IMG/VR virus record: IMGVR_UViG_3300029068_000011
Coordinates: 1 to 14,903 of that record
DNA from: a virus
Taxonomy: Duplodnaviria > Heunggongvirae > Uroviricota > Caudoviricetes
DNA: 14,903 nucleotides
Direction: 5' to 3' (one strand)
Part shown: piece after piece, positions 1 through 14,903 of the stretch
Position numbering within the stretch: position 1 is the first letter of the stretch
Layout: each line of letters opens with the position of its first letter
Notes under the pieces: model-generated
Seen by the model: the letters and a program-made list of their open reading frames with translations, nothing else
Told to the model about the DNA's origin: nothing
The model's database searches: none
Translations under genes and position numbers: made by a program

Positions 1-66
1 TGCCAGAAAGCGTGCGTATTGCCTGAAAATCCAGCCAGCTACAGGGTCGTTCGCACGAAATCTTAT

Positions 67-828
67 TTATTCAACAAAGCCAATTCCCTTCTCGAAATCC
101 ACATCCTCCCACGCCAGAGCTGCCAGTTCCCCGTGACGAAGCCCGGAGTAAACGGCAAATTTCCACAAGTTTTGGCTCTGTCCTTTTTCACTTTCCATTA
201 ATGCATTGAATTCTGTTTTAGATAACGGGTCAGGCTTTATTCTGTTTCGCTGTAATTTTTTTACTCCTTCAAATGGTTTGGTTGATATAAATCCCGACTG
301 ATACGCAAAACGTAACAGCGAACAGAGCAGGGCGATATAGTTATCAACTGTGCGCACGGTTCTTCCTTTTTTGTTGGATCTTGGATTATCCAGGTAAAGC
401 GTTTCTCCATGCAGCAGTTCATTCCGGTAGTTTAAGATATCGCTATAACGAATATATGATATCGGGGTACTTTCACAAATTATTATTCTGAGTGTTTTTA
501 ATTGTGATTTCGTTTTCTTCATTGTGTTTGTTGTTAACTCTGTCTCTTTAATTTTTGTCCAGATATCACAAAGCTCCCCGAACGTTTTTATGACTCTCGT
601 TGTCACCATTTTTGCCCCAGTGCTGGACTGGGGAAAACGTCTTAAATACTCAAATTCACCGGAGTTTATTTCATGAACTATCAGCGCTCTTAAATTTCCG
701 GCTTTTTTAATATTACTGTTTGTAATCTCCCAGCCTTTTAATGTTTCCCGACATCGTTTTCCTCGAAACATGAACCAGATGCGAATGTTTCTACCTCTAA
801 TCTCGACACCTGTTGGTAATTTAGACAT
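67..828 (-). CDS. intR: Phage tyrosine integrase, C-terminally truncated (253 aa; ends shortly after an LRHGELAALAWEDVD motif, so most of the catalytic domain is absent)
   Basis: ATG at 828 (minus), stop TAA at 67-69. The translation matches my memory of the Rac IntR N-terminus. Lambda-family integrases are about 350-410 aa; none of the three minus-strand frames across positions 1-66 continues an integrase-like sequence. Confidence 0.7.
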   Translation of the reverse strand: MSKLPTGVEIRGRNIRIWFMFRGKRCRETLKGWEITNSNIKKAGNLRALIVHEINSGEFEYLRRFPQSSTGAKMVTTRVIKTFGELCDIWTKIKETELTTNTMKKTKSQLKTLRIIICESTPISYIRYSDILNYRNELLHGETLYLDNPRSNKKGRTVRTVDNYIALLCSLLRFAYQSGFISTKPFEGVKKLQRNRIKPDPLSKTEFNALMESEKGQSQNLWKFAVYSGLRHGELAALAWEDVDFEKGIGFVE

Positions 829-829
829 A

Positions 830-1045
830 TCATGAGTCTTTGATAAACTGATTTATCTTTGGATAGTTGTACCAGATAATCCCTCGTTTGCTGTCTGGCT
901 TACCTAAAGGAGATACTCGTTTGAAGTGGAAGCCCTCCACCCAACAGTTCTGGCGGTATGCTTCAATTTGTCTGGCCCCCAGACCAGTGCGAAGCATCAG
1001 GCCGTATTCAACCATCCACTCTTCATTAAAGATTACTTGTGCCAT
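830..1045 (-). CDS. xisR: Excisionase-like protein (71 aa)
   Basis: ORF 830..1069; start placed at internal ATG 1045 ([10 protein letters not shown]...), preceded by an AGAGGTGA Shine-Dalgarno. Its stop TGA (830-832) lies 1 nt from the int ATG. Matches recalled YdaQ/XisR. Confidence 0.8.
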
Positions 1046-1096
1046 CGCATCACCTCTGGCAGGCGCCAATGTTAGACTGAAATTGACGCCTGATGT

Positions 1097-1112
1097 TGAT
1101 TATTAATAATCA
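1097..1112. repeat. 16-bp perfect palindrome tgattattaataatca in the ydaC-xisR intergenic region
   Basis: Seen directly, about 50 bp upstream of the xisR start codon. Confidence 0.5.
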
Positions 1113-1144
1113 GCTATGAAGTTTTAATTTGAATACAATGCAAT

Positions 1145-1333
1145 TCACGAGGACTGAAGTTTCTCGCAATTAAAATTTATCAGTTTTACTTTCTGCTCTC
1201 TGGAAACGCCTGCTTCTTTTTTACCTGAGAGCATTTTTTCGCATTCTGATTTCGTTAGTTTAGATTTTGAATATCTTGTCCAGTTAGTAGGAGTGCCACC
1301 TTCCTTTTCAATTGTAGCGGTAATTTTATACAT
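1145..1333 (-). CDS. ydaC: Small Rac prophage protein of unknown function
   Basis: ORF 1145..1405. Preferred start is ATG 1333 (MYKITATIEKEGG...) because it has a GGAGG Shine-Dalgarno 5 nt upstream; alternative starts at 1345 and 1405 lack one. Overlaps the ralR stop by 8 nt. Confidence 0.6.
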   Translation of the reverse strand: MYKITATIEKEGGTPTNWTRYSKSKLTKSECEKMLSGKKEAGVSREQKVKLINFNCEKLQSS

Positions 1334-1532
1334 GAACGCCTCCATTAATATTTTCAGTGGTTCGTTTATTCCATCTTTCGAGCGCTTCTTTTTCACTTCC
1401 ACCATAGCCAGTTCGGGATTCGCATCCGTTGCATTTTGCCCGGTAATATCCTGAAATGTCTTTCACCGTTACTGATGGACAACCACAAAACGGACATGGT
1501 TTAACATCGTCATATCTCAAAGTTTTTGTCAT
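1326..1532 (-). CDS. ralR: Restriction alleviation protein Lar/RalR (68 aa, Cys-rich; reported DNase toxin of a type I toxin-antitoxin pair)
   Basis: ORF 1326..1559; start at ATG 1532 (MTKTLRYDDVKPCPFCGC...), which matches recalled RalR. Contains CPFCGC and CNGC motifs. Confidence 0.85.
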   Translation of the reverse strand: MTKTLRYDDVKPCPFCGCPSVTVKDISGYYRAKCNGCESRTGYGGSEKEALERWNKRTTENINGGVHV

Positions 1533-1576
1533 AAAAACTATCTCACGTTGGCGGTGCATTACACCGCCAGGCTGGA

Positions 1577-2410
1577 TTATTCTTCTGGATTATCGATTAC
1601 ACTGTATTCCCCGGCTATAACCGATATGTCGTCTGGATTAATTGTTTCCACCTCTTTTCCATCCATCGATACTGCACGCTGGATTTCAATAGATACCGGC
1701 AGATACTTGAACAGTTTTCGTATCACTGTCTTTTTGGCCATGTCTTCAAAGTGTTCATCCCAGATGGACGACGCCCCTTTTGACGCTGCGTTTTTTGCCG
1801 CCTTGCTGTGTGTGTCGCGAACTTTTTCTACTTGTTTGCGGGTCATGACTTCAAACTGCACTCCTCCGTCTTTCAGTTTTGCAACAGCATAGACATGGGT
1901 TATAGGGGCATCTTCGTTTTCACCGGGACGATGAACCAGTTTTTCATCAAGGCCAAGTTCATAGCTGAATTCATCACATTCACGGACAACACGAGCTGAC
2001 AGACTGATGATTTGACCTGATCGACGGGCAAGGTCGATCATGCCGCGATAACCGATGATCAGCTGTACGTTCTTCTTACCGTTTTTTGCTTTTCCGTTGC
2101 CGAACGGTAGCAGATATGCATGACCGAGGGCGCTACCTGGCTCAAGTCCGAGCTGTGAACACTGTACGATGGCACCGATAAAACTCGTCGAGTCACAGTT
2201 TCTTAGTTCCGGTACTTTACGGATTTCTGTTGTAGCAATGCGGATCATGCGTTCCGCTGTCATGTGACGTGGCAGAGCTGCTGCCAGTTGCGCTTTCATT
2301 GCCGGGCTGTTAATCACGCACAGCACATCCTTATCGTTAACTGCTGCTGGTGCACGGTTTCCCTGAGTTTTTTGCAGATCGGCTTTTGCGATAGGTGGTT
2401 GCTTAGTCAT
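1577..2410 (-). CDS. recT: RecT single-strand annealing recombinase
   Basis: ORF 1577..2467; start at ATG 2410 ([24 protein letters not shown]...) with an AAGGAG Shine-Dalgarno 7 nt upstream. Overlaps the recE 3' end, as in the recET operon. Confidence 0.9.
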
Positions 2411-5003
2411 TTGCATACTCCTTAGCCCAGCGGGGCAGTGATAACGTCTTAATAGCTGGCCATTCATCGGTATTTAGGCAGTCAGCCAGGGTCCGCAGAT
2501 TGCGGTGATATTCCTGCTGGCCTGCCAGTTTTGCTTCTTCGCCCATCATGAAAATCTCAACCGGATAACGTCCGCATTCAACAGTTGTGCTGGCAACCAG
2601 AAAAACGAAAGTTGGCTGCACACCAAACTGTGCTTCATAACCGTCACTGTAGAATGCATCCTGAACGTGATAGCGGTAGTCGTAATAAGACGTTTTGAAT
2701 CGTTGAATATCCGCTGTGGTTTTCACGTCCATGATCCAGTGAAATTCAGGAATAATTTTGTCCGGACGGCACCGACACAAAATTCCTGTTTCCGGATCTT
2801 CCCAGTAAATTGATGATTCAGCGTGTCCGGCGCTTTCAACAAGTCATTGCCCCAGCGGCAAAGCCATAACGCTTTGATACATGAGTTCAATTTTCCGGCC
2901 TTCTTCCGCAGTGATAACCGTTTTTCCTGTGCTTGCGCATTCCATCAGAAACGCTTTCTCTTCTTCTTTTCCGGCGTTTGTACGGCGGTTAAATTCAGGT
3001 GCTACGATAAAGCGGTTACTAAATTCTTCCGGTTCAAGTACCCGGCAGTGGAAAGCGGTTCCTAAATCGAGCGTTTTTGTCTTTGTAGTGTCCACGGGGG
3101 CATTTTTACGCCACAAATACAGTGCCGGAGTATCAGCAATGTCATCGAGCTGAGACTTACTGACACCGGGACCCGCGTGGTAATTCTCATTCGAAATTCC
3201 GTAATAAATACCGGGCTCTATGTCTTCTACGATTACGGGATCTGCGACTTCGCCAGTTTCATCACTGCAATCGCGATGCGGATCGCTGCCAGCATTCTCA
3301 TTGTGCGGATGTTCAGCGCCTTCCATTTCCTCCGGATCTTTTTCCTTAGCTTCAACCTGATTCTCTTCACCGAATGTTTCCTGGTATGTTGCGTCGCCCA
3401 TCACCGCACCACAGTCAGGGCAGTTATCCCCGCCAGTCTGACCGCAGGCATTGCAGACTATTTCCTGTTCCTGTTGCACTACTGGCTCAGGTTGTTTCGC
3501 ATCCGGGCTGATTATTTCCGTTTCTGGCTGGTTCTGGTACACAGAATCGCGAGTCTGGATCCCCTTTACCCATTTCGGATCGTTCGGGTCGCTAATTCCG
3601 TCAACAAATTCACCACGTGATGCAGCAAGCAATTTATCGGCATCGACAGGATCTTTTGATGGAATGTTTTTTCGGGCTTCATGGAGTTCTGCCCGCAGTT
3701 TCTGATATTTCGCATCAACAGAATTTACCTGTGACTGAGCATCCAGCGGCTGCGTGTCCTGATGATGTTCAGTTGCGTCCGGTTCCATTGTTTCAGCCTC
3801 TCCCTGTTCAACTGCCGTTGTTCCAGATGGTTGCGGTTTTTCTTCATCATCCTGTTTTCCTTCTTCTGTTACTCGCTGCGGCATCGGGGCAGAGGAGCGA
3901 CCGCAGGCAATATCCACGATTTCCGGATCAGGGTTGGCATGATCGGTTTCAGTCAGTACTTTGTTCAGATATTCAGTGACGTGCGCGGGGATGACCTCGA
4001 TCCCAATTGGTGCTTCTTTTACGGACGCAACCACGATGGCGCGGGAATAATCCAGCCCGCCAGGCATGGTGATGAATTTGTCGCGGAAAACAGAAAAGGG
4101 CGGTTTATTTTCAGCGATAATTTCCTCAATGCGTTTAGCGTGTGCCGGATGAAGGTTATAGATGTCCAGATCCATTGAACGGGCCAGTACGCCAGTGGCT
4201 ACGTCGCGCGCCAGTGACGTCAGATCGTGTACGAAACCTTCGCCGCGATCGGTGAGGTTTCCGCCGCCAGCATTAGCACCGGAAGCCGTGCGAGTGATGT
4301 GTGAAACACGATTACCCTTCATCCACTCTTTTGTCAGCAGTCCTCGATCGGTGTAGTCAGCGTTCAGGTATGCTTCGAAAAAAGCAGTTATCAGTCCCAG
4401 GTTTGAATTACCAGGATTAGGGAAAACTTTGTCAGTGTCACGAACCAGTTTGTGGAGTTCGCGAATTTCCAGCGGGTCGAGCAGGCTGGTTTTGTGGGAA
4501 ACAGCCAGGGCAGTAACAGCCGGTAGTTCTTCAGCCCGAGCAATGTGTAATGCCTGGAGTCCGTCGCGTGAAACGTGCGTTACCGGTTTTTCGCTGCCGT
4601 GTTGAGCAAGCCAACGAATGGGCAGTTCCTGGCCAGAAATTGGGAGTAGCATATTCTCCTCAATCTCAGTCATGTCTTCGCCGTTGACGTTGGTATTGCC
4701 TTGATAGTGAGCGTTGTCTGGTGCTGCTCCCGGTTTTAGTTCCCATGTCATGGAGTCTTTGCTGAGTTGATAGCGTTCACTCCAGGTAAAATCGATCTCA
4801 CCTTCAGCGGGCAGGTCATTAACGACAGGAAAATTCGTGGCAACAGCTTTAAAATAGCTGCTCAGTTTTTTACCTGACTTAACGATCAGGTAGTCCAGAG
4901 TGGCACAGGTCGATTCAAAATCGTTGCTTGCCCACAGGACGACGTCAGGTTCACCGGATGATTTTTTCGCTTTCCGTAACAGGAAGAGTGGTTTTGTGCT
5001 CAT
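2403..5003 (-). pseudogene. recE: recE exonuclease VIII reading frame interrupted by one in-frame TGA at 2844-2846 (codon 720 of an otherwise continuous 866-codon frame)
   Basis: ORFs 2844..5003 (719 aa) and 2403..2780 (125 aa) are in the same frame, separated by 21 sense codons ([21 protein letters not shown]) and a single TGA. 719+1+21+125 = 866, the length I recall for intact RecE. GAGG Shine-Dalgarno upstream of ATG 5003. Confidence 0.85.
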
Positions 5004-5074
5004 TGTTTTTTAACCTCAACTCAGATTAAAATTCGTTTTGTTCAGTGAATGATCTTGCCGGATACACACTGTTC

Positions 5075-5099
5075 ATAGCCTGCGCCATACGCAGGCTAT
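5075..5099. other. Perfect 10-bp-stem hairpin (atagcctgcg / ccata / cgcaggctat) between racC and recE
   Basis: Read directly from the sequence. It is followed on the plus strand by TTCTTTC; on the minus (coding) strand no U-tract follows. Confidence 0.4.
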
Positions 5100-5104
5100 T
5101 TCTT

Positions 5105-5380
5105 TCAGATTTCACCTTTTAATTTCATTGCAATTAGAGTTGCCAGAAATTCGGCTTTTTTTTCTGCGGGCAGATTCTTTCCGATATGCACCAGGCACAT
5201 TTTTTTGACACCTTCATCAAGTGTTTTTACGTTGCCTGATGGACCATCGATATCAACCACAGTGAATGGGGTTTCTTTATTTTCTGTTTTAATTACGTAG
5301 CCAATGCGCTTTCCTTCCAGATTCACCTCGTGAACAATGTCATCGGTAGTTACAACAGTGGCTTTATAATTGGTAATCAT
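5105..5380 (-). CDS. racC: RacC (91 aa, unknown function)
   Basis: ORF 5105..5428; start at ATG 5380 (MITNYKATVVTTDD...) with a GGAG Shine-Dalgarno (ttaaggagaaaaac upstream). Confidence 0.8.
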   Translation of the reverse strand: MITNYKATVVTTDDIVHEVNLEGKRIGYVIKTENKETPFTVVDIDGPSGNVKTLDEGVKKMCLVHIGKNLPAEKKAEFLATLIAMKLKGEI

Positions 5381-5454
5381 GTTTTTCTCCTTAATTAAGG
5401 TTGAGCGAATACCTGCCATTTCTGGCATAAATTCAGTTTCGAATAGTCAATTAA

Positions 5455-5625
5455 TTAAAGTTCATGTGCCATCTGGTCTTTTTCGGCACAAGCTTCACTG
5501 CAATATTTTCTCGGTTCGTCTTTTGATAAAATCCCGTGCATGAAGTGAAGCATTCTTTCAATAGCTTTGCTTTCTTCAACGTCTTTTTTGCAAAGGTGGT
5601 AAGCACATTTTATTTTCTTAGTCAT
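5455..5625 (-). CDS. ydaE: Small Cys/His-rich putative zinc-binding protein (56 aa)
   Basis: Not in the supplied ORF track (under 60 aa). My translation: [56 protein letters not shown]. Its ATG overlaps the kilR stop (ATGA); GGAG Shine-Dalgarno upstream. Confidence 0.7.
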   Translation of the reverse strand: MTKKIKCAYHLCKKDVEESKAIERMLHFMHGILSKDEPRKYCSEACAEKDQMAHEL

Positions 5626-5846
5626 CACCATGACTCCGCCTTTACAGGTAAACCATCACGACCGAGGAAGGCTTTAATCATGCGGTCAGTAATGCATGTT
5701 TTTGTGGTCAGGTTACGAATATATAGTTTTCGCTTTTTAATATTGTTTGCCGAGGCAATATATGTCCGGCCTTCATGAAGAACATAATCGCCAGGAGTCA
5801 CACACTGACGTGGTATTTCATCAGTTCCGAAGTGATGTGCAATCAT
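5625..5846 (-). CDS. kilR: KilR cell-division inhibitor (73 aa)
   Basis: ORF 5625..5858; start at ATG 5846 ([14 protein letters not shown]...) with a GGAGA Shine-Dalgarno 5-6 nt upstream; the ATG at 5858 has none. Confidence 0.85.
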
Positions 5847-6020
5847 AATTATCTCCATTTTTACAAATGAACTTTGTTGATGCGGTGCCTGGTGCCTCCA
5901 GGTGACTGCAACCAGTTAACAATTACAGTCGGCTTTCCCACCCAAACCAATAAGGACTAACATGACTTTTAACTGTGCCACGTGCGCTTAGCCGCATTCA
6001 CCGCATCACAAAATTCACTT

Positions 6021-6069
6021 TAAAAAGGGCGGACATCAGCCGAACTTCAAGAAAAAAACTGATGCCGCC
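6021..6069 (-). terminator. Candidate intrinsic terminator for leftward transcription upstream of kilR-ydaE-racC-recET (tL-like)
   Basis: On the minus strand: GGCGGCAUCAG, a 19-nt loop, CUGAUGUCCGCC (11 bp with one bulge, GC-rich base), immediately followed by CUUUUUAAAG. The long loop lowers confidence. Confidence 0.35.
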
Positions 6070-6287
6070 AGGACTACACACAGCAATGTCGTTATTTACA
6101 ACCGGAGGCGCACTCCCACCATTTAAATTTAACAGACAAGACCGACTCTTTATGGATATCGGAAATGCGCCTTCGTGTTGTGCCCGGTTTTATTTCACCA
6201 CCTCCGGGCTTCGGTGGTCTCGGCTATACCCCTACAGCGAGAGCTTGTGTTAACATTTCAATACCCTTACAGTTGAGAGTTATTGAT

Positions 6288-6776
6288 ATGTTGGATGTAT
6301 TTACTCCATTGTTGAAACTTTTTGCTAACGAGCCACTCGAAAGACTTATGTATACGATTATCATTTTTGGTCTCACTCTCTGGCTGATACCGAAAGAGTT
6401 TACTGTCGCATTCAATGCTTATACTGAAATACCTTGGCTCTTTCAGATTATCGTTTTTGCCTTTTCTTTCGTGGTCGCCATTTCCTTCTCAAGATTGCGA
6501 GCACATATTCAAAAGCATTATTCATTACTACCAGAGCAACGAGTATTGCTTCGTTTATCTGAGAAAGAAATCGCTGTATTTAAAGATTTCCTTAAAACAG
6601 GAAATCTTATTATCACTTCTCCTTGCCGTAACCCGGTTATGAAAAAATTAGAACGGAAGGGCATCATTCAACATCAGAGTGATAGCGCAAACTGTTCTTA
6701 TTATCTCGTCACCGAAAAATACTCCCATTTTATGAAGTTATTCTGGAACAGCAGGAGTAGACGTTTTAATCGTTAG
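6288..6776 (+). CDS. sieB: Superinfection exclusion protein B (162 aa, membrane protein)
   Basis: ORF 6165..6776; start at ATG 6288 (MLDVFTPLLKLF...) with a GAGAG Shine-Dalgarno about 8 nt upstream. Hydrophobic N-terminal half. Matches recalled SieB. Confidence 0.85.
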   Translation: MLDVFTPLLKLFANEPLERLMYTIIIFGLTLWLIPKEFTVAFNAYTEIPWLFQIIVFAFSFVVAISFSRLRAHIQKHYSLLPEQRVLLRLSEKEIAVFKDFLKTGNLIITSPCRNPVMKKLERKGIIQHQSDSANCSYYLVTEKYSHFMKLFWNSRSRRFNR

Positions 6777-6928
6777 CTTACTGTGTGCTTCTCCAACCAT
6801 CGGCGCGCACCAGTTTCGGTTTTAAATGTTTTGCTTTTGGTATACGTCATGGCAGTGAACGTTCCATCCTGGTTGGGGAACACGCCGCACACCAGGGATT
6901 CGTTGTTGCCGAGGTCGATTTTTTGCAT
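6773..6928 (-). CDS. ydaF: Small Rac prophage protein (51 aa)
   Basis: My translation from ATG 6928: MQKIDLGNNESLVCGVFPNQDGTFTAMTYTKSKTFKTETGARRWLEKHTVS. Its stop (6773-6775) overlaps the sieB stop (6774-6776) on the opposite strand. Confidence 0.65.
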   Translation of the reverse strand: MQKIDLGNNESLVCGVFPNQDGTFTAMTYTKSKTFKTETGARRWLEKHTVS

Positions 6929-6938
6929 TTTGCGAATC

Positions 6939-7073
6939 TCACATCTTGTTGCTACGTATAGCGACTTCTGCCTGCCAGAGATCCCAGTCGTTGCTGCGTA
7001 AAGCCTGCACAGCCTGGTTGTAAGTGATACCGCAACAATCCATCAAATACTGAACTACTTCGTAATGCACCAT
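6939..7073 (-). CDS. ydaG: Small Rac prophage protein (44 aa)
   Basis: My translation from ATG 7073: MVHYEVVQYLMDCCGITYNQAVQALRSNDWDLWQAEVAIRSNKM. AAGGGGA Shine-Dalgarno 8 nt upstream. Confidence 0.65.
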   Translation of the reverse strand: MVHYEVVQYLMDCCGITYNQAVQALRSNDWDLWQAEVAIRSNKM

Positions 7074-7242
7074 CTTATCTATCCCCTTAACGCCGGGTGG
7101 CGGAACTAACTGCTGCACTGCAAAATTTGAATCCCGCCGTCATGTTCATACGCCTCGGGCTGGCTACTTAACCCCTGACCACTGCCTGGTAACTCGAAGT
7201 ATTGCCTGGCGTTCTGTGGGGCGGGGTGGGTGGTATGCTGGA

Positions 7243-7271
7243 ACTATAGGTAATGCCTAATTGATTGTCAA
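7243..7271 (-). promoter_or_regulatory. Leftward sigma70 promoter (pL-like): -35 TTGACA (7266-7271), 17-nt spacer, -10 TATAGT (7243-7248)
   Basis: Hexamers read directly on the minus strand. Operator-like GCCTAAT repeats overlap the spacer and abut the -35. Confidence 0.5.
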
Positions 7272-7308
7272 TAGGCTATGCCTAATGTTTTAAGCGTAAC
7301 CTAATAGG
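7246..7308. promoter_or_regulatory. Left operator cluster: ataggtaatgcctaat (7246-7261), ataggctatgcctaat (7271-7286), cctaatagg (7300-7308)
   Basis: Seen directly. The 16-mer at 7271-7286 is the exact reverse complement of attaggcatagcctat at 7911-7926 on the other side of racR. Confidence 0.5.
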
Positions 7309-7381
7309 TGATGGCGACTGGAGAAAGTGATGGGGGGGTTAAATAACGGAATCCAGGAGTTTTCCGTCAGACCATATAAGT

Positions 7382-7858
7382 TTAAGTTCCAGTTTTTGTG
7401 ATGTTCTGGCTTTTCCGTTCAGATTCTAGAGCTTTCAGATACTTACCCACTTTCATTTCCATCGCTGCTATGTAGGCGCGAACATCGTGGTCAACCCAAT
7501 CTGGTTCTGTAGCATTTCCAGATAACAGGAAAGCTACAATCGCTCTTATTTCATCAGAGGCTGCTTGATAAAGGTTGTTTATATCTAAAAGTTCACTTTT
7601 TGTATCTGGATTGGTGGGGGTTGGTATGGGGTATTCGTTAAGCCCCCAATGCTCTGGACCAACAACATCAGCAAAGAAACGCCATAATTCTGGAAGTTTA
7701 TCTTTACTTATGGAGCCTTTCTTAATCCAGTCATAGATTGATGGTGGTTGGACTTTGAAGTGGCGTGCGACCTCCGCCTTTGATTTGACGGATCCCGATG
7801 CGATTTTTTTGTTAATGGCCTGCTCTATCGCTCGGCCTAAGTCTTTACCACTAAGCAT
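7382..7858 (-). CDS. racR: Rac prophage repressor (cI-like, 158 aa)
   Basis: ORF 7382..7858 with an AGGAGA Shine-Dalgarno upstream; divergent from the cro-like ydaS. Matches recalled RacR. Confidence 0.9.
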   Translation of the reverse strand: MLSGKDLGRAIEQAINKKIASGSVKSKAEVARHFKVQPPSIYDWIKKGSISKDKLPELWRFFADVVGPEHWGLNEYPIPTPTNPDTKSELLDINNLYQAASDEIRAIVAFLLSGNATEPDWVDHDVRAYIAAMEMKVGKYLKALESERKSQNITKTGT

Positions 7859-7885
7859 TGCTTAATATTCTCCTATGCTCATTGC

Positions 7886-7953
7886 ATTAGGCAATCCCTA
7901 CTCTCATTGTATTAGGCATAGCCTATTGACATTTGTATTAGGCGTCGCCTAAT
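7886..7953. promoter_or_regulatory. Right operator cluster: attaggcaat (7886-7895), attaggcatagcctat (7911-7926), 17-bp perfect palindrome attaggcgtcgcctaat (7937-7953)
   Basis: Seen directly in the racR-ydaS divergent intergenic region. The sites overlap the -35, spacer and -10 of the rightward promoter. Confidence 0.55.
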
Positions 7954-7955
7954 AT
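7926..7955 (+). promoter_or_regulatory. Rightward sigma70 promoter (pR-like): -35 TTGACA (7926-7931), 18-nt spacer, -10 TAATAT (7950-7955)
   Basis: Hexamers read directly. ydaS GGAG Shine-Dalgarno at 7970-7973, ATG at 7982. Confidence 0.55.
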
Positions 7956-7981
7956 CTCTGTGTGTTTTTGGAGTTCATTCG

Positions 7982-8278
7982 ATGAAAAAAGAGAACTATT
8001 CATTCAAGCAAGCTTGTGCTGTTGTCGGTGGGCAAACAGCAATGGCTAGGCTTTTAGGTGTATCACCTCCAAGCGTAAATCAATGGATCAAAGGGGTACG
8101 TCAATTGCCTGCCGAGAGATGTCCAGCAATTGAACGTGCAACAAGAGGTGAGGTGCTGTGCGAAGAACTTCGTCCTGATATTGACTGGTCATATTTACGA
8201 CGTTCGGCATGTTGTTCGCAGAATATGTCAGTGAAGCAACTAAATGACAGTAACAAATCCTCATTTGATCATACCTGA
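7982..8278 (+). CDS. ydaS: Cro-like HTH DNA-binding protein (98 aa)
   Basis: ORF 7982..8278. The N-terminus QACAVVGGQTAMARLLGVSPPSVNQW is a typical helix-turn-helix. Matches recalled YdaS. Confidence 0.85.
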   Translation: MKKENYSFKQACAVVGGQTAMARLLGVSPPSVNQWIKGVRQLPAERCPAIERATRGEVLCEELRPDIDWSYLRRSACCSQNMSVKQLNDSNKSSFDHT

Positions 8279-8300
8279 AACATCAAGAGGCAAATGATTC

Positions 8301-8723
8301 ATGAAAATCAAGCATGAGCACATCGAATCGGTGTTGTTTGCCCTGGCAGCCGAAAAAGGGCAGGCATGGGTAGCCAATGCAATTACTGAAGAATATCTGC
8401 GCCAGGGGGGCGGCGAATTGCCCCTGGTTCCAGGCAAGGACTGGAACAATCAGCAGAATATCTATCACCGTTGGTTGAAAGGTGAAACGAATGCGCAAAG
8501 GGAAAAAATTCAGAAGCTGATCCCAGCAATTCTGGCAATCCTTCCGCGCGAGCTGCGTCACCGACTCTGCATCTTCGATACCCTGGAACGCCGTGCATTA
8601 CTGGCGGCGCAGGAAGCGTTAAGTACGGCAATTGATGCGCATGATGATGCAGTCCAAGCCGTTTACCGGAAAGCGCATTTCAGCGGCGGCGGTTCTCCTA
8701 GCGATTCTGTCGTAGTGCATTGA
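8301..8723 (+). CDS. ydaT: YdaT (140 aa; reported toxic on overexpression, RacR-controlled)
   Basis: ORF 8301..8723, 22 nt downstream of the ydaS stop, with an AGAGG Shine-Dalgarno. Confidence 0.85.
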   Translation: MKIKHEHIESVLFALAAEKGQAWVANAITEEYLRQGGGELPLVPGKDWNNQQNIYHRWLKGETNAQREKIQKLIPAILAILPRELRHRLCIFDTLERRALLAAQEALSTAIDAHDDAVQAVYRKAHFSGGGSPSDSVVVH

Positions 8724-8736
8724 TTGAAATTAATCG

Positions 8737-8758
8737 TACCGAACTGTTTTGTTCGGTA
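8737..8758 (+). other. Perfect 8-bp hairpin (taccgaac / tgtttt / gttcggta) immediately after the ydaT stop
   Basis: Seen directly. The downstream sequence (tctgttaaatg) is only moderately U-rich, so it is a weak terminator or attenuator candidate. Confidence 0.3.
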
Positions 8759-8767
8759 TCTGTTAAA

Positions 8768-8788
8768 TGTAACGCTGCGAGCGTTACA
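8768..8788. repeat. 21-bp perfect dyad tgtaacgct-gcg-agcgttaca, abutting the ydaU ribosome-binding site
   Basis: Seen directly. First of three related dyads (see 8960 and 9168). Confidence 0.6.
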
Positions 8789-8800
8789 AGGTGAAAACAA

Positions 8801-9589
8801 ATGGCTTCAAACTGGATAAAGCTCGAAGTTATTACGCCGGATAAGCCGGAAATATTCAGGCTTGCTGAGATTCTGAATATTGATCCAGATGCCGCATTAG
8901 GGAAAGTCATTCGCTTCTGGGCATGGGCGGATCAACAAATGATAGACGGTAACGCAGAGTGTAACGCTCGCGGCGTTACAAAAAGTGCAATAGATCGCAT
9001 CACTTTTATGGCTGGTTTTGCTGATGCGTTAATTCAGGTTGGATGGCTGGTCGAAACTAATGGTGTGTTGTCGCTTCCTAACTTTGAGCGCCATAACGGG
9101 AAAAGCTCTAAAAAACGGGCGGTTACAAACGAGAGAGTAACAAAAATACGAGAACTGAAACGAAAAGGTAACGCTGCCAGCGTTACAAAAACGGATCAAA
9201 AAGCGTTACCAGAGGAAGAGAAAGAGGAAGATATAAATACTTATCTCCCCCTAAATCCCCCTCGCCAAAAACGAGCGTCTAAAAAATTCGAACCGGAGGC
9301 TATCGAGCTGCCTGACTGGTTGCCGGAAACACTCTGGCATGAGTGGGTTCAGTTCAGGCAGGCATTGCGAAAACCGATTCGAACGGAGCAGGGCGCTAAC
9401 GGGGCGATACGGGAGCTGGAAAAATTCCGCCAGCAGGGTTTTTCACCTGAGCAGGTGATTCGACACAGCATCGCCAACGAATACCAGGGCTTGTTCGCGC
9501 CGAAAGGTGTTCGACCTGAGACGTTACTCCGACAGGTTAACACCGTCTCGTTACCGGATAGTGCGATCCCGCCAGGCTTCAGGGGGTAA
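8801..9589 (+). CDS. ydaU: Putative replication initiation protein (lambda O analogue, 262 aa)
   Basis: ORF 8801..9589 (in-frame TGA 9 nt upstream of the ATG). It sits immediately upstream of the DnaC-like ydaV and contains DNA dyad repeats in its coding sequence. Function inferred from synteny. Confidence 0.75.
   Translation: MASNWIKLEVITPDKPEIFRLAEILNIDPDAALGKVIRFWAWADQQMIDGNAECNARGVTKSAIDRITFMAGFADALIQVGWLVETNGVLSLPNFERHNGKSSKKRAVTNERVTKIRELKRKGNAASVTKTDQKALPEEEKEEDINTYLPLNPPRQKRASKKFEPEAIELPDWLPETLWHEWVQFRQALRKPIRTEQGANGAIRELEKFRQQGFSPEQVIRHSIANEYQGLFAPKGVRPETLLRQVNTVSLPDSAIPPGFRG
8960..8980. repeat. Dyad tgtaacgc-tcgcg-gcgttaca inside ydaU
   Basis: Seen directly; 8-bp perfect arms. A ggtaacgc half-site lies at 8948-8955. 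Confidence 0.6.
9168..9186. repeat. Dyad gtaacgctg-c-cagcgttac inside ydaU
   Basis: Seen directly; 9-bp perfect arms. Additional GTTACAAA(A) half-sites at about 9122, 9137 and 9202. Confidence 0.6.
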
Positions 9590-9595
9590 CTGACC

Positions 9596-10342
9596 ATGAA
9601 AAATATTGCGACAGGCGACGTTCTTGAACGTATCCGCAGACTGGCCCCGTCACATGTAACCGCGCCATTCAAGACGGTAGCGGAGTGGCGCGAGTGGCAA
9701 CTTTCCGAAGGCCAGAAACGTTGTGAGGAGATCAACCGTCAGAATCGTCAGTTGCGGGTGGAAAAAATTCTGAATCGCTCTGGCATCCAGCCATTGCACC
9801 GCAAATGCTCGTTTTCGAATTACCAGGTGCAGAACGAAGGGCAGCGATACGCGTTGAGTCAGGCGAAATCCATCGCTGATGAACTGATGACCGGGTGTAC
9901 AAATTTTGCGTTCAGCGGAAAACCTGGTACCGGGAAGAATCACTTAGCGGCAGCTATCGGGAATCGCCTGCTGAAAGACGGTCAGACAGTGATTGTGGTT
10001 ACCGTGGCTGATGTTATGAGTGCCCTCCACGCCAGCTATGACGACGGGCAGTCAGGCGAAAAATTTTTGCGGGAACTGTGCGAAGTGGATCTGCTGGTTC
10101 TTGATGAAATTGGCATTCAGCGCGAGACGAAAAACGAGCAGGTGGTACTGCACCAGATTATTGATCGACGGACAGCGTCGATGCGTAGCGTGGGAATGCT
10201 GACAAACCTGAACTATGAGGCCATGAAAACATTGCTCGGCGAGCGGATTATGGATCGCATGACCATGAACGGCGGGCGATGGGTGAATTTTAACTGGGAG
10301 AGCTGGCGTCCGAATGTCGTCCAGCCAGGAATTGCGAAGTAA
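9596..10342 (+). CDS. ydaV: DnaC/IstB-like AAA+ helicase-loader ATPase (lambda P functional analogue, 248 aa)
   Basis: ORF 9596..10342. Walker [16 protein letters not shown] and Walker B LLVLDEIG are visible in the translation. Confidence 0.9.
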
Positions 10343-10364
10343 TTTTTACCGGGAGAAAAATTTA

Positions 10365-11126
10365 ATGGAGACTGTTTTTGACGCACTGAAAGCAATGGGG
10401 AAAGCTACGTCGGTAGAACTGGCTGCGCGACTTGATATCAGTCGTGAAGAAGTGCTGAACGAGCTGTGGGAACTGAAAAAGGCTGGCTTCGTTGATAAAA
10501 GCGTATACACCTGGCGCGTGGCTGATAACAACGTTCAGCAGGAACAGCCAGAGCAGGCAGAACTGCCGGAAGAAACCACCACGGCAACAGTCGCAAAAAT
10601 TTCGGAGTGCGATTTAACTGCGACGATTGAACAACGTGGCCCACAAACGGCGGATGAACTGGCTACGTTTTTCGGCATCACATCACGCAAAGTGGCTTCA
10701 ACGCTGGCAATGGCAATCAGTAAAGGTCGTCTGATTCGCGTTAATCAGAACGGTAAATTTCGTTACTGCATGCCGGGCGATAATTTACCAGCAGAGCCGA
10801 AAGCTGCATCGGTAGCGGAAACTGATGGTAAAGCCTTTCCTCAGCCAGCCGGTGTTGCGTTACCAGTACAGGAAGCGGCAACACAGGAAGATATTAAAAC
10901 AGAAACTGTGGCGGACATTGTGCAGTCGCTGCCATCGTTTACTGAAACGCAAGCGGATGACCTGGTTTTACCATCGCTGCATATGGCAAACCGCGAACTG
11001 CGTCGGGCGAAAAATCATGTCCAGAAGTGGGAGCGAGTCTGCGCCGCGCTGCGGGAGCTGAACAAGCACCGGGATATTGTCCGACAGATTGTCGATTCCT
11101 CCAGTCGTATTGTGTCGGAAAAGTGA
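10365..11126 (+). CDS. ydaW: Putative DNA-binding prophage protein, apparently full length (253 aa)
   Basis: ORF 10314..11126; start placed at ATG 10365 ([12 protein letters not shown]...) because a GGGAGA Shine-Dalgarno lies 8 nt upstream and 10314 is inside ydaV. Two winged-helix-like segments ([19 protein letters not shown] and [20 protein letters not shown]). The gene symbol is a tentative recall. Confidence 0.65.
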
Positions 11127-11141
11127 TTGCCGGAGGCGCTT

Positions 11142-11564
11142 ATGGCAAAAGTTTTTACACAGGAAGAGCGGGAAAAAATTAAAGGGCAGGTTGTTGAGCT
11201 AGTACGCCGGAGTGGACGCTAGACGTTACGGCAACTGGAAGTCAAGACAGGTGCGACAAGATATCTGATGAGCGTTCTCGCAAGAGAGCTGGTTGCCAGC
11301 GGCGATGTATACAACTCTGGTTACGGGTTATTCCCGTCTGAACAGGCGCGTAAGGACTGGCAAAATGCCCGTAAAAAGCTCTCAAGGGCAAAGCTGAAGA
11401 AACCATCTGCGGTTGATCCGGACCTTATCTGGTCATTACCTGACGGAGAAATACGTCGCTACGACAGGCGTCAGAACATAATCTGTCGCGAGTGCCGGAA
11501 GAGTGAAGTTATGCAGCGCATATTGTCGTTTTATCAGGGTGATGTTCGGTATTTATTGAAGTGA
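11142..11564 (+). pseudogene. Ren-like gene (lambda ren family) interrupted by an in-frame TAG at 11220-11222
   Basis: ATG 11142 with a GGAGG Shine-Dalgarno 5 nt upstream gives MAKVFTQEEREKIKGQVVELVRRSGR, then TAG, continuing in the same frame to 11564. The C-terminus ICRECRKSEVMQRILSFY resembles the lambda Ren C-terminus as I recall it (...KECRQSAAMKRVLAVY...). The position immediately after the replication genes agrees. Confidence 0.5.
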
Positions 11565-11710
11565 CGAGATTAAAGTGCATTAGTTCAGATGCAAATTGAC
11601 ATTTTGTGGCACAGGGTAGAGCTAGCGTGGTTGTCCGCTTTGTGCCAACAGCGGACATTATAGATGGTATATGTAGAAAGTGAACATGCGTAGATTGTAT
11701 GATTTAGCCG

Positions 11711-12520
11711 TCACTTAATTATTGGATAACTCACACAAGTATGACCGTTGCTTATCGCATACATTTGGTTTCCCTTAAGATTTACAAATGGAAATGTCGT
11801 ATACTCATAATTTATAGAGGTCATATTAAATGTAAGGAATTTATCTTCAAGTTCTAATTTTGTAGAGTGGGCAGGGTATGTTCCTTCATTTTTCATTGTG
11901 ATAATAAAACCGATAGGAAAAAAATGTAAAGCACAAATAAATGCCACATGTCCTTCGTTCATAAATGCTACACTTTGAGCGGATATGTGCATTCTGTGTG
12001 GGTAAAACCAGTAGTAAATATCATGAGTTTCCTCAAAACTTGAATTTTTACCCAAAACATAATCCTTTAAAGGTGTATAGAAGGGGCTATCTACGGGTTC
12101 TTTTTTACAATCTTCAACTGAAGTTGCTGATAGCACGTGCCCAATCATAGCCTTAGTGAAAGATATGCTATCAAAAGGTATTCTAATGAATGGATATACA
12201 TTCATACCATTCATATATCGACTTAACTGTTCTTTAAAGGACTTTGTTACATTTTCAATTGCAACATCGAGCCCACCTAATACCTTATTGTTACAGTGGC
12301 TGCAAATGGTTCTGAAATAAGAGCCATTTTTAGCATTTAATGGTTTAACTGGTTCCTGAATACCAAAAAATTCGCTAACTGTTTTCTGCAAAACAGGGCC
12401 TAAGGTTATGGCGCACTTTGGAGGAACATGATCTTTTGTGAGCAAGCCATATTTCCCACAAATATTGCAATAACCTTCAGTAATGCCATTGTGCTTCCAT
12501 CGTTCACTAATTTTCGTCAT
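11711..12520 (-). CDS. Cargo protein with an N-terminal HNH-nuclease-like zinc-knuckle motif and a roughly 180-aa C-terminal region of unknown function (269 aa)
   Basis: ORF 11711..12520 with a GAGGGA Shine-Dalgarno 7 nt upstream. Motif C18-x2-C21 ... D30-H31-V-P-P ... N ... C73-S-H-C76-N-N-K fits the HNH pattern CxxC...DH..P...N...CxxC(H/N)..K. Lies in an AT-rich segment. Confidence 0.6.
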   Translation of the reverse strand: MTKISERWKHNGITEGYCNICGKYGLLTKDHVPPKCAITLGPVLQKTVSEFFGIQEPVKPLNAKNGSYFRTICSHCNNKVLGGLDVAIENVTKSFKEQLSRYMNGMNVYPFIRIPFDSISFTKAMIGHVLSATSVEDCKKEPVDSPFYTPLKDYVLGKNSSFEETHDIYYWFYPHRMHISAQSVAFMNEGHVAFICALHFFPIGFIITMKNEGTYPAHSTKLELEDKFLTFNMTSINYEYTTFPFVNLKGNQMYAISNGHTCVSYPIIK

Positions 12521-12843
12521 TTTTATTCCCTCAGTAGCATAAGCTATCTATACGTTTTTTAATCCTATCAAAGATACAACTTAACGTCAGGAAAATGATA
12601 GTGTTTATCTAAGTAATACAATTAACTTCAACGCGTGACAGTCTGCTTTTCGCTCAAAGCGGACTAGAAGGTTAGCTTGCGTCGGACTTGGCGTATTTAA
12701 AGAAGTGCTGGTGGTGACTGGTTGTTGTGTTCCATTTCTACAGAATAAAATCACAGAAACTATACCCAATAGTTGTATTGAATCACTGACGAGACAGCCT
12801 CATATTTATCAGGACTGGTGTGCGTCTAATACAGGGGGTTGTC

Positions 12844-12933
12844 GTGCTGGTTCTCAAATGTGCGCTGGCTATTGCGGCTGTAATGGCAATTTATTGTCTT
12901 GCTGTTGTTCTTATGGAGCGGCTTTCTGATTGA
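12844..12933 (+). CDS. Candidate small hydrophobic peptide (29 aa: M/V-LVLKCALAIAAVMAIYCLAVVLMERLSD)
   Basis: GTG 12844 preceded by AGGGGG (12833-12838, 5-nt spacing). Codons are G-first-position rich (GCG, CTG, GCT, GTT). It is in a different frame from the 74-aa Cys-rich ORF in the track. Terminator about 155 nt downstream. Not confirmed. Confidence 0.3.
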   Translation: MLVLKCALAIAAVMAIYCLAVVLMERLSD

Positions 12934-13089
12934 TTACATACTGGCTAGAAAAAAGGTGTTACCTTGGTTTATCTTTGTCCGGCAAGGTGCGCTCATTAAT
13001 CTTAAGTAAATTTATTGCTCAAGTATTCAGATTACTTCTTATGGTTGAAGTCTCCTGTCAATGTAGAACCAATATATTTACAAAAATGA

Positions 13090-13117
13090 GACCCGTCGGG
13101 GATAGCCCTGCCGGGTC
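13090..13117. terminator. Bidirectional intrinsic terminator (stem gacccgtcgggg / loop atag / ccctgccgggtc)
   Basis: About 10 of 12 stem pairs. On the minus strand it is followed by TCATTTTTGT, 30 nt after the DUF1971 gene stop; on the plus strand it is preceded by an A-tract and followed by tgactgtt. Confidence 0.55.
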
Positions 13118-13147
13118 TGACTGTTAAAGCATTTTTAATATGATCAT

Positions 13148-13486
13148 CTATTTTTTGGTGCTATAGACTTTTTCGCCCGAGAAGTCTGGAGCGACCCAAA
13201 AGTTAATATTAAACAGAGCATCATCGCTTAGTTCAACACGGTGCCAGTATTGTGGTGGGCTTGTTGCAAAAGCGCCAGCATTAATGACTACTTTTATCTC
13301 CGGTTCAGTAGCATTCTCATCAGTAAAACCATAATATGTTACAGTGCCTTCCATTACGCACAACTGCCCAAAAACACCTGCTGCTGTATTATGATGTGTT
13401 AATAACGCTGAAGGTACGTTCTCTTTTGTGAAGAACGGAGTTGAGCGTTTGATTACCCAATCTTTAGGAATTCTCTTGTGTGTCAT
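13148..13486 (-). CDS. DUF1971-family protein (YeaR / TehB N-terminal-like, 112 aa)
   Basis: ORF 13148..13510; start at ATG 13486 (MTHKRIPKDW...) because a perfect GAGGAGG Shine-Dalgarno lies 5 nt upstream. The pattern RSTPF...THHNTAAGVFGQL...G.V.YYGF...EP......AG.FA..PPQYWH.....DD..FNI.FWV resembles YeaR-type proteins as I recall them. Confidence 0.65.
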   Translation of the reverse strand: MTHKRIPKDWVIKRSTPFFTKENVPSALLTHHNTAAGVFGQLCVMEGTVTYYGFTDENATEPEIKVVINAGAFATSPPQYWHRVELSDDALFNINFWVAPDFSGEKVYSTKK

Positions 13487-13508
13487 AACCACCTCCTCAA
13501 AAACATGC

Positions 13509-13541
13509 ATTATAAATGCGTGTTTTTGAGGGTTATGTCAA
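13509..13541 (-). promoter_or_regulatory. Candidate promoter for the DUF1971 gene: -35 TTGACA (13536-13541) with -10 ATTTAT (18-nt spacer) or a perfect TATAAT (13509-13514, 21-nt spacer)
   Basis: Hexamers read on the minus strand. The spacing is non-ideal for the perfect -10, hence low confidence. Confidence 0.3.
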
Positions 13542-14299
13542 GCTGTTATGAAACACATAATTGATATGTTGATTAGAGGAGAAGATATAATAAATATGGT
13601 TGTTTTTCGTATAACTATTTGTTTTACTTTTAGTTTATGCATTCTGTGTGTTAGGAATAAGTTATTAAAGTTTAATCAAAAAATCTCGATGTAGTCTACA
13701 TAGATTATTGTTACTGAACCTTATTGTGTGTATTAGTTGTGTTCTGAAATTTCAGCTTAATTATTTATGATGTATTTTTTAACGATAAATATTTTCCCAG
13801 GATACCTTTACTGTGTATATAAATAAATTATATACACATAAATAATGTAAAGGCGTCCTTTTAGATATATCTTATCAAATGTTAATGACTTGAGTGGGAA
13901 ATATGATTCCAGCAACTTATCATGTGGCTACTTTATAAAAATAATGCCCATATAAAACAACAAGCGAAAAGGATTACGGATAAAAAAGGAGCGAGATGTG
14001 CGAACTTGTTATTTTCCATGTTTAACCACCTTAAATAATTGATGATGACGGGATGATTGCATCTGTAATGCTTTTATTGAAATGTTATGATAAAAAAGAA
14101 CTTTTGCATAACATTAAAATGTAATTTATCTAATCGTTTTTAATAATAAATGTCGTATTTCTATCCTTGTACCAGCTATTTGATATGTAGTGTTTGTTCA
14201 TGCTATGTGGGGCTTTACACCATAGCCAGTTTATTTATACTTTATTCGTCAGCCTGAACAACTGGCATCTGCTGCGCTGCGTCATCGAGAGATTGAGAA

Positions 14300-14860
14300 A
14301 TGGCGCATATACAACTGGTCAAACAAACCTCTTCTGGTTTACTTCTCCCGGCGACGCCGGAGAGTTGCGATTTTTTGCATCAAATCAAAATAGGTGAGTG
14401 GATACACGCAGACTTTAAGCGTGTGCGTAACTACGCATTCCACAAGCGTTTTTTCAAACTCCTGCAACTGGGATTCGATTACTGGACTCCGGTCGGTGGG
14501 GCGATCACGCCTCGCGAACGAAAACTGGTATCGGGCTTCGTTGATTACTTGTGCGAATCAGTAGGTCGGGAACACACTCCAGCCCTGAGTGATGCCGCAG
14601 AGCAATACCTTAATACCGTTGCGACATGCAGAACCCGGGATACGGCATTGCTAAAGTCGTTTGACGCTTTCCGCGAGTGGGTAACCATTCAGGCAGGATT
14701 TTACACCGAGTATATTTATCCTGATGGTAGTCGTGGGCGCAGGGCAAAATCTATCGCATTTGCGAACATGGACGAAACCGAGTTTCAGCAGGTTTATAAA
14801 TCTGTACTGAATGTGCTGTGGAACTGTGATCCTACCCACGTAATATGGACACAGGCCTAA
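14300..14860 (+). CDS. Conserved phage hypothetical protein (186 aa), probably a nin-region-type gene
   Basis: ORF 14300..14860 with a coding-like composition that contrasts with the upstream AT-rich spacer. Weak Shine-Dalgarno (gagag). No recognisable motif. Confidence 0.55.
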   Translation: MAHIQLVKQTSSGLLLPATPESCDFLHQIKIGEWIHADFKRVRNYAFHKRFFKLLQLGFDYWTPVGGAITPRERKLVSGFVDYLCESVGREHTPALSDAAEQYLNTVATCRTRDTALLKSFDAFREWVTIQAGFYTEYIYPDGSRGRRAKSIAFANMDETEFQQVYKSVLNVLWNCDPTHVIWTQA

Positions 14861-14903
14861 GCGAGGTTCTTGTTTTCAAATTGTTCCGGACTGAGGCCGC
14901 CAC

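What the first reader, a model, noticed from the sequence alone, without database searches (positions are those of the whole stretch)
2781..2846. recE carries a single premature opal codon that removes the C-terminal about 146 residues while recT is intact
The two recE ORF fragments are in frame and separated only by TGA at 2844-2846; the sense codons on either side read ...ALPLGQ [stop] [21 protein letters not shown]... A single-base change from TGG to TGA (Trp to opal) is the simplest explanation. The lost segment belongs to the C-terminal nuclease domain, so this allele would make a truncated, probably exonuclease-dead RecE while still allowing recT translation (the recT start overlaps the recE 3' end, and coupling may be affected). 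This is relevant to recombineering-type activity of the strain.
Basis: partly seen in the sequence, partly recalled or inferred. Interest (0 to 1): 0.5.

Follow-up and report, generated by a model that had tools for sequence, protein, structure and literature searches.

The report
Nonsense mutation in prophage recE gene
An E. coli from a human gut sample carries a one-letter mutation that cuts short the recE exonuclease gene of the dormant Rac prophage, which is ordinary decay of a silent prophage gene and not a new biological feature.

Summary
recE lies on the minus strand (5003..2403). Codon 720 is TGA (window 2846..2844), where the nearest complete genomes and the crystallised K-12 protein have TGG (Trp). 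It is the only amino-acid difference from RecE of strain LR-29-1.

The stop leaves a 719-residue, 79.1 kDa product. That product keeps the N-terminal Exonuc_VIII domain and His652. It loses Asp748, Asp759 and Lys761, the PD-DXK catalytic motif, so it should have no nuclease activity.

recT is 100% identical to the reference and has its own AAGGAG ribosome-binding site.

The allele is rare. It occurs in 0 of 1718 complete E. coli genomes that hold this 61-mer. An exact 40-mer scan finds 0 TGA against 65 TGG metagenome contigs. It is probably not a sequencing error, because the exact 719-aa product is on 11 public contigs, and one of these differs from the window by a SNP elsewhere.

The prophage is decaying in other ways: intR and a DUF1367 gene are cut by IS elements. 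The racR repressor is intact, so recET is probably silent anyway.

UGA followed by C is a leaky stop. Readthrough by tRNA-Trp would restore wild-type RecE at a low level (inference).

Verdict: a real, private nonsense allele of low interest.

The parts
2844..5003 (-). recE 5' ORF: codons 1-719 plus the premature TGA. It encodes a 79.1 kDa truncated RecE (exodeoxyribonuclease VIII).
   Evidence: ORF list, translation, Pfam Exonuc_VIII at residues 2-178 with E=4e-98, NCBIfam PRK09709 exodeoxyribonuclease VIII at 1464.5 bits, molecular weight.
2844..2846 (-). Premature opal codon TGA at codon 720. References have TGG (Trp720). The next base is C, giving the UGA-C context.
   Evidence: 0 of 1718 complete genomes carry it.
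2403..2843 (-). Untranslated recE 3' remnant: codons 721-866 plus the native TAA. It encodes the rest of the PD-(D/E)XK domain.
   Evidence: Translation. Pfam DUF3799 profile positions 94-222, E=2.6e-18. Alignment to 3H4R.
2721..2762 (-). Codons for the catalytic PD-DXK motif: D748 (2762..2760), D759 (2729..2727) and K761 (2723..2721). All lie downstream of the stop.
   Evidence: Residue check. PD-DXK motif of RecE described in PMC11611040.
3048..3050 (-). Codon for active-site His652, which the truncated product retains.
   Evidence: Role of His-652 described in PMC11611040.
1577..2410 (-). recT: 277 aa plus stop, intact. Its ATG overlaps the native recE stop (ATGACTAA).
   Evidence: 100% identical to RecT of L001 and L003. 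Pfam RecT, E=6.7e-51.
2418..2423 (-). Shine-Dalgarno sequence AAGGAG, 7 nt upstream of the recT ATG.
   Evidence: Read directly from the sequence.
7382..7858 (-). racR prophage repressor, intact. This is context: recET is probably repressed.
   Evidence: 158/158 residues identical to RacR annotated in LR-29-1.

Best explanation
This is a real, lineage-private nonsense mutation in recE of the cryptic Rac prophage of a gut E. coli. It is a G->A transition on the coding strand (TGG to TGA, W720*).

Translation stops after residue 719. The product keeps the N-terminal domain and the first third of the nuclease fold, including His652. It lacks Asp748, Asp759 and Lys761 and the C-terminal half of the PD-(D/E)XK fold. 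It therefore cannot form the catalytic site or, presumably, the tetrameric ring. Loss of exonuclease activity is inferred from the known structure and motif, not measured here.

recT remains intact with its own ribosome-binding site. It can still be translated, though possibly at a reduced level because 433 nt of upstream mRNA are now ribosome-free (inferred).

The recET operon is normally silent under RacR, and this prophage is already crippled by IS insertions. The mutation is therefore best read as neutral decay of an unexpressed prophage gene.
For: - TGA in place of TGG is the sole protein difference from LR-29-1 RecE.
- K-12 RecE in PDB 3H4R has Trp here.
- The DUF3799/PDDEXK domain is split by the stop.
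- D748, D759 and K761 are downstream and H652 is upstream. The motif and domain limits (nuclease domain 564-866, PD-DXK, His-652) come from PMC11611040.
- The allele is absent from 1718 complete genomes that hold this 61-mer.
- It is absent from metagenome and species-representative scans in which the TGG version has 65 and 6 matches.
- The exact 719-aa product occurs on 11 public contigs. One of them (ERZ917613, L004) matches the window over 14,903 nt except for a SNP at 5671, and it also has the TGA.
- Other signs of decay: intR is cut at residue 249 of 411 and DUF1367 at residue 175 of 199, both by IS elements.
- racR is intact.
- sbcA mutations are needed to activate recET (PMC9504249).
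Against: - recE is usually kept open. All 66 other fetched loci that align to recE without gaps have no internal stop in the aligned part. The gene is therefore not decaying freely across the species, and 'neutral' is an assumption.
- Raw reads were not available, so a recurrent assembly or consensus artefact, or a minority variant, is not formally excluded.
- The 11 contigs may all come from one study or one host.
- Neither loss of nuclease activity nor the level of recT expression was measured.
Confidence: 0.88

Rival explanations
1. The allele is leaky and attenuated, not null. UGA followed by C terminates poorly, and near-cognate Trp-tRNA-Trp decodes UGA. A small fraction of ribosomes would therefore read through and make exactly wild-type RecE, because Trp is the original residue. 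This would leave low but real ExoVIII activity whenever the operon is on.
For: The stop is TGA and the next base is C. UGA readthrough in E. coli is a competition between Trp-tRNA-Trp and RF2, and reaches about 2% at 37 C and 4% at 25 C in K-12 reporters (PMC10570021). The reference residue is Trp. From my own recollection, not checked here: Poole, Brown and Tate (1995) ranked UGAC as the weakest E. coli termination signal.
Against: The reported readthrough rates come from K-12. From my recollection, K-12 has an unusually weak RF2 variant, so natural isolates should read through less. No structure that would stimulate readthrough lies downstream (fold z=+0.8). RecE works as a tetramer, so 1-2% full-length subunits mixed with an excess of truncated protein may give far less than 1-2% activity. 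This reading refines the main explanation and does not replace it.
Confidence: 0.1
2. The TGA is a sequencing or assembly error, or a minority variant chosen as consensus, and the organism really has TGG.
For: The window looks like a short-read metagenome contig that ends in IS repeats. The allele is unseen in 1718 complete genomes. No reads could be inspected.
Against: The exact truncated protein was called on 11 contigs from ENA and JGI/IMG sources. A second contig (L004) is a distinct sequence, differing at position 5671, yet carries the same TGA. The site is not in a homopolymer and the change is a clean substitution.
Confidence: 0.05
3. The TGA is programmed recoding, either selenocysteine insertion or regulated readthrough, or the two halves work as a split enzyme. 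In the split-enzyme version, fragment 1-719 combines with a fragment restarted at TTG742.
For: An in-frame TTG at codon 742 has an AGGA 3 nt upstream, and gene callers report a 125-aa ORF there.
Against: The 70 nt after the TGA fold no better than shuffled sequence (z=+0.8). This sequence is the same as in genomes that have TGG, so no SECIS could have evolved for it. TGA is not conserved anywhere else. The 3-nt spacing between AGGA and TTG is too short for efficient initiation. A restart at codon 742 would also lose residues 720-741 from the middle of the fold.
Confidence: 0.01

Closest known systems
RecE (exodeoxyribonuclease VIII) of the E. coli Rac prophage (K-12 P15032; nuclease domain structure PDB 3H4R)
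   Same: The locus and gene order are the same: racC-recE-recT-ralR-xisR-intR. The gene is 99.9% identical in nucleotides to recE of natural isolates. The C-terminal 262 residues align end to end with 3H4R (E=7e-181).
   Different: Codon 720 is TGA instead of TGG. The translated product therefore ends at residue 719 and lacks the PD-DXK residues D748, D759 and K761.
recE genes disrupted by IS elements in natural E. coli (for example BKQ37E with IS1, ES2 with an IS3-family element, ET210 with IS421)
   Same: recE is inactivated in the same near-identical Rac allele while recT stays annotated as intact. The disrupted genes are annotated as 'RecE family exodeoxyribonuclease' plus 'PD-(D/E)XK nuclease-like domain-containing protein' (hits H18, H27, H28).
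   Different: Here the lesion is a point nonsense mutation, not an insertion. It is therefore revertible by one base and potentially leaky.
Truncated RecE versions used in Red/ET recombineering (C-terminal nuclease domain alone)
   Same: Both are partial RecE proteins paired with full-length RecT.
   Different: [quoted passage not shown] The allele here keeps the dispensable N-terminus and loses the catalytic part, which is the opposite truncation.

Membership tests
RecE / exodeoxyribonuclease VIII (Rac prophage) | N-terminal Exonuc_VIII domain (PF06630) and an overall match to the NCBIfam equivalog model PRK09709 | tested here: met
   PF06630 E=4e-98 at residues 2-178. NF007259 scores 1464.5 bits against a cutoff of 1269 for the 719-aa product.
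RecE / exodeoxyribonuclease VIII (Rac prophage) | Uninterrupted C-terminal PD-(D/E)XK nuclease domain (PF12684; residues about 564-866) | tested here: not met
   The domain is split by TGA720. The upstream piece scores 24.5 bits, below the cutoff of 26. The remainder (67.1 bits) is encoded after the stop.
RecE / exodeoxyribonuclease VIII (Rac prophage) | Catalytic PD-DXK residues (D748, D759, K761) present in the translated product | tested here: not met
   The codons are intact in the DNA at 2762..2721 but lie downstream of the stop.
RecE / exodeoxyribonuclease VIII (Rac prophage) | Operon partner recT immediately downstream with overlapping stop and start, inside a Rac-type prophage | tested here: met
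   ATGACTAA overlap. RecT is 277/277 identical. Rac gene order is shared with L001 and L003.
RecE / exodeoxyribonuclease VIII (Rac prophage) | 5'->3' dsDNA exonuclease activity | not testable with these tools
   This needs purified protein or a genetic assay.
Programmed UGA recoding (selenocysteine or regulated readthrough) | UGA conserved among homologues, and a stable stem-loop just downstream | tested here: not met
   0 of 1718 genomes have TGA. The scans found 65 and 6 TGG matches against 0 TGA. The downstream fold is -10.6 kcal/mol against a shuffle mean of -12.9, z=+0.8.

The most novel reading that the evidence does not exclude
The UGA-C stop is an attenuator, not a knockout. Trp-restoring readthrough would give a trickle of wild-type RecE beside an excess of the 1-719 N-terminal fragment. 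The function of that N-terminal domain is unknown, and it is needed for efficient linear-linear recombination. The lineage would then keep RecT and a regulatory or scaffolding RecE N-domain while limiting nuclease toxicity, and the allele would be under selection.
Probability: 0.04. Interest if true: 0.3.

Novelty: already known. Interest (0 to 1): 0.07.

Why it matters
It matters little beyond annotation. recE should be flagged as a pseudogene (W720*) in this lineage, and the 125-aa 'DUF3799' ORF that gene callers report downstream is a remnant, not a gene.

If this strain were ever used as a host, or its Rac prophage were derepressed, RecET-type double-strand-break recombination would be expected to fail or be very weak. 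RecT-only recombination with single-stranded oligonucleotides could persist.

The allele is a small, datable marker of one gut E. coli lineage. It is also one more example of point-mutational decay in a cryptic prophage whose recE ORF is otherwise kept open in nearly all sequences examined.

Tried and rejected
- Exact 40-mer scans for the TGA allele in JGI metagenome contigs and in GTDB species-representative genomes found nothing. Controls with TGG found 65 and 6 matches. These collections therefore could not supply further carriers or sample names.
- A search for the project accession PRJEB15111 in the paper library gave no hit. I could not tell whether the 11 contigs come from one host or several.
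- The look-up of encoding contigs collapsed 10 of the 11 places as similar, so they could not be compared one by one.
- I looked for a SECIS-like or readthrough-stimulating hairpin after the TGA and found none (z=+0.8).
- I looked for a C-rich, G-poor (rut-like) stretch in the 433 nt now left untranslated. The best 78-nt window has C/G of only 1.67, and the region overall is 22.9% C and 24.7% G. This gives no particular support for strong Rho polarity, but it is a crude test.
- A Dcm-hotspot origin was rejected by eye. The mutated base is not in a CCWGG site.
- A laboratory-mutagenesis origin was rejected. The second G->A difference from 13P484A (E435K) is shared with the natural isolate LR-29-1, and the source is a gut metagenome.
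- PMC5021808 was consulted for statements on recET expression and held nothing useful.

Full report
**1. The observation**

The window is a Rac-type cryptic prophage of Escherichia coli. recE is on the minus strand. Translating 5003..2403 (-) gives a single 867-codon frame with one internal stop...[45 protein letters not shown].... The stop is TGA, read on the minus strand at 2846..2844. The two mechanical ORFs, 2844..5003 (719 aa) and 2403..2780 (125 aa, TTG start), share one frame.

**2. It is a point mutation of TGG**

A megablast of the 2601-nt gene against 5,426 complete E. coli genomes gives many full-length hits at 99.9% identity and none at 100%. Comparison with strain 13P484A shows two differences. 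One is G->A at window 3701 (E435K). The other is G->A at window 2844, changing TGG (Trp720) to TGA. Lys435 is shared with strain LR-29-1, so W720* is the only protein difference from that strain. The crystallised K-12 RecE nuclease domain (PDB 3H4R) reads MALPLGQWLVESAGH at this point.

**3. How rare the allele is, and whether it is real**

- A 61-mer centred on the stop matches 1718 complete genomes. None matches exactly: 1717 are at 98.4%, which means one mismatch, and one is lower.
- An exact 40-mer with TGA has 0 matches in the JGI metagenome contigs and 0 in the GTDB species representatives. The same 40-mer with TGG has 65 and 6 matches.
- The exact 719-residue product is nevertheless on record on 11 contigs from ENA and JGI/IMG sources.
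- The one contig shown is from a human gut metagenome (ERZ917613, run ERR1578663). It is collinear with the whole window and differs at a single base, 5671. It carries the same TGA.

Two non-identical assemblies with the same stop make a random consensus error unlikely. Reads were not available, and the 11 contigs may come from one study or one host.

**4. What is lost**

- RecE is 866 aa. Its nuclease domain spans residues 564-866, with a PD-DXK active site and His-652 (PMC11611040).
- In this sequence H652 is upstream of the stop. D748 (CRPDKII), D759 and K761 (WIMDVKT) are all downstream.
- Pfam shows the PDDEXK-like domain DUF3799 split in two. Profile positions 1-82 fall in the 719-aa product, scoring 24.5 bits, which is below the cutoff. 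Positions 94-222 fall in the untranslated remnant, scoring 67.1 bits.
- The product is 79.1 kDa against 96.3 kDa for the full protein. It keeps the N-terminal Exonuc_VIII domain (E=4e-98).

That this product has no nuclease activity is an inference from the family's established catalytic motif. It was not measured. From my own recollection, not checked here, Chang and Julin (2001) showed that substitutions of these residues abolish activity.

**5. recT**

recT (2410..1577) encodes 277 aa identical to RecT of 13P484A and LR-29-1. Its ATG overlaps the native recE stop (ATGACTAA). AAGGAG lies 7 nt upstream of the ATG. recT can therefore start translation on its own.

The premature stop leaves 433 nt ribosome-free ahead of recT. 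That stretch is not notably C-rich or G-poor: it is 22.9% C and 24.7% G, and the best 78-nt window has C/G of 1.67. Some reduction in recT expression through lost coupling or Rho polarity is possible but unproven.

**6. Context**

- The racR repressor is identical to that of LR-29-1. recET needs sbcA-type activation to be expressed (PMC9504249). The operon is therefore probably silent in this strain.
- The prophage is damaged elsewhere. intR stops matching at residue 249 of 411, where window 1-80 is the end of an IS5-family element. The neighbouring 307-aa transposase is seen in L004 (NF033579, E=5e-106).
- The DUF1367 gene stops matching at residue 175 of 199, where an IS3-family end begins at about 14829.
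- Three of the 40 best recE hits in complete genomes carry IS1, IS3-family or IS4-family insertions in recE (H18, H27, H28). Inactivation of recE therefore recurs in nature.
- Against this, all 66 other fetched loci that align to recE without gaps have no premature stop in the aligned part. These loci were selected for having the TGG 40-mer, which biases the sample only at that site. Some of them cover only part of the gene. recE is thus normally kept open, and W720* is a recent, lineage-private loss.

**7. Leakiness**

The stop is UGA followed by C. UGA readthrough in E. coli results from competition between Trp-tRNA-Trp and RF2, and is about 2% at 37 C in K-12 reporters (PMC10570021). Because the original residue is Trp, any readthrough regenerates wild-type RecE. 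From recollection, UGAC is the weakest E. coli stop context and K-12 has an unusually weak RF2, so a natural isolate would read through less. No stimulatory hairpin follows the stop (z=+0.8). This is a refinement of the main reading. The allele may be very weakly leaky, but the dominant product is the truncated protein.

**8. Alternatives rejected**

- Selenocysteine or programmed recoding is rejected. The TGA is not conserved and there is no SECIS-like fold.
- A split enzyme formed by restart at TTG742 is rejected. The AGGA lies only 3 nt upstream, and residues 720-741 would be missing.
- An origin by laboratory mutagenesis is rejected. The source is a metagenome, and the second G->A difference is a natural polymorphism.

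**9. Verdict**

This is an ordinary nonsense pseudogenisation of a well-known cryptic-prophage gene, and it is private to one gut E. coli lineage. Its novelty is 'already known' in kind, and interest is low.

Noticed in passing
window 1-80 (and L004 14887-15900): The left end of the window is the terminal repeat of an IS5-family (IS903-like) element, ...TTATTTATTCAACAAAGCCA. It truncates the Rac integrase intR after residue 249 of 411. In the longer sister contig it is followed by a 307-aa IS5-family transposase, an HD-domain gene and IS66-family genes, instead of ttcA. The prophage can probably no longer excise.
   Followed up: partly
window 14829-14903: An IS3-family element end (TGATCCTACCCACGTAATATGGACAC...) interrupts the DUF1367 gene after residue 175 of 199. 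Both window ends lie in IS repeats, as expected for a short-read contig that breaks at repeats.
   Followed up: partly
window 5671 (kilR, minus strand, codon 59): This is the only base that differs between the window and the otherwise identical gut-metagenome contig L004. It is a missense change in the KilR killing protein: Ala59 in the window, Val59 in L004 and LR-29-1. The window and L004 are therefore distinct sequences of one lineage.
   Followed up: partly
window 11711-12520 (minus strand), indel near 11925: The ORF matching the gene annotated 'chaperonin' in LR-29-1 (211 aa) is 269 aa here. It matches only residues 1-205. An indel relative to LR-29-1 lies near 11925. It is unclear which form is ancestral.
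   Followed up: no
L063 and L047 (metagenome contigs with recE): Two other metagenome recE copies align with 1 and 2 gap positions. These may be independent frameshift alleles of recE, or assembly errors.
   Followed up: no
L072 (CALWLV010000260.1) and L073 (JAFAEO010000035.1): Species-representative MAGs labelled 'uncultured Roseburia sp.' and 'Proteobacteria bacterium' contain contigs with E. coli Rac recE at about 97-98% identity. This is likely binning contamination.
   Followed up: no
window 2403-2780 (minus strand): Gene callers report a separate 125-aa 'DUF3799' ORF here, starting at TTG742 (seen in L004). It is the remnant of recE and not an independent gene, so it is an annotation trap.
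   Followed up: yes

What the first reader, a model, noticed from the sequence alone, without database searches (positions are those of the whole stretch)
6021..6069. Candidate tL-like intrinsic terminator between the ydaG-ydaF/sieB region and kilR-recET
On the minus strand, a GC-based 11-bp stem followed by CUUUUU sits upstream of kilR. If the leftward promoter at 7243-7271 is the only promoter for the kilR-ydaE-racC-recE-recT-ralR operon, this terminator plus RacR repression would explain why recET-type genes are silent in wild-type cells. No N-like antiterminator is evident in the window, so how (or whether) readthrough occurs is open.
Basis: inference. Interest (0 to 1): 0.45.

Follow-up and report, generated by a model that had tools for sequence, protein, structure and literature searches.

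The report
Terminator of the known KilS sRNA
The hairpin is a real transcription terminator, but it is already known as the 3' end of KilS, a small Hfq-dependent RNA of the E. coli Rac prophage, which this work shows to be a diverged copy of the cell-division regulator DicF sitting just upstream of the toxic kilR gene.

Summary
On the minus strand, GGCGGCAUCAG (6069-6059) pairs with CUGAUG-U-CCGCC (6039-6028) across a 19-nt loop, followed by C and UUUUU (6027-6022). It folds at -19.5 kcal/mol (z -3.3). It is the strongest hairpin-plus-T5 in the window, and no shuffle of the window matched it.

It is not an unrecognised tL-like terminator. Window 6119..6022(-) is identical over 98/98 nt to the annotated MG1655 ncRNA kilS (b4833). 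KilS was predicted from Hfq RIL-seq and verified by northern blot. It has its own TSS (=6119) and an RNase E site (=6088), and its 3' end lies at the last U.

New here: KilS is the Rac allele of DicF. The site scores 39.1 bits on Rfam DicF (threshold 48). At the same place upstream of kil, other Rac-like prophages score 75 and 54.7 bits. The downstream leader is about 90% identical to the dicF-dicB leader. All 43 variants keep a hairpin plus U4-6.

A second promoter lies 98 nt upstream. Loss of RacR induces genes on both sides of the hairpin. Published work attributes kilR silencing to RacR plus Rho/NusG. The terminator is therefore leaky.

Novelty: already known. Interest: low to moderate.

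The parts
6022..6119 (-). KilS sRNA (kilS, b4833), 98 nt
   Evidence: Identical 98/98 to NC_000913.3 1418405..1418502(-), which is annotated 'small RNA KilS'. Bar et al. [quoted passage not shown]
6028..6069 (-). Terminator hairpin of KilS (11-bp stem with bulged U6033, 19-nt loop); homologous to the DicF terminator hairpin
   Evidence: Fold of -19.5 kcal/mol, z -3.3. Best hairpin-plus-T5 in the window, with 0 of 30 shuffles as good. Rfam DicF match at 6082..6027, 39.1 bits, E 1.3e-5. The hairpin is kept in all 43 unique variants.
6022..6027 (-). C spacer plus U5 tract; the annotated KilS 3' end is at the last U (6022)
   Evidence: A U-run of 4-6 is conserved in all variants.
6126..6134 (-). 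Probable extended -10 promoter of kilS (TGtTAAATT; TG at -15/-14, hexamer at -12..-7 relative to the TSS at 6119)
   Evidence: Read from the sequence. TSS 1418502 = window 6119 is from published TSS maps listed in Bar et al. Supplementary Table 6. The block TTGTCTGTTAAATTTAAATGG is conserved in KilS-type loci even where the sequence further upstream differs. The promoter assignment itself is inferred.
6087..6089 (-). Published RNase E cleavage site (1418471 = window 6088) inside KilS; it aligns within 1 nt of the RNase E-generated 5' end of DicF
   Evidence: (site) and alignment A1 with the dicF annotation.
5847..6021 (-). kilR leader, homologous to the dicF-dicB leader; sub-threshold STnc100-like
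   Evidence: Alignment A1 is about 90% identical over the leader. Rfam STnc100 scores 35.5 bits (threshold 47) at 6025..5839. About 80% matches to window 5866-6041 occur in more than 2,400 E. coli genomes.
5625..5846 (-). kilR (FtsZ inhibitor), the first gene downstream of the terminator
   Evidence: Annotation of matching records.
7243..7303 (-). pL-like leftward promoter (TTGACA-17-TATAGT, 7271..7243) with three operator-like palindromes TAGGCnnnGCCTA (7247-7259, 7272-7284, 7291-7303)
   Evidence: The same palindrome occurs four times in the racR-ydaS intergenic region at 7852-7951.

Best explanation
The hairpin plus U-tract is the Rho-independent terminator and 3' module of KilS. KilS is a 98-nt Hfq-dependent sRNA of the Rac prophage, transcribed leftward from its own promoter (TSS 6119) in ordinary lysogens, mainly in stationary phase.

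Shown: sequence identity to annotated kilS; published northern blot, TSS, RNase E site and 3' end; the fold of the hairpin; homology to DicF.

KilS is the Rac allele of DicF. It occupies the same slot in the early-left operon, just upstream of a conserved leader and a cell-division inhibitor gene (kilR here, dicB in Qin). It shares the GGCGG...CCGCC-C-UUUUU terminator and an RNase E site aligned with the DicF 5' end. Its 5' segment and loop differ from DicF, so it probably has different targets.

Inferred mechanism:
(a) Termination at the U-tract gives KilS the hairpin plus oligo-U 3' end that Hfq-binding sRNAs need.
(b) The same terminator stops most transcription that starts at the kilS promoter, and some that arrives from upstream, from entering toxic kilR. 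It therefore acts as a leaky insulator, not as the main lock.
(c) The main locks on kilR-recET are RacR repression of the pL-like promoter and Rho/NusG termination. When either fails, polymerases read through the hairpin.
(d) On read-through transcripts, RNase E cleavage at 6088 could release a DicF-like short form.
For: - Identity with kilS b4833: 98/98 nt, with the 3' end at 6022.
- The hairpin is stable and non-random.
- DicF homology: Rfam DicF gives 39.1 bits, E 1.3e-5, in the window. At the same site upstream of kil, an O145:H28 Rac-like prophage scores 75 bits and an O157:H7 chimera with a KilS 5' part and a DicF loop scores 54.7 bits; Qin dicF itself scores 76.7.
- The flanking leader is about 90% identical to dicF-dicB.
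- 43 unique variants, collected by anchoring on the leader rather than on the hairpin, all keep a hairpin of -9 to -22 kcal/mol plus U4-6.
- The shared stem pairs are 97.3% paired, with a GGUGG/CCACC double change, and 0 of 500 shuffles reach the observed values.
- sRNA type and downstream gene recombine: DicF+DicB 91, KilS+KilR 30, DicF+KilR 3, KilS+DicB 1.
- Leakiness: loss of RacR induces genes on both sides of the hairpin, and Rho/NusG defects act through kil.
Against: - No termination efficiency has been measured for this site, so the insulator role is inferred.
- The terms searched (kilR, sieB, 1418404-1418406) did not occur in the held supplementary text of one E. coli 3'-end mapping study, so I could not confirm a Term-seq 3' end independently.
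- The Rfam DicF score is below the family threshold, and the DicF loop element ACUCCG is absent, so KilS may not share DicF's targets.
- My pairing calculations against ftsZ and yncL did not beat shuffled controls, even for the known DicF-ftsZ pair, so they say nothing either way.
- The promoter assignment (extended -10) rests on sequence plus a published TSS, not on a promoter assay.
Confidence: 0.85

Rival explanations
1. The hairpin is a tL1-like barrier terminator of the RacR-controlled early-left operon. Together with RacR repression it is what keeps kilR-recET-ralR silent, and some unknown antitermination is needed to pass it.
For: - It lies in the path from the pL-like promoter (7271-7243) to kilR.
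- That promoter carries RacR-type operator palindromes.
- No N-like family is found in ydaG or ydaF.
- It is a real terminator.
Against: - Depleting RacR alone induces ydaG/ydaF and also kilR through intR, to similar extents (40-70-fold; same pattern). No separate antitermination signal seems to be needed.
- Rho/NusG defects are lethal through kil, and this is attributed to read-through from racR.
- A separate promoter fires 98 nt upstream of the U-tract end in repressed lysogens, so the terminator's demonstrated job is to end KilS.
Confidence: 0.25
2. Regulated attenuator. KilS is mainly the by-product of premature termination in the kilR 5' UTR. The choice between termination and read-through at this hairpin would be the regulated step that sets kilR expression, for example through Hfq, another sRNA or growth phase.
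For: - Bar et al. class KilS as '5' UTR of kilR'.
- The TSS at 6119 is the nearest mapped start upstream of kilR.
- kilR is transiently induced under oxidative stress.
- The hairpin plus leader are conserved as a unit in front of two unrelated division inhibitors, KilR and DicB.
Against: - I found no alternative antiterminator pairing; the terminator hairpin persists in the 161-nt context fold.
- The stress induction of kilR is published as working through NusG/Rho, not through this hairpin.
- KilS engages a trans partner on Hfq (yncL), as a bona fide sRNA does.
Confidence: 0.2
3. Decaying DicF relic. The element is a degenerate DicF pseudogene with no trans-acting role. Only the terminator is kept by selection, because it protects the host from kilR.
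For: - The Rfam DicF score is below threshold (39.1 against 48), and the DicF seed regions are replaced.
- KilS has few RIL-seq interactions (3) and a low sRNA score.
Against: - The KilS-type sequence is 99% or more identical in about 1,300 E. coli genomes, and at least 80% of its length is found in 1,835 of 5,426.
- It is also present in inducible Rac-like phages.
- The promoter block and the 5' segment are conserved among KilS-type loci.
- The RNA is Hfq-dependent and accumulates in stationary phase.
Confidence: 0.15
4. Chance hairpin with no function.
For: The unusually long 19-nt loop, and the fact that the generic scan did not list it.
Against: - z -3.3.
- It is the best hairpin-plus-T5 in the window, and 0 of 30 shuffles are as good.
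- It is conserved with compensatory changes.
- A mapped sRNA end lies on it.
Confidence: 0.01

Closest known systems
KilS sRNA (kilS, b4833) of E. coli K-12 Rac prophage (Bar et al. 2021, PMC8175672)
   Same: Identical sequence (98/98), the same position between sieB and kilR, and the same 3' end on the U-tract.
   Different: Nothing differs; the finding is this feature. The window comes from a strain whose Rac is about 97.5% identical to MG1655 overall.
DicF sRNA (Rfam RF00039) of the Qin prophage dicB operon
   Same: - The same slot in a lambdoid early-left operon: after DUF1391-type small ORFs and before a conserved leader and a division-inhibitor gene.
- The same GGCGG...CCGCC-C-UUUUU terminator.
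- An RNase E site aligned with the DicF 5' end.
- A flanking leader about 90% identical.
- Canonical DicF occupies this very site upstream of kil in other Rac-like prophages.
   Different: - KilS has its own TSS and a 31-nt 5' extension with a stem-loop.
- Relative to Qin-type loci, about 115 nt of upstream sequence is missing.
- The 5' seed is different (AUUGCUGUGUGUAGUCC against UUUCUGGUGACGUU).
- The loop is a different 19-nt sequence lacking ACUCCG.
- The stem is a continuous 11 bp with a bulge, at -19.5 against -15.9 kcal/mol.
- The Rfam score is below threshold.
Lambda tL1 / N-nut antitermination system
   Same: A terminator in the leftward early operon downstream of a repressor-controlled promoter.
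   Different: - No N-like protein family is detected.
- No boxA was recognised.
- Read-through follows loss of RacR alone.
- The terminator ends a separately promoted sRNA.
5' UTR-derived sRNAs made by premature intrinsic termination (class described by Adams et al. 2021, PMC7815308)
   Same: An sRNA that starts at the mRNA-proximal TSS and ends at an intrinsic terminator upstream of the ORF.
   Different: Here the element is a mobile, recombining prophage cassette with a clear sRNA ancestor (DicF). The searched terms for this site did not occur in that study's held supplementary text.

Membership tests
Rho-independent (intrinsic) terminator | G+C-rich stem directly followed (within 2 nt) by a run of U | tested here: met
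   11-bp stem with 8 G-C pairs, then C plus UUUUU. It is the strongest such site in the window.
Rho-independent (intrinsic) terminator | Short loop (typically 3-8 nt) | tested here: not met
   The loop is 19 nt. RNAfold closes two extra pairs and a 4-bp inner helix, leaving a smaller effective loop. Related variants have loops of 8-15 nt.
Rho-independent (intrinsic) terminator | RNA 3' ends map to the U-tract in vivo, or termination is seen in vitro | not testable with these tools
   Literature only. The annotated KilS 3' end at 1418405 (= 6022) comes from RNA-seq, and the size was confirmed by northern blot. The searched terms for this site did not occur in the held supplements of one Term-seq study. 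No efficiency has been measured.
KilS (b4833) | Sequence identity and position between sieB and kilR in Rac | tested here: met
   98/98 nt identical, with the same neighbours.
DicF (Rfam RF00039) | Covariance-model score at or above the gathering threshold (48 bits) | tested here: not met
   39.1 bits, E 1.3e-5. The same site scores 75 and 54.7 bits in L004 and L005, and Qin dicF scores 76.7.
DicF (Rfam RF00039) | Location in the early-left operon of a lambdoid prophage, upstream of the conserved leader of a division-inhibitor gene | tested here: met
   Alignment A1, annotations and the module table.
DicF (Rfam RF00039) | 5' end generated by RNase E at a conserved position about 15-20 nt before the hairpin | tested here: met
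   The published RNase E site at 1418471 (= 6088) aligns within 1 nt of the annotated DicF 5' end. The cleavage itself was not tested here.
DicF (Rfam RF00039) | DicF seed sequences (5' UUUCUGGUGACG and loop ACUCCGUGAC) that pair with xylR/pykA and ftsZ | tested here: not met
   Both segments are replaced in KilS. The pairing calculation was uninformative.
Lambda-type N/nut antitermination at tL | N-like protein encoded as the first gene after pL | tested here: not met
   ydaG has no significant Pfam family and ydaF is DUF1391.
Lambda-type N/nut antitermination at tL | nut site (boxA plus boxB hairpin) between pL and the terminator | tested here: inconclusive
   No boxA was recognised by eye. 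A conserved, covarying hairpin lies at about 6180-6225(-); in relatives it reads CCCUG-AAAAGY-CAGGG and only faintly resembles boxB. It was not tested further.

The most novel reading that the evidence does not exclude
KilS and DicF would be alleles of one modular prophage sRNA cassette that sits at a fixed site in lambdoid early-left operons. The constant part is the terminator hairpin, the U-tract and the downstream leader. The variable parts recombine: at least four 5' 'seed' segments, at least five loop or inner-stem types, and two unrelated division-inhibitor genes (kilR, dicB). On this reading prophages swap sRNA seeds, and so host targets, on a fixed Hfq-binding and terminator scaffold that also gates a toxic gene. 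I did not find this relationship stated in the papers I could search (KilS occurs in one paper, which never mentions DicF).
Probability: 0.55. Interest if true: 0.45.

Novelty: already known. Interest (0 to 1): 0.22.

Why it matters
The feature itself is annotated and adds nothing new. Three points are useful.

(1) The idea that an intrinsic terminator explains why recET is silent is corrected. The documented locks are RacR and Rho/NusG, and this hairpin is leaky.

(2) KilS, so far an orphan sRNA with one proposed target, is placed in the DicF family. That gives it a processing model (RNase E 5' end, terminator 3' end) and a comparative series for finding its seed and targets.

(3) The locus shows seed-swapping on a constant terminator scaffold next to toxic division inhibitors. 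This is relevant to how prophage sRNAs diversify.

Tried and rejected
- The generic terminator scan does not list the site because of its loop limit of 8 nt. I replaced it with a custom scan.
- Independent 3'-end evidence: the searched terms (kilR, sieB, 1418404-1418406) did not occur in the held supplements of Adams et al. 2021. Ju et al. 2019, Cardinale et al. 2008 and Faubladier & Bouche 1994 are not held. The supplements of the racR CRISPRi preprint are not held, so I could not compare fold changes across the terminator.
- Target prediction: full-length RNAduplex gave meaningless long duplexes. Windowed duplexes of the KilS linker and loop against ftsZ and yncL did not beat shuffles, and neither did the known DicF-ftsZ pair, so the method is uninformative. 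A 10-bp match of KilS UGCUGUGUGU to the yncL 3' region exists but is not significant.
- Bidirectional terminator: rejected. On the + strand the hairpin is followed by AGGACUACAC, with no U-run.
- N-like antiterminator: no Pfam support in ydaG or ydaF.
- A single consensus structure for the whole stem across the family: not possible. The inner stem pairs in different registers in the DicF, KilS and third-type variants, so only the 8 shared pairs were counted.

Full report
**Where the window comes from.** The window is the Rac prophage of E. coli. Window 5600-6800 matches about 1,365 complete E. coli genomes over its full length at roughly 99-100%. Matching records carry the gene order recT, recE, racC, ydaE, kilR (minus strand), sieB (plus strand), ydaF, ydaG, racR (minus strand), then ydaS, ydaT and onward (plus strand). 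The window is about 97.5% identical to MG1655 Rac overall.

**The observation.** On the minus strand, GGCGGCAUCAG (6069-6059) pairs with CUGAUG-U-CCGCC (6039-6028) around a 19-nt loop. C6027, UUUUU (6026-6022) and A6021 follow.
- RNAfold gives -19.5 kcal/mol, z = -3.32, and 1 of 200 shuffles folds as well.
- The hairpin is kept when 161 nt of context are folded.
- The generic scan missed it because it allows loops of at most 8 nt.
- I scanned every run of five or more T on both strands. This is the most stable hairpin that closes next to a U-run anywhere in the window. None of 30 dinucleotide-preserving shuffles of the window produced one as good.

**What it is.** The current MG1655 annotation has an ncRNA, kilS (b4833, 'small RNA KilS'), at 1418405..1418502 on the minus strand, between kilR and sieB. 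That 98-nt sequence occurs unchanged at window 6022..6119.

KilS comes from Bar et al. 2021 (PMC8175672):
- It was predicted from Hfq RIL-seq data as 'sieB.kilR.IGR'.
- It was verified by northern blot in wild-type K-12 but not in delta-hfq, accumulates in stationary phase, and has a size that agrees with RNA-seq.
- Their Supplementary Table 6 lists a published TSS at 1418502 (= window 6119) and an RNase E site at 1418471 (= window 6088).
- They conclude that KilS can be transcribed from an independent promoter, and they list yncL as its RIL-seq partner.

Upstream of the TSS the sequence reads TGtTAAATT, with TG at -15/-14 and the hexamer at -12 to -7. This is an extended -10 element (my reading). 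The block is conserved in KilS-type loci even where the sequence further upstream is unrelated.

**Relationship to DicF.** A permissive Rfam scan of the window gave four hits:
- RalA, 218 bits, at 1149-1327.
- DicF (RF00039) at 6082..6027(-), 39.1 bits against a threshold of 48, E = 1.3e-5.
- STnc100 at 6025..5839(-), 35.5 bits against a threshold of 47.
- A chance miRNA hit.

I aligned the KilS-kilR stretch with the Qin dicF-dicB stretch of MG1655. The identity is clear through UGGCGG-AUCAGUUUU and CCGCCCUUUUUAAAGUGAAUUUUGUGAUG, and the roughly 170-nt leader is about 90% identical. The DicF 5' end, which the literature attributes to RNase E (cited), aligns within one nucleotide of the published RNase E site in KilS.

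The decisive evidence is allelism. In the Rac-like prophage of E. coli O145:H28 RM12581 (recE, a racC-sized phage gene, ydaE, kil), a canonical DicF scoring 75 bits lies at exactly this position, about 180 nt upstream of kil. In an O157:H7 prophage, a chimera with the KilS 5' segment and a DicF-type loop scores 54.7 bits. Qin dicF scores 76.7 bits. The window's 39.1 bits is the far end of this graded series.

**Comparative sampling.** To avoid circularity, I collected loci by anchoring on the conserved leader (TGATGNGGTGAATGCGGC) rather than on the hairpin.
- This gave 44 unique upstream sequences. 43 have a hairpin of -9 to -22 kcal/mol followed by 4-6 U. The KilS type (-19.5) is more stable than the DicF type (-15.9).
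- For the eight pairs shared by all types, 97.3% of cells are paired. There is a GGUGG/CCACC double change and G-C to C-G swaps. 0 of 500 shuffles reach the observed pairing or covariation score. That control can overstate significance for related sequences.
- The family is mosaic. There are four 5' segments: DicF UUUUCUGGUGACG; KilS AUUGCUGUGUGUAGUCC; CCAUGUUGAUUACC; and CCAUGUGUAGUC. There are at least five loop or inner-stem types.
- These combine with either dicB or kilR downstream: DicF+DicB 91 loci, KilS+KilR 30, DicF+KilR 3, KilS 5' segment with DicF loop + KilR 2, KilS+DicB 1.
- KilS-type loci lack about 115 nt that Qin-type loci carry between the conserved GUGCGCYUCCGGUUGU block and the seed.
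- At least 80% of the length of the KilS-type sequence is found in 1,835 of 5,426 complete E. coli genomes. It is also present in inducible Rac-like phages.

It is shown that this is the 3' end of an Hfq-dependent sRNA with its own start site. From established knowledge of Hfq sRNAs, whose terminator hairpin plus oligo-U tail is required for Hfq action (Otaka et al. 2011, cited), the hairpin and U-tract should be both the terminator and the Hfq-binding 3' module.

I infer that the terminator also shields kilR from the kilS promoter, which fires in repressed lysogens only 273 nt upstream of the kilR start codon.

The RacR part is supported. The strong leftward promoter at 7271-7243 is overlapped by three copies of the palindrome TAGGCnnnGCCTA, and four more copies lie in the racR-ydaS region where RacR binds.

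The terminator part is weak, for three reasons:
- CRISPRi silencing of racR derepresses ydaG and also kilR, ydaE, racC, recE, recT, ralR, xisR and intR.
- Titration of RacR by a foreign regulator raised ydaF and ydaG as well as kilR, ydaE, racC, ydaC and ralA by 40-70-fold.
- Published work attributes kilR silencing to Rho/NusG. Rho-defective cells die because of kil, a Rho-dependent terminator 'trac' was mapped inside racR, and OxyS induces kilR by lowering NusG.

Polymerases that escape RacR or Rho therefore pass this hairpin, so it is leaky. No N-like family is present in ydaG or ydaF (ydaF is DUF1391, like Qin ydfA). None seems to be needed.

**What remains open.**
- The efficiency of the terminator has never been measured, as far as I could find.
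- The searched terms for this site did not occur in the held supplements of one E. coli 3'-end study, and other relevant papers are not held.
- My attempts to predict KilS pairing with ftsZ or yncL were uninformative.
- Whether KilS retains any DicF-like function is unknown. It lacks both DicF seed segments, including the ACUCCG loop motif.

**Verdict.** The feature is already known as the terminator of KilS. The added value is the placement of KilS as the Rac allele of DicF within a recombining prophage sRNA cassette. I did not find that relationship in the searchable literature: KilS occurs in one paper, which does not mention DicF.

Noticed in passing
window 6135-6235 (minus strand): A block of about 100 nt upstream of the kilS promoter (ACCACCGAAGCCCGGAGGUGGUGAAAUAAAACCGGGCACAACACGAAGGCGCAUUUCC...) is conserved in other prophages whatever gene lies upstream. 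It is homologous to the Qin ydfC-dicF intergenic region. It contains a hairpin with compensatory changes (GCCCGG/CCGGGC, GCCUG/CAGGC, CCCUG/CAGGG with loop AAAAGY, faintly boxB-like), followed by conserved CACAACACGAARGCGC. Its function is unknown; it could be a nut-like or processing element.
   Followed up: partly
window 5839-6025 (minus strand): The kilR leader gives a sub-threshold Rfam STnc100 hit (35.5 bits, threshold 47) and is about 90% identical to the dicB leader. About 80% matches to 5866-6041 occur in more than 2,400 E. coli genomes. It looks like a conserved structured 5' UTR shared by two unrelated division-inhibitor genes.
   Followed up: partly
window 7247-7303 and 7852-7951: The palindrome TAGGCnnnGCCTA (up to 2 mismatches) occurs three times over the pL-like promoter and four times in the racR-ydaS intergenic region. 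These are candidate OL and OR operators of RacR. There are 8 matches in the window against 3.9 expected by chance, and seven of them fall in these two places.
   Followed up: partly
window 2403-5003 (minus strand), codon 720 (about 2844-2846): recE carries an in-frame stop at codon 720 of 866 (…ALPLGQ*LVESAG…), which truncates the C-terminal region. In this strain recE is probably a pseudogene.
   Followed up: partly
window about 1537-1575 (minus strand): The second-best hairpin-plus-U5 in the window (AUCCAGCCUGGCGGUGUAAUGCACCGCCAACGUGAGAU then UUUUU, -17.6 kcal/mol) lies just downstream of recT and before ralR. It is a candidate terminator or attenuator inside the left operon.
   Followed up: no
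window 1149-1327 (plus strand): The RalA antitoxin sRNA is present and intact (Rfam RF02694, 218 bits, full length).
   Followed up: no
L005 3903-4091 (E. coli O157:H7 prophage): In the O157:H7 relative, a Rha-family regulator gene together with C4 antisense RNA and isrK (both above Rfam thresholds) is inserted between the DicF/KilS-type hairpin and kilR. The sRNA and kilR are therefore not always adjacent.
   Followed up: no
window about 13050-13086 (minus strand): A third strong hairpin-plus-U5 (AGACCCGGCAGGGCUAUCCCCGACGGGUCU, -16.5 kcal/mol) was found. Its context was not examined.
   Followed up: no

What the first reader, a model, noticed from the sequence alone, without database searches (positions are those of the whole stretch)
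7243..7955. Mirror-image operator and promoter architecture flanking racR (lambda OL/OR-like)
The same 16-bp element (ataggctatgcctaat and its exact reverse complement) abuts a TTGACA -35 on both sides of racR. It is paired with a second GCCTAAT-type dyad between -35 and -10 of each promoter, including the 17-bp perfect palindrome at 7937-7953. That gives a leftward promoter (TTGACA-17-TATAGT) and a rightward one (TTGACA-18-TAATAT). To my knowledge RacR binding has been studied only in the racR-ydaS intergenic region; the leftward pL-like site would place ydaG-ydaF, and potentially kilR-recET, under direct RacR control.
Basis: partly seen in the sequence, partly recalled or inferred. Interest (0 to 1): 0.5.

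Follow-up and report, generated by a model that had tools for sequence, protein, structure and literature searches.

The report
Rac prophage left operator and promoter
The Rac prophage repressor gene racR has the same repressor-binding sites and near-consensus promoter on both sides, so the prophage very probably has a lambda-style left operator and promoter that seems not to have been described and would put the kil, recET and excision genes under direct repressor control.

Summary
An exact 21-bp inverted repeat (7266-7286 / 7911-7931) carries a RacR-type dyad fused to a TTGACA -35. A second dyad lies between -35 and -10 on each side. All seven matches to ATTAGGC-N3-GCCTAAT (at least 11 of 14) in the 14.9-kb window flank racR; 0.49 are expected by chance.

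The right side is already known. PydaS and the RacR operators there were mapped experimentally (PMC9638921).

I found no paper describing the left side (OL1 7245-7261, OL2 7270-7286, promoter TTGACA-17-TATAGT, predicted start about 7236). Comparative evidence for it is strong:
- A dyad pair exactly 25 bp apart, with the same operator/-35/operator/-10 layout, lies downstream of RacR homologs in Mixta, Morganella, Proteus, Klebsiella phage KpF5, Pigmentiphaga and Achromobacter.
- Four heteroimmune E. coli prophages of two other immunity types lose homology to the window at 7235-7237. The two types examined carry their own motif on both sides of their repressor gene.
- Across 56 distinct variants, 1 of 34 functional OL positions varies, against 42 of 112 other intergenic positions.
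- Published RNA-seq shows the leftward genes induced when RacR is depleted, even with racR transcription blocked.

Verdict: a new member of a known kind, matching lambda OL/pL and PL933P of CP-933P. RacR binding and the transcription start are still untested.

The parts
7243..7248 (-). -10 hexamer TATAGT of the predicted leftward promoter pL
   Evidence: Promoter scan, 11 of 12 match with a 17-bp spacer. Essentially invariant in 56 variants. Relatives have TAATAT or TACTAT at the same place.
7245..7261 (.). OL1: RacR-type dyad TATAGGTAATGCCTAAT (11 of 14), covering the -10 and spacer of pL
   Evidence: The homologous site scores 12-14 of 14 in relatives.
7266..7271 (-). -35 hexamer TTGACA of pL; its first two T's are the last bases of OL2
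   Evidence: The same operator/-35 fusion occurs in all relatives and at the mapped PydaS promoter.
7270..7286 (.). OL2: RacR-type dyad AATAGGCTATGCCTAAT (13 of 14), centre 25 bp from OL1
   Evidence: Variation among 56 variants falls only in its 3-bp spacer.
7289..7313 (.). Weak third site (TTTAAGCGTAACCTAAT, 11 of 14). Only the racR-proximal half is conserved. It contains the invariant everted palindrome ACCTAATAGGT at 7300-7310. Role unknown.
   Evidence: The pL-proximal half, 7290-7298, is highly variable, and the site is 19 bp from OL2, not 25.
7235..7237 (-). Predicted pL transcription start (A at 7236, 7 nt after the -10) and left edge of the immunity cassette
   Evidence: Four heteroimmune prophages of two other immunity types match the window well up to 7235 or 7237 (three at 99.2-99.6%, L101 at 87.7% over 7082-7235). 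They are unrelated beyond that point.
7119..7234 (-). Leader of the predicted pL transcript upstream of ydaG, with a C-rich, G-poor 5' end
   Evidence: No Rfam match and no unusual folding (z = 0.5).
7382..7858 (-). racR, the repressor gene enclosed by the two operator clusters
   Evidence: Only a weak HTH hit in Pfam and no Peptidase_S24 domain.
7850..7866 (.). Published operator at the racR start codon (ACTAAGCATTGCTTAAT, 11 of 14)
   Evidence: PMC9638921.
7886..7902 (.). OR-side dyad ATTAGGCAATCCCTACT (12 of 14), counterpart of the relatives' -35-proximal operator
7911..7927 (.). OR2: ATTAGGCATAGCCTATT (13 of 14), mirror copy of OL2
   Evidence: published as O2.
7926..7931 (+). -35 TTGACA of PydaS (pR)
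   Evidence: Mapped by primer extension in PMC9638921.
7937..7953 (.). OR1: ATTAGGCGTCGCCTAAT (14 of 14), perfect palindrome between the -35 and -10 of PydaS
   Evidence: RacR protects this region at the lowest protein concentration.
7950..7955 (+). -10 TAATAT of PydaS
   Evidence: Replacing it abolished promoter activity (PMC9638921).
7982..8278 (+). ydaS (Cro analogue), first gene of the rightward operon
8295..8312 (.). YdaT-box ATGATTCATGAAAATCAA. Its first base is the right edge of the immunity cassette.
   Evidence: Homology to heteroimmune prophages resumes at 8295. Box defined in PMC11879457.

Best explanation
The left element is the left operator and promoter (OL/pL) of the Rac immunity region.

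Proposed mechanism:
- RacR dimers bind two 17-bp dyads, OL2 at 7270-7286 and OL1 at 7245-7261, whose centres are 25 bp apart.
- OL2 supplies the first two bases of the -35 TTGACA. OL1 fills the spacer and overlaps the -10 TATAGT.
- Occupied operators therefore exclude RNA polymerase from a near-consensus sigma-70 promoter that fires leftward from about 7236.
- When RacR falls, pL transcribes ydaG and ydaF and, subject to Rho, continues to kilR, ydaE, racC, recE, recT, ralR, xisR and intR.
- The same layout, with the same motif, forms the experimentally mapped PydaS/OR1-OR2 on the other side of racR. RacR therefore shuts both early operons at once.

Status of each step:
- Shown here: the sites, their conservation, their 25-bp spacing, their place inside the immunity cassette, and the same layout in other immunity types.
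- Shown by others: RacR recognises this motif at OR, and the left genes are derepressed on RacR depletion.
- Inferred: RacR occupancy of OL, the start site, and cooperativity between the sites.
For: 1. Motif statistics: seven sites at 11 of 14 or better, all flanking racR, against 0.49 expected. No simulated sequence had a pair 24-26 bp apart.
2. pL scores 11 of 12 against the sigma-70 consensus and has the same operator/promoter interleaving as PydaS. PydaS was mapped by primer extension and -10 mutagenesis, and RacR footprints on it.
3. RacR homologs at 56-75% identity each carry a downstream dyad pair exactly 25 bp apart in the arrangement [..CCTATT]GACA-N8-[ATTAGGCnnnGCCTAAT]AT. Co-oriented ORFs lie beyond it in the enterobacterial loci and in phage KpF5. 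The hosts are Mixta, Morganella, Proteus, Klebsiella phage KpF5, Pigmentiphaga and Achromobacter.
4. Across 56 distinct variants, 1 of 34 OL half-site or hexamer positions varies, against 42 of 112 other positions between 7236 and the racR stop codon (Fisher p = 2.8e-5). This is at least as tight as the footprinted OR sites, 7 of 56 against 23 of 67.
5. Four heteroimmune prophages of two other immunity types lose homology at 7235-7237, so pL and OL travel with the repressor gene. Both other immunity types have their own motif on both sides in the same layout.
6. Cascade roadblocks at racR +3 and +58 cut racR RNA 11- to 20-fold, yet ydaG, kilR, ydaE, racC, recE, recT, ralR, xisR and intR rise. 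Read-through from the racR promoters cannot explain this. Depletion of RacR by the C protein raised ydaF, ydaG, ydaE and racC about 40-fold and kilR more than 70-fold.
7. The analogous PL933P/OL1-3 in CP-933P is repressed by PaaR2 and YdaS.
Against: - There is no direct RacR binding, footprint, ChIP or start-site evidence for the left site in any paper I could read.
- OL1 is a weaker match in E. coli Rac (11 of 14) than in relatives.
- Induction of the left genes after RacR loss could be partly indirect, through YdaS or YdaT or through excision and copy-number change.
- sieB lies antisense between ydaF and kilR, and Rho/NusG silences kilR, so how far a pL transcript reaches is uncertain.
- Klebsiella sp. 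R390 (L010) showed no clear OL pair within the DNA held.
Confidence: 0.8

Rival explanations
1. The left dyads are mainly auxiliary anchoring sites. The RacR octamer would bridge OL and OR into a loop of about 0.65 kb around racR, sharpening repression of PydaS and racR autoregulation, as with lambda OL-OR looping or the phage 186 flanking sites. Promoter control on the left would be secondary or absent.
For: - RacR runs as an octamer on size exclusion (151 kDa; PMC11014345).
- PaaR2 of CP-933P is also octameric, and looping was proposed there.
- OL2 and OR2 centres are 641 bp apart and OL1 and OR1 centres 692 bp apart (coordinates).
Against: - The dyads are interleaved with an 11 of 12 promoter whose hexamers are as conserved as the half-sites, in E. 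coli and in distant relatives.
- The OL-OR distance is not conserved. Cargo inserted in KpF5 and Pigmentiphaga adds roughly 1.1-1.3 kb.
- This reading is compatible with the main explanation rather than exclusive of it. It is a rival only in its 'no promoter' form.
Confidence: 0.1
2. The left genes are controlled not from a RacR-repressed promoter but by read-through from the racR promoters. That read-through is normally stopped by the Rho-dependent terminator trac inside racR. On this view the repeat downstream of racR is incidental.
For: A Rho-dependent terminator within racR protects cells from kil expression, and Rho inhibition induces Rac genes (PMC4150792).
Against: - Cascade roadblocks near the racR start lower racR RNA 11- to 20-fold while the downstream genes rise.
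- The conservation, spacing and cassette-boundary evidence is left unexplained.
- The two routes can coexist, as with lambda timm plus pL.
Confidence: 0.05
3. The repeat is a by-product of recombination, either a module junction or a recent inverted duplication or gene conversion between the two sides of racR. On this view it has no regulatory role on the left, or it acts as a terminator hairpin.
For: - The 21-bp identity is exact only in this variant.
- E. coli Rac has an extra 26-bp operator/-35 unit at OR compared with relatives, which hints at copying between the sides.
- The scan flags a hairpin at 7272-7284 followed by ATGTTTTAAG on the + strand.
Against: - The left pair is present and conserved in genera where the flanking DNA is unrelated.
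- The hairpin has only 5 pairs with 3 G-C. On the racR strand no T-run follows it.
- The cassette junction is at 7235-7237, outside the dyads, not within them.
Confidence: 0.05

Closest known systems
Bacteriophage lambda OL/pL and OR/pR with CI repressor
   Same: - The repressor gene lies between two operator clusters that share one dyad motif.
- The sites are 17 bp with centres about 24-26 bp apart.
- The operators overlap the -35 and -10 of outward-facing early promoters.
- The left operon carries kil, recombination and int/xis genes.
- The repressor forms an octamer in solution (RacR: PMC11014345).
- The racR transcript is leaderless, like cI (PMC9638921).
   Different: - RacR has no Peptidase_S24 autocleavage domain, so induction is probably not by RecA-stimulated cleavage.
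- There are two clear dyads at OL, not three, and four at OR in E. coli Rac.
- OL and OR are only about 0.65 kb apart, against about 2.4 kb in lambda (figure from general knowledge).
- The -35 is built from the operator end itself.
- No N or nut system is evident downstream of pL.
PL933P / OL1-OL3 of cryptic prophage CP-933P (PaaR2, YdaS, YdaT; PMC8630535)
   Same: - It is a sibling lambdoid prophage with a YdaS/YdaT right operon.
- Its authors looked downstream of the repressor operon and found a promoter with the same hexamers as PR933P, plus operators like those at OR.
- They showed repression by the repressor and by YdaS in reporter assays.
- The repressor is octameric and looping was proposed.
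   Different: - The repressor and operator motif differ (consensus GTTTAGTAA palindromes).
- A toxin-antitoxin pair lies between the repressor gene and PL.
- Its evidence is experimental, whereas the Rac left site is so far only computational.
PydaS / O1-O3 of Rac itself (PMC9638921)
   Same: It has the same motif, the same TTGACA -35 fused to a dyad, and a second dyad between -35 and -10. It is the mirror image of the left element.
   Different: It is experimentally mapped by primer extension, -10 mutagenesis and a RacR DNase I footprint. It contains additional dyads that overlap the racR promoters and start codon.
Short Gifsy-type prophage repressors controlled by antirepressors (GfoR/GtgR group; PMC3121763)
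   Same: That paper lists RacR in this group of repressors of about 150 aa that are too small for self-cleavage.
   Different: No antirepressor for RacR has been identified here, and operator layouts were not compared.

Membership tests
Lambdoid immunity region with paired left and right operators (OL/pL and OR/pR) | The repressor gene is flanked on both sides by clusters of one shared dyad-symmetric motif | tested here: met
   Seven sites at 11 of 14 or better, all at 7245-7305 and 7850-7953, against 0.49 expected. Exact 21-bp inverted repeat.
Lambdoid immunity region with paired left and right operators (OL/pL and OR/pR) | The operators overlap the -35 and -10 of outward-facing sigma-70 promoters on both sides | tested here: met
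   Sequence level only: pL scores 11 of 12 and pR 10 of 12. pR is confirmed experimentally in PMC9638921. The pL start site is unmapped.
Lambdoid immunity region with paired left and right operators (OL/pL and OR/pR) | Adjacent dyads are spaced about 2.3-2.5 helical turns apart, allowing pairwise cooperative binding | tested here: met
   OL1-OL2 centres are 25 bp apart and OR1-OR2 centres 26 bp. The spacing is exactly 25 bp in all six relatives that have an OL pair. Cooperativity itself was not tested.
Lambdoid immunity region with paired left and right operators (OL/pL and OR/pR) | The operators belong to the exchangeable immunity cassette, and heteroimmune relatives carry a different motif on both sides | tested here: met
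   Homology breaks at 7235-7237 and 8295. Type 2 has the motif ATGTACT-N5-AGTNCA and type 3 the motif TACCYATRGGTA, each on both sides of its own repressor gene.
Lambdoid immunity region with paired left and right operators (OL/pL and OR/pR) | The repressor physically binds the left operators | not testable with these tools
   No EMSA, footprint or ChIP covering 7230-7320 was found. The published substrates cover only the racR-ydaS spacer and the 5' end of racR.
Lambdoid immunity region with paired left and right operators (OL/pL and OR/pR) | The left operon is derepressed when the repressor is removed | not testable with these tools
   Published RNA-seq is consistent: about 40- to more than 70-fold for ydaF, ydaG, ydaE, racC and kilR. 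The same genes plus recE, recT, ralR, xisR and intR rise under CRISPRi of racR. Direct and indirect effects were not separated.
Lambdoid immunity region with paired left and right operators (OL/pL and OR/pR) | Long-range OL-OR looping through a repressor octamer | not testable with these tools
   RacR is octameric by size exclusion. No looping assay exists.
LexA/CI-type self-cleaving repressors | A C-terminal Peptidase_S24 domain | tested here: not met
   RacR has only a weak HTH hit and no S24 domain. The homologs in Pigmentiphaga and Achromobacter, with the same N-terminal domain and the same operators, do carry Peptidase_S24 (E = 4e-15 and 1e-13).
Intrinsic (Rho-independent) terminator downstream of racR | A G+C-rich stem followed by a U-run on the transcribed strand | tested here: not met
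   The only hairpin, at 7272-7284, is the OL2 dyad itself, with 5 pairs and 3 G-C. Its T-rich tail is on the + strand, not the racR strand.
Known structured RNA in the pL leader (nut/put-like or other Rfam family) | A match to a curated covariance model or unusually stable folding | tested here: not met
   No Rfam match at E up to 1 in 6700-8400. The leader folds no better than shuffles (z = 0.5).

The most novel reading that the evidence does not exclude
RacR octamers bridge OL1-OL2 and the OR dyads into a loop of only about 0.65 kb that encloses the repressor's own gene. One protein complex would then shut pL and PydaS together and set racR autoregulation. pL, rather than YdaS, would be the direct route by which RacR loss switches on kilR, recET and xisR/intR and so triggers Rac excision. 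This would revise two current readings: that the octamer corresponds to four dyads in the racR-ydaS spacer, and that excision is driven by YdaS.
Probability: 0.35. Interest if true: 0.55.

Novelty: new member of a known kind. Interest (0 to 1): 0.38.

Why it matters
Recent work on Rac (2017-2026) treats the racR-ydaS spacer as the whole switch. It explains the RacR octamer by four dyads there and attributes prophage excision to YdaS.

A RacR-controlled pL would give a direct, testable link from the repressor to several known behaviours:
- the kilR division inhibitor;
- the RecET recombination system, meaning the classical 'recombination activation' and zygotic induction phenotypes;
- the excision genes.

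It would also provide the second anchor needed for a lambda-like repression loop. In practice it tells experimenters which 90 bp to include in binding, reporter and ChIP assays.

The result is expected for a lambdoid prophage and has a demonstrated counterpart in CP-933P. Its value is in completing a model, not in overturning one.

Tried and rejected
- Rfam scan of the whole window and a permissive scan of 6700-8400 found nothing near the element, only RalA at 1149-1327.
- Folding of the predicted pL leader showed no unusual structure, so I dropped the idea of a put- or nut-like RNA.
- The terminator reading of the OL2 hairpin was rejected: the stem is weak and the T-run is on the wrong strand.
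- I looked for operator covariation in more distant homologs (Pseudomonas phages, 38-52% identity in the N-terminal domain). The upstream sites are recognisable but I found no clear downstream pair within 2.5 kb, so this gives no evidence either way.
- Klebsiella sp. R390 (L010) likewise gave no clear OL pair.
- Attempts to read Conter et al. 1996 and Cardinale et al. 2008 failed because they are not held. The older sbcA literature could not be searched.
- One literature search was badly framed and returned nothing relevant.
- I considered that the 21-bp identity itself signals recent gene conversion. It is 20 of 21 in K-12 and lower in an O157 variant. Functional constraint on 18 of the 21 positions explains most of it.
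Full report
**What the window is.** The region 6700-8400 is 100% identical to a prophage of E. coli ETEC1730 and 98.4% identical to the Rac prophage of K-12.

| Gene | Coordinates | Strand |
|---|---|---|
| kilR | about 5625-5858 | - |
| sieB | 6165-6776 | + |
| ydaF | 6773-6928 | - |
| ydaG | about 6939-7118 | - |
| racR | 7382-7858 | - |
| ydaS | 7982-8278 | + |
| ydaT | 8301-8723 | + |

**Check of the observation.**
- The 16-mer ATAGGCTATGCCTAAT lies at 7271-7286, and its exact reverse complement lies at 7911-7926.
- The exact inverted repeat is really 21 bp (7266-7286 / 7911-7931) and includes both TTGACA hexamers.
- 7937-7953 is a perfect 8+1+8 palindrome.
- The consensus scan returns a leftward TTGACA-17-TATAGT (11 of 12) and a rightward TTGACA-18-TAATAT (10 of 12). 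These are the only strong promoter-like sites near racR.
- Scoring every 17-mer of the window against ATTAGGC-N3-GCCTAAT gives seven sites at 11 of 14 or better. Three lie at 7245-7305 and four at 7850-7953. Simulated sequence with the same dinucleotide content gave 0.49 on average, never more than 3, and never two sites 24-26 bp apart in 300 trials.
- The exact 21-bp identity is a property of this variant only. It is 20 of 21 in K-12 and lower in an O157 variant.

**What is already known.** The right-hand half is established.
- Wisniewska et al. (PMC9638921) mapped a single ydaS start site by primer extension and abolished the promoter by replacing TAATAT.
- They footprinted RacR on the spacer, with the strongest protection at the ydaS promoter. 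They derived the half-site ATTAGGC and operators O1-O3.
- Krishnamurthi et al. (PMC5700373) showed RacR binding to the same spacer by EMSA and ChIP-qPCR.
- RacR is octameric by size exclusion. The authors relate this to four inverted repeats in the spacer (PMC11014345).

None of these papers mentions a site or promoter downstream of racR. The same is true of the Jobling letter, the 2025 YdaT paper and the 2026 CRISPRi preprint.

In the sibling prophage CP-933P, Jurenas et al. (PMC8630535) looked for exactly this. They found PL933P with OL1-3 and showed that PaaR2 and YdaS repress it.

**Anatomy of the left element.** Read in the direction of leftward transcription, the sequence is:

ATTAGGCATAGCCTAT**TGACA**ATCA ATTAGGCATTACC**TATAGT** TCCAGCA

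- OL2 (7286-7270, 13 of 14) ends in the two T's that begin the -35.
- OL1 (7261-7245, 11 of 14) fills the spacer and overlaps the -10.
- The A at 7236 is 7 nt beyond the -10.
- This is the same interleaving as at the mapped PydaS promoter.

**Conservation in distant relatives.** A genome-collection search with RacR returned homologs at 56-75% identity. A phage-collection search added the isolated Klebsiella phage KpF5.
- Every locus with the RacR-type recognition helix has dyads at about -68, -43 and -8 upstream of the gene.
- All but two also have a pair of dyads exactly 25 bp apart downstream of the gene. In each the arrangement is [..GCCTATT]GACA-N8-[ATTAGGCnnnGCCTAAT]AT. This holds for Mixta, Morganella, Proteus, Achromobacter, Pigmentiphaga and KpF5.
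- The exceptions are Klebsiella sp. R390 and the more distant Pseudomonas phages.
- In Pigmentiphaga and KpF5 the pair sits 1.2-1.4 kb beyond the stop codon, after cargo genes. This resembles rexAB between cI and OL in lambda.
- ORFs beyond the pair run in the pL direction in the enterobacterial relatives and in KpF5. The two betaproteobacterial loci are GC-rich, and their ORF lists are uninformative.
- The two betaproteobacterial homologs have the same N-terminal domain and the same operators but a Peptidase_S24 C-terminal domain. RacR has none. The operator layout therefore goes with the DNA-binding domain and predates the change of C-terminal domain.

**Constraint within E. coli.** I took 84 loci, giving 56 distinct sequences, and counted variable columns.

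| Region | Half-site and hexamer positions that vary | Other positions that vary | Fisher p |
|---|---|---|---|
| OL side, 7236 to the racR stop codon | 1 of 34 | 42 of 112 | 2.8e-5 |
| OR side (footprinted sites) | 7 of 56 | 23 of 67 | 0.006 |

- Variation within OL2 falls in its 3-bp spacer.
- Most other variation lies between the operators and just downstream of the -10.
- The sequences are related, so the p-values are approximate.

**Immunity-cassette boundaries.**
- Four prophages carry different repressor/Cro pairs but share Rac-like flanks. They lose similarity to the window at 7235 (AR_0372, 98202, 7_56_38A) or at 7237 (NT1F31).
- Up to that point, three of them are 99.2-99.6% identical to the window. 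The fourth, 7_56_38A, is 87.7% identical over 7082-7235.
- Three of them resume similarity at 8295.
- The left edge is therefore the predicted +1 of pL.
- The right edge is the first base of the published YdaT-box at 8295-8312.
- Both foreign cassettes carry their own motif on both sides of their repressor gene, with a proximal copy abutting a -35-like hexamer and a distal copy before the -10. The motifs are ATGTACT-N5-AGTNCA and TACCYATRGGTA.
- The mirrored layout is thus a general property of this prophage group, and pL and OL co-segregate with the repressor.

**Functional evidence from the literature.**
- Lowering RacR with the C protein raised ydaF, ydaG, ydaE and racC about 40-fold. It raised ydaC, kilR and ralA more than 70-fold (PMC6765115).
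- In the 2026 preprint, Cascade bound at racR +3 or +58 lowered racR RNA 20- and 11-fold. Even so, ydaG, kilR, ydaE, racC, recE, recT, ralR, xisR and intR rose.
- Those genes lie downstream of racR on the same strand. A roadblock at the start of racR would have reduced read-through, not increased it. The result calls for an independent leftward promoter that responds to RacR.
- A Rho-dependent terminator inside racR is known to stop read-through towards kil in the lysogen (PMC4150792). That is a second layer of control, not an alternative.

**Most likely mechanism.** RacR dimers occupy OL2 and OL1, probably cooperatively given the 25-bp spacing, and exclude RNA polymerase from pL. The same protein occupies OR1 and OR2 at PydaS. 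Loss of RacR opens both early operons.
- Shown here or by others: the sites, their conservation, their membership of the cassette, RacR recognition of the motif at OR, and derepression of the left genes.
- Inferred: occupancy of OL, the start site at about 7236, cooperativity, and any OL-OR loop.
- I put 0.8 on the OL/pL reading.
- I put about 0.35 on the further claim that octameric RacR loops OL to OR (centres 641-692 bp apart) and that pL, rather than YdaS, is the main route to excision-gene expression.

**Rivals.**
- An 'anchor-only' role for the left dyads is unlikely, because the promoter hexamers are as conserved as the half-sites.
- Pure read-through control is contradicted by the CRISPRi data.
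- A recombination scar or terminator reading fails for three reasons. The pair is conserved where the flanks are unrelated. The junction lies outside the dyads. The hairpin is weak and its T-run is on the wrong strand.

**Verdict.** The right half is already known. The left half is, as far as the accessible literature shows, an undescribed but expected member of a well-known kind. Its closest demonstrated counterpart is PL933P of CP-933P. Interest is moderate. It would not surprise a phage geneticist, but it fills a gap that current Rac papers leave open and it is immediately testable.

Noticed in passing
window 7886-7936, compared with L008, L009, L011, L012, L013 and L096: E. coli Rac has four dyads upstream of racR (-95, -69, -44, -8), whereas all other genera have three. 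The extra unit of about 26 bp (ATTAGGCATAGCCTATTGACA plus 5 bp) is the one identical to OL2/-35. The older -35-proximal dyad (7886-7902) has lost its TTGAC. This suggests an OL2-type operator/-35 unit was copied into OR in the Rac lineage.
   Followed up: partly
window 7299-7313: There is a third invariant block downstream of racR, AACCTAATAGGTGATGG. It contains an everted palindrome ACCTA-A-TAGGT made of two outward-facing half-sites. The adjacent half of the nominal third dyad (7290-7298) is highly variable. Its function is unknown.
   Followed up: partly
window 7082-7238 (minus strand = start of the predicted pL transcript): This 155-bp segment matches thousands of E. coli genomes at 85-89% identity with nothing annotated over it. 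Its 5' end on the transcript, AUACCACCCACCCCGCCCCACAGAACGCC, is strongly C-rich and G-poor, like a Rho-loading site. It has no Rfam match and no special fold. This may relate to Rho/NusG silencing of kilR.
   Followed up: partly
window 8295-8312: The right edge of the exchangeable immunity cassette (homology to heteroimmune prophages resumes at 8295) is the first base of the published YdaT-box ATGATTCATGAAAATCAA at the ydaT start codon. The heteroimmune cassette supplies a T there, giving the perfect TTGATT-N6-AATCAA.
   Followed up: partly
L012 2501-3403 and L013 2501-3595: Betaproteobacterial repressors (Pigmentiphaga, Achromobacter) share 74-75% identity with the RacR DNA-binding domain and use the same operators. 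They carry a Peptidase_S24 self-cleavage domain instead of the RacR C-terminal domain, which indicates a domain swap around one DNA-binding module.
   Followed up: partly
L096 2978-4370 (Klebsiella phage KpF5) and L012 3407-4612: Cargo is inserted between the repressor gene and the OL pair: a DUF450 protein in KpF5 and an unexamined 1.2-kb stretch in Pigmentiphaga. The position corresponds to rexAB in lambda and paaA2-parE2 in CP-933P.
   Followed up: no
window 1149-1327 (+): RalA antitoxin sRNA, a full-length Rfam RF02694 match at 218 bits.
   Followed up: no
window 6165-6776 (+): sieB lies on the opposite strand between ydaF and kilR, so any pL transcript that reaches kilR must run antisense through sieB.
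   Followed up: no
window 6942-7118 (-): In this variant, and in AR_0372, the ydaG reading frame is 59 codons, against 44 in K-12. It gives a marginal Pfam UBA_4 hit (E = 7e-5, 23 bits against a cut-off of 21.8).
   Followed up: no

What the first reader, a model, noticed from the sequence alone, without database searches (positions are those of the whole stretch)
8768..9210. Three GTAACGCT...AGCGTTAC dyads plus GTTACAAA half-sites embedded in and just upstream of ydaU
Perfect dyads at 8768-8788, 8960-8980 and 9168-9186, with extra half-sites at about 8948, 9122, 9137 and 9202, lie in the 5' half of the putative initiator gene. The DNA repeats even show up as repeated VTK tripeptides in the protein. 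In lambdoid phages the origin (iterons with dyad symmetry) lies inside the O gene, so this may be the prophage origin. Alternatively, because the first dyad abuts the ydaU ribosome-binding site, they may be operator sites for autoregulation. Unlike lambda iterons they are spaced about 200 bp apart rather than in tandem, which is unusual.
Basis: partly seen in the sequence, partly recalled or inferred. Interest (0 to 1): 0.5.

Follow-up and report, generated by a model that had tools for sequence, protein, structure and literature searches.

The report
Replication origin inside prophage initiator gene
The repeated GTAACGC…GCGTTAC motifs are real and are most likely the sites where this Rac-like prophage's replication initiator binds its own gene to start DNA copying, as in phage lambda but with an uncharacterised, very widespread initiator family.

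Summary
GTAACGC occurs 10 times in the window against 1.4 expected, and 8 of the 10 lie in 8769-9209. The 19-bp dyad GTAACGC-N5-GCGTTAC occurs 3 times against 0 expected.

The sites are constrained as DNA, not as a side effect of the protein sequence:
- In 61 close relatives the arms are nearly invariant while the spacers vary, including by amino-acid changes.
- In about 55 homologues from several phyla the same 7-mer is 86 times denser in the initiator's 5' half than in the flanks.
- It occurs in different reading frames.
- It fixes synonymous codon positions (GGT at 51 of 52 homologues, against 22% elsewhere in the domain).
- When the motif changes in a lineage (GTCACGC, GTTGCGC, TGTCCGC), all clusters in that gene change together.

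The sites travel with the initiator's N-terminal winged-helix-like domain as one 494-bp cassette (8722-9215). This cassette is absent from K-12 Rac, which has the same racR, ydaS and ydaT. The downstream cluster lies in the disordered-linker coding region. It abuts a conserved purine-rich, low-GC tract, at the same position and polarity as lambda's iterons and AT-rich tract.

Best reading: an origin embedded in the initiator gene, served by YdaU (C-terminal domain like DnaT) and YdaV (DnaC-like loader). Dyad 1 may also autoregulate. No binding or replication experiment exists. This is a new member of a known kind.

The parts
8722..9215 (.). [quoted passage not shown] It is non-homologous to K-12 Rac, while both flanks are 94-98% identical to K-12.
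   Evidence: blastn of the window against K-12 aligns 7117-8721 at 97.8% and 9216-10814 at 94.2%, with nothing between (alignment). K-12 has no GTAACGC in this locus.
8769..8787 (.). Dyad 1 (GTAACGCT-GCG-AGCGTTAC). It is non-coding and ends at the ydaU ribosome-binding site. Proposed roles: a distal initiator-binding site and a possible autoregulatory site.
   Evidence: In 61 close relatives the arms are invariant in 60, while the spacer is GCG, TAC, GTG or CAC. It is the only alignable block in otherwise unalignable upstream DNA of relatives with 61-86% identity.
8949..8955 (+). Extra half-site GTAACGC, 12 bp before dyad 2. It is weak: most close relatives have GTAATGC here.
   Evidence: It lies in a 12-bp (4-codon) insertion relative to most homologues.
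8961..8979 (.). Dyad 2, called cluster A here. It lies inside the N-domain coding sequence, encodes CNARGVT in a low-confidence loop, and is the conserved distal site of the family.
   Evidence: The equivalent dyad at +148/+160 is present in almost all homologues. Codon test: GGT 51/52, AAC 52/52, GTT 49/52. The loop has low pLDDT.
9119..9146 (.). Two degenerate half-sites: GGTTACAAA at 9121-9129 and GTAACAAAA at 9138-9146 (GTTACAAAA in most relatives).
   Evidence: Relatives L086 and L088 have a near-exact or exact GCGTTAC at +334.
9168..9186 (.). Dyad 3, the core of cluster B, in the region coding for the disordered linker. Proposed origin-proximal initiator site.
   Evidence: Arms are conserved while the spacer is GCC, GGC, GAC, GCT or GTC, including non-synonymous changes. 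The linker has pLDDT below 50. Cluster B is present in all homologues carrying the GTAACGC motif.
9203..9209 (-). Terminal half-site GCGTTAC. It is always the last site and is directly followed by CCAGAG…, in a different reading frame from dyads 2 and 3.
   Evidence: The junction is conserved in L135, L131 and L148, which use other half-site sequences.
9210..9250 (+). Purine-rich, low-GC tract: (GAGGAA)n followed by GATATAAATACTTAT. Candidate DNA-unwinding element, shared with the K-12 allele.
   Evidence: This is the lowest GC (0.35) and highest A-skew of the region. Averaged over 54 homologues, the stretch just after the last half-site has GC 0.35 against about 0.57, with 80% purine. Lambda has an A/purine-rich tract at the same place. 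The GAGGAA copy number varies among relatives.
8801..9589 (+). ydaU (262 aa), the putative initiator. It has an N-terminal winged-helix-like domain (about residues 10-95), a disordered linker (about 124-175) and a DnaT-like C-terminal domain.
   Evidence: Matches phrog_2509 'replication initiation protein' at 4.7e-88. No Pfam hit. A profile of the family hits the DnaT C-terminal domain in the PDB at 5e-16. AlphaFold model. The N-domain family has 6,390 representatives at 50% identity.
9596..10342 (+). ydaV, a DnaC-like helicase loader and partner of the initiator.
   Evidence: NCBIfam PRK12377 at 6e-153 and DnaC at 6e-92. phrog_50 'DnaC-like helicase loader'.
7926..7955 (+). PydaS promoter (TTGACA-18-TAATAT). 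It is the only promoter-like site upstream, so it is the inferred source of transcription through ydaT, ydaU and the origin.
   Evidence: The same promoter is mapped experimentally in K-12 (PMC11879457). That transcription reads through into ydaU is my inference.

Best explanation
The GTAACGC half-sites are the binding sites (iterons) of the prophage's own replication initiator, YdaU, and together they form a replication origin embedded in the ydaU gene.

Proposed mechanism:
1. Dimers of YdaU's N-terminal winged-helix-like domain bind convergent half-site pairs whose half-sites are 12 bp apart.
2. The origin-proximal cluster (dyad 3 at 9168-9186, half-site at 9203-9209, and degenerate sites at 9119-9146) lies in the DNA that codes for the disordered linker. 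It nucleates an oligomeric complex.
3. That complex opens the adjacent purine-rich, low-GC tract (9210-9250).
4. YdaU's DnaT-like C-terminal domain holds the single strands. Together with YdaV, a DnaC-like loader, it brings in host DnaB helicase.
5. Dyad 2 (in the N-domain coding sequence) and dyad 1 (just before the ribosome-binding site) are distal sites about 200 bp apart. They probably join the same complex by looping or wrapping. Dyad 1 may also let YdaU damp its own expression.

What is shown: the sites exist, are constrained as DNA, co-vary with the N-domain, and sit next to a conserved easily melted tract in the lambda-like position.

What is inferred: binding by YdaU, unwinding, helicase loading, looping and autoregulation.
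For: 1. Non-random clustering.

2. Close relatives. In 61 distinct sequences the arms are nearly invariant and the spacers are free, including amino-acid-changing substitutions in dyad 3.

3. Distant relatives. In 55 loci from Pseudomonas, Xanthomonas, Ralstonia, Planctomycetota, Verrucomicrobiota and others, the 7-mer occurs 223 times in 36.7 kb of the region from -150 to +520. It occurs 17 times in 240 kb of flanks, an 86-fold difference.

4. The sites are stereotyped in position. There is a dyad at +148/+160. There is an array at +343 to +414 arranged as >><<, >>< or ><<, with 11-12 bp spacing.

5. Independence from the protein sequence:
   - The cluster B half-sites fall in frame 0 in TL-2011b and frame 1 in most others, and in all three frames in L131.
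   - Synonymous positions are fixed at the GNA..VT codons: GGT 51/52 against 22% elsewhere in the domain, and GTT 49/52 against 35%. The sample was chosen on the amino-acid motif only.

6. Covariation. Lineages with GTCACGC (L148, L131, L007), GTTGCGC (L135) or TGTCCGC (the SPN1S type) carry the new half-site in both clusters and none outside. The encoded loop residue changes N to H to C accordingly.

7. Cassette inheritance and double dissociation:
   - K-12 Rac has the same racR, ydaS and ydaT but a different ydaU N-half, no GTAACGC, and its own GTTCAAAC repeats in the linker.
   - Phage vB_EcoS-673R7 has a different immunity region but the same ydaU and all three dyads.

8. The YdaT box is (A/T)TGATT-N6-AATCAA, which is a different motif (PMC11879457).

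9. There is a conserved low-GC purine tract right after the last half-site. Lambda has its iterons at O +348 to +432, followed by an A/purine tract, at the same place and polarity (PMC7466680).

10. Protein evidence:
   - The N-domain is modelled confidently with a helix-helix-beta-hairpin core, and the weak fold matches are mostly winged-helix DNA binders.
   - The C-domain is homologous to the ssDNA-binding domain of DnaT (PMC4129139).
   - A DnaC-like loader is encoded next door.

11. The same module with the same site layout sits on a 41-kb circular extrachromosomal phage-like element of Pusillimonas.
Against: - No binding, footprint or replication experiment exists for this allele, and none was found in the held literature.
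- The Rac origin known from experiment (oriJ) was defined in K-12, whose cassette is different. Its exact map position was not retrievable. The only primers labelled 'oriJ' that I found lie inside ydaV.
- This window's origin-proximal cluster is thin compared with relatives: one dyad, one half-site and two degenerate sites.
- The purine tract also encodes a conserved acidic/basic peptide (EEKRREE). Its conservation could therefore be protein-level, and at GC 0.35 it is only moderately AT-rich.
- The codon and enrichment statistics treat related sequences as independent.
- Cluster A is missing in at least one lineage (L125), so it is not essential everywhere.
Confidence: 0.7

Rival explanations
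1. The sites are operators only. YdaU, or another prophage protein, binds the dyads to repress or road-block transcription of ydaU-ydaV, and the true origin lies elsewhere, for example in ydaV or downstream.
For: Dyad 1 abuts the ribosome-binding site and is a conserved non-coding footprint 13-23 bp before the ATG in four diverged lineages. Iteron-plasmid Rep proteins use an inverted repeat at their own gene as an autorepression operator (established knowledge, not tested here). The published 'oriJ' primers map in ydaV.
Against: Dyad 1 exists only in the enterobacterial subgroup, whereas the intragenic clusters are conserved across phyla. No sigma-70-like promoter is found in the ydaT-ydaU spacer, although that is a weak test. 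An operator-only role does not explain three things: why the array always sits in the linker-coding DNA, why it always ends at a low-GC purine tract, and why that matches the lambda origin layout. It also does not explain why the cassette boundary with K-12 falls exactly after the last half-site.
Confidence: 0.15
2. The sites bind a different regulator, such as YdaT (CII-like), YdaS (Cro-like), RacR or a host protein.
For: ydaT-like genes lie upstream of the initiator in all enterobacterial relatives that carry dyad 1. A partial YdaT box lies 30 bp upstream of dyad 1.
Against: The footprinted YdaT box, (A/T)TGATT-N6-AATCAA, is unrelated to GTAACGC. K-12 has the same racR, ydaS and ydaT at 97.8% identity but no GTAACGC. 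Phage 673R7 has a different repressor and cro but keeps all the dyads. Pseudomonas, Xanthomonas and planctomycete homologues with other neighbours keep the sites. The sites track changes in the initiator N-domain lineage.
Confidence: 0.05
3. The DNA repeats are a by-product of repeated peptide motifs (GNA…VTK) that the protein needs, or they are RNA hairpins acting on the mRNA.
For: Dyads 2 and 3 are in the same frame and encode xNAxxVTK. GNA..VT is a conserved motif of the N-domain. Dyad 1 can fold into a 9-bp RNA hairpin just before the Shine-Dalgarno sequence.
Against: Dyad 1 is non-coding. The half-site at 9203 and whole arrays in relatives are in other frames. Synonymous positions are fixed far beyond background. 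The spacers accept amino-acid changes while the arms do not change. Single and direct-repeat (>>) half-sites cannot form hairpins. The arms keep their sequence rather than just their complementarity. There is no Rfam match, and the hairpin region is not unusually stable (z = -1.4).
Confidence: 0.04

Closest known systems
Phage lambda origin (ori-lambda) inside gene O, with O and P proteins
   Same: - The origin lies in the middle of the initiator gene, in the segment between an N-terminal DNA-binding domain and a C-terminal domain.
- The binding sites are 19-bp units with internal dyad symmetry.
- A purine-rich, low-GC tract follows directly on the downstream side. Lambda has its iterons at O +348 to +432; here cluster B is at +321 to +409.
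- The extra sites add residues to the protein, as described for Stx phages (PMC7466680).
- The N-domain and its sites are exchanged as one cassette between related prophages.
- A helicase-loader gene follows.
   Different: - There is no detectable sequence relationship to lambda O (hhalign probability 0.3%; no Pfam Phage_rep_O hit).
- The site grammar is arrays of 7-bp half-sites at 11-12 bp spacing in convergent order, rather than four tandem 19-bp iterons.
- One or two distal dyads lie about 200 bp upstream.
- The C-domain is DnaT-like and the loader is DnaC-like rather than lambda P.
oriJ and YdaU-YdaV of E. coli K-12 Rac prophage
   Same: - Same locus and gene order (racR-ydaS-ydaT-ydaU-ydaV).
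- Flanks are 94-98% identical, and the C-terminal half of YdaU and all of YdaV are shared.
- K-12 also has repeats (GTTCAAAC at +393 and +426, GTTTGAAC at +449) in the linker just before the shared A-rich/CCCCCTAAATCCCCC segment.
- Rac is reported to have an origin, oriJ (PMC3945230).
   Different: - The 494-bp cassette is unrelated. The K-12 N-half is DUF1376, carries no GTAACGC, and has no dyad before the ribosome-binding site.
- oriJ has not been mapped to these repeats in any paper I could read.
Iteron-plasmid Rep proteins (for example pPS10 RepA, F RepE, R6K pi), recalled from general knowledge
   Same: A winged-helix initiator binds repeated sites next to an AT-rich unwinding element. 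An inverted repeat of the same half-site at the initiator gene serves for autorepression. Dyad 1 could play that part.
DnaT (primosomal protein I) of the PriA-PriB-DnaT replication-restart pathway
   Same: The YdaU C-terminal domain is homologous to DnaT residues 84-179, the ssDNA-binding domain (E = 5e-16 to 3.5e-15; Pfam PF17948 in homologues). The very C-terminal tail also matches.
   Different: DnaT's N-domain binds PriB (PMC4129139). In YdaU it is replaced by a sequence-specific double-strand DNA-binding domain, so targeting would be by origin sequence rather than by a stalled fork.

Membership tests
Lambdoid origin embedded in the initiator gene (ori-lambda type) | Repeated initiator-binding sequences inside the initiator gene, between the N- and C-terminal domains | tested here: met
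   Dyad 3 and the half-site at 9203, plus degenerate sites, lie in the linker-coding DNA. The same layout is seen in about 55 homologues.
Lambdoid origin embedded in the initiator gene (ori-lambda type) | AT-rich tract directly adjoining the repeats | tested here: met
   GC is 0.35 at 9200-9239. Over 54 homologues the mean GC is 0.35 against about 0.57, with 80% purine. Lambda is compared.
Lambdoid origin embedded in the initiator gene (ori-lambda type) | Four or more tandem iterons of about 19 bp | tested here: not met
   Only one full 19-bp dyad lies at the origin-proximal cluster. The other two dyads are 207 and 399 bp upstream. Relatives have half-site arrays instead.
Lambdoid origin embedded in the initiator gene (ori-lambda type) | Initiator homologous to lambda O (Pfam Phage_rep_O) | tested here: not met
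   No Pfam hit. hhalign probability is 0.3%.
Lambdoid origin embedded in the initiator gene (ori-lambda type) | Binding-site sequence and initiator N-domain co-vary and are exchanged together | tested here: met
   Cassette 8722-9215 compared with K-12. Specificity switches to GTCACGC, GTTGCGC and TGTCCGC.
Lambdoid origin embedded in the initiator gene (ori-lambda type) | Initiator binds the repeats, and the fragment replicates when initiator and loader are supplied | not testable with these tools
   Needs EMSA or footprinting and an origin-plasmid assay.
Rac prophage oriJ (K-12) | Same sequence as the K-12 origin region | tested here: not met
   The cassette is non-homologous and K-12 has no GTAACGC. 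The mapped position of oriJ was not found in the papers held.
Rep autorepression operator of iteron replicons | Inverted repeat of the iteron half-site overlapping the initiator gene's promoter | tested here: inconclusive
   An inverted repeat is present just before the ribosome-binding site and is conserved. However, no sigma-70-like promoter is found in the spacer, and that consensus scan is a weak test.
YdaT (CII-like) operators | Inverted repeat (A/T)TGATT-N6-AATCAA | tested here: not met
   The dyads are GTAACGC-N5-GCGTTAC. True YdaT boxes lie elsewhere, at 8294 and partially at 8720 (motif from PMC11879457).
DnaT C-terminal domain family (PF17948) | Sequence homology to DnaT residues 84-179 | tested here: met
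   A profile of the family matches PDB DnaT chains 6aep, 2ru8 and 9zbt at E = 5e-16 to 3.5e-15. PF17948 is annotated on homologues.
Winged-helix DNA-binding domains | Helix-turn-helix followed by a beta-hairpin wing, with a significant structural match to known members | tested here: inconclusive

The most novel reading that the evidence does not exclude
This window may expose a large initiator family with no Pfam model. A search with the N-domain finds about 6,400 representatives at 50% identity. Its 7-bp recognition half-site, GTAACGC, has stayed the same from E. coli prophages to Planctomycetota and Verrucomicrobiota.

The family's origin would be bipartite. One obligatory binding site is written into the coding sequence of the initiator's own DNA-binding domain. 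As a result, the origin specificity dictates an amino acid of that domain:
- AAC (Asn) with GTAACGC
- CAC (His) with GTCACGC
- TGC (Cys) with GTTGCGC

The initiator itself would be a DnaT whose PriB-binding domain has been replaced by an origin-reading domain. That would link phage initiation mechanistically to the replication-restart primosome.
Probability: 0.4. Interest if true: 0.65.

Novelty: new member of a known kind. Interest (0 to 1): 0.5.

Why it matters
- It gives a concrete, testable origin and recognition code for a replication module that is common in Rac-like prophages of E. coli and Shigella. The region matched 2,100 of 5,426 complete E. coli genomes, though many of those carry the K-12 allele. 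Relatives occur in phages of Pseudomonas, Xanthomonas, Ralstonia and distant phyla.
- It explains the mosaic boundary inside ydaU as an exchange of a cassette holding the DNA-binding domain together with its sites.
- It offers natural specificity variants for swap experiments.
- It suggests that a DnaT-type domain can be used for origin-directed helicase loading.
- For annotation, it shows that 'ydaU' covers two unrelated N-terminal families, and that oriJ data from K-12 cannot be transferred to this allele.

Tried and rejected
- **Peptide-repeat origin of the DNA repeats.** Rejected on the frame shifts between homologues, the fixed synonymous positions and the non-coding copy.
- **YdaT, RacR or YdaS as the binder.** Rejected on the published YdaT box and on double dissociation in K-12 and phage 673R7.
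- **RNA element.** No Rfam match and the hairpin region is not unusual.
- **Literature for a mapped oriJ or for iterons in TL-2011b, epsilon15 or phiV10-type phages.** Nothing usable was held. Potrykus 2000 is not in the library. The De Paepe 'oriJ' primers merely lie in ydaV. The other searches were empty.
- **Pfam and NCBIfam naming of the N-domain.** No hit.
- **Homology to lambda O or to the K-12 YdaU N-half.** None.
- **Fold search for a close solved relative.** Only weak winged-helix-type hits.
- **First pass at polymorphism statistics.** Counting any variable column was spoiled by one misaligned sequence. It was replaced by haplotype tables.
- **Hairpin at 8737-8758.** The scan flagged it as a minus-strand terminator, but the upstream arm differs at three positions in most close relatives (the downstream arm was not inspected).
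- **Helical phasing of the ~200-bp spacing.** The distances vary (about 198-231 bp, by my own arithmetic from the positions) and are confounded by codon-sized indels, so no claim is made.
Full report
**1. Where we are**

The window is a Rac-like lambdoid prophage of E. coli. The segment 7300-10400 is 100% identical to several complete E. coli chromosomes. There it is annotated as racR, ydaS, ydaT, a 'hypothetical' or 'phage replication initiator YdaU family' protein, and ydaV.

In window coordinates the genes are:
- racR: 7382-7858 (-)
- ydaS: 7982-8278 (+)
- ydaT: 8301-8723 (+)
- ydaU: 8801-9589 (+), 262 aa
- ydaV: 9596-10342 (+)

YdaV is a DnaC-like helicase loader. YdaU has no Pfam hit. It matches PHROG 2509 'replication initiation protein' end to end at 4.7e-88, and O-like and primosomal families over its C-terminal part.

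**2. The observation**

The three dyads are at 8769-8787, 8961-8979 and 9168-9186. Exact half-sites are at 8949-8955 and 9203-9209. Two core-only copies lie at about 9122 and 9138.

- GTAACGC occurs 10 times in 14.9 kb against 1.41 expected, and 0 of 200 shuffles reach that count. Eight of the ten lie within 441 bp.
- The 19-bp pattern GTAACGC-N5-GCGTTAC occurs 3 times against 0 expected.
- Dyad 1 is non-coding and ends at the ribosome-binding site.

One small correction: dyad 2 is perfect only over the arms TGTAACGC/GCGTTACA.

**3. Are the sites constrained as DNA?**

Close relatives. Eighty viral contigs yielded 74 full-length copies of the region, which together with the window make 61 distinct sequences. 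The haplotype tables show the classical pattern of a dimer-binding site.
- The arms of all three dyads are almost invariant.
- The spacers vary freely: dyad 1 has GCG, TAC, GTG or CAC, and dyad 3 has GCC, GGC, GAC, GCT or GTC.
- In dyad 3 the spacer changes alter amino acids, while the synonymous third positions in the arms stay fixed.
- The extra half-site at 8949 is GTAATGC in most relatives, so it is weak.

Dyad 1 is also a phylogenetic footprint. In relatives with 61-86% protein identity the upstream DNA is unalignable except for GTAACGCT-N3-RGCGTTACA, which lies 13-23 bp before the ATG. In those relatives extra small ORFs separate the ydaT-like gene from the initiator.

Distant relatives. 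The N-terminal domain (about 115 residues) occurs fused to other C-termini in several phages:
- phage TL-2011b
- Xanthomonas phage CP2
- Pseudomonas phage VW-6S
- a Vibrio phage
- Salmonella phage SPN1S

It also occurs in prophages of Pseudomonas, Ralstonia, Planctomycetota, Verrucomicrobiota, Akkermansia and others.

GCGTTAC is the most frequent 7-mer in the region -150 to +520 of nearly every one of these loci. Over 55 loci it occurs 223 times in 36.7 kb, against 17 times in 240 kb of flanks, an 86-fold difference.

The positions are stereotyped:
- Cluster A is a convergent dyad at +148/+160, often with a further half-site at +193.
- Cluster B is an array of 2-7 half-sites at +343 to +414, arranged >><<, >>< or ><<, with 12-bp spacing (11 bp between the last two).
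- The upstream dyad is peculiar to the enterobacterial subgroup.

Protein constraint cannot explain this:
- Cluster B is in frame 0 in TL-2011b and frame 1 elsewhere, and with 11-bp spacing it runs through all three frames in L131.
- Among 52 distinct homologues chosen only because they encode G-N-A, the Gly codon is GGT in 51 (background 22%). The Asn codon is AAC in 52 (background 69%). The following Val codon is GTT in 49 (background 35%).

These counts ignore relatedness, so they are not formal probabilities. The hosts range from 43% to 68% GC.

**4. Who binds?**

The sites follow the initiator's N-domain and nothing else.

- K-12 MG1655 Rac is 97.8% identical to the window from racR to the ydaT stop codon (7117-8721). 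It is 94.2% identical from 9216 onward. The 494 bp between these blocks are unrelated.
- That cassette holds dyad 1, the N-domain coding sequence and every GTAACGC site. It ends 6 bp after the last half-site.
- K-12 has no GTAACGC there. It has its own GTTCAAAC/GTTTGAAC repeats at the equivalent linker position.
- Conversely, phage vB_EcoS-673R7 has a different repressor/cro region but the same ydaT-ydaU-ydaV and all three dyads.
- YdaT's footprinted box is (A/T)TGATT-N6-AATCAA (PMC11879457), which is unrelated.

The strongest evidence is covariation. Lineages of the family that use another half-site carry it in both clusters, at the same positions, and nowhere else in the locus:
- L135 has GTTGCGC at +148, +160, +171, +193, +337, +349, +360 and +371.
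- L148 has GTCACGC at +137, +148, +160, +377, +389 and +400.
- L131 and the Vibrio phage also use GTCACGC.
- The SPN1S group has TGTCCGC at +53/+78 and at +332 to +357.

At +148 the switch changes the encoded residue: GNA becomes GHA or GCA. The DNA site therefore dictates an amino acid of the domain.

In the AlphaFold model that residue lies in a low-confidence loop (residues 49-60). The loop sits between well-modelled helices (pLDDT above 90 for most of residues 10-95). These are followed by a helix-helix-beta-hairpin unit of winged-helix type. The fold searches find no close solved relative. The weak hits are mostly winged-helix DNA binders, including a plasmid Rep initiator.

I therefore infer, but have not shown, that YdaU's N-domain binds the half-sites, as a dimer on each convergent pair.

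**5. Origin or operator?**

Cluster B lies in DNA that codes for a disordered linker (pLDDT below 50 for most of residues 124-175). In every lineage it ends with a half-site followed by CCAGAG/CTAGAG and a purine-rich, low-GC tract. In the window GC is 0.35 at 9200-9239, the minimum of the region. Averaged over 54 homologues, GC is 0.35 against about 0.57, with 80% purine, in the 30-nt windows just after the last half-site.

Lambda has the same plan. Its four iterons lie at O +348 to +432, followed at once by an A/purine-rich tract. The literature defines the lambdoid origin as iterons plus an AT-rich tract in the middle of O. It reports that two iterons next to the tract suffice for unwinding (PMC7466680).

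The K-12/window cassette boundary leaves the purine tract, the C-domain and the loader common to both alleles. This mirrors the modular exchange known for lambdoid O genes.

The C-terminal domain of YdaU is homologous to the ssDNA-binding domain of DnaT (E about 1e-15; PMC4129139).

The same module with the same site layout is found on a 41-kb circular extrachromosomal phage-like replicon of Pusillimonas.

All this favours an origin. The intragenic clusters cannot be promoter operators. An autoregulatory or road-block role for dyad 1 remains possible: no promoter-like site lies in the ydaT-ydaU spacer, and the only one upstream is PydaS at 7926-7955. Cluster A is lost in one lineage (L125) while cluster B is kept. 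I therefore treat B as the core and A and dyad 1 as auxiliary.

**6. Proposed mechanism**

1. Transcription from PydaS reads through ydaT into ydaU (inferred).
2. YdaU dimers occupy cluster B and the distal dyads and form a higher-order complex (inferred by analogy with the lambda O-some).
3. The adjoining purine tract opens.
4. The DnaT-like domain binds the single strands and, with YdaV, loads DnaB (inferred from homology).

**7. Comparison with known systems and novelty**

It works like ori-lambda, but it is not a member of the lambda O family. It is not the same element as K-12 oriJ. It differs in four ways:
- the site grammar is half-site arrays plus distal dyads;
- the N-domain family has no Pfam model (0 Pfam hits), yet about 6,400 representatives at 50% identity;
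- the C-domain is DnaT-like;
- the GTAACGC half-site is conserved across phyla.

I found no paper that describes this origin. I rate it a new member of a known kind, of moderate interest.

**8. Limits**

- Everything is computational.
- The sequence statistics are not phylogeny-corrected.
- The structural assignment is topological.
- The purine tract is also under protein constraint.
- The experimentally defined oriJ has no position I could verify. The only 'oriJ' primers I found amplify part of ydaV.

Noticed in passing
window 8720-8737 and 8294-8311: There are two YdaT-box-like inverted repeats. ATGATTCATGAAAATCAA at 8294 spans the ydaT start codon and is identical to the site footprinted in K-12 (PMC11879457). 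TTGATTGAAATTAATCGT at 8720 overlaps the ydaT stop codon, right at the left edge of the ydaU cassette. The second is conserved in close relatives, is a 4/6 match in its right half, and is absent from K-12.
   Followed up: partly
window 9211-9228: The hexamer GAGGAA (encoding Glu-Glu) directly after the last half-site varies in copy number among close relatives, with indels of 6-12 bp. This is microsatellite-like length variation inside the candidate unwinding tract and the YdaU linker.
   Followed up: partly
window 9530-9589 (YdaU residues 244-262): The extreme C-terminus (…SAIPPGFRG) matches the last 19 residues of DnaT (NCBIfam, E = 0.0034). It recurs in the otherwise diverged SPN1S-type initiators. 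It may be a conserved docking tail, with the partner unknown.
   Followed up: no
window 9853-10007 (inside ydaV): The primers that De Paepe et al. 2014 describe as 'framing oriJ' amplify this 155-bp piece of ydaV, not ydaU. The published position of oriJ therefore needs checking against the repeats in ydaU.
   Followed up: partly
L002 (K-12 MG1655) 2010-2080, that is ydaU +390 to +460: The K-12 allele (DUF1376 N-half) has its own repeats at the equivalent linker position: GTTCAAAC twice, GTTTGAAC once, and related GTTGAAG and GTCAACA. They lie just before the A-rich/CCCCCCCTAAATCCCCCCC segment shared with the window. They are candidate iterons of the classical oriJ.
   Followed up: partly
window 8737-8758: There is an inverted repeat ACCGAAC-N6-GTTCGGT in the ydaT-ydaU spacer, flagged as terminator-like on the minus strand. 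The upstream arm differs at three positions in most close relatives (the downstream arm was not inspected), so it is probably not functional.
   Followed up: partly
window 9245-9262, and K-12 L002 about 2115-2135: CCCCCTAAATCCCCC (C5-TAAAT-C5; C7-TAAAT-C7 in K-12) lies just past the mosaic junction and encodes a Pro-rich linker. It is conserved in both alleles. Its role, if any, is unknown.
   Followed up: no
window 10314-11126: The ORF after ydaV (270 aa, DUF1627 with N-terminal HTH-like hits) overlaps the end of ydaV by 29 nt. In K-12 the equivalent gene, ydaW, is shorter.
   Followed up: no
L135, L148, L131, L007, L008 and L144-L153 (related loci): These are natural specificity variants of the family. 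The half-sites are GTTGCGC, GTCACGC and TGTCCGC. In the SPN1S type the distal cluster sits at +53/+78 instead of +148/+160. L142 seems to use GTCGTC…GACGAC, and no motif was found in L143.
   Followed up: partly
L156 (Pusillimonas sp. T7-7 plasmid NC_015459.1) and L157 (E. coli plasmid CP088505.1): Two records deposited as plasmids carry this initiator with the same site layout. The 41-kb Pusillimonas one is a phage-like circular element (CII, NinB, Rha and HNH genes). It may be a phage-plasmid, or an excised prophage assembled as a circle.
   Followed up: partly

What the first reader, a model, noticed from the sequence alone, without database searches (positions are those of the whole stretch)
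11566..14299. AT-rich cargo island between the replication module and a nin-like gene, carrying an HNH-motif protein of unknown function
The segment is visibly more AT-rich than the flanking prophage genes, which suggests a horizontally acquired moron. Its largest gene (11711..12520, minus strand) encodes 269 aa with an N-terminal CxxC...DH..P...N...CxxCNxK pattern typical of HNH (beta-beta-alpha-metal) nucleases, fused to about 180 residues I cannot assign to any family. Prophage morons at this position often carry anti-phage defence or abortive-infection genes, so a stand-alone HNH nuclease with a novel C-terminal domain is a plausible uncharacterised defence effector. Neighbours are a possible small hydrophobic peptide ORF and a DUF1971 gene, each with its own expression signals.
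Basis: partly seen in the sequence, partly recalled or inferred. Interest (0 to 1): 0.7.

Follow-up and report, generated by a model that had tools for sequence, protein, structure and literature searches.

The report
Mobile HNH-like nuclease cassette in Rac prophage
A 1-kb mobile gene cassette in a variable cargo slot of the E. coli Rac prophage encodes an uncharacterised HNH-type zinc-finger nuclease whose relatives sit in validated anti-phage hotspots, so it is a good but untested candidate for a new single-gene phage-defence nuclease.

Summary
Window 11566-14299 has 35.7% G+C against about 51% in the flanks. It carries an intact 269-aa ORF (11711-12520, minus), a DUF1971 gene and a small hydrophobic ORF.

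The segment is not one island. It is a mosaic of at least three modules in a Rac prophage.

The gene is always alone. The same cassette, or relatives of it, lie in the P2 Z/fun hotspot, the P4 int-psu hotspot, integron arrays, an inovirus and conjugative plasmids.

In the window the gene fills a slot bounded by two related 24-bp palindromes. Elsewhere that slot carries PD-T7-1, PD-T7-5, Tmn and a ThsA-like protein. A defence role is well supported by context but remains untested.

The parts
11142..11564 (+). DUF977 / Ren-like (LygF, YdaW-type) gene forming the left conserved flank of the cargo slot. In this window it carries a premature stop at codon 27 (11220-11222).
   Evidence: Pfam DUF977 5e-18 and PHROG 142 Ren-like. 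PGAP annotation of near-identical loci. Translation shows a stop where L001 has Glu.
11633..11656 (.). Palindrome A (GTCCGCTTTGTGCCAACAGCGGAC), the left boundary of the cassette.
   Evidence: Pattern search found 0 matches expected by chance. Homology with P2-like phage pro147 and with plasmid NZ_CP020517 begins exactly here. DNA hairpin -9.3 kcal/mol, z -3.5. A-type copies pair with B-type copies around variable cargo in 56 of 73 consecutive pairs in IMG/VR contigs.
11711..12520 (-). 269-aa HNH-like (His-Me finger, four-Cys zinc) protein with an uncharacterised C-terminal part. It is the only gene of the cassette (WP_000161640.1).
12527..12532 (-). Shine-Dalgarno sequence GAGGGA, 6 nt upstream of the ATG of the 269-aa gene.
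   Evidence: Read directly from the sequence.
12533..12640 (-). 5' leader and presumed promoter region that travels with the gene. It is shared up to 12606 with pro147 and throughout with the plasmid copy.
   Evidence: Alignments of the three contexts. No consensus sigma-70 site was found on this strand, so the promoter is inferred, not shown.
12641..12664 (.). Palindrome B (GTCTGCTTTTCGCTCAAAGCGGAC), the right boundary of the cassette and the left edge of the conserved block.
   Evidence: 32-nt direct repeat with A at 72%; 37-nt inverted repeat at 76%. Homology with the plasmid copy breaks inside this palindrome. Conservation with phages Tritos and Evi starts here.
12665..12945 (+). Conserved ~290-bp block shared with lambdoid phages Tritos, Evi and mEp460. 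It contains a 29-aa hydrophobic ORF (12844-12933, VLVLKCALAIAAVMAIYCLAVVLMERLSD). In those phages it precedes hokD/mokW, which is absent here.
   Evidence: Differences inside the ORF are mostly synonymous (read by eye from the alignment). No Rfam or NCBIfam hit.
13148..13486 (-). DUF1971 (TehB N-terminal domain-like, YeaR-like) gene. It is a separate module, not linked to the HNH-like gene.
   Evidence: Pfam DUF1971 1.2e-25, NCBIfam TehB N-terminal region 2.5e-12, PHROG 34268. Shared at 94.6% with phage vB_EcoS-666R9, which has a different upstream cargo.
13487..14299 (.). AT-rich (about 30% G+C) spacer of about 800 bp with no ORF above 48 aa, between the divergent DUF1971 and ninB-like genes.
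   Evidence: It travels with the DUF1971 module. Not analysed further.
14300..14860 (+). DUF1367 / NinB-like gene forming the right conserved flank (start of the nin region).
   Evidence: Pfam DUF1367 2.7e-86; PHROG 319 NinB/Orf 2.6e-59.

Best explanation
The 269-aa ORF is the sole gene of a ~1-kb mobile cassette (11633-12664). The cassette is lodged in a variable-cargo slot of a Rac-type lambdoid prophage, between the ren-like DUF977 gene and the nin region.

The ORF encodes a member of a large unnamed family of stand-alone HNH (His-Me finger) enzymes. Two CxxC pairs (C18/C21 and C73/C76) would hold a structural zinc. D30-H31 at the end of a beta-strand, and N77 at the start of the following long helix, would form the catalytic metal site. 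This is the D-H...N arrangement of Cas9-type and GVE2-type HNH domains (the Cas9 comparison is from my own knowledge, not tested here). The beta-hairpin is interrupted by a ~35-residue insert.

The module is packed into one compact body with a C-terminal alpha/beta part. That part contains the invariant GH128 and an aromatic Y-Y-W171-F-Y-P motif, and has no solved structural analogue.

The most likely function is a single-protein anti-phage (anti-MGE) DNA nuclease expressed from the lysogen, antisense to the phage early operon. In this model the C-terminal part supplies target or trigger recognition, either of modified or foreign DNA in the manner of a type IV restriction enzyme such as McrA, or of a phage cue. 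The HNH site then cuts.

**Shown:** an intact gene, conserved catalytic and zinc residues, a confident compact model, cassette mobility, hotspot context, and the absence of any partner gene.

**Inferred:** expression in the lysogen, nuclease activity, the identity of the target, and the sensor role of the C-terminal part.
For: **Family and motif.**
- Full-length conservation across 1801 cluster representatives, 355 of them at E<1e-30.
- C18, C21, H31, P33, P34, C73, C76, N77, D85, G127, H128, W171, P202 and P244 are invariant in 51 members at 21-45% identity to the window protein. D30 is at least 90% conserved.

**HNH nature.**
- Pfam HNH_5 is hit by 9 of 51 members (best 9.8e-5) and Endonuclease VII by one (2e-3).
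- One member hits the Septu HNH protein PtuB at 5.4e-5.
- The N-domain profile lines up both sub-motifs with the GVE2 HNH endonuclease 4h9d, although the E-value of 3.3 is not significant.
- The model's secondary-structure order is strand 24-31 ending in D-H, strand 68-73, then helix 74-103 starting at CxxCN.

**Defence context.**
- The same cassette, at 94.5% nucleotide identity, sits between tail-fibre assembly gene G and sheath gene FI of P2-like phages. That is the fun/Z locus, described as a defence-enriched hotspot holding three validated systems (PMC9519451).
- A homologue lies between int and psu of a P4-like satellite, the hotspot of PMC9122126.
- Other homologues are cargo of a Vibrio inovirus, of a lambdoid prophage next to terminase, and of a serine-recombinase island.
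- Homologues are integron cassettes in V. mimicus, and in a Plesiomonas array that also holds AbiU2-HEPN and Shedu SduA_C genes.
- Among 149 immediate neighbours in 80 species there are CBASS cyclases (3), Mrr (3), PtuA-like proteins (2), AbiTii, nSTAND3 and recombinases.
- In the palindrome-bounded slot of 55 IMG/VR contigs there are at least 27 alternative cargos, including PD-T7-1 (4e-157), PD-T7-5, Tmn, ThsA-like, LmuA-like and PDC-S07/15/25/39/51 proteins.

**No partner.** No neighbour recurs except small recombinases, found in 13 of 80 loci.
Against: - This protein passes no curated threshold: HNH_5 E 0.29, PADLOC no hit, NCBIfam no hit.
- I could not inspect coordinates, so the geometry of the putative active site is unverified.
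- Hotspots and integron arrays also carry non-defence cargo. The same slot holds BCCT/DUF2254 transporter-type genes, LysR regulators, MFS and NUDIX+HAD. Context therefore raises the prior for defence but does not prove it.
- No promoter was found by the consensus scan.
- No paper or accession match links the family to a phenotype. The E. coli functional selections and predictions I read do not list it.
- A constitutive nuclease with no immunity partner needs a self/non-self rule that I cannot identify.
Confidence: 0.5

Rival explanations
1. It is a free-standing HNH homing endonuclease. On this view it is a selfish gene that cuts cognate sites lacking it and spreads by repair, with the C-terminal part as its DNA-binding domain and no benefit to the host.
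For: - Its size and layout (an N-terminal HNH plus a C-terminal domain of about 180 aa) resemble phage free-standing endonucleases (my own knowledge of the T4 Mob and I-HmuI types).
- It is an AT-rich single gene inserted between conserved phage genes.
- It has a patchy presence/absence distribution: 149 of 5426 E. coli genomes.
Against: - The same cassette, at 94.5% identity or more, sits in three unrelated sites: the Rac ren-nin slot, the P2 G/FI slot, and plasmid accessory regions. Relatives sit in P4, inovirus, integron and chromosomal-island sites. That is not what site-specific homing produces.
- The slots it occupies exchange many unrelated cargos without any endonuclease.
- It is transcribed antisense to the phage operons, as morons are, rather than with lytic genes.
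- Small recombinases and attC sites provide other routes of mobility.
Confidence: 0.12
2. It is not a nuclease. The four cysteines form a structural zinc ribbon in a protein with another role, such as a regulator, a nucleic-acid or protein binder, or a lysogenic-conversion factor that benefits the host in ways unrelated to phage.
For: - No curated HNH model is passed by this protein.
- Structural similarity to HNH domains is weak.
- Databases name it only 'metal-binding protein' or 'chaperonin'.
- The same slot also carries metabolic, transport and regulator cargo.
Against: - The residues that matter for HNH catalysis, not only the cysteines, are invariant or nearly so across very distant members: D30 (at least 90%), H31, N77.
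- Nine members reach HNH_5 at E of 0.01 or better, and others hit PtuB and Endonuclease VII.
- The best structural match of the N-domain, out of 48,164 chains, is an HNH domain.
Confidence: 0.15
3. It is a nuclease used in competition between mobile elements or as an addiction or toxin function, for example exclusion of rival plasmids or prophages, or post-segregational killing, rather than defence against lytic phages.
For: - An identical protein is carried on 60 PLSDB plasmids, 44 of them conjugative, in Klebsiella, E. coli, Shigella and Enterobacter. There it lies in accessory regions beside TA modules and IS elements.
- It is always carried by mobile elements.
Against: - No antitoxin-like or immunity partner is conserved next to it in 80 loci, and an addiction module would need one.
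- Its hotspot neighbours are anti-phage systems.
- This rival overlaps with the main explanation, since anti-MGE and anti-phage nucleases are not exclusive.
Confidence: 0.15

Closest known systems
HNH / His-Me finger endonucleases with a four-Cys zinc site (Pfam HNH_5 PF14279; GVE2 HNH endonuclease, PDB 4h9d/5h0o; group 1 and group 8 of Jablonska et al. 2017, PMC5714182)
   Same: - The motif is CxxC ... D-H ... CxxC-N in the same order.
- His lies at the end of a beta-strand and Asn in the first turn of the following helix.
- Both sub-motifs align with GVE2 HNH.
- Relatives give sub-threshold HNH_5 hits.
   Different: - A ~35-residue insert (residues 32-67, with its own strands and helix) splits the beta-hairpin.
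- No model threshold is passed.
- The module is not an independent domain. It is packed with a ~165-residue C-terminal part of unknown fold, and the family is conserved only as the whole 270-aa unit.
McrA-type (type IV) restriction nucleases encoded by prophages (E. coli McrA on e14)
   Same: A stand-alone HNH nuclease of about 270 aa, carried by a cryptic lambdoid prophage, with no methyltransferase partner and a second domain that would supply specificity.
   Different: - The domain order is reversed: HNH is N-terminal here and C-terminal in McrA.
- No sequence similarity was detected: the PDB profile search found only GVE2 HNH, at a non-significant E-value.
- Recognition of modified DNA is pure inference.
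Sirona and Nemetona, single-gene His-Me-finger anti-phage cassettes of the Vibrio cholerae chromosomal integron (Darracq et al. 2024, bioRxiv 10.1101/2024.07.02.601686)
   Same: - They are single small genes distantly related to HNH nucleases and carried as integron cassettes.
- Sirona is reported in 34 genera of Pseudomonadota.
- Members of the present family are also integron cassettes in Vibrio and Plesiomonas.
   Different: - They are described as related to a type II restriction domain and to lambda NinG, which I did not see here.
- None of the named hits is a V. cholerae protein on a chromosome-sized contig, so N16961 probably lacks a close member. Other V. cholerae strains do carry one.
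- Relationship untested.
Validated single-gene or small cargo systems of prophage hotspots (P2 fun/Z, old, tin; PD-T7-1, PD-T7-5, Tmn)
   Same: - They are moron-like: AT-rich and mostly single genes.
   Different: - There is no sequence relationship: PADLOC gives no hit, and tblastn against phage genomes finds only pro147 and a fragment.
- No phenotype is known.

Membership tests
HNH / His-Me finger superfamily | Catalytic His at the C-terminal end of a beta-strand, preceded by Asp or Glu, and conserved across the family | tested here: met
   H31 is invariant and D30 is at least 90% conserved in 51 members at 21-45% identity to the window protein. The model puts D30-H31 at the end of strand 24-31.
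HNH / His-Me finger superfamily | Metal-binding Asn or His in the alpha-helix that follows the hairpin (beta-beta-alpha-metal topology) | tested here: inconclusive
   N77 is invariant and lies in the first turn of helix 74-103, after strand 68-73. The topology order therefore fits. I could not read coordinates to check that D30, H31 and N77 converge. A 35-aa insert splits the hairpin.
HNH / His-Me finger superfamily | Two CxxC pairs forming the structural zinc site found in many HNH families | tested here: met
   C18, C21, C73 and C76 are invariant. They align with the CxxC pairs of GVE2 HNH.
HNH / His-Me finger superfamily | Significant structural similarity to a solved HNH domain | tested here: inconclusive
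   [not shown]
HNH / His-Me finger superfamily | Metal-dependent nuclease activity | not testable with these tools
   Needs purified protein and active-site mutants.
Pfam HNH_5 (PF14279) | Score at or above the gathering threshold (27.5 bits) | tested here: not met
   The window protein scores 11.6 bits (E 0.29), covering residues 18-35 only. Nine of 51 relatives match at E of 0.01 or better, best 9.8e-5. The protein is related to this family but is not a member by Pfam's rule.
Known anti-phage defence systems (PADLOC-DB v2.0.0) | Match to a model of a known or candidate defence protein | tested here: not met
   The window protein has no hit. Among 51 relatives there are only single weak hits (PtuB 5.4e-5, Cas11a, PDC-M01B). 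Newer DefenseFinder models were not available.
Anti-phage defence genes in general (guilt by association) | Recurrent location in defence hotspots or next to known defence genes, across unrelated genomes | tested here: met
   P2 fun/Z slot. P4 int-psu slot. A slot sharing cargo space with PD-T7-1, PD-T7-5, Tmn and a ThsA-like protein. Neighbours include CBASS, Mrr, PtuA, AbiTii, Shedu and AbiU2. No formal enrichment statistic was computed.
Anti-phage defence genes in general | Protection phenotype against phages | not testable with these tools
   No published test was found.
Septu PtuB-type HNH effectors | An HNH protein encoded next to, and acting with, a PtuA ABC-type ATPase | tested here: not met
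   There is no conserved partner in 80 loci. PtuA-like neighbours occur in only 2 of 149 flanking genes. The window gene stands alone between palindromes.
Free-standing homing endonucleases | Insertion at one cognate target site, with intact 'empty' alleles elsewhere | tested here: not met
   The same cassette is found in three unrelated sites, and relatives in many more.
Integron gene cassettes | A single promoter-less ORF flanked by attC repeats in an array | tested here: inconclusive
   Met for relatives: the V. mimicus gene lies between VCR-type repeats, and the Plesiomonas gene lies between copies of an 8-copy ~139-nt repeat. Not met for the window copy, whose 24-bp palindromes are far shorter than attC sites and lack the GTTRRRY core (sequence; the attC features are from my own knowledge).

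The most novel reading that the evidence does not exclude
The slot between the ren-like gene and the nin region of Rac-type lambdoid prophages may be an integron-like cassette site.

On this reading, cassettes are delimited by two related ~24-bp hairpin-forming palindromes, A and B, and can be stacked as A-cargo-A-cargo-B. They are exchanged between lambdoid phages, P2-like phages and conjugative plasmids by recombination at the palindromes. The enzyme might be a 200-aa, catalytic-domain-only tyrosine recombinase found beside the broken B site on plasmids and inside some slots.

The HNH-like gene would be one such cassette, and the founding member of a new single-protein nuclease defence family with a previously unseen sensor fold.

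The evidence does not exclude this reading:
- Homology breakpoints fall at the edge of A or inside B.
- 56 of 73 consecutive pairs have the same A-to-B order, around at least 27 different cargos.
- The recombinase copies are 93% identical in the two contexts.

The palindromes could equally be short conserved 'linker' sequences that merely favour homologous exchange, and no compensatory covariation supports a selected structure.
Probability: 0.15. Interest if true: 0.8.

Novelty: new variant of a known kind. Interest (0 to 1): 0.58.

Why it matters
**If the gene defends against phages.** It would add a compact 269-aa, partner-less HNH nuclease family to the list of bacterial immune proteins.
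- The family is widespread: about 1800 clusters at 50% identity, from Gammaproteobacteria to Cyanobacteria and Nitrospirota.
- It moves on prophages, satellites, integrons and conjugative resistance-type plasmids of Klebsiella, E. coli and Shigella.
- Its C-terminal part has no solved analogue and could reveal a new way of telling foreign from self DNA.

**The slot.** The palindrome-bounded slot is a practical handle. Scanning for A...B pairs retrieves a catalogue of cargo in which validated systems (PD-T7-1, PD-T7-5, Tmn) sit beside dozens of unknown genes. It could be mined as the P2 and P4 hotspots were.

**If the gene has no phage phenotype.** It is still a well-defined, highly mobile family that current annotation mislabels as 'chaperonin' or 'metal-binding protein'.

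Tried and rejected
**Searches that gave nothing useful.**
- The window protein against Pfam, NCBIfam and PADLOC gave no usable hit. PHROGs gave only an unnamed family of unknown function, phrog_21495.
- A profile search of PDB sequences with the full family found only a chance hit, dethiobiotin synthetase at E 0.64.
- The afdb50 library was not available.
- Rfam on the window and, with relaxed thresholds, on the island found only the known RalA far upstream and a chance miRNA match.
- Papers and supplements were searched for WP_000161640, for peptide strings, and for any description of the family or of a lambdoid ren-nin hotspot. Nothing was found.
- I could not obtain Sirona or Nemetona sequences to test identity.
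- NCBIfam found nothing for the 29-aa peptide or for the 444-aa cargo of phage Tritos.

**Ideas rejected.**
- A conserved partner gene, such as a PtuA-like ATPase, an antitoxin or a methylase: none recurs in 80 loci.
- Compensatory covariation in the palindrome stems: the counts look like independent variation, so I make no such claim.
- The palindromes as intrinsic terminators: neither strand has a T-run after them (sequence), and neither is among the terminator-like sites listed by the scan.
- The whole 2.7-kb segment as one island: only 20 of 5426 E. coli genomes hold the full arrangement, whereas 149 hold the cassette.


Full report
**1. The observation**

The window is a Rac prophage of E. 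coli. A near-identical chromosome (99.9% over 14.7 kb) is annotated with this gene order: intR, xisR, ralR, recT, recE, kilR, sieB, racR, ydaS, ydaT, a hypothetical gene (a YdaU-family replication initiator in a related record), ydaV, a DUF1627 gene, a DUF977 gene, the gene in question, a DUF1971 gene and a DUF1367 gene.

The reported segment really is AT-rich. G+C is 0.357 over 11566-14299, against 0.508 for 9000-11565 and 0.488 for the ninB-like gene. Values by part are 0.349 for the 269-aa CDS and 0.298 for the spacer 13511-14299.

The ORF at 11711..12520 (minus, 269 aa) is intact. It is preceded by GAGGGA 6 nt before the ATG.
- a DUF1971 gene (Pfam 1.2e-25);
- a DUF1367 gene that PHROGs files with NinB/Orf;
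- a Ren-like DUF977 gene on the left.

**2. The segment is a mosaic, not one island**

Only 20 of 5426 complete E. coli genomes hold the whole 3-kb arrangement. By contrast, 149 hold the ~1-kb piece with the 269-aa gene, 29 of them on plasmids.

- The DUF1971 gene, the AT-rich spacer and the start of ninB form one block. It recurs at 94.6% in phage vB_EcoS-666R9 behind a different cargo.
- Window ~12665-12945 is a second block. It is more than 90% identical in phages Tritos and Evi, where it precedes hokD/mokW.
- That second block holds a 29-aa hydrophobic ORF (12844-12933). Its few differences between copies are mostly synonymous, as read by eye from the alignment.

**3. The 269-aa protein**

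It matches no Pfam, NCBIfam or PADLOC model. HNH_5 appears only at E 0.29, over residues 18-35. The only strong hit is PHROG 21495, of unknown function.

It nevertheless belongs to a large family. There are 93 close hits in Enterobacterales, Vibrio, Pseudomonas and others, named 'chaperonin', 'metal-binding protein' or 'hypothetical'. A profile search of 1.84 billion representatives gave 1801 proteins at E<1e-3 and 355 at E<1e-30. Almost all are 260-290 aa and match end to end.

In 51 members that are 21-45% identical to the window protein, these residues are invariant: C18, C21, H31, P33, P34, C73, C76, N77, D85, G127, H128, W171, P202 and P244. D30 is kept in at least 90%.

**4. Is it an HNH domain?**

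Evidence for:
- Nine of the 51 members hit Pfam HNH_5 (best 9.8e-5) and one hits Endonuclease VII.
- One member hits the Septu HNH protein PtuB at 5.4e-5.
- A profile of residues 1-112 aligns both sub-motifs with the GVE2 phage HNH endonuclease ('G-C-x-x-CG...LT-DH-P' and 'C-x-x-CNN'). Because of the long insert the E-value (3.3) is not significant.
- The AlphaFold model of the full protein is confident (pLDDT 92.3, pTM 0.91). It places D30-H31 at the end of strand 24-31, and C73-x2-C76-N77 at the junction of strand 68-73 and a long helix 74-103. Residues 32-67 form an insert.

Evidence against:
- No threshold is passed.

My reading is that the N-terminal part is a divergent, insert-bearing, zinc-braced His-Me finger (probability about 0.75-0.8). 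The rest of the compact body, with the GH128 and Y-Y-W-F-Y-P motifs, is a fold without a solved analogue.

**5. Context: always alone, always on mobile elements, often in defence hotspots**

- *P2-like phages.* The same cassette, at 94.5% nucleotide identity, lies in P2-like phage pro147 and in a P2-like prophage of an O157:H7 strain. It sits between the tail-fibre assembly gene and the sheath gene, on the opposite strand. This is the fun/Z locus, which Vassallo et al. describe as a second defence-enriched locus of P2-like phages containing three of their validated systems (PMC9519451).
- *P4-like satellite.* A Serratia fonticola homologue lies between int and psu of a P4-like satellite. This is the hotspot of Rousset et al. 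(PMC9122126).
- *Other elements.* Other homologues lie at the end of a Vibrio inovirus beside a DUF2726 gene, before the terminase of an Enterobacter prophage, beside P2 gpD in Serratia, and in a serine-recombinase island that splits an FKBP gene in Pseudomonas.
- *Integron arrays.* In V. mimicus the gene lies between VCR-type attC repeats. In Plesiomonas it lies between copies of an 8-copy repeat array that also carries AbiU2-HEPN, Fic, PLD and Shedu SduA_C genes.
- *Plasmids.* An identical protein is on 60 PLSDB plasmids, 44 of them conjugative, of Klebsiella, E. coli, Shigella and Enterobacter.
- *Species spread.* A pattern scan of 185,579 species genomes confirmed 157 relatives. They reach Betaproteobacteria, Geobacteraceae, Leptolyngbya, Nitrospirota and MAGs of Bacillota and Planctomycetota.
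- *Neighbours.* Clustering all neighbours in 80 of these loci shows no conserved partner. The only recurrent neighbour is a small serine recombinase, in 13 of 80 loci. Among 149 immediate neighbours there are CBASS cyclases (3), Mrr (3), PtuA-like ATPases (2), AbiTii, nSTAND3, integrases, resolvases and IS66. Elsewhere there are HsdS, a RES toxin and a MORC-like ATPase.

**6. The slot and its palindromes (beyond the original finding)**

The cassette in the window is bracketed by two related 24-bp palindromes in the same orientation:
- A at 11633-11656: GTCCGCTTTGTGCCAACAGCGGAC
- B at 12641-12664: GTCTGCTTTTCGCTCAAAGCGGAC

No such match is expected by chance, and repeat finding confirms the pair.

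Homology with pro147 and with the plasmid copy starts exactly at A. It ends near 12606 in pro147 and inside B in the plasmid. Conservation with Tritos and Evi starts at B.

In those contigs:
- 56 of 73 consecutive pairs have the order A then B;
- spacings run from 572 to 6712 bp;
- at least 27 different gene contents occupy the slot;
- A-A-B arrangements, meaning stacked cargos, also occur.

The 269-aa gene fills 8 of 55 slots. It is always alone and always antisense to the A-to-B direction.

The other cargos include strong PADLOC matches to PD-T7-1 (4e-157), PD-T7-5, Tmn, and DrmD-like, ThsA-like, LmuA-like, CARF-adenosine-deaminase and PDC-S07/15/25/39/51 proteins. They also include plainly non-defence genes: BCCT and DUF2254, LysR, MFS, NUDIX+HAD, ChaC and GNAT.

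So the slot is a mixed cargo hotspot with a strong defence component.

I cannot say what the palindromes do.
- They fold as modest DNA hairpins: A -9.3 kcal/mol with z -3.5, and B -6.8 kcal/mol with z -1.45.
- They lack T-runs.
- They show no clean compensatory changes.
- On the plasmid a 200-aa tyrosine recombinase gene begins 63 bp beyond the broken B palindrome. It has only the catalytic domain and is Xer/integron-integrase/FimB-like. It is 93% identical to a gene inside some lambdoid slots.

This may point to site-specific exchange. Alternatively, the palindromes may be conserved linker sequences that favour homologous exchange between mosaic phages, an older idea in lambdoid genomics that I cite from my own knowledge.

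**7. Mechanism**

The best-supported reading is a stand-alone, lysogen-expressed HNH DNA nuclease that protects the host, and so the prophage, plasmid or satellite, from incoming phages or other elements.

The invariant D-H...N and four-Cys residues argue that catalysis is retained. The absence of any partner means that self/non-self discrimination or activation must lie in the protein itself, most plausibly in the conserved C-terminal part.

Two sub-models cannot be separated here:
- a type IV-like enzyme that recognises modified or otherwise marked DNA, as the prophage-encoded McrA does;
- a latent nuclease switched on by a phage cue, which would be abortive infection.

Rivals are a homing endonuclease, a non-catalytic zinc protein, and an inter-MGE competition or addiction function.
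- The homing endonuclease is disfavoured by the many unrelated insertion sites.
- The non-catalytic protein is disfavoured by conservation of the catalytic residues.
- The competition or addiction function has no immunity partner, and it overlaps with defence.

**8. What is known, and novelty**

I found no paper, accession or model that names this family.

The nearest described things are:
- the HNH_5 and GVE2-type zinc HNH nucleases: same motif, but membership by Pfam's rule is not met;
- McrA: similar logic, no detected homology;
- the single-gene His-Me-finger integron cassettes Sirona and Nemetona of V. cholerae (Darracq et al. 2024). I could not test whether they are related.

It is a new variant of a known kind: an unnamed HNH-derived family with a novel fold partner, riding in known and newly delineated cargo hotspots. 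A specialist would not be astonished by another nuclease candidate in a hotspot. However, the breadth of carriers, the clean single-gene architecture and the palindrome-bounded slot make it a worthwhile and directly testable candidate.

Noticed in passing
window 11633-11656 and 12641-12664; also L014, L015, L017, L098, L103, L163, L217 and at least 119 IMG/VR contigs (L100 onward): Two related 24-bp palindromes (A and B) bracket a variable-cargo slot after the ren-like gene of Rac-type lambdoid phages. 56 of 73 consecutive pairs have the order A then B, around at least 27 different cargos, and stacked A-A-B arrays occur. Palindrome A also travels with the cassette into P2-like phages, and both palindromes travel with it onto plasmids. 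No compensatory covariation was found, and their function is unknown.
   Followed up: partly
window 12844-12933 (+), inside the conserved block 12665-12945: A 29-aa hydrophobic ORF (VLVLKCALAIAAVMAIYCLAVVLMERLSD) with a GGGGG-rich ribosome-binding site upstream. It is conserved in phages Tritos and Evi, with mostly synonymous differences as read by eye from the alignment. In those phages the block lies just upstream of hokD/mokW, which is missing here. There is no Rfam or NCBIfam match. It may be a small membrane peptide or a toxin-like gene.
   Followed up: partly
L098:8072-8674 (plasmid NZ_CP020517) and L217:7857-8462 / L103: A 200-aa tyrosine recombinase with only the catalytic domain (weak Xer, integron-integrase and FimB-type invertase matches). 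It starts 63 bp beyond the broken B palindrome on the plasmid. It is 93% identical to a cargo gene inside some lambdoid slots.
   Followed up: partly
window 11220-11222 (codon 27 of the DUF977 gene, 11142-11564): The ren-like DUF977 gene carries a premature TAA stop where the near-identical locus L001 has GAA (Glu). It is probably a pseudogene in this strain, or is re-initiated at Met43.
   Followed up: yes
window 13487-14299: A spacer of about 800 bp at about 30% G+C, with no ORF above 48 aa, between the divergent DUF1971 and ninB-like genes. It is conserved with the DUF1971 module in other phages. It could hold promoters, an H-NS-bound region or an unannotated RNA.
   Followed up: no
L040 (Vibrio mimicus, gene 629-1435) and L010 (Plesiomonas shigelloides, gene 10001-10813): Homologues of the 269-aa protein are integron-type cassettes. 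In V. mimicus the gene is flanked by VCR-type attC repeats. In Plesiomonas it is flanked by copies of an 8-copy ~139-nt repeat array that also carries AbiU2-HEPN, Fic, PLD and Shedu SduA_C genes.
   Followed up: partly
L098:3328-8032 (plasmid NZ_CP020517): On the plasmid, a BCCT transporter plus a DUF2254 gene lie between two A-type palindromes directly next to the HNH-like cassette. The same BCCT+DUF2254 pair is cargo of a lambdoid slot (L163). A stretch of a prophage cassette array therefore seems to have moved onto conjugative plasmids.
   Followed up: partly
L219:11906-12541 (E. coli LR-29-1) and several other records: In some strains the gene is shortened to 636 nt by a 1-bp indel. PGAP names it 'chaperonin', and elsewhere 'metal-binding protein'. 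Both names appear to be uninformative.
   Followed up: no
window 1149-1327 (+): Rfam finds the RalA antitoxin sRNA of the RalR/RalA type I toxin-antitoxin system (218 bits). It is a known feature of Rac and unrelated to the finding.
   Followed up: no
L014:2903-4237 (phage Tritos), L017:2054-3421 (E. coli Combat13F7), and cargo clusters c3, c4, c6 and c7: Several frequent occupants of the same slot were recorded: proteins of 444 aa, 595 aa, 449 aa and 348 aa, and a 99+318-aa pair. The 444-aa Tritos protein has no NCBIfam match; the others were not mapped individually to any family. They are further candidates for unknown defence genes.
   Followed up: no

Follow-up and report, generated by a model that had tools for sequence, protein, structure and literature searches.

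The open reading frame (ORF) at positions 12844–12933 on the + strand of the window (i.e., the whole 14,903-nt stretch of DNA that was analysed, which represents a Rac-like lambdoid prophage) is a genuine protein-coding gene: it is under purifying selection, its Shine-Dalgarno (SD) sequence, start codon, and stop codon are kept among relatives, and frame-breaking indels are absent. The gene probably encodes a single-pass inner-membrane peptide that is expressed in the lysogen and belongs to an uncharacterised family of Escherichia/Shigella prophages. The relevant features of the window are as follows.

12778–12806, + strand: promoter-like motif (−35 TTGAAT at 12778–12783, 17-nt spacer, −10 CATATT at 12801–12806)
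12833–12838, + strand: SD sequence AGGGGG, followed by the 5-nt spacer TTGTC before GTG 12844
12844–12933, + strand: small protein gene (GTG at 12844–12846, 29 sense codons, TGA at 12931–12933) with one predicted transmembrane (TM) helix
12934–12948, + strand: left-edge remnant of a hok/sok module, recognised by alignment; homology to relatives ends at about 12948
13090–13117, no strand assigned: G+C-rich hairpin (GACCCG..CGGGTC), with a T-run on the minus strand at 13080–13089

Sequence and start of the 29-codon ORF

The peptide read directly from the ORF was MLVLKCALAIAAVMAIYCLAVVLMERLSD, and the translation with an initiator methionine was (M)LVLKCALAIAAVMAIYCLAVVLMERLSD. The latter was identical to the version given in an earlier, sequence-only reading of this DNA, whose description of a 29-codon hydrophobic ORF with an AGGGGG SD sequence located 5 nt ahead of the GTG was confirmed. 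Thirteen of the 29 codons began with G. The SD sequence of the relatives was mostly AGGAGG or GGGAGG, compared with AGGGGG in the window; its GGAGG core was kept across all alleles, while the adjoining bases of the untranslated region (UTR) varied. The ORF listed by the program (12820–12933, 37 aa) began at a GTG upstream of 12844. At that position, however, most alleles had GTA, and the Shigella plasmid copy was frame-shifted; because GTG 12820 was not kept in relatives, the start was assigned to GTG 12844 behind the SD sequence, so that the allele comparison upheld the start proposed earlier. Public gene calls carried many differing N-terminal extensions, and the last 29 residues were common to all of them.

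The best 19-residue Kyte-Doolittle mean of the peptide was 2.70, which ranked first among the 194 ORFs of ≥25 aa in the six frames of the window, and shuffled versions of the window (n = 50) contained a mean of 0.04 ORFs that were as hydrophobic. The best 19-mer had a summed Hessa-scale value of −2.9 kcal/mol. The Kyte-Doolittle result agreed with the earlier description of a short hydrophobic peptide that has one helix and ends in charged residues.

Coding constraint

Viral contigs were gathered solely through the conserved 5′ end of hok mRNA, not via the peptide, and 118 usable loci were obtained. The 12844-type ORF was present in 45 of these hok-anchored loci and was intact in all 45. A set of 26 distinct DNA alleles, consisting of the hok-anchored loci of type a (the form found in the window) and matches from DNA searches, showed zero indels and zero stop codons inside the ORF, whereas the flanks did carry indels. 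The changes among the alleles were distributed as 11, 6, and 20 at codon positions 1, 2, and 3, respectively; 20 of the 37 changes were synonymous and 17 were non-synonymous, compared with 26% synonymous changes expected by chance (binomial p = 2e-4). Synonymous changes were favoured in the peptide frame, one of the outcomes on which the sequence-only reading had made its proposal depend. The replacements in the ORF were mostly conservative (A/T/V, I/V, D/E/N, L/F, S/T, and R/H), and the other two frames showed an excess of changes at positions 1 or 2. Pairwise dN/dS ratios in the 12844 frame, calculated by the Nei-Gojobori method, were as follows.

Window and Shigella plasmid (pINV) copy: dN/dS 0.12, dS 0.86
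Window and P0049 locus: dN/dS 0.22, dS 0.98
Window and type c: dN/dS 0.28, dS 1.6

The shifted frames gave higher ratios, most of which were >1. Between close alleles, the ratio for type a and HannyBb was 1.55 (8 changes), mainly reflecting conservative swaps within the helix. The codon-position signature and the dN/dS ratios agreed in indicating that this alternative frame, rather than the frame of the 74-aa Cys-rich ORF (12705–12929), is the coding one, as had been proposed. The Cys-rich frame was rejected as a gene, its upstream part containing 1-nt and 14-nt indels among relatives and substitutions avoiding its third positions.

When the most divergent DNA-level matches were aligned, the upstream DNA proved to be replaceable by unrelated sequence, and the core that was kept consisted of TTGAAx, approximately 17 bases, CATATT, approximately 25 variable bases, GGAGG, 5–6 bases, GTG, and the 29 codons. 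The start codon was ATG in one lineage (the pINV copy) and GTG otherwise, and one allele (L181) was shorter by a single codon with the frame kept.

Peptide family

Several forms of the peptide were recognised, namely the 29-aa type a, the 29–30-aa variants P0049 (MLAALKGFVAILAVVAIYCLVVVLMDRLSD) and P0051 (MLIIKGVLAIVIVVAIYCLVVTLWERLSD), and the 34-aa type c, whose sequence in the hok-anchored sample was MSDD(I/L)SLAMEGALAVI(A/S)VVGVYCLVVFLMDR(L/M)GN. Types a and c were identical at 15 of 28 positions (54%) in a gapless BLASTP alignment (E = 5e-10), and P0036 represented an intermediate sequence between the two. A profile built from types a and c yielded 26 matches at E ≤ 0.001 among 1.84 billion representative proteins, and all matches that were inspected were type a or type c-like. 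The P0049 locus was found in a lambdoid prophage, after the lambda-P, DUF977, Ead/Ea22, and ORF6N genes and with a Hok/Gef gene immediately downstream; it lacked its own promoter motif, and the majority of its synonymous sites differed from those of the window. Residues V13, Y17, L19, and L23 were invariant, and L8, A9, and C18 were nearly so. The window peptide carried the family signature, which consists of a V..YCL...L core and a (D/E)(R/H)L(S/G)(D/N) end. Since the conservation had no significant helical periodicity (p = 0.39), a single conserved interaction face was not demonstrated.

A second hydrophobic ORF of 27 aa, referred to as type b (MTWPEAFTTVGIAMAVALVVYSICRWG), was unrelated to type a, and its start overlapped the stop codon of the upstream gene in ATGA. 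Searches of the family libraries Pfam, NCBIfam, PHROGs, and PADLOC gave no meaningful match for types a, b, or c; the type b peptide showed a weak match to the KdpF model, and type a did not match Hok/Gef PF01848 in Pfam and NCBIfam searches with E values of up to 10. Judged by sequence similarity, the window peptide is a new member of an unnamed family, the only catalogued member of which is ECs_5710/XECs145 of EHEC Sakai.

Distribution

A 271-bp query around the ORF was used to count E. coli genomes. The block at 12690–12948 (259 bp) was matched in 1950 of the 5426 complete genomes (~36%), with at most four copies in each and about 2200 in all, and similarity ended at window position 12948 in nearly all matches. 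E. coli G12 (NZ_CP129272) and LR-29-1 (NZ_AP027515) are examples of strains that have exactly the locus of the window. Most alleles were 90–100% identical. No annotated feature (RefSeq) was found under the block in any E. coli entry among the matches listed. The block was also carried by 258 IMG/VR contigs and by the cultured phages Tritos, Evi, mEp460, and HannyBb (n = 4). It occurred on 143 plasmids as well, of which 135 fell within the 60–80% identity band; the plasmids among the matches listed were Shigella/EIEC virulence plasmids bearing one ATG-start variant. When one genome per GTDB species was scanned with two peptide patterns only, matches were obtained in Shigella, E. ruysiae, and three metagenome-assembled genomes (MAGs) labelled Collinsella, Scatousia, and Haemophilus. 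The MAG matches were taken as E. coli contamination, and thus no relatives outside Escherichia/Shigella were found; as far as these searches extend, the family occurs only in lambda-like prophages of Escherichia/Shigella and on the Shigella/EIEC virulence plasmid.

An exact look-up revealed that a few GenBank submitters named the peptide a ‘putative membrane protein’ (e.g., CDU35968.1), none of whom assigned a function. The pINV variant corresponded to UniRef A0A0M1UIT1, also without an assigned function, and a protein database search with concatenated variants as the query returned only Escherichia ‘hypothetical’ calls. The peptide strings were additionally searched for in a full-text literature library, in which no paper mentioned a type a peptide.

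Prophage context

The Pfam matches on the + strand upstream of the ORF were YdaS, YdaT, an IstB/DnaC-like ATPase, DUF1627, and DUF977; since these genes lie on the + strand, this strand corresponds to the direction of the early-right operon. A minus-strand DUF1971 gene and then DUF1367 were found downstream. The gene at 11711–12520 on the minus strand, described in the sequence-only reading as an HNH gene, had no Pfam match. An Rfam scan of the whole window at the gathering threshold detected RalA only (1149–1327), and sok had no Rfam match in the window. The Pas sRNAs, which adjoin holin/lysis genes and have terminators (bioRxiv 10.64898/2026.05.13.724894), were considered and rejected as not being at the ORF locus.

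Family members were placed within the early-right (nin) region, where they adjoin the left border of the hok/sok module and share the orientation of hok. In phage Tritos, the stop codon of the ORF was followed, after 7 nt, by the hok promoter (TTGGCG-17-TAGAAT); the Rfam sok/hok element began at locus position 1787, 42 nt past the ORF stop, and hokD began approximately 200 nt past the end of the conserved block, a layout that was shared by the other relatives. In the window, CTGGCT at 12941–12946 corresponded to the hok −35 TTGGCG of the relatives, and the homology broke inside the hok promoter. Here, hok/sok had been replaced by approximately 150 nt, the hairpin at 13090–13117, and the opposite-strand DUF1971 gene, with the small gene kept.

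Among the 118 hok-anchored loci, the ORF at the hok border was type a in ~45, type b in ~25, and type c in ~5, and tandem arrangements (b with a, or b with c) were also seen. A further 85 viral loci of type a were divided into 64 in which hok was the next gene and 21 with the window-like, hok-less layout, and 300 genomes matched at least 80% of 12530–13150. The Shigella/EIEC virulence plasmid carried an intact ATG-start ORF, the promoter motif, the hok promoter, and ~65 nt of the hok leader, after which the similarity broke; the start codon of icsP was located ~290 nt after the stop codon of the small ORF.

Promoter motif and transcript end

The motif TTGAAT-17-CATATT matched the sigma-70 consensus at 8 of 12 positions, and it was left unlisted by a promoter scan because just 8 positions matched. 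The predicted transcription start was at approximately 12812, giving a predicted 5′ UTR of ~30 nt. Across the 26 alleles, TTG of the −35 element and all six bases of CATATT were invariant, while the spacer and flanks varied at most positions. The motif was present in 72 of the 85 further type a loci, and 12 had another −35 element. This conservation suggests that the motif acts as the promoter of the type a gene. In forms other than type a, the gene was located 35–50 nt behind upstream early genes.

The hairpin at 13090–13117, which had been called a bidirectional terminator, was found to be present, but the bidirectional part of the claim did not hold: its T-run lies on the minus strand, and the structure terminates the DUF1971 gene of that strand. 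It was not listed in a + strand terminator scan, and for the transcript of the small gene it is at best a possible weak stop.

Translation of the homologue in EHEC Sakai

In EHEC Sakai, XECs145 was reported as a novel small gene on the evidence of RNA-seq combined with ribosome profiling (Huecker et al. 2017, PMC5597208), a study in which it was classed as ‘real’ and predicted to be an inner-membrane protein with one TM helix. The type c sequence corresponds to the C-terminal part of XECs145. The RefSeq record of Sakai lists the gene as ECs_5710, with a hypothetical protein of 34 aa as its product, and places it in prophage Sp6, ahead of the mok/hok gene. The reported values in LB, BHI, and BHI stress were 79.1, 121.3, and 73.3 for RNA RPKM, 346.1, 150.1, and 1.1 for ribosome RPKM, 4.35, 1.14, and 0.01 for the ribosome coverage value (RCV), and 0.99, 0.84, and 0.37 for coverage, respectively (PMC5597208; LB values from S2 Table), although the ribosome figures are not specific to type c because the scored ORF of 162 nt also overlaps the 3′ end of a type b ORF. 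The homologue was translated in uninduced cells. The supplements of the same paper did not contain the type a peptide.

Proposed role and alternative explanations

We propose that the type a gene would be expressed in the lysogen from its own promoter and that its product would insert into the inner membrane as a single-pass helix with a short polar tail. The peptide may act by helix-helix contact, pairing either with its own copies or with a larger protein of the membrane, and would be an accessory small membrane protein that is tolerated at native levels rather than an RNA-silenced toxin.

The sequence-only reading had suggested a different role, in which a new type I pair has the peptide as its toxin; this toxin would depolarise or permeabilise the inner membrane and would be checked by an antisense or trans-acting sRNA. 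We consider this unlikely, even though its size (29 aa), its single hydrophobic helix (Kyte-Doolittle 2.70), and its charged C-terminal tail fit a class defined by hydrophobic proteins of <60 aa with a predicted TM helix, and even though a bona fide type I system, hok/sok, adjoins the gene in most relatives. Many small membrane peptides that seem harmless prove toxic on induction. A search for an sRNA promoter on the opposite strand had been recommended; over 12450–13250, neither a minus-strand sigma-70-like promoter nor a cognate antisense or divergent sRNA gene was found. The Tritos-type alleles do contain a minus-strand TTAACT-18-TAAAAT (9/12), which shares DNA with the hok promoter and is directed into the ORF from its 3′ end, but the key A at position 2 of its −10 element is replaced by G in approximately half of the alleles, its −35 element sits in hok promoter DNA that is absent from the window, and no terminator was found for the candidate antisense RNA. 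Similarly, the minimum free-energy fold of the window pairs the SD sequence with CUUUCU at the 3′ end of the ORF, but this pairing had no covariation support: the putative transcript folded no better than shuffled sequences (z = −0.61 and −0.87), and 1 of 38 consensus pairs was compensatory in an RNAalifold analysis of 13 diverse alleles. Given these folds, the UTR of only ~30 nt, and the RCV of 4.35 for the homologue, there was no sign of an inert, structured mRNA hiding the SD sequence. A permissive Rfam scan of 12500–13180 returned nothing credible, no toxin family was matched, and in several relatives the gene merely continues the early operon. The type I toxin reading is also unsupported because strong ribosome coverage of the homologue in growing cells (LB) is unexpected for a silenced toxin. 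Therefore, from the promoter, fold, covariation, operon-context, and homologue-translation results, the regulatory hallmarks of type I systems were not recognised at this locus, and the related suggestion of an effector partner of the island was not supported either.

A role tied to hok would make the peptide, together with type b, a companion that tunes Hok at the membrane, either aiding lysis upon induction or damping leaky Hok, with the window copy being an orphan that outlasted the loss of hok. The end of the ORF is indeed fixed 7 nt before the hok −35 element in hok-anchored loci, ~75 of the 118 loci hold a small hydrophobic ORF of type a, b, or c there (sometimes two), hok is next in 64 of the 85 type a loci, and hokW-sokW has been found to promote lysis and the release of phage upon induction (PMC8621323). 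Such adjacency is, however, expected anyway for neighbouring modules in tightly packed mosaic phages, and the intact ORF occurs without a hok gene in ~1/4 of the type a loci, in the 300 genomes, and in the sampled Shigella/EIEC plasmids, which makes this explanation quite improbable. It is highly improbable that the frame is incidental and there is no functional gene, the block having spread recently with a prophage module or serving as cis-acting DNA upstream of the hok promoter. The identity of 90–100% among most alleles, the persistence of the 3′ 25–30 nt of the ORF plus TTTCATATTGGCGAGG in some loci with a replaced 5′ part, and the unusually invariant synonymous sites in ATG GCA ATT TAT TGT CTT are compatible with this idea, but the excess of third-position changes and the low dN/dS ratios hold at saturating dS against diverged copies, in which the majority of synonymous sites differ. 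Moreover, the SD sequence, start, and stop are kept, indels occur in the flanks and are absent from the ORF, the sole codon-length difference (L181) is in frame, loci lacking hok still have the ORF, and the homologue is translated. A broader reading, which we regard as doubtful, is that type a, the 27-aa type b, and Hok form an unrecognised cluster at the nin/hok border and act together, or that type a is a type I-like toxin controlled in trans; one possibility would be a protein-level modulator or second toxin that times Hok-assisted lysis or abortive infection. If so, the orphans, both those in prophages lacking hok and the one located before icsP on the Shigella virulence plasmid, would have an independent membrane role that is beneficial to the lysogen. 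The reading as an accessory membrane peptide of the lysogen is the one we prefer.

Significance

Roughly 36% of the complete E. coli genomes carry the gene, frequently in more than one copy, as do 143 plasmid records, yet it is almost never annotated. Small membrane peptides encoded by prophages are a known blind spot of annotation, and those that have been characterised act in lysis or superinfection exclusion or as toxins. The position relative to the hok promoter matters for hok/sok regulation because transcription of the small gene would enter the hok promoter and leader. Natural controls exist: hok accompanies some alleles and is missing from others, the same is true of the gene's own promoter motif, and there is a plasmid copy. 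Even if the peptide were inert in every assay, the result would be an annotation correction.

Comparison with known systems

The hok/sok(mok) module (hokD and hokW; PMC8621323) also encodes a small membrane peptide and is the same-strand neighbour in ~3/4 of the type a loci; in contrast to hok, the present gene forms an independent ORF that terminates ahead of the hok promoter, lies outside the Rfam sok/hok element, and has no match to PF01848. With the type I toxins Hok/Gef, TisB, Ldr, Ibs, ShoB, DinQ, and ZorO (Fozo et al. 2010, PMC2887945), the peptide shares a length of <60 aa, one hydrophobic helix, polar or charged C-terminal residues, a location on mobile DNA, and the tendency to be missed by annotation pipelines. 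It differs from them in having no sequence relationship to this class; in addition, no antisense RNA gene, long structured leader, or tandem duplication of the locus was found here, and the XECs145 homologue is freely translated during growth.

The closest comparison is with XECs145/ECs_5710 itself, which likewise has one helix, the V..YCL...L core, and an MDRL(S/G)(D/N) tail and is located directly upstream of the hok/mok promoter. It differs in its length of 34 aa with the acidic N-terminus MSDDISLAMEG, in the absence of TTGAAT-17-CATATT, its ORF instead following a 27-aa type b ORF by ~35 nt, and in the presence of a 22-bp palindrome between the ORF and the hok promoter. The E. coli proteins MgtS, KdpF, AcrZ, and CydX have no homology to the peptide and are encoded in the core genome, whereas type a is encoded by prophages; what they have in common with it is a length of 25–50 aa, a single membrane pass, expression during growth, and the proposed binding to a larger membrane protein.

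Surroundings of the small gene in the window

Two features lie upstream of the small gene, the 29-codon hydrophobic-peptide ORF with a GTG start (type a), in the window:

11711-12520, minus strand: 269-aa ORF, 'hypothetical protein' in RefSeq
12640-12770: non-coding stretch 5' of the promoter motif of type a

The 269-aa ORF is transcribed divergently relative to the small gene. It had been labelled an HNH gene in the sequence-only reading. No Pfam match was obtained at E-values up to 0.001, but CxxC...DH and CxxC motifs could be read near the N-terminus of its translation. The non-coding stretch was common to the cultured phages Tritos and mEp460 (with a 14-nt deletion in the latter) and to the related locus L009, despite the differing leftward genes. 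A hairpin with a 9-bp stem at window positions 12640-12665 was not kept in the relatives.

Symmetric and promoter-like elements near the hok promoter and the type a promoter motif

The following elements were located in the loci of relatives (own coordinates):

L218 2577-2598, L215 1597-1618, and several viral loci: 22-bp palindrome, perfect or near-perfect, CGATATGGGAATTCCCATATCG
L003 1744-1773, minus strand: promoter-like TTAACT-18-TAAAAT

The palindrome is placed between the hok promoter and the stop codon of type c, the 34-aa homologue of type a in prophage Sp6 of EHEC Sakai, and was also found in hok loci lacking type c. No T-run follows the palindrome, which makes a role as a protein-binding site more likely than one as a terminator. 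Another symmetric element was observed at the type a promoter motif itself: in 12 of the 85 type a loci of viral contigs, the -35 hexamer TTGAAT was replaced (e.g., in alleles with GTATCTCATCAATGATGAGA), and as a result the promoter region is spanned by an inverted repeat of 8 bp, TCTCATCA-A-TGATGAGA.

The minus-strand promoter-like site is arranged back-to-back with the hok promoter, and transcription from it would enter the small ORF at its 3' end. The site occurs in alleles in which TTTTAT follows the stop codon, is weakened to TGAAAT in approximately half of the alleles, and is not present in the window.

Small-gene copy on the virulence plasmid

An intact copy of the small gene, with an ATG start and the promoter motif, was found on the virulence plasmid of Shigella and EIEC:

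L005 1226-1470
L216 2501-2587, corresponding to pWR501 220153-220239

There, the small gene is followed by the hok promoter and approximately 65 nt of the hok leader, after which the prophage fragment ends. The site is the ospZ-icsP intergenic region, where the icsP start codon lies approximately 290 nt past the small-ORF stop; transcripts from the promoter motif and the hok promoter would run towards icsP.

Other small ORFs and the RalR/RalA locus

L218 2345-2428 (Sakai Sp6) and L215 ~1360-1448: type b ORF, 27 aa
Window 13933-14019, minus strand: small hydrophobic ORF, 28 aa, MENNKFAHLAPFLSVILFACCFIWALFL, unannotated
Window 1145-1405: RalR/RalA type I toxin-antitoxin locus

Type b (MTWPEAFTTVGIAMAVALVVYSICRWG; MIWPEAFAITGVAIAIDFLVYVICRWG in Sakai, where it is unannotated) was present in approximately 25 of the 118 hok-anchored viral loci and matched no protein family. 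Its start overlaps the stop codon of the upstream gene as ATGA, and it either shares the end point of type a ahead of the hok -35 or lies in tandem 5' of type a or type c.

An AT-rich spacer precedes the DUF1367 gene, and the 28-aa ORF lies within it, with a good Shine-Dalgarno sequence (AAGGTGG) 7 nt 5' of the ATG of the ORF. In its L219 relative (76% identity; peptide MENNKSAHYAPFLSVILFVFCCVWAVFL), the Shine-Dalgarno sequence, ATG, stop, and frame are retained, and indels occur in the flanks and not in the ORF; the diverged form is present in approximately 366 genomes.

At the RalR/RalA locus, the Rfam RalA model matched window positions 1149-1327 on the plus strand with a score of 218 bits; an ORF of 86 aa lies opposite this match on the minus strand.
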